From Vibrio vulnificus CMCP6 (GTDB taxonomy: Bacteria > Pseudomonadota > Gammaproteobacteria > Enterobacterales > Vibrionaceae), in assembly GCF_000039765.1 (NCBI RefSeq), contig NC_004460.2, positions 1,350,001 through 1,382,000 on the forward strand: a stretch of DNA of 32,000 bases. The letters run 5' to 3'. Made by a program: the position numbers and the translations under genes. The notes below the pieces were generated by a model. It was not told where the DNA came from. It ran no database searches and worked only from the letters and a program-made list of their open reading frames with translations. This document shows positions 1-32,000 of the stretch, one piece after another; position 1 is the stretch's first letter; each line of letters begins with the position of its first letter.

Positions 1-46
1 GACTTGGTTGTCGCGGTGCGAACCGTTTATTCGTGGAGAATAATTT

Positions 47-1357
47 ATGAGTACTGAAACCAAAAAAATGTCGGTGGTGCAACTGACCATTCTGACCTTC
101 ATCAACATGGCTGGCTCGGGCATCATCATGCTGCCAAGTAAGTTAGCGCAGGTGGGCACCATCTCGGTATTGTCTTGGTTGATCACCGCAGCAGGCTCGT
201 TAGCCTTGGCGTACGTGTTTGCCAAATGTGGTCGCTTTAGTAAGCGTGACGGTGGGATGAACGGCTATGCCTCGTACGCGTTTGGTAAATCGGGTGCGTT
301 TATGGCGGGTTGGACCTACGGCTTGTCATTGTTGATTGCCAACATTGCGATTGCGATTACTTGTGTCGGTTATGGTTCGGCTTTCTTCGAAGTGACTTTG
401 TCGCCAGTAGAGACCTGTCTGTACACCATCGCGATCCTTTGGATTTGTACCTTCGCTAACTTTGGTGGTGCGAAGATCACCGGTCAAATCGGCTCGTTTA
501 CAGTCTGGGGTGTTATCCTTCCAGTGTGTTCTTTGGGTATTGTTGGTTGGTTCTACTTTAGCCCAACCATGTACGTAGAAGCGTGGAACCCACATCACCT
601 ACCATTTGGTGAAGCGGTTAGTGCGTCGATCGCGATGACACTGTGGGCGTTCCTAGGTCTTGAGTCAGCTTGTGCAAACTCAGAAGCAGTAGAAAATCCA
701 GAGAAGAATGTACCAATCGCAGTATTGGGCGGTACGCTGATTGCGGCAGTGGTTTACATTGTTTCAACCAACATCTGTTCTGGTATCGTAGCGAACTCTG
801 AACTTGCTGCCTCTACCGCGCCATTCTCAACAGTATGGACAGTGATGCTAGGTTCTACGGCGGGTAAAGTGGTTGCGGGCATGGCCGTTCTAGCTTGTGC
901 AGGTTCACTACTGGGTTGGCAGTTCACTATCGCGTCCGTATTCAAATCATCTTCAGACGCAGGCTTCTTCCCGAAACTGTTCTCACAAGTTGATAAACGC
1001 GGCACGCCCATCAAAGGGATGGTGGCCATCACGGTTATCCAATCTGTGCTTTCTTTAATGACTATCTCGCCAACATTGAACGAGCAATTTGAAGCACTGG
1101 TTAACCTAGCGGTAGTAACTAACGTTATTCCTTACATCCTATGTATGGGCGCAATCTTCATCATGCAGCAAGTGGCGCACGTGCCTGAACGCGAAATGAA
1201 AACCACCAACATCATCGCTTTGGTTGGTTCTCTCTACAGCTTCTACGCATTGTATGGTTCGGGCTACGAAGCCATGATGTGGGGCTCTATCGTCACCTTC
1301 TTAGGTTGGAGTGCTTATGGTTTGATCGCGGCCAAGCATGAACCTTTAGCCAATTAA
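47..1357 (+). CDS. potE: Putrescine/ornithine antiporter PotE-like (APC superfamily basic amino acid/polyamine antiporter)
   Basis: 436-aa ORF with SD ggaga about 7 nt upstream of the ATG. Multi-TM permease. Blocks VVQLTILTFINMAGSGIIMLPSKLAQVGTISVLSWL, WNPHHLPF, AMTLWAFLGLESACAN and FKSSSDAGFFPK match my recollection of E. coli PotE nearly residue for residue. A related CadB/ArcD-type antiporter cannot be fully excluded. Confidence 0.85.
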   Translation: MSTETKKMSVVQLTILTFINMAGSGIIMLPSKLAQVGTISVLSWLITAAGSLALAYVFAKCGRFSKRDGGMNGYASYAFGKSGAFMAGWTYGLSLLIANIAIAITCVGYGSAFFEVTLSPVETCLYTIAILWICTFANFGGAKITGQIGSFTVWGVILPVCSLGIVGWFYFSPTMYVEAWNPHHLPFGEAVSASIAMTLWAFLGLESACANSEAVENPEKNVPIAVLGGTLIAAVVYIVSTNICSGIVANSELAASTAPFSTVWTVMLGSTAGKVVAGMAVLACAGSLLGWQFTIASVFKSSSDAGFFPKLFSQVDKRGTPIKGMVAITVIQSVLSLMTISPTLNEQFEALVNLAVVTNVIPYILCMGAIFIMQQVAHVPEREMKTTNIIALVGSLYSFYALYGSGYEAMMWGSIVTFLGWSAYGLIAAKHEPLAN

Positions 1358-1371
1358 ACATCATCGAGAAA

Positions 1372-1411
1372 GAGCCTTCCCCAACTTAATGTGGAAGGCT
1401 CGTTTTTTTTT
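1372..1411 (+). terminator. Rho-independent terminator of potE
   Basis: Perfect 9-bp stem gagccttcc (1372-1380) / ggaaggctc (1393-1401), 12-nt loop, followed by a T9 run (1403-1411). Confidence 0.85.
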
Positions 1412-1724
1412 CATTTTATACGTGACTATTTACAACACGGTGAAAACTGATTTTCAACAATTAGCAGACCCCAATCCCTCAAGCGGCTGTTACACTCGAC
1501 GCCGATACCTTTGTAGTTGCTTGAGCGAGTTGATGAGTGTTTGCCCTCCCGCTTGAAAAGACAGAGAGAAATCAAGAGTCAGGTATGGATGACCAACTCT
1601 CAGCCCATTCGCTTCAGAATTGAGTTCGAGAATCTTGGTTTGTCGAATACACTACTGGTTTCGTAAATTGAGCGCTTGCCGCTGTCTTTGAACTATTGAT
1701 AACAACAAGAAGAGGTCTGGTACT

Positions 1725-2597
1725 ATGCAAGGTATCCTCTCCATCCAGTCACACGTTGCTTATGGCCATGCCGGTAACAGCAGTGCAGTCTTCCCAATGC
1801 AACGCATGGGCTTTGAAGTGTGGCCGATCCACACGGTTCAATTTTCTAACCACACCCAGTACCAAGAAGGTTGGACAGGGCGTGCGTTCTCGGCTGATGA
1901 CATCAGCGAACTGGTTCGTGGTCTGAACAATATTGGCGCACTAGAGAAGTGCCAAGCGGTGCTGACGGGCTACCAAGGCAGTGCTGAGCAATGTCTGGCC
2001 GTGGAAGAAACCGTCACCAAAGTTAAACAAGCGAATCCTGACGCGCTTTACGTCTGTGACCCAGTGATGGGCGCGCCAGACAAAGGCTGTATTGTCGCCC
2101 CGGGGATTGCGGAAAACTTGTTAAACCGTCTCATGCCAATGGCGGACGTGATTGTGCCTAACCAGTTCGAGCTTAGCCAATTTGCCGAAATGGAAATCCA
2201 CACCCTTGATGACGCGATCATCGCTTGCCAGCGTGCACTAGCGAAGGGCCCAAAAGTGGTGTTGGTGAAACATTTATACTGCCTGTCTGACGAGAGCTTC
2301 AACATGTTGTTGGCCACGCAAGAAGGCACTTATTTAGCGAAGCGCCCTCATTTCGAATTTGCTAAAGCACCCGTTGGCGCAGGTGATTTGATTTCGGCGA
2401 TTTTCACTGCGGGCCTATTGAAAGGTTGGACGCCAAAACAAGCCTTCCAGCACTGTCATGATGCGTGCTACGGCGTGCTGAACGCGACTTACCAAGCTGG
2501 CGAGTGGGAACTGCAAACCATTGCTGCGCAGCAAGAATTTGTTGAGCCTAGCAAGCACTTTCCGCTGGAAGAAGTGACGTTAAAAACGGTTGAATAG
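1725..2597 (+). CDS. pdxY: Pyridoxal kinase PdxY
   Basis: 290-aa ORF with SD aagaagagg upstream. N-terminus [26 protein letters not shown]...[23 protein letters not shown] and the C-terminal GAGD motif are typical of ribokinase-fold pyridoxal kinases and closest to E. coli PdxY as I recall it. Confidence 0.85.
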
Positions 2598-2626
2598 AAA
2601 AAGGAGCCATCTAAGGCTCCTTTTTA
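2598..2626. terminator. Bidirectional rho-independent terminator between convergent pdxY and sstT
   Basis: Stem ggagcc (2603-2608) / ggctcc (2615-2620), flanked by A5 upstream and T5 downstream, so it reads as hairpin plus U-run on both strands. Confidence 0.8.
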
Positions 2627-2649
2627 TTGAGACTAATGGTGAGGCAAGA

Positions 2650-3870
2650 TTAACCTTTTGCTTTCTGCGCTTCTGACTCACAGACTGCGGCAGTAAATAC
2701 CACGTCCGTTGAGCTGTTTAGCGCCGTTTCAGCAGAATCTTGAATCACACCGATGATGAAGCCAACCGCGACCACTTGCATCGCGATGTCGTTTGAAATA
2801 CCAAACAGGCCACACGCAAGTGGGATCAGTAACAGAGAACCACCAGCAACACCTGATGCACCACAAGCAGAAACGGCAGCAACCACGCTCAGTAGAATCG
2901 CTGTCATCAAGTCTACTTCGATACCCATGGTATGAACGGCAGCCAGCGTCAGTGTGGTGATGGTGATGGCCGCACCCGCCATGTTGATGGTTGCACCCAG
3001 TGGGATAGAGACAGAGTACGTATCTTCGTCTAGTTTTAGTTTTTCACACAACGCCATGTTTACCGGAATGTTGGCGGCACTTGAACGGGTGAAGAAAGCC
3101 GTTACACCACTTTCACGTAGGCATTGGAATACCAGTGGATATGGGTTTTGCTTGGTTTTCACGTAAACCATGGCAGGGTTCACTATCAACGCAATGATCG
3201 CCATGGCGCTCAGCAACACCACCAATAGGTGCGCATAGCCAGCTAAGGCATCGAAACCCGTCGTCGCGAATGTAGAAGCCACTAAGCCAAAGATACCAAA
3301 TGGCGCAAGACGAATGATGAAGCGCACGATGTGAGAAACACTGTGGCTCAGGTCTTCAAATACCGCTTTGGTGGTGTCTGATGCGTGGTGAAGTGCCAAA
3401 CCAAGGCCGACACCCCATGCCAAAATACCAATGTAGTTTGCGCTCATCAGTGCGTTGACTGGGTTATCAACCAACTTGAACAGCAAGGTTTTGATCACTT
3501 CCAGAATGCCTTGAGGAGGGTTTGCCCCTTCTGCGCCAGTGACCAAGGTTAATGTCGTCGGGAACATGAAGCTCAAAACAACGGCTGTTAGAGCGGCAAA
3601 GAAGGTCCCGGCTAAGTACATCGCAATGATAGGGCGCATATGGGTGTGTTGGTTTTTCTTTTGATTAGCAATCGAAGCGGCGACCAAAATGAACACAAGA
3701 ATAGGGGCGATCGCTTTCAGTGCGCCGACAAACAAGCTGCCTAGCATACCGACACTTTCCGCTGAGCTTGGTGAAACCAACGCGAGCGAGATACCGAGGA
3801 TGATACCGACTAAGATTTGGAGCACCAGATTGCCTTGGGCAAATCGGGCGATAAGACTGTTATGTTGCAT
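2650..3870 (-). CDS. sstT: Serine/threonine:Na+ symporter SstT (DAACS family)
   Basis: 406-aa ORF with SD aggaa. Long collinear matches to E. coli SstT as recalled ([89 protein letters not shown]). Confidence 0.92.
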
Positions 3871-3926
3871 ACATCATTCCTGCATTTATCAGAATTATGG
3901 TTATTTGAATAATCGTTTTATAGAAC

Positions 3927-3958
3927 TAATAAAAATTCAGCCATTTTTATGCTGAATG
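3927..3958 (-). terminator. Hairpin plus U-run on the minus strand, 57 nt upstream of the sstT start (rsgA terminator or sstT leader attenuator)
   Basis: 7-bp stem attcagc (3935-3941) / gctgaat (3951-3957). On the minus strand it is followed by tttttatt (complement of 3927-3934). Confidence 0.5.
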
Positions 3959-4087
3959 GAACCTATAGTAGCTTGGTAATATTTTGTGTCTAGTTTTAGT
4001 TTGTTTTTGGGGTTATTGTTTGTTCAATGTTGTGATGCATGGTTAAAAGTGTTGAATAATGGTGAATTTGACATGGTGATTGGTAAG

Positions 4088-4135
4088 GAGAAAGCATAAC
4101 CAAAGTGAATGAATGCCCACTTTGGTTATGAAAAA
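4088..4135 (-). terminator. Long stem-loop immediately downstream of rsgA (weak U-run)
   Basis: Perfect 13-bp stem cataaccaaagtg (4095-4107) / cactttggttatg (4118-4130). The minus-strand 3' flank gctttctcctt is only moderately T-rich. Confidence 0.45.
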
Positions 4136-4152
4136 GTTACGCTCTGTTGAGG

Positions 4153-5214
4153 TTAATAGGTGGTTTTGAGTTTTTGCTTGTCACTTTGCACGTGACGGTA
4201 CATTTTGCCAATTTGCTTGATTCTGTTCCTTTGCTCTGCAAACGTTGAAGCGTTGTAGGCTTGTTCTCGAAGCAGCTTAAAGTAGTTTTGTAAACGTCGG
4301 GCTTCTAACGTGCCATTGTCAATTGCTTGTTGAACGGCGCATCCTGGCTCTTGCTGATGCTGGCAATCTTTAAAGCGACAGTGTTGCGCGAGCGTTTCGA
4401 TCTCAGCAAAAGTCTCGCTGACGCCTTCACTACAATCGGCAAGTTGCAGTTCACGCATTCCCGGTGTATCGATGATCAATGCACCATCAGGGATCATATG
4501 AACAGAGCGTGCCGTGGTGGTGTGGCGACCTTTGCTGTCATCTTCACGAATTCCACCCGTTTGTTGGGTTTCTTCACCAAGTAAGGTATTGGTGAGTGTC
4601 GATTTACCCACACCAGAAGAACCAATAAATGCCACTGTTCTGCCTTTGGCACACCAAGGTTGTAATGCCGCGACGCTGACAGGATCGAGCGCATTTACCG
4701 CCTCTACCCATAACGTTGCACTGAGCTGCTGAACCTGCGTGATGTTTTGCTCTGCCTGCGGAGATAAATCGGCTTTGGTGAGCACCACCACAGGCTCGAT
4801 GTGCGCTTCTTTTGCGATGCTCAGATAGCGCTCAATACGGCTGAGGTTAAAGTCATCATTGAGCGAGCAGACGATAAACAGTGTATCGACATTGGTGGCG
4901 ATCAACTGCTCCGCAATTTTGCTGCCAGCCGCTTTGCGACTCAGTTCGCTTTGGCGTTCAAGTAGACGTTTAAACTGTTGCTGCTCATCGAGCAAAACCC
5001 AATCGCCAACCGTCATTTTCGGTTGCGCATGGTGAATGGCAAGGTGAAAGCGCCCTTGTTCACTGCAAAGCTGATAACCACTGCGATGATGAGCAACGAT
5101 ACGGCAGATCTGCGTATTTTCGTAATCTTCAAGCGTCAGTTGTTGTTGAAAAAATGGTTTCCAGCCTAGTTGAGTCAAAGTGTAAGGCTGAGAAGACGTC
5201 ATTGTGTTGTTCAT
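4153..5214 (-). CDS. rsgA: Small-ribosomal-subunit biogenesis GTPase RsgA (YjeQ family)
   Basis: 353-aa ORF with a circularly permuted GTPase motif order: G4 LTKAD, then G1 GSSGVGKST, then G3 DTPG. C-terminal zinc knuckle [16 protein letters not shown]. The start could also be the internal Met 4 codons downstream. Confidence 0.85.
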
Positions 5215-5460
5215 TGCGAATTTTCCCGGTGCGCAAAAGCACCCACTAAGTAATAGCTTCAGGGTTTCATTCGTAAATCAAATAGAATCACCCCGGTTTG
5301 ACCGGGCAAATTGAGAAGGGAAGGGAGAAGTCGCGTAATGCGATAATAGAATTGAAAACGGACTTTCCGTTAACCCAACCATGCCCTTTGAGTTTGGTTT
5401 GTTACAATCATCAGAATTCCTCCAGTCAGTCATAGAAACCGCATGAGTATACGTTGCATA

Positions 5461-5494
5461 AAGAAAAGGAGCAAACTGAGTTGCTCCTTTTTTG
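5461..5494 (-). terminator. Rho-independent terminator of the copper-chaperone operon
   Basis: Stem ggagcaa (5469-5475) / ttgctcc (5482-5488). A/T runs on both sides give ttttctt after the hairpin on the minus strand. Confidence 0.7.
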
Positions 5495-5519
5495 CATTTT
5501 GCTGTCAGCTGCCAAGGAC

Positions 5520-5969
5520 TTAGTGGCCTGAGTGCTGCATGCCTTTCATTACTTTTTTTACCGGCGCTTGGAAGGTCATCTTTTCACCGTTGGCGAAAGT
5601 CACCGTGACATCGATCTGCTCGCCTTCATTCAGTGGTGCTTTGAGATCAAACAGCATGATGTGAAGGCTGCCCGGTTTGAGCACAGTCTTGCCTTTCGCT
5701 GGGATCTCAATCGAATCAACTTGACGCATCTTCATCACATCGCCTTCTTTGATGACGTCATGCAGTTCCACTTTGCCTGCTGCTGGTGTTTCTGCGGCAA
5801 CAATCGTGCGCACGTTGTCACTGCGGTTCATCAGTTCAACAAAGACCGCACTGTTCACGGCACCCGGGGCCATCGCTCGGGCATAAGGGTGGTGAGCCAT
5901 GAGATCCATTTGGGCGCTAACCAACGGGCTGACAAATAGTGCGGCAAGCGCGAGAGCTTTAAGTTTCAT
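5520..5969 (-). CDS. Periplasmic copper chaperone PCu(A)C (DUF461 family)
   Basis: 149-aa ORF with signal peptide MKLKALALAALFVSPLVSAQ. The H..M..M...H.M copper-binding pattern is present (ELHDVIKEGDVMKM ... GSLHIML). The start lies 1 nt after the SCO1 stop. Confidence 0.8.
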   Translation of the reverse strand: MKLKALALAALFVSPLVSAQMDLMAHHPYARAMAPGAVNSAVFVELMNRSDNVRTIVAAETPAAGKVELHDVIKEGDVMKMRQVDSIEIPAKGKTVLKPGSLHIMLFDLKAPLNEGEQIDVTVTFANGEKMTFQAPVKKVMKGMQHSGH

Positions 5970-5970
5970 C

Positions 5971-6570
5971 CTAATTTCCTTGGGTTATCGTTTTTATTGC
6001 TTCCACAATCGGAGCGGGAGTTAAGGTGTGTGGCACTTTGGTGATCAAGGTGCCATCGGGCTGCAAAAAGTAGAAGTAAGAGCTGTGATCGAGCGTGTAC
6101 TTCAACTCTGAGTCTTTTAATTCTGTTTTGCGGAAAATGACCCCGTAGCGTTTGGCCAGTTCCGTGGTGACGTCCAGTGAAGAAGACAGCCCTTCAATCA
6201 TTGGGTGGAAATAGTGGGCGTACTGCGCAGAAAGCTTCGCGTCATCACGCTCAGGATCGAGCGAAATAAACAGAGGGCGCAGCTTCGCCTTGGTGGCATC
6301 GTCCAACTCGTTCAAAGCGCCAGAGAGCATCGCCAAAGACGTCGGGCACACATCTGGGCAGCGCGTAAAACCAAAATAGACCACACGGATGCGTGTATCT
6401 TCCGTGTCAAAAATGTTCACCGCTTGCTCATCTTGCCCATAGAGCATGGCTGCTGAGTGAGTGGGTGGTGTGGCTTCGTTTTCCACTTTACCTTGCAGAT
6501 CCAAATAGCTTTTGAGTGCAAATCCAAGCACAAAAGCGACCACCAGAAAGAGAGACCAATTTTTACTCAT
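5971..6570 (-). CDS. SCO1/SenC family copper-binding thioredoxin-fold protein
   Basis: I place the start at MSKNWSLFLVVAFVLGF (ATG at 6570), not at the track's upstream extension to 6651. It has an N-terminal membrane anchor, the CxxxC motif FTRCPDVCP and the conserved His in LDHSSYFY. ATGA overlap with the upstream ORF. Confidence 0.85.
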   Translation of the reverse strand: MSKNWSLFLVVAFVLGFALKSYLDLQGKVENEATPPTHSAAMLYGQDEQAVNIFDTEDTRIRVVYFGFTRCPDVCPTSLAMLSGALNELDDATKAKLRPLFISLDPERDDAKLSAQYAHYFHPMIEGLSSSLDVTTELAKRYGVIFRKTELKDSELKYTLDHSSYFYFLQPDGTLITKVPHTLTPAPIVEAIKTITQGN

Positions 6571-7010
6571 CGTTGCATCCTTATTGCAGGGTAAACCGTG
6601 GTAGTACCGTCGGTAAGCTCGCCTAACCACGTCATCGCGTCGGTGGTGCAAACGGGCAGAATCACTTCACCGCGAAAAAGACCGGGTGAGGTTTGCTTTA
6701 AGATAAACTTTGGCGTGCCCATTTCCATTTCTAGCCCGCGCAGGCTCAGCATAAGTTGCTCACCGCTTGTCGCAGGCCATTCCACCGTGATTTCACTGGC
6801 AATCAGCGGTTGCGCGGTATCGTTGCTTAACGTCATGCTTACCGCTTGCTGCGTGCAAGCTTGGGTTGAGAGCATGCAATAATCCTCTAACCGAGGCGCA
6901 GATTGAGCCACAGCGGTTGTGTCGGATGAAAACAGCTGTACGATGTCTTTGGCAAAGAATCCGCCTGAGAGAGCGACGATAAACGCGATAATTTTCAGTA
7001 TGTTGTTCAT
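6567..7010 (-). CDS. Hypothetical membrane-anchored/periplasmic protein, first gene of the SCO1-PCuAC operon
   Basis: 147-aa ORF with a hydrophobic N-terminus (MNNILKIIAFIVALSGGFFA). Its stop overlaps the SCO1 start (ATGA at 6567-6570). It has a Met-rich patch LEMEMGTPKF and three Cys (two as C-x7-C). No family recognised and no obvious SD. Confidence 0.55.
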   Translation of the reverse strand: MNNILKIIAFIVALSGGFFAKDIVQLFSSDTTAVAQSAPRLEDYCMLSTQACTQQAVSMTLSNDTAQPLIASEITVEWPATSGEQLMLSLRGLEMEMGTPKFILKQTSPGLFRGEVILPVCTTDAMTWLGELTDGTTTVYPAIRMQR

Positions 7011-7097
7011 TATTTTTGAAGCTGGAAGAAGCGTGAGGCGATCCTACCACATTCCATTTGAAACACTGCGACAGCCGTTGAAAATTGTGCGTTAGCA

Positions 7098-7126
7098 ATA
7101 AAAAAGCGGAGAGGATTCTCCGCTTT
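7098..7126 (-). terminator. Rho-independent terminator of the DUF368 gene
   Basis: Stem agcggaga (7105-7112) / tctccgct (7117-7124). The A-run at 7099-7104 gives a U-run on the minus strand. Confidence 0.75.
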
Positions 7127-7146
7127 GAACTGATTTAGGTTGGGGG

Positions 7147-8067
7147 TTATTTTGCGTTGGCTTCGGCAAACTTCTCTAAACCCAGCACCAAAGCAATGGC
7201 AACCAGCGCCATGACAATCGCCATCACCCATTGCGAAGGTTGCGAGGTCAGCGCTTCGAACTCAAACGGCGACAGGTTGTGTTGTACCAAGGGTACTTGC
7301 TCGCCGCTCGAGTTGACACGCCAGCTAATGGTCTCTTTCCAAGGCCAGATTTTCGGCAGTGTGCCGATCATCAATCCGGTTAAGAACATCAGCGTGAAAT
7401 CGCGGAACTTGCGCAGCAGCCATGACAACACGTGAGAGAACGTCAGCAGGCCTGTCACACAGCCCACTAAGAACAGCGCCAGAATGTCAACTTGAAAGCT
7501 TTTAACCGCGCCAAGAACCGGCGCGTACATGCCAATGAGCAGCAGAATAAAGCTGCCTGAAATACCCGGCAGAATCATCGCGCAAATCGCAATCGCCCCC
7601 GCAATCAAGACATTGATGGATGTGGGTTCTAAATGAAGTGGTTTAAGCACGGTAATGCTGTAGGCAAACGCGATGCCGAGAAACAACAGAGCGAAACGAG
7701 TGAGGTCTTTTTTCTCAACCTGTTTGAGGATGTGATAAACCGATACCAAGATGAGACCAAAGAAAAACGACCAAATTGGAATAGGGTGATTGGCCAAAAG
7801 CCAAGTGATCAGTTTGGCAAGCGTTGCGATACTGGTCAGTACGCCACCAAACAAAGCGATTAAGAAAAAGCCGTTAATGTGGTTAAACGCCGCCTTAAAG
7901 CCTTCTGCACGCCAGATTTTTATCACGCTAGGGTTAATGCGACGAATGCTTTCGAGCAAGGTGTCATAGATACCCGTAATAAACGCGATTGTGCCACCAG
8001 AGACACCTGGCACCACGTCGGCGGCGCCCATCGCTAAACCTTTTAAGAAAGTAAACAAATAATTCAT
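7147..8067 (-). CDS. DUF368 family membrane protein (undecaprenyl-phosphate translocase, PopT-like)
   Basis: Start placed at MNYLFTFLKGLAMG (ATG at 8067); the track's extension to 8166 is probably spurious. Polytopic membrane protein with the DUF368 signature VVPGVSGGTIAFITGIYD repeated in degenerate form as ILPGISGSFILLLIG. The family was recently linked to C55-P recycling, including in V. cholerae. Confidence 0.8.
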   Translation of the reverse strand: MNYLFTFLKGLAMGAADVVPGVSGGTIAFITGIYDTLLESIRRINPSVIKIWRAEGFKAAFNHINGFFLIALFGGVLTSIATLAKLITWLLANHPIPIWSFFFGLILVSVYHILKQVEKKDLTRFALLFLGIAFAYSITVLKPLHLEPTSINVLIAGAIAICAMILPGISGSFILLLIGMYAPVLGAVKSFQVDILALFLVGCVTGLLTFSHVLSWLLRKFRDFTLMFLTGLMIGTLPKIWPWKETISWRVNSSGEQVPLVQHNLSPFEFEALTSQPSQWVMAIVMALVAIALVLGLEKFAEANAK

Positions 8068-8234
8068 GTCGTTGAAATCGTAAAAAAGCAGTGCAGCGAG
8101 TATACCCAGATTCATGTCAAAAAAGTATGAAATTACGTGGACATAGCGCTCCTTGCCTTCGAACAATGGTCACGATTCTTATCTTTTAGATTCATCGTAT
8201 AAAAAGTAAGCGCAACTGTATTCACAATGGCTAT

Positions 8235-8272
8235 TTGCATAACCATTTGCAAAATGCTTTTGCATAATGCAA
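8235..8272 (+). promoter_or_regulatory. LuxO (bacterial enhancer-binding protein) sites upstream of qrr
   Basis: Exact match to the published LuxO consensus TTGCAW3TGCAA at 8260-8272 (ttgcataatgcaa). There is a second near-match ttgcaaaatgctt at 8247-8259 and an additional ttgca half-site at 8235-8239. Confidence 0.65.
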
Positions 8273-8333
8273 AAATTATTTTAGCAACAGTTAATATATG
8301 AGATATTCAGCCCAAAAATAGGGCTTTTAAAGT

Positions 8334-8349
8334 TGGCATGATTAATGCA
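8334..8349 (+). promoter_or_regulatory. Sigma-54 (-24/-12) promoter of qrr
   Basis: tggcatgattaatgca: GG at 8335-8336 and GC at 8347-8348 with canonical 12-nt register (TGGCAC-N5-TTGCW class). It lies about 12 nt upstream of the predicted Qrr 5' end. Confidence 0.8.
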
Positions 8350-8359
8350 TAATACTTCT

Positions 8360-8469
8360 CGACCCTTATTAAGCCGAGGGTCACCTAGCCAACTGACGTT
8401 GTTAGTGAATACACATTGTTCACATCATACATAAGCCAATCGCACTTATTTTGCGGTTGGTTTTTTTTT
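8360..8469 (+). ncRNA. qrr: Qrr quorum-regulatory sRNA (Hfq-dependent, LuxO/sigma-54 controlled)
   Basis: Contains the invariant Qrr core ggtcacctagccaactgacgttgttagtgaa (8380-8410). The 5' stem-loop is gaccct/agggtc (8361-8382). The terminal hairpin ccaatcgca/tgcggttgg (8436-8460) is followed by T9. The paralogue number (qrr2/3/4-like) cannot be assigned from sequence alone, and the 5' end is approximate to within a few nt. Confidence 0.92.
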
Positions 8470-8545
8470 GCTTGTGATTTGGGAGATGGCGCTCAAGCTT
8501 TTAAGACTCGTTTTAACCCAAAACACATCGCGCAGGTGTGGAAAG

Positions 8546-8577
8546 AAAAATCCGATAGCCTTGGCTATCGGATTTTT
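8546..8577. terminator. Bidirectional terminator between qrr and the convergent tandem-paralogue operon
   Basis: Stem tccgatag (8551-8558) / ctatcgga (8565-8572) flanked by A5 (8546-8550) and T5 (8573-8577). It lies 15 nt downstream of the stop of ORF 8592-9593. Confidence 0.75.
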
Positions 8578-8591
8578 ACCTTGCTACCCAA

Positions 8592-9593
8592 CTATTCGGC
8601 TAACACAGATTCAACGGTGAACTCGGGTGGGTTGGCCTTGAGCGCTTCAAAGCTTAGGCCTTCGCCTTTGATCAACCACATCGGCGCGTAGAGCGAATCG
8701 AAGCTTGGTGTTTCACCCGTTTGTTGGTAGTGCACCTTTAAAAATGCGGTGAGAATGTTGTGAAACAAGCAGCTACGGTCATTAAGGTGCAAACTCTCTT
8801 CTCCGGTTTTGCCGCCATTTTGTTCGGCAAAATAGGCATACCATTGATAGTTGGCCTCGATAGACGCTTCCACCGCTTGGTCTAGCGGTGTTACTTCAAA
8901 TCCCCAGCTAATCGCAATCAGGCTGTAGAGCGGAAAAATGAGGAACTCATAGTAATCCATCCAGTAAGGGTGGCCTTTTTCCGCAATTAACTCACTGGTG
9001 AGGTAGGGAACCACCGCTTGCAGCAGTGCGGCCTGTTGCTCCTTGTTTTGCTCACCAAACAAAAACGCCTTAAACAAGTGAAAGAAATCTTGTTCAATCG
9101 GACGAAAATCGGTGAGGTCTGTTTTCCGTGAGATTTCATGAGCGGGAACGGCGTAGAGCTGCGCTTTCGCCTGTGGATTATCGGCCAAAATCGCCATGCT
9201 TGCGCCATCCAACCAATGAACCAAGGAGTCGTAGCTGTTGTAATTGTGCTGTTTTTCTTCCGTGGTGACTTGCAAGCGCTGGGTAAAATAGTCCACCTCT
9301 ATGGTCTGGTTCGGCTGGCAGTGAATCGCCCAATGCATCTTAGCCAGCTCGGACGCCGAACCAATCAAATATTGAATCGCAGGTCGAGACCAATGCAAAA
9401 GAATTGCGCGCGCTATTCGATAGAAAATATGGCTGGAAGCAGCGTAGTTTTGGAGATAGGTTGAGTTTGATTTATACATCTCAAGCCCATCGTCATGAAA
9501 GTTGATGGATTTTATTTCACTCAAAGTATGATTTAAGCGATCGGTGCTCATATAATGTTCAGTTCTGTGATGAGGTTTTATCGATATGTTCAT
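8592..9593 (-). CDS. Hypothetical cytoplasmic helix-rich protein, tandem paralogue A (333 aa), family not recognised
   Basis: Long ORF preserved intact in two tandem copies. SD aagg lies 9 nt upstream of the ATG. No signal peptide or TM segment. Rich in W/H/Y and predicted helices. Terminator directly downstream. Confidence 0.8.
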   Translation of the reverse strand: MNISIKPHHRTEHYMSTDRLNHTLSEIKSINFHDDGLEMYKSNSTYLQNYAASSHIFYRIARAILLHWSRPAIQYLIGSASELAKMHWAIHCQPNQTIEVDYFTQRLQVTTEEKQHNYNSYDSLVHWLDGASMAILADNPQAKAQLYAVPAHEISRKTDLTDFRPIEQDFFHLFKAFLFGEQNKEQQAALLQAVVPYLTSELIAEKGHPYWMDYYEFLIFPLYSLIAISWGFEVTPLDQAVEASIEANYQWYAYFAEQNGGKTGEESLHLNDRSCLFHNILTAFLKVHYQQTGETPSFDSLYAPMWLIKGEGLSFEALKANPPEFTVESVLAE

Positions 9594-9647
9594 GATTTAG
9601 CCTTGCTTATAGTCAAAGAGATGAGTGCTGTTGCCCTTGCTACCCAA

Positions 9648-10655
9648 CTATTCGGCTAACACAGATTCAACGGTGAACTCGGGCGGGTTGGCCTTGAGCG
9701 CTTCAAAGCTTAGGCCTTCGCCTTTGATCAACCACATCGGCGCGTAGAGCGAATCGAAGCTTGGCGTTTTACCCGTTTGTTGGTAGTGCACCTTTAAAAA
9801 CGCGGTGAGAATGTTGTGAAACAAGCAGCTACGGTCATTAAGGTGCAAGCTCTCTTCTCCGGTTTTGCCGCCATTTTGTTCGGCAAAATAGGCATACCAT
9901 TGATAGTTGGCCTCGATAGACGCTTCCACCGCTTGGTCTAGCGGTGTTGCTTCAAATCCCCAGCTAATTGCAATCAGGCTGTAGAGAGGAAAAATAAGAA
10001 ACTCATAGTAATTCATCCAGTAAGGTTCGCCTTTTTCAGCTTCAGCAATTAACTCACTGGTGAGGTAGGGAACCACCGCTTGCAGCAGTGCGGCCTGTTG
10101 CTCCTTGTTTTGCTCACCAAACAAAAACGCCTTAAACAAGTGAAAGAAATCTTGTTCAATCGGACGAAAATCGGTGAGGTCTGTTTTCCGTGAGATTTCA
10201 TGAGCGGGAACGGCGTTGAGCTGCGTTTTCGCCTGTGGGTTATCGGCCAAAATCGCCATGCTTGCGCCATCCAACCAATGAACCAAAGAGTCGTAGCTGT
10301 TGTAATCGTGCTGCTTTTCTACTGTGGTGACTTGCAAGCGCTGGGTAAAATAGTCCACCTCTATGGTCTGGTTCGGCTGGCAGTGAATCGCCCAATGCAT
10401 CTTAGCCAGCTCGGACGCCGAACCAATCAAATATTGAATCGCGTGCCGAGACCAATGCAAAAGAATTGCACGCGCAATTGCGCAATAAGATGTGACAGAT
10501 GGTGCGTAATTCTGTATGTAAGTTGAGTTGGAAGAACGCTCAGATAGTTTTCCAGCATAGAACGCAATGTTCTCAGTTTCCAAAAGAGTATAACTAATTC
10601 GATTTTCACCCATGTACAGCGAAAATTTATGGTGCGGTTTGATTGATGTATTCAT
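9648..10655 (-). CDS. Hypothetical cytoplasmic helix-rich protein, tandem paralogue B (335 aa), family not recognised
   Basis: Paralogue of 8592-9593. The C-terminal ~275 aa are almost identical and the N-terminal ~60 aa diverged. A 2-aa insertion (AE) arises from a ttcagc duplication. No clear SD. Only 54 nt separate it from copy A, so the two are probably co-transcribed. Confidence 0.8.
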   Translation of the reverse strand: MNTSIKPHHKFSLYMGENRISYTLLETENIAFYAGKLSERSSNSTYIQNYAPSVTSYCAIARAILLHWSRHAIQYLIGSASELAKMHWAIHCQPNQTIEVDYFTQRLQVTTVEKQHDYNSYDSLVHWLDGASMAILADNPQAKTQLNAVPAHEISRKTDLTDFRPIEQDFFHLFKAFLFGEQNKEQQAALLQAVVPYLTSELIAEAEKGEPYWMNYYEFLIFPLYSLIAISWGFEATPLDQAVEASIEANYQWYAYFAEQNGGKTGEESLHLNDRSCLFHNILTAFLKVHYQQTGKTPSFDSLYAPMWLIKGEGLSFEALKANPPEFTVESVLAE

Positions 10656-10912
10656 GATTTAGTTTTTCGGATACCTATTCTATGTCGCTTTGCTGTTTTA
10701 TTCCATAAATGAGAATGAAACTCATTAGTTTTAAATGATAATCAAACCGAGTCGAATTCGCCTAAATAATTTATCTAAGTGTGATTTTGATGTGATTTTT
10801 TATAAATTTAGCTAGATAGTAAACAATATCAATCGGTTATATTCAATTTTGTTGGGGATTCGATGGCTCGATAAACAGAGTTGAACGTTCGTAACGGATT
10901 TGACTGACGAAA

Positions 10913-10942
10913 GAAAAAAGCCGATCGATTGATCGGCTTTTG
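10913..10942 (-). terminator. Rho-independent terminator of malT
   Basis: Stem agccgatc (10919-10926) / gatcggct (10931-10938). The A-run at 10914-10918 gives a U-run on the minus strand. Confidence 0.8.
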
Positions 10943-10975
10943 AATGTTGCACTTATTATCTGAAATCGGGAGTAT

Positions 10976-13684
10976 TTAATACCCCATTAACTGCAAGAGG
11001 TTCTCTGCGGTGGTGACCGCTTCTTTACGGTTGGCTATATTGAGTTTTTGATACAAGTTGCGGATGTGGGTTTTGATGGTGGTGCCCGCCACATCGAGCT
11101 CTTGGGCGATTTGCTCGTTACTAAAGCCAGAATAGATCAAGCCCAGTACTTGCCACTCTCTTTGTGTCAGTGGGCTGGTGCGCACTAACTCAGGCACATT
11201 CGGGTGGGTGACCAGTTTCTCGACAAATTCTTCGTCAAAGTGAACCGAACGGCTGCGCTGATTAGAAGAGATATCTTTCATCAATTGCAGCGCGCGGTGG
11301 CGTTCTAAGTCACCCAGCTCATGGCGGTTGGTGAGTTTTTCCAACAAGGTGCCAATGGTCGCGCCATCAATTAAGAAATTGCCGACCATACCGGTTTGGT
11401 TAGTGAGCTGCAGTGCTTCCTTAAGCAGCACTTTGGCTTGATTTTCATCTTTCTGATGAACAGCAAAAATTGCCTCAATGATCAGGTTACGGTTGCGATC
11501 GGTGACTAAATTCGCTTTCTCAGCCTCACTTTGTAAGAAATTCAAGGCTTGGCGCGCTTGGTCGTATTGACCAAGGTTGATGTGAGCACGAGCGATATTG
11601 CGCCACTGTAATTGGCAGAAGTGGTTACAGGCATTTTCAGGACGCACAGCCGTGTCTAACCACTCTTGAATCGCGTTGAGTTTGCCTTTCGCTTGCCAGT
11701 ATAGGATCAGTGAAAGTGAAGCATTGGCGGTCCAATCCACGTGGTAGGTAGACTGCTTCATCAAATGTTGAATGTGTTCGATGAACTTGCCTGCGCGATC
11801 GAGCTCGCCACGGCCAATCGCAATGCGAGCCAGCATCGAATAACTGTGCAAGTGTTTGCTTGGCGCGTGATTTTCCAGAATTTGCAGCCCTTTGTAAGCG
11901 CACTCTTCGGCTTCGTCCAAACGGTTCCAACACCACAACACTTGCGCTCGTACGCGCAGTAAGAATTCATGCAAAGGCACATGTTGAAGCTGCTGCTCCT
12001 CAATCAGACGGAAGGCGGAGTCTTGCAGCTCGAACGCGGCTTGCACATAGCCTTGCGCAATGAGGATTTCGCTTTGCTGCAAAATTGCCCACAGCGCTTG
12101 GTGGTAAACCTGGTACTGGCGCGCCAGCTTTTCGGTTTGCTGCATCATGGGCAGAGCGCGATCAAGGCGGCCAATCACGTGGTTCACTTCCCCTACGACT
12201 GAAGTAGCGACGATGCGGCTGCGGTAAACCGTGCTATCCAGCTGGCTTAATGCCAGTTCAGCCAGCTCGAGGGCTTTTTCTGGATCGTTGCTGTTGATCG
12301 CTACCTGCGCCAGCAAGGCATTCGCTTGGCCTTGGTATTGGATATCAAGATCAATATTGCGCTTTTTGTGCTCATTTTCTGCTTCCGCCAGTAAGGTGCC
12401 CACTTGGTTGTAGCGGTGCTGACTTTGTGCAAGCCAAGCGCGGAGCATGGTCAGTTTTGGGTTGCTGAACAGCAGATCTTTTTCCAGCAGATTGATGGCG
12501 GATTCCAGAGTAGATAGCTCACCTTGGTTGAACATTTTCCAACCAAACTCGTTGAGGATCTCCGCCACCAGTTCTCCGTCATACGCTTTTTGGGCGTGAC
12601 GAATCGCTTGATGCGGGGATTTTTGTTTCAACCACGCAATGGCGGCATTGCGGTTCAGCTCCTGCTCCTGCTGTGGAATACGCGCTTGACGCTCGTGCGA
12701 CAAAAACTCGCCAAACAAGTTGTGGAAGCGGAACCAGTTTTGCTCCCCCTCAAGCGGGTAGATGAATAAGCCGTAGCGGTTGAGAGATTCAATCATCCCC
12801 AATGCATCTTCACGCTGAGTGAGAGCGTAGACCAGCTCATCGTTAAAGTGATCGAGCACTGACACCTGCATCAAGAATTTGCGTGTATCGGCATCGAGCA
12901 AGTCAAACACCTCTTCCACCAAATAATCCCAGAGATGAGCATGATTAAACTGGGAAACCGATTCGGCCGATTGCGCTAAGGTGCGTTTTTGATGCTGTGC
13001 TTGAAGGGCGATCAGTTGCAATGCCGATGGCCAGCCTTCCACATAGTTACGCAGATTGTTGGCAGTATCTTCATCGATACCATCGGCGACGCGCTGGTTG
13101 AAAAATCGTGTGGTCTCTTCGGTGTCGAAGGCCAACATCTCGTTGCCAATCTCAATCATCAGATCGCGCACACGCAAGTTGGCCGTGCCCAGAGGTGGGT
13201 TGGCACGGCTGGTGACCACAAGGGTGAGGTTGTCTGGCATGTGTTTTAGGAAGAAACGCATCGCTTCGTGCACTTCTTCGTTGTTGATCACGTGGTAGTC
13301 ATCCAGTACCACATAGCACTCTTGATGAAAGTCGACCATCTCAGCGAACACATCGCTAAACAGCGAGCGCAGGGAGGAAAACTGGCGTTTTTCTGCTAAT
13401 TTTTGTGCATTGTTGCAGTTGCCATTAGTCGCTTTATTGAGTGCTTGCAGCAGGTAGTTAATGAAGCGGAAACCGTCGTTATCACTGTCATCGATGCTGT
13501 ACCAACCCACGTTGGTTTTGTCTGCCAACCATTGCGCAGCCATGGTGGTTTTTCCGTAGCCAGCGGGAGAGCGGAACAGCACCAACTTATAGTAAGGGGC
13601 TTGTTGCAGCAGCTCTAACACTCTCGGGCGGACAATCGCATTATGCAGTCGGCCTGGGCGTGTGAGTTTTGAAGGAATCCACAT
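10976..13684 (-). CDS. malT: Maltose regulon transcriptional activator MalT (STAND ATPase with LuxR-type HTH)
   Basis: 902-aa ORF collinear with E. coli MalT as recalled: IPSKL.RP, Walker [10 protein letters not shown], and a near-identical C-terminal HTH ([45 protein letters not shown]). Divergent from malPQ as in E. coli. Confidence 0.96.
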
Positions 13685-13960
13685 TCTAATACTTCCTTTT
13701 TATATTGGGTTTTTCATGGCAGAAAAACCGGATGTAGCCAGCGAACAAAAATTAGACAAAATGCTCGAATTGCTGGGCATGTTACGTTAAAGAAATCACC
13801 TCAGACTTTGATCCACTTCCTAATTCTTAAGAGTTGATGGTTTTGACGCCAACTACGCCCCAATTTTGTGAATTTGATCTATAAATTCTCCATCTGAATC
13901 GTTAAGTAAGAATGGCCTTGCGCAATATTTTGCAACATTTTTCATAAACCAAAACTTTAT

Positions 13961-13976
13961 TGTGATCAAATTTACA
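13961..13976. promoter_or_regulatory. CRP-like site in the malT upstream region
   Basis: tgtgatcaaatttaca compared with consensus TGTGA-N6-TCACA (9 of 10 in the half-sites). A weaker site tgtgaatttgatctat lies at 13867-13882. E. coli malT is CRP-activated. Confidence 0.35.
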
Positions 13977-14047
13977 AAAATGGATTTTCTAAAATCGCTC
14001 TTCAACCTGGGCGTCATATTTGCCATCTAGAGTTATTAGTTGATGGC

Positions 14048-14063
14048 TGTGATCTCAATCACT
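14048..14063. promoter_or_regulatory. CRP-like site upstream of malP
   Basis: tgtgatctcaatcact compared with TGTGA-N6-TCACA (9 of 10). Confidence 0.4.
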
Positions 14064-14110
14064 GCAATCTGGTGTCTGAGTGGGAAAGGTGGGAGACGGA
14101 TCACTAACAG

Positions 14111-14176
14111 TCCCCCAATCCCCCCTCTACGCCCTTGCCCCTCCTCCTGTAGAGGCTGAAAACTAGGAGGATGTTT
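14111..14176 (+). promoter_or_regulatory. Candidate MalT-box cluster of the malP promoter
   Basis: GGA(T/G)GA cores: ggagga at 14166-14171 on the + strand and tcctcc at 14142-14147 on the - strand. They are preceded by C-rich tracts tcccccaatcccccct, resembling the C-rich/GGATGA architecture of E. coli malPp as I recall it. Confidence 0.45.
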
Positions 14177-14239
14177 ATTCATTGCCATCCATGCACGATG
14201 TATCGCAGATGGATTAGAACCAAAAGTGAGATTTCGGTA

Positions 14240-16693
14240 ATGAAACCTACTCAACAGAAACAGTTCGACAAAGTGTCGTTCCAAGAAAGTGTTAAAAAAC
14301 ACCTGTCAGCAACCTATGCACACACGCTTGAAAACGCAGATAGCCGCGCTTGGTATCTTGCAATGGGCCGTGCGTTAGCAGAGCTGACGACTTTTGATTT
14401 GCTTGCAACAGAGACAGACAAAAAAATCGTTGAAGCGAAAAGCGTCAACTACCTATCGCTTGAATTCTTGATTGGCCGTTTAACCGGTAACAACTTGATC
14501 AGCATGGGTCTGTACGAGCAGATCACCGAAGCGATGGCAGAGCTTGGCCAAAACCTAACGGATCTTCTTGAAGAAGAACGCGACCCATCATTGGGTAATG
14601 GTGGTCTAGGCCGTCTAGCAGCGTGTTTTATGGATTCTTTGGCGGCGCAAGAGTTCCCAACCGTGGGTTACGGCTTGCACTACGAATACGGTCTATTCAA
14701 ACAATCCTTTGAAGCAGGTCGTCAAAAAGAAGCGCCAGACGCATGGCGTGGTGTAGAAGGCTACCCTTGGGAAGTGGCTCGTCCTGAATTGGCTCAAGAG
14801 ATTGGTTTCTACGGTCATGTTGAAGTTATCAACGAAGGTGGCAAAGAGCGCCGTCAGTGGGTACCAGGCATGCATGTTAAAGCCATGCCATGGGATCTAC
14901 CGATCGTAGGTTACGAAAGCGATACTGTTTATCCGCTACGTTTGTGGGAATGTCAGGCGATTGCGCCATTCTCACTAGAGAGCTTCAATAATGGTAACTA
15001 CTTTGAAGCGCAGCACGCACTGATCGACGCGGGCAACATCACCAAAGTACTTTACCCGAACGACAACCACGAAAAAGGCAAAACGCTACGTTTGATGCAA
15101 CAGTACTTCCACAGTGCAGCATCGGTACGCGATATTCTTCGTCGTCATGAAGCGGCTGGCCACACATTGGCTTCGCTACCAAACTTTGAAACCATTCAGT
15201 TGAACGACACGCACCCAACCATCGCGATTCCTGAGTTGATGCGTATTCTGATTGATGAAAAAGGCCTAAATTGGGATGAAGCGTGGGCGATCAGCTCGAA
15301 GACATTCGCCTACACCAACCACACGCTATTGCCAGAAGCATTAGAAACGTGGAGCGAATCTCTGATTCAGCACCTACTTCCTCGTCACATGGAAATCATT
15401 TACGAAATCAACCACCGCTTCCTACAAGAAGTGCGTGCCAAGTGGCCTGGTGACGTTGCGAAGCAGCAGAAGCTTTCTATCATCCAAGAAGGTTTCCACC
15501 GCATGGTTCGCATGGCAAACCTATGTGTGATTGGCTCTTACGCAGTCAACGGTGTAGCGGCACTCCACTCTGAATTGGTAAAACGTGACCTATTCCCAGA
15601 GTTTGATGAGCTTTACCCAACGCGTCTACAAAACGTGACAAACGGTGTCACTCCACGTCGTTGGTTGAAATTCTGTAACCCAGGTTTGTCTGCACTGATC
15701 TCTGAGAAGATTGGTACGGATTGGCCTGCGCACCTAGAGCAGCTAGAAGGTGTTGCCAAGTTTGCTGATGACGCGAAATTCCAAAAGGAATACATGGCGG
15801 TTAAGAAGGCGAACAAAGAGCGCCTAGCGAACTGGGTGAAAGAGAACATGAACATCGAACTCGATACTAATGCGATCTTTGATGTGCAAATCAAGCGTCT
15901 ACACGAGTACAAGCGTCAGCACCTAAACATGCTGCACATTTTGTCTCTGTACCACCGCCTACTGAACGATGCGAACTTCGACATGGCGCCACGCGTGGTG
16001 TTCTTCGCAGCGAAAGCGGCACCGGGTTACCACCTAGCGAAAGAGATCATTTTTGCGCTGAACAAGATTGCAGAGAAGATCAACAACGATCCACGTATCG
16101 GTAACAAGCTAAAAGTGGTCTTCATTCCTGATTACCGCGTGAGCATGGCTGAAATCATCATTCCAGCGGCGGATGTGTCTGAGCAAATCTCAACCGCAGG
16201 TAAAGAAGCATCCGGTACTGGTAACATGAAGATGGCACTGAACGGTGCGTTGACTATCGGTACTATGGACGGCGCGAACGTTGAGATTCGTGAAGAAGTG
16301 GGCGATGACAACATCTACATCTTCGGTCTAGAAGTGGATGGCGTAGAAGCGCTGAAAGCGAAAGGGTACAACCCATTCGACTACTACAACGCAGACCCAC
16401 TACTGAAAGCGTCGATGGATCTTCTTCTTGGTGAAGAGTTCACTCCGGGTCAACCTGGCCTACTACGAGCGACCTTCGATAGCCTACTAGATGGCGGTGA
16501 CCCGTACCTATGTCTTGCAGACTTCGCTTCTTATGTGAAAGCGCACGAAGCGATGGACAAACAGTACCGCGATCAAGCCGGTTGGGCGAAGAAAGCGATT
16601 CTGAACACCGCTTTGGTTGGCAAGTTCAGTTCAGACCGCTCCATTCGCGATTACGTGAACAACATTTGGAAACTCGAAGCTGTTCACCGTTAA
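14240..16693 (+). CDS. malP: Maltodextrin phosphorylase MalP (GT35 alpha-glucan phosphorylase)
   Basis: Start placed at MKPTQQKQFDK (ATG at 14240). The track's ATG at 14171 sits directly on aggagg with no spacer, so it is rejected. Motifs include NYLSLEFLIGRLTGNN, DPSLGNGGLGRLAACF and the PLP-lysine region EASGTGNMKMALNGALTIGTMDGANVE. Confidence 0.92.
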   Translation: MKPTQQKQFDKVSFQESVKKHLSATYAHTLENADSRAWYLAMGRALAELTTFDLLATETDKKIVEAKSVNYLSLEFLIGRLTGNNLISMGLYEQITEAMAELGQNLTDLLEEERDPSLGNGGLGRLAACFMDSLAAQEFPTVGYGLHYEYGLFKQSFEAGRQKEAPDAWRGVEGYPWEVARPELAQEIGFYGHVEVINEGGKERRQWVPGMHVKAMPWDLPIVGYESDTVYPLRLWECQAIAPFSLESFNNGNYFEAQHALIDAGNITKVLYPNDNHEKGKTLRLMQQYFHSAASVRDILRRHEAAGHTLASLPNFETIQLNDTHPTIAIPELMRILIDEKGLNWDEAWAISSKTFAYTNHTLLPEALETWSESLIQHLLPRHMEIIYEINHRFLQEVRAKWPGDVAKQQKLSIIQEGFHRMVRMANLCVIGSYAVNGVAALHSELVKRDLFPEFDELYPTRLQNVTNGVTPRRWLKFCNPGLSALISEKIGTDWPAHLEQLEGVAKFADDAKFQKEYMAVKKANKERLANWVKENMNIELDTNAIFDVQIKRLHEYKRQHLNMLHILSLYHRLLNDANFDMAPRVVFFAAKAAPGYHLAKEIIFALNKIAEKINNDPRIGNKLKVVFIPDYRVSMAEIIIPAADVSEQISTAGKEASGTGNMKMALNGALTIGTMDGANVEIREEVGDDNIYIFGLEVDGVEALKAKGYNPFDYYNADPLLKASMDLLLGEEFTPGQPGLLRATFDSLLDGGDPYLCLADFASYVKAHEAMDKQYRDQAGWAKKAILNTALVGKFSSDRSIRDYVNNIWKLEAVHR

Positions 16694-16701
16694 TCAACAA
16701 A

Positions 16702-16738
16702 ACCAAGGTAGCCCAATGGCTGCCTTGGTCCTTTATCT
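16702..16738 (+). other. Intercistronic stem-loop between malP and malQ (possible partial terminator or mRNA stabiliser)
   Basis: 12-bp stem accaaggtagcc (16702-16713) / ggctgccttggt (16718-16729) with one G-U pair and a 4-nt loop, followed by cctttatct. Confidence 0.4.
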
Positions 16739-16805
16739 ACAGATAATGACTAGCAGCAAATAAACCCTACATTGAAGGTTTTCAGAAGTACCTTCGGAGA
16801 GAGCG

Positions 16806-18986
16806 ATGAAAGAACAAACAGCATTAAAGAAAGTCGCAGAAATGGCACGATTAGCTGACAGCTATGTCAGCGCTTGGGGAGACGAAGCATTGGTCTCCGA
16901 AGAAACGCTACGCCGCCTGCTCAACTCTCTTGGCTATGACACTAGCAGCGATGAAAAACTACTGGCTTCAGCTGAGAAAAAACACAAGAAAGACGTATTA
17001 GCGCCAGTATTGGTATTGCGTGATGGCGATCCGGTGGAAGTGGAACTGAATCTTGGCACCAGTGCGCGTGAAAGCGAGTTCAACTGGCGTTTAGAAACAG
17101 AACAAGGAGAGGTACTGGAAGGCTATCTTCAGTCACAGATTGTTCGCGATGAACGTGCCGAGGGTGGCCCTCTAGTGTTTGCCCTGCCAAAAGATTTGGC
17201 TTGGGGTTATCACAAACTATACGTGAGCCGTAAGCGTCGTAAAGCACCGTATGAAATGGCGTTGATCATCACGCCACGCGCTTGTTTCAAACAAGATTCT
17301 CTAGAGTTGAACAAAAAGCTCTGGGGCCCAAGTATTCAGCTTTACACCCTACGCACCCAGCACAACTGGGGTATCGGTGATTTTGGCGATCTTAAATTGC
17401 TGGTGAGTGACATCGCATCTCGCGGCGGTGATTTCATCGGTCTGAACCCGATCCACTCGCTATTTCCTGCCAACCCTGAAGGCGCTAGCCCATACAGCCC
17501 ATCGTCTCGCCGTTGGTTGAACATTCTTTATATCGATGTGAGCTCTGTTCCTGAGTTTGCGCTCAGTGCGGAAGCACAACAGAAAGTTGGCAGCGCCGAA
17601 TTCCAGCAGCGCCTGCAAAAAGCGCGCGAATCACATTGGGTGAACTACACCGAAGTGGCAGAGCTGAAAATGAGCGTATTGCCACTGCTGTTTGCGGAGT
17701 TTAAAACTCGCCATCTCGACAAAAACAGCGATCGTGCTCGCGCGTTCCTAGAGTTTGTGGAAGAAGGCGGTGACAGCCTCGTGCACCAAGCGGCGTTCGA
17801 TGCATTGCACGCAGAGCTACACGCGCAAGATTCAAACGTGTGGGGCTGGCCAGTTTTCCCTGAGCAATACCGCCGCTTTGATTCTGCCGCGACGCAGAAA
17901 TTCATCAAAGACAACCAAGAAAAAGTGCACCTTTATATGTACTTGCAGTGGATTGCCGACGGCCAGATCAAAGAAGCGCAAGCGCTGGCTGAAGAGAAAG
18001 GCATGTCCGTTGGTCTCTACCGTGACCTTGCAGTCGGTGTGGCTGATTCTGGTAGCGAAACATGGGCAGATAACGGCAACCTAGTACTGGATGCCAGCAT
18101 CGGTGCGCCACCGGATATCCTTGGTCCACTGGGCCAAAACTGGGGTCTGCCACCACTCAACCCTGAAGTGCTGCAAGCCACTGGTTATGACGCGTACATC
18201 AAACTGCTGCGTGCCAACATGAAACATTGTGGCGCACTGCGTATTGACCACGTACTTGGCCTTCTTCGCCTATGGTGGATTCCAAAAGGCGAAAAAGCGA
18301 CAGAAGGGGCGTACCTCTACTACCCAGTCGAAGACATGCTAGCGATTTTGGCGTTGGAATCTCACCGTCATCAGTGCAGCGTGATCGGTGAAGACTTGGG
18401 CACGGTGCCAGATGAAATCGTTGATATCCTGCGTGATGCGGGTGTGCACTCATACAAAGTGTTCTTCTTCGAGACATCAAAAGAAGATGGTGGTTTCATT
18501 TCGCCAAAACACTATGCCGATCAGTCGATGGCGGCCTTGTGTACCCATGATATGCCAACGCTACGCGGCTTCTGGCATTGCGATGACCTCAAAATGGGTC
18601 GCGAAATTGGCCTCTATCCAAACGAAGAGCAGCTCAATGGCTTGTTCGACGATCGCCTAAAATGCAAGCAAGGCATTCTGGACAGCGTGCGTTGGCATGG
18701 TTACTTGCCAGAAGGCATTGGCCACGATGCGCAATACGTGCCAATGGATGCGCATTTAAGTGAAGCATTGCAGTTGCATGTTGCAGCAGGCGCTTCCGCA
18801 CTGCTCAGTGTTCAGCTGGAAGACTGGTTGCAAATGGACAACCCAGTCAACATCCCGGGCACGGTCGATGAGTACCCGAACTGGCGTCGTAAATTGTCGA
18901 TGAACCTTGAAGAGATTTTCAGCCGTGAGGATGTGAATCGAATCGCTCGTCGTCTAACGGAAGTGCGCGCGCAAGCGAGCAAATAA
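16806..18986 (+). CDS. malQ: 4-alpha-glucanotransferase (amylomaltase) MalQ, GH77
   Basis: 726-aa ORF with SD ggagag. GH77 blocks present: GIGDFGDL, NPIHSL.P....SPYSPSSRR, ALRIDHVLGL.RLWWIP, VIGEDLGTVP, CTHDMPTLRGFW and NIPGT..EYPNWRRK. Immediately downstream of malP. Confidence 0.92.
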   Translation: MKEQTALKKVAEMARLADSYVSAWGDEALVSEETLRRLLNSLGYDTSSDEKLLASAEKKHKKDVLAPVLVLRDGDPVEVELNLGTSARESEFNWRLETEQGEVLEGYLQSQIVRDERAEGGPLVFALPKDLAWGYHKLYVSRKRRKAPYEMALIITPRACFKQDSLELNKKLWGPSIQLYTLRTQHNWGIGDFGDLKLLVSDIASRGGDFIGLNPIHSLFPANPEGASPYSPSSRRWLNILYIDVSSVPEFALSAEAQQKVGSAEFQQRLQKARESHWVNYTEVAELKMSVLPLLFAEFKTRHLDKNSDRARAFLEFVEEGGDSLVHQAAFDALHAELHAQDSNVWGWPVFPEQYRRFDSAATQKFIKDNQEKVHLYMYLQWIADGQIKEAQALAEEKGMSVGLYRDLAVGVADSGSETWADNGNLVLDASIGAPPDILGPLGQNWGLPPLNPEVLQATGYDAYIKLLRANMKHCGALRIDHVLGLLRLWWIPKGEKATEGAYLYYPVEDMLAILALESHRHQCSVIGEDLGTVPDEIVDILRDAGVHSYKVFFFETSKEDGGFISPKHYADQSMAALCTHDMPTLRGFWHCDDLKMGREIGLYPNEEQLNGLFDDRLKCKQGILDSVRWHGYLPEGIGHDAQYVPMDAHLSEALQLHVAAGASALLSVQLEDWLQMDNPVNIPGTVDEYPNWRRKLSMNLEEIFSREDVNRIARRLTEVRAQASK

Positions 18987-19097
18987 GAGTGAACTCAATG
19001 AGATGACCCATATGTAATGACTTGATTTGCAGACAGAAACTACAGCCTGGGTCACTCTCTGTTTACCAGTAAAATGGTAGAATGAGGTACCGTTATT

Positions 19098-19130
19098 ATG
19101 CCCGCACCAATAGCGGGCATTTTTATTATT
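19098..19130 (+). terminator. Rho-independent terminator after malQ
   Basis: Stem atgcccgc (19098-19105) / gcgggcat (19113-19120), followed by ttttattattt. Confidence 0.75.
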
Positions 19131-19172
19131 TGCGTACCTTGTGGATGAACAAGAATAAGTACGCGGTCGTGA

Positions 19173-21401
<2,229 letters not shown>

Positions 21402-21427
21402 AATCAAGCGATTAGGCATTTCACACT

Positions 21428-21455
21428 AGGGAGCTCAAGGGCTCCCTATTTTTAT
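21428..21455 (+). terminator. Rho-independent terminator of glgB
   Basis: Stem gggagc (21429-21434) / gctccc (21441-21446), followed by tatttttattt. Confidence 0.75.
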
Positions 21456-21530
21456 TTCTCAGCTCAGGCGATCAAACGGTTCTGGTGGTCTATAGTCCTT
21501 ATAGGACTGTTTGCAAAGGATGCACTCTCA

Positions 21531-23474
21531 ATGACTTTGACCATCGCCAACAAAATCCGCCTTGGCTTTGCCATCTGCCTACTGTTTTTTATCGTTGCCT
21601 CTTACGTGAGTTATCAAGGGATGGTCAATGCGGCGAGCAACTTCCGTCATTACGGTGAACTGGCGGGAGAAACCACCTTAGCGGGTGAAATTCAAGCCAA
21701 CTTCTTAAAAGTCAGACTCAGTGCTGATAAGTATCTGGCTACTTTAGAAAATTCCCACCTCACTACCTATCAGCAGCGTGTGCAAAAAATCACCAAGATG
21801 ATTCAAGACGATATTGCACGCACTGACGATGACAAGCATCGCGCCTACTTAGACAAAGCGCTGGCTGAGGTGAAGCATTTCGAACACACCTTTGGGCAGT
21901 TGAAGCAAAATGTTGAGCAAGTCGAAAAGGCGATCTATCAAGATATGGTGAAGGTCGAGAAGCAAGCGTTACACGATCTTGAAGCGATCTTGGACAATGC
22001 GCATCGCTCGCTCAAGCCAGAGGTCGAGTATTACGCCGCGCTGCTGATGGAAAAATTTCTCTTGGCGAATTTGGCGGTGCTTCATTATGTGCATAAAGAG
22101 AATGAGGAAAGCCTTCAGCAAGTTCGAGTGACACTGTCCGAAACCTTGCCGCAACTAGAAGAGCAGTTTCGCACTGTGATTGAAAGTGAAGAGCAAAAAG
22201 CTTTGCTGCAAGCGTTTGTGCAGCAAAGAGCGCTCTTCATCAAAGCGTTTGATCACACGGTGATGCTGAAAAACCAACAAAATGGCCATCGGAAGAAGTT
22301 GGCTGAGTATGGAGAATTGTTGTCATCCGATCTCGAAGCATTAAAACTGCTTTCGATAGAAGAACAAACGCAGTTAACCGCTGAATTGCAAGAAAAGAAA
22401 AAGCAAACCATTGAAGTCATTTTGGGACTAGCGGTGGCAGCGGTGGTTATTGGCATTGCGTGTGCCTACACCGTGGCAAACTCGATTGGCAAGGGCATCC
22501 GTAAGGTGAAACGCATTTCCACCGAATTATCGAAAGGAAACTTATCGGTTGAGGTCGTGGTGGAAGGGAAAGATGAAATCGGCGAATTGTTGGCCAACAT
22601 GCGTGAAACCATTCTCTCACTGCGCGACATTGTCGATAAGGTGAATCTCTCTTGTTATAAAGTGGCCCAGATGTCGGAAGAGCTGAGCGCCATTACCAAC
22701 ACCACCAGTCGCTCATCAGATGCCCTCAACAGTGAAATGGAACAAATTTCTGCCTCGGTGCAACAGCTCTCCACCAGCACCACCGAGATTGCGCAAAGTG
22801 CGACAGATTCAGCAAGCTTTGCCCAACGTGCGACTCACAATGTCAGTCAGGGGCTGGACGAGGTGCACAAAACCTTAGACGCGATCGAAAAAGCCGAGCA
22901 CGAAATGGCAGGCAGTTCGAAACAGATTGGCGATTTGTATCAAGAGTCGATGGATATTGGCTCTATTTTGGAAGTGATTCATGGTGTGGCTGAGCAAACC
23001 AACTTGTTGGCGCTCAATGCCGCGATTGAAGCGGCCAGAGCGGGTGAGCAAGGCCGCGGTTTTGCCGTGGTGGCGGATGAAGTGCGCTCATTGGCAAAAC
23101 GCACACAAGAAGCCACCGCGCAGATCGAAACCATGATCGGCTCGTTGCAGCACGGTGCGGAAGAGGCAAAAAACTCCATCGACCAAAGCCACCACACCGT
23201 AACGGGGGCGGCGCAGCAAGCGCAGTCGACCACCTCGAACTTAGAAAATATTCAAACCTTGATTGAAGAGTTAAATGACACCAATATCCAAATCGCGGCG
23301 GCGGTAGAGGAGCAGAGCATGGTGACCGCCAACGTCAGCGAAAGTGTCACCGAAACCTACAATATCACCCGAGACAACAATGAAGCGGTGAAAAACATCG
23401 CCGAATCGGCACAAGAGTTGGCGGTGGTGGCGCAGGATTTGGAAACTCAGATGAAGCGATTCAAAACCGCGTAA
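21531..23474 (+). CDS. Methyl-accepting chemotaxis protein with a large helical periplasmic sensor domain
   Basis: 647-aa ORF. TM1 at residues ~10-30, a ~265-aa helical periplasmic region, and TM2 ([20 protein letters not shown]). A HAMP domain is followed by the highly conserved signalling hairpin [38 protein letters not shown]. Confidence 0.92.
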
Positions 23475-23495
23475 AGCGTTAAGTTTTACTCAAAG

Positions 23496-23532
23496 GAGCG
23501 CTGAGAAAAAATCTTCTCAAGCGCTCTTTTTA
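23496..23532 (+). terminator. Rho-independent terminator of the MCP gene
   Basis: Stem gagcgctgagaa / ttctcaagcgctc (one bulged A), followed by T5 at 23527-23531. Confidence 0.75.
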
Positions 23533-23727
23533 TTGTTTGTTTTTTGCACAAAAATGCGTCGTAGGATCTATGCAATTTTTTATCCTCAGTTATAATTCGC
23601 GCTCGCGATACCTAAGCGGCTTTTAACAAGCAACAGAAGCCTTTTCGCTATCGATTTTTCACCAGCAAACAGTGGCGATTCGATCACTGATGACTGGCAC
23701 CAATCAACACTGGAAGCAAAGCAAGTA

Positions 23728-25137
23728 ATGACAGTTCAAACGTTTACGCCAAACCAAACCACAACGTTGGATACGGCCAAAAAAACCATCGAGCAACAGA
23801 GCCAAGAGTTAACGCCAAGCGGCGGTAACAAAATCGGTTTCGTCTCATTAGGTTGTCCCAAAAACCTCGTTGATTCTGAACGAATCCTGACGCAACTTCG
23901 CACCGAAGGCTATGAAATCGTCAACAGCTACCACGATTCGGACGTGGTGATCGTCAACACTTGTGGCTTTATTGATAGCGCAGTTCAAGAGTCGCTCGAC
24001 ACTATCGGTGAAGCGCTTAAAGAGAACGGCAAAGTGATCGTGACCGGTTGCTTGGGCGCGCGTGAAGATGAAATTCGCGAAGTGCACCCGGGCGTTTTAG
24101 GCATTACGGGCCCACATGCGTATGAAAACGTGTTAGAGCACGTACATCAGTTTGCGCCAAAGCCAGAGCACAACCCGTTTACCAGCCTAGTGCCTGATCA
24201 CGGCGTGAAGCTGACGCCAAAACACTACGCTTACCTAAAAATATCGGAAGGCTGTAACCACCGTTGTACCTTCTGCATCATCCCGTCCATGCGTGGTGAC
24301 TTGGTCAGCCGCCCGGTGGGAGAAATCCTCAGTGAAGCAGAACGCCTGAAAAACGCAGGGGTGAAAGAGCTATTGGTGATCAGCCAAGACACCAGTGCCT
24401 ACGGTGTGGACAGCAAACACAGCCTGGGTTTTGCTAACGGTTCTCCAGTGCGTCAAAACATCAAAGCGCTGAGTGAAGAGCTGGGCAAAATGGGCATTTG
24501 GGTGCGCCTGCACTACGTTTACCCATATCCACATGTGGATGATTTGATCCCGCTGATGGCGGAAGGAAAAATCCTGCCTTACTTGGATATTCCATTCCAA
24601 CACGCCAGCCCGAATGTACTTAAAGCGATGAAGCGCCCTGGCCGTGCGGAACGCACGCTCGATCAAATCAAAAAATGGCGCGAGATCTGCCCAGAGTTGG
24701 TGATTCGCTCAACCTTTATCGTTGGTTTCCCTGGCGAAACGGATGAAGATTTCGAGATGCTGCTAGAGTGGCTAAAAGAAGCGCAACTGGATCGTGTGGG
24801 CTGTTTCAAATACTCACCAGTAGAAGGGGCGGCTGCAAACGACATTGATGATCAGATCTCGGAAGAAGTGAAGCAAGAGCGTTTTGAGTGTTTCATGCTG
24901 GTTCAACAAGAAATCAGCGCGGCGAAGCTGCAAAAACGCATTGGCAGCACCATGAAAGTGATCATCGATGAAGTAGACGAAGAAGGCGCGATTGGTCGTA
25001 CCTACGCGGATGCACCAGAAATCGATGGCTTAGTTTACCTCAACGGTGAAACCAGCCTCAAAGCAGGTGAGTTGGTGGACGTGCTTATCGAGCACGCTGA
25101 CGAATACGACCTGTGGGGATCGTTGGTTCGCGCCTAG
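23728..25137 (+). CDS. rimO: Ribosomal protein S12 (D88) methylthiotransferase RimO (radical SAM)
   Basis: 469-aa ORF nearly collinear with E. coli RimO as recalled ([27 protein letters not shown], radical-SAM cluster [43 protein letters not shown]-terminal [15 protein letters not shown]). Confidence 0.96.
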
Positions 25138-25160
25138 TCTCACCGTGTTAAGTCACACCG

Positions 25161-25194
25161 ACAAAGAGCCGATGATTCGGCTCTTTGTTTTTTC
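25161..25194 (+). terminator. Rho-independent terminator of rimO
   Basis: Perfect 12-bp stem acaaagagccga (25161-25172) / tcggctctttgt (25177-25188), followed by T5-6. Confidence 0.85.
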
Positions 25195-25213
25195 TGTCAC
25201 TCTCTGTCTGCGG

Positions 25214-25801
25214 TTAGTTGAGCATCGGCACAGTCGATAGCAACAGCAGCAATGCCATGCTGATATTAAAGCTCTTTACTCGCGTATGCGTGGTGAGCCA
25301 GCGCTGTAACTGAGTTCCAGCGGCGGTCCAAAAGCTGACCGAAGGCAGATTGGCCAAAATGAATACCCCAGCGATCAAAACCAGCTCCCACCATTGACTC
25401 CCGGTGCTGTAAACGCTGACTGCCGTGAGCGCCATGGTCCAGCCTTTTGGGTTCACCCACTGGAAACTTGCCGCTTGCAAAAAACTCATCGGTTTAAAAT
25501 CTTTTCGCTCACTGGCTTTGCCGCTGAAGGCAATCTTCGCCGCCAGACAAACCAAATAGCTCAAACTGAGGTACTTAAGGATTTGGTGTGAGAGTGGGTA
25601 GCTGTGAAATAGCCCCATCAAACCCACACCAATCAGTATCACCATCACCGCAAAGCCAAGCGTAATGCCGAGCATGTGCGGAATGGTACGAACAAACCCG
25701 ACATTGGCGCCGGAGGTCATCAACATAATGTTGTTGGGACCGGGGGTAAACGTCGATACAAAGGCAAACAGCGCCAAAGCGCTGAGCTGAGACAGCTCCA
25801 T
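25214..25801 (-). CDS. LysE/RhtB family amino-acid efflux protein
   Basis: 195-aa ORF with ~6 TM segments. The N-terminal family signature is FTPGPNNIMLMTSGANVGF. Divergent from an Lrp/AsnC regulator. Substrate not inferable. Confidence 0.8.
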   Translation of the reverse strand: MELSQLSALALFAFVSTFTPGPNNIMLMTSGANVGFVRTIPHMLGITLGFAVMVILIGVGLMGLFHSYPLSHQILKYLSLSYLVCLAAKIAFSGKASERKDFKPMSFLQAASFQWVNPKGWTMALTAVSVYSTGSQWWELVLIAGVFILANLPSVSFWTAAGTQLQRWLTTHTRVKSFNISMALLLLLSTVPMLN

Positions 25802-25923
25802 TTTTTCTCTCCTACACGTTGATAATTGTTTTCTGACCGGTCAACACAATCATAGGTAGTTATCGTCGCAATTTTGTGCTTTTATTTGATCACCAAACCG
25901 ACACTGCGCAAGAAAATTTCACT

Positions 25924-26364
25924 ATGGATAGATTTGACGAAAAAATATTGCACGCCCTCAAGTGTGATGGCCGAATTTCAAATGTAGAGCTCTCAGAAAG
26001 GGTTGGATTGTCGCCTTCCGCGACTCTGCGCCGCGTGCAGGAGCTGGAGCGAAAAGGGGTTATCAAGGGGTATCGTGCGGTATTGGATAGCAACCAATTG
26101 GGGATCGGTTTTGTCGCCTACGTGTCGATTGGTTTGGCATCGCACAGCAAAAAAGCGCAGCAAGAGTTTGAAGATCACGTCCGCTTCGTTGATGAAGTGG
26201 TGGAATGCCACAACATTACCGGCGCCAATGAGTATTTGTTACGGGTAGAAACCAAAGATCTCGTCGCGTATAAGAAGTTTCACGCCGATGTGCTGGGTGA
26301 ATGCGAGCAGGTAAAATCCATCACCACCATGGTCGTGATGGATTCGCCGAAAGATGAGCGTTAA
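25924..26364 (+). CDS. Lrp/AsnC family transcriptional regulator
   Basis: Start placed at MDRFDEKILHALKCDGRISNVELSERVGLSPSATLRRVQELERKGVI (ATG at 25924; the track extension from 25876 is rejected). N-terminal HTH_AsnC plus a C-terminal RAM-like domain. Confidence 0.85.
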   Translation: MDRFDEKILHALKCDGRISNVELSERVGLSPSATLRRVQELERKGVIKGYRAVLDSNQLGIGFVAYVSIGLASHSKKAQQEFEDHVRFVDEVVECHNITGANEYLLRVETKDLVAYKKFHADVLGECEQVKSITTMVVMDSPKDER

Positions 26365-26999
26365 CAAATCGTTCCGCCAGTGTGTTTGGTGTCTTGTTCT
26401 GTTTCAAGACAGGTCATCATCATCATTTCCAAGCCATGTACCAATGTTTCTAAGCTCATACTCGGTTGGTTGGAAGCACTGGCTTGCTCTGGCAGCAGAG
26501 GGATGTGGATAAATCCACTGCGAATTGCGCGTGTGTGCAAATGATGCTGAACACCGTAGAAAAGGTGATTGCACACAAACGTGCCTGCGCTGTGAGAGAG
26601 TTGGCACGGGATGCCTGCTTGTTGCAGCGCATGGGTGATCGCCTTCACTGGTAAGGTCGAAAAATAGGCAGCAGGGCCCGTTGCTATGATCGGCTCGTCC
26701 ACCGGTTGATGACCGGCATTGTCTTCGATGCGATAGTCATCCAGATTAATCGCAACACGCTCAGGAGTGATGGCGCAACGCCCTGACGCTTGGCCAATCA
26801 TGAGTACTAAATCTGGTTGATGTGTTTCAACGGCTTGCAGCACCGTTTCGATCGCTTGGTAGCGAACCACAGGCACTTCACAGCCAATGATCTCCACCTG
26901 TGGCAAAGCGCGCGAAGCCATTTGCTTGACCAACTCCAGTGAGGGGTTGATTGATTCGCCACCAAATGGCTCAAATCCGGTGAGTAGTACCTTACGCAT
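26361..26999 (-). CDS. pcp: Pyrrolidone-carboxylate peptidase (pyroglutamyl peptidase I, C15)
   Basis: 212-aa ORF. Contains MRKVLLTGFEPFGGESINPS, the catalytic Cys context SHSAGTFVCNHLFYG and the His context GFIHIP. Confidence 0.9.
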   Translation of the reverse strand: MRKVLLTGFEPFGGESINPSLELVKQMASRALPQVEIIGCEVPVVRYQAIETVLQAVETHQPDLVLMIGQASGRCAITPERVAINLDDYRIEDNAGHQPVDEPIIATGPAAYFSTLPVKAITHALQQAGIPCQLSHSAGTFVCNHLFYGVQHHLHTRAIRSGFIHIPLLPEQASASNQPSMSLETLVHGLEMMMMTCLETEQDTKHTGGTIC

Positions 27000-27406
27000 A
27001 GAAAATATCCTTTAGACAACTGCTTCGCATAGAAAACCGCTCTGCACTATGCATCAAATCCGTCGGCTTGCCAACGAATCCGCCATAAACCTTGCCGAGT
27101 CAATTTGAAGTGACTCGAAAATGTTTGTTACACCAATCTCCGTGCTACAAAACGTCTGGAAAGCAGGTAGCAAACTCGCGACAAAAACACCCGACAATTT
27201 GCCCTATCCACACTATGAAACAGACATCCTGCTAGCTTTATTACACCCGAATAAGATCGGGGTTAGAGGTTCTGTTACCCAAACTACGGGGAGTTGCAGG
27301 TAGGTGGCAAGTGAATGAGCGTAGCCAACGCCACTGCGACATCAAGTAGTACGGGTATACTCTCCCGTATGCCGTAGAGGGAGTGACAATCACAAAAGGA
27401 AATAGG

Positions 27407-28588
27407 ATGAAAAAAGCACTTTCTTTATCGCTGGCTGGTGCCAGTGTTCTTGCCGCGTTAAGCACCTTTCAGGTTCAGGCCCATGGTTGGGTTGAATATC
27501 CAAGTGCCAGACAAAATACCTGTTATGAAGATGGCGGTTTTTGGACCAATGAGATCCCAAACCAAGCATGTCAGGCGGCGTTTGATGCCTCTGGCGCTTA
27601 CCCATTTGTGCAACGCAGCGAAATTGCCGCAAACGTACCGAACTACCGTGATATGGCGCATGTCAAAGCGATCGTACCGAATGGCGAGCTTTGTTCTGCG
27701 GGCGATTCTGCCAAAGCGGGATTAAACATCCCTTCACCCTATTGGCAGCGCACGTCAATCACGCCAGATGCGAACAATCAAATTGAACTGGTGTTCTTTG
27801 GTAAAGCGCCGCACAACCCTTCTTACTGGGAATTTTACTTAACCAAGCCGAGCTACGATGCGTCATTGCCGTTGACTTGGGATGATCTGGAGCTGATTGA
27901 CACCGCAGGTGACATTTTTGTCGATGAGCAAAAACGCTACCGCATGAAAGTGACCTTCCCGGCGGATCGCAGTGGTGATGCCATTCTCTACACACGCTGG
28001 CAGCGCATTGATGTGGTTGGCGAAGGTTTCTATAACTGCAGTGACATTACCTTGAGAAGCGGAGGCACAACACCACCAACAGACCCAACCGATCCACCAA
28101 CGGAACCAGGTAACAACCTCAGCGTACTTGGCTATTTTGTTCCACAAGGTTTTGGCCCTGTTGAATCCGGTGATACGGTTCGCTTGCGTACCTTTGACGC
28201 GACGGGCGCTGAGCTGGTGGACATCTCATTGGCTATTTCTGCCAACAACACCGGCACTTGGGCTGCGGAGCTGGCGGGGCAATTTAATGGTCAACAACAT
28301 AAAGATTGGTACATCGGTATTTGGCATCAAGGGATGAATCACTACATGTACGACAGCAGCAATGTGTTTGCGAACCAAGTGCATGCGCCAAGCGCCAATT
28401 TTAGCTACGCGCTTTCGTTGATCAAAGCGGATACCACGCCTCCAACGTTACCTACCAACGGTTGGAGCAAAGAGAAAGTGTATGTCGCGGGCGATGTGGT
28501 GAGCCACAATGGTCGTGAGTGGACTGCGCAATGGTGGACAACGGGTGAAGAGCCGGGAACCACGGGTGAGTGGGGCGTTTGGCGTTAA
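27407..28588 (+). CDS. Secreted AA10 lytic polysaccharide monooxygenase / chitin-binding protein with a C-terminal CBM5/12-like module (GbpA/spindolin-related)
   Basis: Start placed at MKKALSLSLAG (ATG at 27407, SD aaagga). The signal peptide ends VQA|HGWVEYP, exposing the N-terminal His of the copper histidine brace. The second His sits in KAPHNPSYWEFYLTK, matching the H...W.(Y/F)(Y/F)(I/L)TK pattern of CBP21/GbpA. After a Pro/Thr linker comes an unassigned ~105-aa domain, then a second linker, then a W/Y-rich CBM5/12-like tail (WTAQWWTTGEEPG..GEWGVW). Confidence 0.85.
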   Translation: MKKALSLSLAGASVLAALSTFQVQAHGWVEYPSARQNTCYEDGGFWTNEIPNQACQAAFDASGAYPFVQRSEIAANVPNYRDMAHVKAIVPNGELCSAGDSAKAGLNIPSPYWQRTSITPDANNQIELVFFGKAPHNPSYWEFYLTKPSYDASLPLTWDDLELIDTAGDIFVDEQKRYRMKVTFPADRSGDAILYTRWQRIDVVGEGFYNCSDITLRSGGTTPPTDPTDPPTEPGNNLSVLGYFVPQGFGPVESGDTVRLRTFDATGAELVDISLAISANNTGTWAAELAGQFNGQQHKDWYIGIWHQGMNHYMYDSSNVFANQVHAPSANFSYALSLIKADTTPPTLPTNGWSKEKVYVAGDVVSHNGREWTAQWWTTGEEPGTTGEWGVWR

Positions 28589-28610
28589 GCGATTGTTCTG
28601 CTTCAACACT

Positions 28611-28634
28611 GAGGAGGCTGCGGCCTCCTTTTTG
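28611..28634 (+). terminator. Rho-independent terminator of the LPMO gene
   Basis: Stem ggaggc (28613-28618) / gcctcc (28623-28628), followed by T5. Confidence 0.8.
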
Positions 28635-28696
28635 CTTCTTATTTTTTATTGCTTAGTATCAAGTATCAAATACGCCACCTCCTTGTGGCCACATCG

Positions 28697-29365
28697 TTAG
28701 ATGTCGAACAACACGCCAATTTTGATGGCTTGCTGATCAAACTCTTTTTTAATTTCAGGACTATCGACGTAGAGTGCATCGGTCAAATATTGGTAGGAGA
28801 GCGTCATCGAGAAGCGTGGTGTGAAATGCCATTCACTGCCTACTTCAATGCCACTGTGTACCGAGCTATTGCGCGTTTTTTTACGCTCATTCGTCGTCAT
28901 GATCAGTGAGTCGTCAATATAAGACGCTGTGTATTGATCCCAATTGGTGCTCGTGGTGGTGTAGTGCAGTGTTGGCTTTCCGTACAGGCTGAGTTTATTG
29001 GCCACGCGCCAAGAAAATTTAGGACCAATGTTGAGATTAAGGCTCTGGGTTTCTAAAGAAATGATCGCTTTATCCAGATGACCTTCAAAGTAGGAATAGC
29101 TCACAGTTTGGCTGATGGGGTTAGCCAACCAATACGATACGCCCGCTTCCAATGCGAACCAATCGATAAATTGATAACCCAATGTAGCGCCAATACCAAC
29201 GCCTACTTTTTTAGGACTCACATCGTAGAGGTGATCTTGTTCGAGATCGTCGCTCTGATAGGAATAAAACGAAACGCTTTGGTCGGTACCGAGGTAAAAA
29301 CCTTGCTTAGCCAAAGTGATAGGCGACACCAGTATTAGGCAAGCGGCCAAAGTATGTAGCTTCAT
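28697..29365 (-). CDS. Small outer-membrane beta-barrel protein (OmpA-like/OMP_b-brl type)
   Basis: The track start at 29374 is a GTG; I prefer the ATG at 29365 (MKLHTLAACLILVSPITLAKQ signal peptide). The sequence has alternating hydrophobic/aromatic beta-strand periodicity throughout (GVGIGATLGYQF, ALEAGVSYWL, FSMTLSYQYL, IKIGVLFDI). Subfamily not assignable. Confidence 0.65.
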   Translation of the reverse strand: MKLHTLAACLILVSPITLAKQGFYLGTDQSVSFYSYQSDDLEQDHLYDVSPKKVGVGIGATLGYQFIDWFALEAGVSYWLANPISQTVSYSYFEGHLDKAIISLETQSLNLNIGPKFSWRVANKLSLYGKPTLHYTTTSTNWDQYTASYIDDSLIMTTNERKKTRNSSVHSGIEVGSEWHFTPRFSMTLSYQYLTDALYVDSPEIKKEFDQQAIKIGVLFDI

Positions 29366-29722
29366 AGGAAACACTCTTATGCAATGAAAATGAAAAAACG
29401 CGTTACCCCCTTAGCACTGAGTTGTTCAGCGATTTAGGAGATTCAGATAACGCGGAATATGTTTTATGTATTTTTAAGGAGGTGAATTATAGGTATTTGA
29501 AATGTGTTTTGAAGGCAAGCAGCGGAAAAACAGTGTTTCCATTTCGCAACAATGGAGTGGGCGGAGGTGAAATGATCCTTGGCTGGATTTGAATATTCAC
29601 TTGCAATAAAAATATGCACTTGCCTATTTTCAACGCAATCCAATTATTCTGACTATACTCACTGTGATGTCGAAAACATGACGTAAGCTTTTATAAAATC
29701 AAAATAAATTGGCAGGTTTTAT

Positions 29723-32000
29723 ATGGATAGAAAACACCTCATTCTAGTTGCACTGGTCATCAGTGTCTTTACAGGTTGCGATAATCACAGTCGGAACAGT
29801 CAGCTTGATACGGATAGCGGTAGCAAAAGGACGGAAATACTGCTCACTAGTCAGTCAGGCGGGAGTGGTGCTGTGGGGCTATGGAGCATTCTAAAAGACG
29901 ACTTGAGTTTGCAAAGTACTTTATTTGAAGCACAAGGTTTGCCAGCCCCTAATATCAGTCAATTGTTCTCTGAAGCTGGAGTTGCCAATATAGGTGGCAA
30001 GAAAACAGGGTTTGTCTATTCGAAAGCCAATCAGAGTTTTTATGGCGTCATAGATAAAGCAGTGATTAAATTTGACCCTACAGCGAATAAAGCCCGTATT
30101 TTGACTCTGATTCCTGAGTTTTATAAGTCCACTTATTATGAGTCATTTAGCCGTTATGTCCTCAAGCCTGTCGTTTCGAAAGATGGCAAAAGTTTGATTG
30201 TGATTGCAACTCGTGGAGGAATGGCTCTTCCTGCTTCGCCTGCGGGGGATTCAACGAGGACGAGTGGTGGATTGGTCCATATTAATATTGATGAATCCAG
30301 CAGTGACTTTGGTAAGGCGAATATTGTTTTTGAATTCTTTGAGCATAGTAATGCTGTGGGTAGAGATTGGCGCGACCGCATATTTGAGATTATGACAGAG
30401 CCAATGCTTTATGATGATGGAACAGACCCATCCATCTTTTTGGGTTCTGAATACGTTGTCATCGACAAAGACATGTGTAACCAATCTGATAATAAATGCA
30501 CAACGTCAGGAAAGCTTTTCAGTATGCATCCGAGCGATCAGAATGATTGGTCAAAACCTTGGAAAGTCCGTGGCAATGTGATGGGGCACACCATAATACT
30601 TGGTCGTACTTCACACTATGATAGTCGAGAAAATGTCATCTGGGGGGGGGGTGAAAATGACTATCAAATGTCGTTGTTCAAAATAACACCTGAAGGAGAA
30701 TGGGCGCCCGACCCTAGTTCAATCGACGGGATATGGAGTCAGTCTCGGATAGTTTGGTCTACCACTCATGGAACTTACCATCCGCAAGCTGTAGTGAGTG
30801 GTTATGGAGATAAAGCTTTAGTTTGGACAACAGGCAGCGTTCCTAATAGCATTCCAGAATTCCGCCATCCTTATTTATCCAATATTTATGCACACAAAGA
30901 GCCTGAGATTTTGCAAAGTTTTCAAGGGTTATGGAAGCCGGATTTAAGTGGTTATGCTAAGCCCGCTCATGTGACGGCGAGTCGAAATAGTTCGACCATG
31001 TGGGTCGTGGGTAACTCCGACGCCACTGCTGAGGACTTTTACCAAAGTCAAATGACTTATTTAAAGCAAACTCACACCTATGGCTCCGCTGAATATAGTA
31101 AAAGCCTGCAAACCTTATTGGACGAATATAATGTGGTTGCTTCGTATGTGGATGAAATTGGTACAAGTTCGCTCTCTCAGCAGCGTTTGTTAGGTGGAGA
31201 TGTGACGGGGGGTACCTTTTTTGCTGGCAGTGTTGCCGTTGGTGATGAAGGCAGCTTGGATAGCCAACTCTACACTGACGGGTTACTGCTTGCGATGGCC
31301 ACAGGTGGTGGCGAACATGGTGATGGCGCTCTGATTAAATACAACCGGAACACAACAGAAGTGACGCGTATTCCTTTGGGCACTAACGAGGCTGGCTATC
31401 CTGTAGGTAAAGCTGCTCAGGTTAGTTCATCCATCGTAATCGGTGGGACATCGAAAGTTGCCCAAGCGAAACTTAAGCCAATGGAAACCTCGGTTGGGAT
31501 CTGGTCTGTAAATCTACAAACAGGTGAGCTCTCTGATGAAAGGTTGCCTGGCACGAATGTCAAAGGAGTTTCTGGGGACGTTTACTTAGAAGCGGCTACG
31601 CCACCTCTGGCCTTTGTTAGAGCTGGCGATGGAGATTTTTGGGCCAATGCGACATATTGGGCGTACGATATACTTTCGTTTGTTGTGAATCCACAAACAC
31701 ATGAGGAGTTTCGTGCCGGTTTAATCAAAGTGGATGGCAAAACTGGGGCAATAAAAGCCGGGCCATTTATCACCACCGATGGGCCCAAATATTTTATAGG
31801 GAATGCGATAACGCCAATCAGTGGCAATGGAGAATTTGCGATGTTCTTTGAAGGTGCAGGGGTGAATGACACGCCGAGCACAGGGCAGAACCTATTCATC
31901 TATGATCTCAATAATATGGATTCGACCAATTACAAAAAAATCGCCTTCTCTCCTGACAACGGTGGACAGTCATCTGGGTTGTGGAGAACTCGTTTTTCAC
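29723..32000 (+). CDS. Large predicted lipoprotein (more than 759 aa, 3' end outside the window) with periodic beta-propeller-like repeats; function unknown
   Basis: I translated it by hand: the frame is open from the ATG at 29723 to the window end with no stop, which explains its absence from the ORF track. The N-terminus MDRKHLILVALVISVFTG|CDNH is a lipoprotein signal with lipobox FTGC and Asp at +2. No competing ORF longer than 105 aa exists on either strand across 2.3 kb. Confidence 0.72.
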   Translation, partial: MDRKHLILVALVISVFTGCDNHSRNSQLDTDSGSKRTEILLTSQSGGSGAVGLWSILKDDLSLQSTLFEAQGLPAPNISQLFSEAGVANIGGKKTGFVYSKANQSFYGVIDKAVIKFDPTANKARILTLIPEFYKSTYYESFSRYVLKPVVSKDGKSLIVIATRGGMALPASPAGDSTRTSGGLVHINIDESSSDFGKANIVFEFFEHSNAVGRDWRDRIFEIMTEPMLYDDGTDPSIFLGSEYVVIDKDMCNQSDNKCTTSGKLFSMHPSDQNDWSKPWKVRGNVMGHTIILGRTSHYDSRENVIWGGGENDYQMSLFKITPEGEWAPDPSSIDGIWSQSRIVWSTTHGTYHPQAVVSGYGDKALVWTTGSVPNSIPEFRHPYLSNIYAHKEPEILQSFQGLWKPDLSGYAKPAHVTASRNSSTMWVVGNSDATAEDFYQSQMTYLKQTHTYGSAEYSKSLQTLLDEYNVVASYVDEIGTSSLSQQRLLGGDVTGGTFFAGSVAVGDEGSLDSQLYTDGLLLAMATGGGEHGDGALIKYNRNTTEVTRIPLGTNEAGYPVGKAAQVSSSIVIGGTSKVAQAKLKPMETSVGIWSVNLQTGELSDERLPGTNVKGVSGDVYLEAATPPLAFVRAGDGDFWANATYWAYDILSFVVNPQTHEEFRAGLIKVDGKTGAIKAGPFITTDGPKYFIGNAITPISGNGEFAMFFEGAGVNDTPSTGQNLFIYDLNNMDSTNYKKIAFSPDNGGQSSGLWRTRFS
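30642..30651 (+). repeat. Homopolymeric G10 tract inside the lipoprotein coding sequence
   Basis: tGGGGGGGGGGt, read in frame as TGG GGG GGG GGT (W-G-G-G). It is the longest G/C homopolymer I saw in the window. Confidence 0.95.

Follow-up and report, generated by a model that had tools for sequence, protein, structure and literature searches.

Between malT and the Qrr small RNA gene on chromosome II of Vibrio vulnificus CMCP6, the 32,000-nt stretch analysed here (hereafter the window) most likely carries a haplotype of a polymorphic toxin-immunity locus in which only immunity genes are present. Its two tandem genes, c1 and c2, are homologous to immunity proteins, are allelic to genes that directly follow a toxin in other strains of the species, differ from one another chiefly by a discrete cassette that is linked one-to-one with toxin classes, and are separated by a remnant of the toxin gene. 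As such, the locus is of a known kind, namely orphan immunity with a colicin-like specificity region, and an initial annotation of this DNA, in which the genes were likened to orphan Imm-type immunity arrays of polymorphic-toxin systems, is borne out in this respect, both by the Imm49 family membership of the genes and by their allelism with toxin-linked genes. No toxin ORF adjoins them in the window, and toxins of the corresponding classes (b and c) are present in other strains. The strain has lost, or never had, the toxin genes, and keeps a class b cassette in c1 and a class c cassette in c2; given these cassettes and no toxin at the locus, resistance to two of five conspecific toxin variants is therefore predicted. 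The strain is likely to withstand two toxins of its kin without itself producing any from the malT-Qrr locus, and c1 and c2 would be expected to confer protection in competition.

The two genes and their family

Both genes are encoded on the minus strand, flanked by Qrr and malT, and share a C-terminus (...PPEFTVESVLAE). Their intact ORFs of 333 and 335 aa had been correctly noted at the outset, as had the flanking genes, which are recognised by Rfam (qrr) and by Pfam (malT). The features of the locus are:

8360..8470, plus strand: Qrr quorum-regulatory sRNA gene, which delimits the variable locus on the right (Rfam RF00378, 108.6 bits; gathering score 50)
8546..8577, no strand: perfect 15-nt inverted repeat between A/T runs (arms 100% complementary; conserved in toxin-bearing strain L031)
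8579..8591, minus strand: 13-nt 3' flank after c2, the same as that of c1 and also found in L031
8592..9593, minus strand: immunity gene c2 ('A-type', 333 aa, Qrr-proximal), an intact ORF for a divergent Imm49-family protein
9414..9593, minus strand: hypervariable segment at the N-terminus of c2 (codons 1-60), the putative specificity cassette (47% nucleotide identity to the c1 segment)
9597..9635, minus strand: remnant of the toxin-gene 3' end directly upstream of c2, reading GNSTHLFDYKQG plus a stop codon (ending FDYKQG-stop)
9635..9647, minus strand: 13-nt 3' flank of c1, coding strand TTGGGTAGCAAGG (from the alignments and sequences)
9648..10655, minus strand: immunity gene c1 ('B-type', 335 aa, malT-proximal), an intact ORF for a divergent Imm49-family protein
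10476..10655, minus strand: hypervariable segment at the N-terminus of c1 (codons 1-60), the putative specificity cassette (same divergence evidence as for the c2 cassette)
10656..10975, minus strand: AT-rich intergenic region of the toxin-less haplotype only (GC 0.335-0.37; malT terminator at 10916-10941)
10976..13684, minus strand: malT, the left-hand boundary of the variable locus (Pfam TPR_MalT and GerE)

The 13-nt flank TTGGGTAGCAAGG is found 3' of every immunity gene, including the single gene of L031, and the inverted repeat beyond it is probably a bidirectional terminator separating the immunity genes from Qrr. At the other end, haplotype divergence starts straight after the malT stop codon: from the first base past that stop, the intergenic region of the window is unrelated to that of the toxin haplotype, and its sole likeness to the toxin-immunity junction is the motif CTAAATC ahead of the ATG. 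The same region is homologous to the corresponding intergenic region of V. navarrensis. The immunity promoter presumably lies within it; a promoter-like site is located at 10832-10805, and a promoter scan was not above shuffled expectation.

The proteins had been said to match no family, yet Pfam Imm49 (PF15575) is detectable in both (c2: 20.9 bits, E 2.9e-4; c1: 19.6 bits, E 7.5e-4), with matches that lie below the gathering threshold of 30.1 and run from residue 107 to residue 307, corresponding to positions 36-217 of the 217-position profile. The match recurs in 12 of 13 close homologues, where the best E is only 7.9e-5. An exhaustive HMMER search of 1.84 billion proteins recovered 24 clusters (at 50% identity), which form a very small Vibrionaceae-restricted subfamily, and Imm49 is matched by 22 of 23 aligned members, many of them above the 30.1-bit cut-off, with a best E of 6e-29. 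Profile searches link the window proteins to P0063 (E 1.4e-72), P0064 (6e-69), P0070 (8e-28) and P0074 (4e-23), all of which score over the 30.1 cut-off against Imm49 (38.6, 34.5, 53.1 and 73.8 bits, respectively), and some members already carry the NCBI name 'immunity 49 family protein'. Judged from these profiles, c1 and c2 are divergent Imm49 immunity proteins, with membership that is transitive via homologues (E 1e-72 to 1e-20). The profile check proposed initially was thus productive for Pfam, albeit at about 20 bits, while sequence searches of NCBIfam, PADLOC and the PDB with the window proteins returned no match.

To our knowledge, there is no solved structure for either Imm49 or the toxin family Tox-REase-6. 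With a shallow alignment the AF2 model reached a pLDDT of 46, and a deeper alignment was used for the fold; on the latter, c2 was modelled with a pLDDT of 88.8 as all-alpha with one beta-hairpin, in keeping with the all-alpha appearance that had been noted from the sequence. The Imm49 fold is described as mostly alpha-helical (PMC3482391). The sole published neutralisation assay for Imm49 that we found is in a retracted paper (PMC6156420).

Toxin-bearing haplotypes at the same site

As stated initially, no toxin gene is present in the 32-kb window: tblastn with the toxins as queries finds none. Neither is any found within 6-8 kb in the immunity-pair haplotypes (L001-L016). A search with the toxin C-terminal (CT) region of V. 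penaeicida and V. ostreicida returned no V. vulnificus protein, and a species-level orphan reading was considered, then abandoned when the toxin was found at the malT-Qrr site. It was located via a conserved neighbour gene and an exact-sequence cluster look-up, and is present in many V. vulnificus genomes (its 90% cluster holds 38 member sequences across many assemblies).

At the 18 toxin-bearing V. vulnificus loci (L031 and L039-L055), the order is malT, a TPS ORF (845-853 aa), a DUF637 ORF (1352 aa), the immunity gene, Qrr and a VCA0040-like gene. The single immunity gene begins 2-4 nt downstream of the toxin, and the window genes are allelic to it. Copy number between qrr and malT, which the initial annotation had proposed to compare, does vary, with one immunity gene in toxin haplotypes and two in immunity-pair haplotypes.

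Among 11 aligned sequences, the toxin CT contains an invariant series, F-D...I-x-E-A-K-G...Q-G...Y (D98, E113-A-K115, Q136, Y141, Y176). These residues agree with the published signature of Tox-REase-6, 'E, D, ExK, Q, Y', and Imm49 is the immunity protein listed alongside that toxin family (Zhang et al. 2012, PMC3482391). Searches of the toxin CT against Pfam, NCBIfam and the PDB gave no match; on the strength of the motif, the C-terminal ~120 aa may be a PD-(D/E)xK (Tox-REase-6-like) nuclease. The remainder of the toxin is of TPS/filamentous-haemagglutinin type, with TPS, DUF637 and weak FHA repeats, and contains no VgrG, PAAR or Rhs, and the T6SS link entertained initially is not supported. 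Its TPS and DUF637 parts are split over two ORFs, both of which have a separate RBS and signal peptide; a VENN-type motif ([VIL][EDS]NN) is absent from the toxin, and in L039-L046 the 10 kb to the left and to the right contain no TpsB/CdiB gene, with every ORF of 350 aa or more accounted for. On these grounds, delivery into kin cells by contact is only putative. In outline, toxin haplotypes encode a secreted TPS-domain protein, a 1352-aa filamentous-haemagglutinin/DUF637 putative nuclease toxin and an Imm49-family immunity protein, the last of which would neutralise the nuclease domain by binding to it.

Related arrangements occur outside the species. A homologous toxin precedes the immunity gene by 4-7 nt in V. 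penaeicida and V. ostreicida, Vibrio sp. S9_S30 carries displaced toxin-CT fragments that are each followed by an immunity gene, and Veronia possesses a tandem pair in which differences are concentrated at aa 12-29.

The putative specificity cassette and the history of the copies

Toxin and immunity scaffolds are 97-100% identical between strains, with the exception of one hypervariable block of ~360 nt, comprising the last ~55 codons of the toxin and the first ~60 codons of the immunity gene. Identity of the toxin gene is 98-99.5% over 3.9 kb, falls to 48-78% around the toxin stop (from about -160 to +200 nt) and then returns to 94-100%; toxin variants differ almost solely at residues 1282-1347. 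Five toxin tip classes pair with five immunity N-terminal classes with zero exceptions across 18 loci, which represent only five independent toxin sequences; tip class b, for example, is linked to its immunity cassette in 8 of 8 assemblies. Such linkage would be expected between neighbouring stretches of DNA regardless of function. Specificity may reside in a small interface, made up of the C-terminal ~55 residues of the toxin and, on the immunity protein, residues 1-60 or so (helices 1-3); one contiguous ~360-nt cassette, of which there are at least five matched classes, encodes both parts. The toxin and immunity sequences to either side of it are conserved and serve as homology arms, so recombination can exchange cassettes.

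The window genes can be assigned to these classes by their first 180 nt. Those of c1 are 100% identical to the gene 3' of the tip-b toxin in L039-L046 (core 97.6%), and those of c2 to the gene 3' of the tip-c toxin in L047 (core 99.3%); the predicted specificity is accordingly for toxin tip class b in c1 and for tip class c in c2. The sequence between the two genes, previously taken for a unique 34-nt spacer, is the toxin 3' end known from the locus of other strains: the last 21 nt of the remnant together with the c2 start (GACTATAAGCAAGGCTAAATCATGAACATA) are identical to the tip-c toxin end and immunity start in L047, and only 38 nt of toxin sequence is left in the window.

A direct repeat was also evident (98% identity between 8579-8878 and 9635-9934, and 97% between 8979-9278 and 10041-10340). 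The copies do not align base for base throughout, as had been claimed: they show ~97% identity and a single 6-nt indel across the 3' ~830 nt, and only ~47% identity across the 5' ~170 nt (the N-terminal ~58 aa). Within the N-terminal segment, synonymous divergence has reached saturation (pS 0.86), whereas dS is 0.11 and dN/dS ~0.15 over the remainder of the gene. Cores group by position (98.8-98.9% among c1 orthologues, 99.5-99.8% among c2 orthologues, ~97% between c1 and c2), and strict concerted evolution of the two copies is mostly rejected on these grounds; the c1 of L015 and L016 looks converted towards c2. A diversity-generating retroelement or hypermutation as the origin of N-terminal variability was likewise dismissed: no reverse transcriptase lies nearby, and the variants are a few discrete, stable classes common to strains and species.

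The pair had initially been described as recently duplicated and diversifying, by microhomology-mediated tandem duplication, and in its full form this model adds rapid diversifying selection on the N-terminus. It draws on the ~97% identity of the cores and on the heptamer CCTTGCT, which does sit at the junctions as reported (8579, 9601, 9635), yet saturation of the N-terminal synonymous sites is at odds with a core dS of 0.11, identical cassettes occur beside toxins in other strains, the 54-nt junction, copy order and two-copy layout are common to divergent strains with cores clustering by position, and the spacer is a toxin remnant rather than a duplication scar. Nor is the heptamer rare, with 10 copies in the window against 5.0 expected. 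CCTTGCT is the reverse complement of AGCAAGG, and recurs at the junctions because it is present both in the toxin end (the terminal Lys-Gln-Gly codons) and in the 13-nt immunity 3' flank. The divergent N-terminal segments are pre-existing alleles and do not represent post-duplication divergence, and we regard the recent-duplication model as scarcely credible and, on the sequence comparisons, already refuted. A lesson for annotation is that a seeming recent duplication with fast-evolving ends can consist of two old cassette alleles on a homogenised core.

Alternative roles, related systems and wider implications

If c1 and c2 are immunity genes, they could nonetheless be decaying relics, functionless since the loss of the toxin and drifting towards pseudogenes. 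Damaged copies do occur in some strains, including a truncated c1 (231 aa, L002), a c2 with an internal deletion (L012), a frameshift (P0057), a 15-aa deletion (P0049/50) and stop-codon read-through (P0036, P0039, P0048), and selection is therefore not universal. However, both window ORFs are intact with a core dN/dS of ~0.15, which constitutes a selection argument for immunity function, the intact two-copy layout is found in many divergent assemblies, and the window cassettes remain 100% identical to toxin-linked ones. Toxin-producing conspecifics are also common, so immunity should have value, and we consider decay unlikely. Alternatively, matching toxins may exist elsewhere in the genome, in which case the genes would not be orphans and would provide ordinary self-immunity; the window covers 32 kb of the genome, and polymorphic toxin genes can be scattered. 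This seems very unlikely to us, given that the toxin lies directly upstream of the immunity gene at malT-Qrr in all 18 toxin-bearing loci, while the window site holds only the 38-nt remnant and L001-L016 are toxin-free over the distances given above. A wholly different cellular role, such as anti-phage defence (also raised initially) or regulation of malT or Qrr, with mere resemblance to Imm49, might be argued from the unusual position beside a quorum-sensing sRNA and from direct Pfam scores below the cut-off. Against this, PADLOC and NCBIfam gave no match (none of the PADLOC-DB defence-system models hit the window proteins at E<=10), homology to cut-off-passing Imm49 proteins is strong (E 1e-72), and a position 2-4 nt after a toxin in allelic haplotypes, with a like position in other species, is a hallmark of immunity genes; such a role is highly improbable.

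Viewed as an immunity-only haplotype, the locus recalls the colicin E-type pairs (E2/E7/E8/E9 with Im2/7/8/9), in which a hypervariable 'immunity region' defines several discrete specificity classes. These pairs combine a conserved catalytic core and immunity scaffold with divergence, both synonymous and non-synonymous, in the toxin end that contacts the immunity protein and in the neighbouring immunity gene. Conserved cores, a contiguous hypervariable block spanning the toxin end and immunity gene, and discrete classes are shared with malT-Qrr, but colicins of this type are HNH DNases with four-helix Im proteins, whereas here a putative PD-ExK domain is paired with a 333-aa Imm49 protein. Furthermore, the malT-Qrr locus is chromosomal rather than plasmid-borne, and only the first ~60 of 333 immunity residues vary.

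Imm49 (formerly DUF556) pairs with Tox-REase-1 and Tox-REase-6 toxins, and T5SS-type delivery is listed for the Tox-REase-6 family (Zhang et al. 2012, PMC3482391). The window proteins resemble such pairs in being all-alpha and in being allelic to genes directly downstream of a toxin with D, ExK, Q and Y; they differ in scoring only ~20 bits and in having ~100 additional N-terminal aa, which lie beyond the Pfam domain and include the cassette. Orphan cdiA-CT/cdiI modules and immunity arrays are known from CDI, Rhs and T6SS loci, e.g. the T6SS of V. cholerae (PMC9086364, PMC8632748). Tandem immunity genes without a full toxin, a toxin 3' fragment before an immunity gene, toxin presence or absence by strain at a fixed chromosomal site and a predicted role against kin toxins are all in common with these arrays. 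Here, however, just the short remnant persists with no CT-domain fragment, and variation involves a sub-domain cassette of ~360 nt instead of a whole CT and whole immunity gene; in comparison with canonical CdiBAI, the toxin is divided between two ORFs, without a VENN motif and without a CdiB/TpsB gene beside it. Acquired interbacterial defence (AID) systems of Bacteroidales and an immunity islet of Salmonella Typhi (PMC7400221) offer a further parallel, in that immunity genes are kept without toxins as a predicted guard against neighbours, with evidence of horizontal exchange. Unlike these, the window contains two genes of a single family with no integrase or mobile-element scaffold, and they would be aimed at conspecific alleles of one toxin and not at many toxin families.

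Vibrio vulnificus is a lethal, climate-expanding pathogen with a poorly explained population structure. Toxin-plus versus immunity-only haplotypes would provide a concrete determinant of strain-against-strain competition, which could matter in oysters. In addition, five matched tip and cassette pairs on otherwise identical scaffolds present an unusually clean natural allelic series, which directs attention to the specificity interface and lends itself to chimera and structural studies. We tentatively suggest, as a possibility that we would not yet favour, that malT-Qrr harbours a species-wide kin-discrimination polymorphism under frequency-dependent selection, with at least five toxin specificities alongside toxin-less 'double-immune' haplotypes, in which a ~360-nt swap recodes both the toxin tip and the immunity N-terminal helices, cassette and core cross to V. 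navarrensis, and delivery is of an atypical bipartite TPS-like kind without an adjacent TpsB. The immunity core of V. vulnificus shares 97.6% identity with that of V. navarrensis, against only 80.8% for the adjoining malT, a gap that is evidence of horizontal exchange.

An Imm49 pair between malT and Qrr

The tandem genes c1 (B-type, malT-proximal) and c2 (A-type, Qrr-proximal) are intact paralogous ORFs flanked, as the initial annotation had stated, by Qrr and malT, and the remaining genes of the window belong to core metabolism.

Features of the interval (window coordinates)
8360-8470, plus strand: Qrr sRNA gene (RF00378, 108.6 bits)
8546-8577: perfect 15-nt inverted repeat, likely a bidirectional terminator, which alone separates the immunity genes from Qrr
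8592-9593, minus strand: c2 (A-type) ORF, intact, 333 aa, ending ...PPEFTVESVLAE
9648-10655, minus strand: c1 (B-type) ORF, intact, 335 aa, ending ...PPEFTVESVLAE
10976-13684, minus strand: MalT, flanking the immunity pair

The Qrr quorum-regulatory sRNA gene is convergent with the immunity genes.

The proteins had been said to match no nameable family, yet both match Pfam Imm49 (PF15575), with direct scores of 20.9 and 19.6 bits that lie below its gathering score of 30.1 bits, and through homologues that exceed it. We found no matches to them in NCBIfam, PADLOC or PDB sequences. A word-indexed search returned 62 clusters, every one from V. vulnificus or V. navarrensis and at least 79% identical, some of them labelled 'immunity 49 family protein' by NCBI, and HMMER, run exhaustively over 1.84 billion representative proteins, returned just 24 clusters, the distant relatives among them sharing 20-41% identity with the window proteins (E 1e-72 to 1e-6). 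The Imm49 model is matched by 22 of 23 aligned members, with scores above the cut-off for proteins such as P0074 (73.8 bits), P0070 (53.1) and P0063 (38.6). Judged by these profile scores, the distant relatives are true Imm49 proteins, and the membership of the window proteins follows from transitive homology and not from a curated threshold. AlphaFold2, run on the deeper alignment, gave a confident model (pLDDT 88.8, pTM 0.91), predicted to be alpha-helical for the most part with a single beta-hairpin, and no solved structure with a similar fold was found. Imm49 has been described as an all-alpha family, formerly DUF556, and is listed as an immunity partner for Tox-REase-1 and Tox-REase-6 (Zhang et al. 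2012, PMC3482391).

The earlier guess of orphan Imm-type immunity genes is borne out: the genes are Imm49 homologues and allelic to toxin-linked immunity genes. They represent a known kind of thing, namely orphan immunity genes at a polymorphic-toxin locus.

The toxin haplotype of other strains

A toxin gene occupies the window's own locus in other V. vulnificus strains. In L031, a strain discovered by anchoring on the conserved PCuAC neighbour gene, the Qrr-proximal side carries a TPS ORF, then a 1352-aa DUF637 ORF, then a 333-aa immunity gene, with the immunity 3' flank, hairpin and Qrr that the window has. The 90%-identity cluster of the toxin comprises 38 sequences drawn from many V. vulnificus assemblies, and the complete haplotype is present in 17 further loci (L039-L055), in the order malT, TPS ORF (845-853 aa), toxin (1352 aa), one immunity gene, Qrr and a VCA0040-like gene, with gaps of 11 nt between TPS ORF and toxin and of 2-4 nt between toxin and immunity gene. 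In one toxin-bearing strain, an IS4-family transposase has inserted beside the gene for the SDF symporter, at a distance of a few kb from the locus (L041:21143-22468).

The toxin system (L039:7446-14059, likewise L031 and L040-L055) is related to TPS/filamentous-haemagglutinin systems, but is atypical for TPS/CDI and is not canonical CdiBAI. In contrast to the latter, the TPS protein and the DUF637 toxin are encoded by separate ORFs, both of which have an RBS and a Sec-type signal peptide of their own, no VENN-like motif was found in the system, and a TpsB/CdiB gene is absent from the 10 kb around the locus. V. penaeicida (L019) and V. ostreicida (L022) show this split as well: there, a TPS-domain ORF precedes a large ORF (1373 or 1316 aa) with filamentous-haemagglutinin repeats or DUF637, and the immunity gene begins 4-7 nt past it. 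The C-termini of these large ORFs carry FDQ[IV]Y...ILEAKG, a PD-(D/E)xK motif. The V. vulnificus toxin is 51% identical to that of V. penaeicida over its full length, and while its C-terminal domain (CT) found no match in Pfam, NCBIfam or PDB, the invariant residues of an 11-CT alignment (F-D...I-x-E-A-K-G...Q-G...Y...Y-K-V-V-x-Q) agree with the Tox-REase-6 signature.

A putative bipartite specificity cassette and the origin of the pair

Toxin variants differ almost exclusively at residues 1282-1347. Across the five toxin-bearing classes, the first ~3.9 kb of the toxin gene is 98-99.5% identical in DNA, identity then drops to 48-78% between about -160 and +200 nt relative to the toxin stop codon, and it returns to 94-100% in the remainder of the immunity gene. 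Since the drop spans the toxin stop, the toxin tip and the immunity N-terminus, both hypervariable, form one contiguous block of ~360 nt, the cassette. The five tip classes correspond one-to-one with five immunity N-terminal classes at 18/18 loci, which represent just five independent toxin sequences. Because its two halves adjoin one another on the DNA, this linkage of the cassette is by itself no proof of a functional interface.

Toxin tip classes and linked immunity N-terminal classes
Class a: type 5
Class b: B-type
Class c: A-type
Class d: type 4
Class e: type 3

Over its first 180 nt, c1 shows 100% identity to the b-linked immunity gene (core 97.6%), and c2 shows 100% identity to the c-linked gene (core 99.3%). 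Imm49 homology, allelism with the toxin-linked immunity genes, cassette architecture and a toxin remnant (described below) are established by sequence comparison. Mechanistically, the toxin CT would act as a PD-ExK nuclease that the Imm49 protein would bind and block, with specificity residing in the last ~55 toxin residues and immunity helices 1-3; the window strain would then resist the class b and c toxins of conspecifics, and would produce no toxin from the malT-Qrr locus. Comparable sub-domain polymorphism of an 'immunity region' is known from colicin E nuclease/Im pairs. The locus is conceptually familiar, and it offers a very clean natural five-allele specificity series, in an important pathogen, for a family with neither a solved structure nor a non-retracted functional study in the literature searched (the single functional test of Imm49 is in a retracted paper, and was given no weight). 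No description of the V. vulnificus malT-Qrr system was found in that literature.

The initial annotation had described a recent duplication aligning base for base. The tandem repeat is real, with repeat-finder blocks at 98% (8579-8878 versus 9635-9934) and 97% identity (8979-9278 versus 10041-10340), but it is not a base-for-base match: c1 and c2 share ~97% identity over their 3' ~830 nt, where they differ by a single 6-nt indel, but just ~47% over the 5' ~170 nt. By Nei-Gojobori counts, codons 10-59 have a saturated pS of 0.86 (pN 0.44), against a dS of 0.106 and dN of 0.0155 (ratio ~0.15) elsewhere, a combination that a recent duplication could not have produced.

Nor is the 34-nt spacer of the initial annotation unique, as had been claimed. 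On the coding strand the 54 nt between c1 and c2 comprise TTGGGTAGCAAGG, the 13-nt flank found 3' of every immunity gene; GCAACAGCACTCATCTCTTTGACTATAAGCAAGGCTAA; and ATC, followed by the ATG of c2. With its preceding G, the middle part translates as GNSTHLFDYKQG and a stop, and the toxins end in ...INI[FIVS]DYKQG and a stop. The final 21 nt of this middle part, together with the TAAATC spacing and the c2 start, match the class c toxin/immunity junction exactly, so the annotated spacer is a toxin 3' remnant in front of its cognate immunity gene. The heptamer CCTTGCT does occur at 8579, 9601 and 9635 as annotated; it is the reverse complement of AGCAAGG, which lies in the terminal K-Q-G codons of the toxin as well as in the 3' flank of the immunity gene. 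The sequence upstream of c1 resembles the junction in CTAAATC alone. The window's AT-rich intergenic region of 320 nt shows no relationship, from the first base past the malT stop, to its counterpart in the toxin haplotype, but is homologous to the one in V. navarrensis.

Haplotypes, exchange and relatives

The 54-nt junction and two-copy order recur in divergent strains, and cores group by position (c1 orthologues 98.8-98.9%, c2 orthologues 99.5-99.8%, c1 versus c2 ~97%), with one lineage (L015/L016) in which the c1 core was apparently converted towards c2. Which N-terminal cassette a gene carries depends neither on its core nor on the AE indel or the copy position, and 48 protein clusters with a complete N-terminus contain 12 distinct, visibly mosaic N-terminal sequences. 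V. navarrensis has a single copy that combines a c1-like core with a cassette sharing 99% identity with that of c2 in V. vulnificus L015. Between the species malT is 80.8% identical and the immunity core 97.6% (98-100% per 100-nt bin; L014:6001-7008 versus window 9648-10655), a disparity that indicates recent exchange and implies that the immunity gene either passed recently from one species to the other or swept into a syntenic site.

At least four V. vulnificus haplotypes exist: both the immunity pair and the combination of toxin and immunity gene occur in versions that have, and versions that lack, a ~12-kb island for cyclo/maltodextrin utilisation. Located after the immunity gene and before Qrr in some strains of V. 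vulnificus and in V. navarrensis (L056:11092-21002; L050:9159-12059; L014:7099-12989; L029-L038:1-6436), the island encodes a CBM20 amylase, MalK, CymA, an SBP, two permeases, an amylase, a ROK protein and TrmB, and its insertion makes the malT-Qrr interval a multi-allelic hotspot. Damaged or altered alleles are many (L056:8987-9997; P0036, P0039, P0048, P0049, P0050, P0057; L002, L012); in some, the c1 frame runs on past its own stop, through the toxin remnant, as far as the former stop codon of the toxin, and others have lost 15 aa, are frameshifted, or carry a truncated c1 or a c2 with an internal deletion. This damage suggests relaxed selection on immunity in some lineages.

Relatives are encoded at ten loci of other Vibrionaceae. 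Vibrio sp. S9_S30 (L018:5142-11014) carries an orphan array at the site of V. penaeicida's full toxin; no full toxin was found there, and two displaced fragments of a toxin CT, each 112 aa long and sharing 99% and 87.5% identity with the CT of V. penaeicida, are each followed by an Imm49 gene, one of these a pseudogene, with two more divergent Imm49 paralogues between the fragments. Veronia pacifica (L017:10007-13257) has an independent tandem pair with 94% amino acid identity, in which 9/21 differences fall at aa 12-29 and another cluster at aa 155-162, and whose second copy, its stop codon lost, extends to 650 aa. In Enterovibrio norvegicus, two different Imm49 paralogues, of 293 and 343 aa, share a 4-nt overlap in an operon-like arrangement at two sites in one genome (L023:8937-10846 and L026:8892-11347), with no toxin found nearby. 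Further relatives are solitary orphans.
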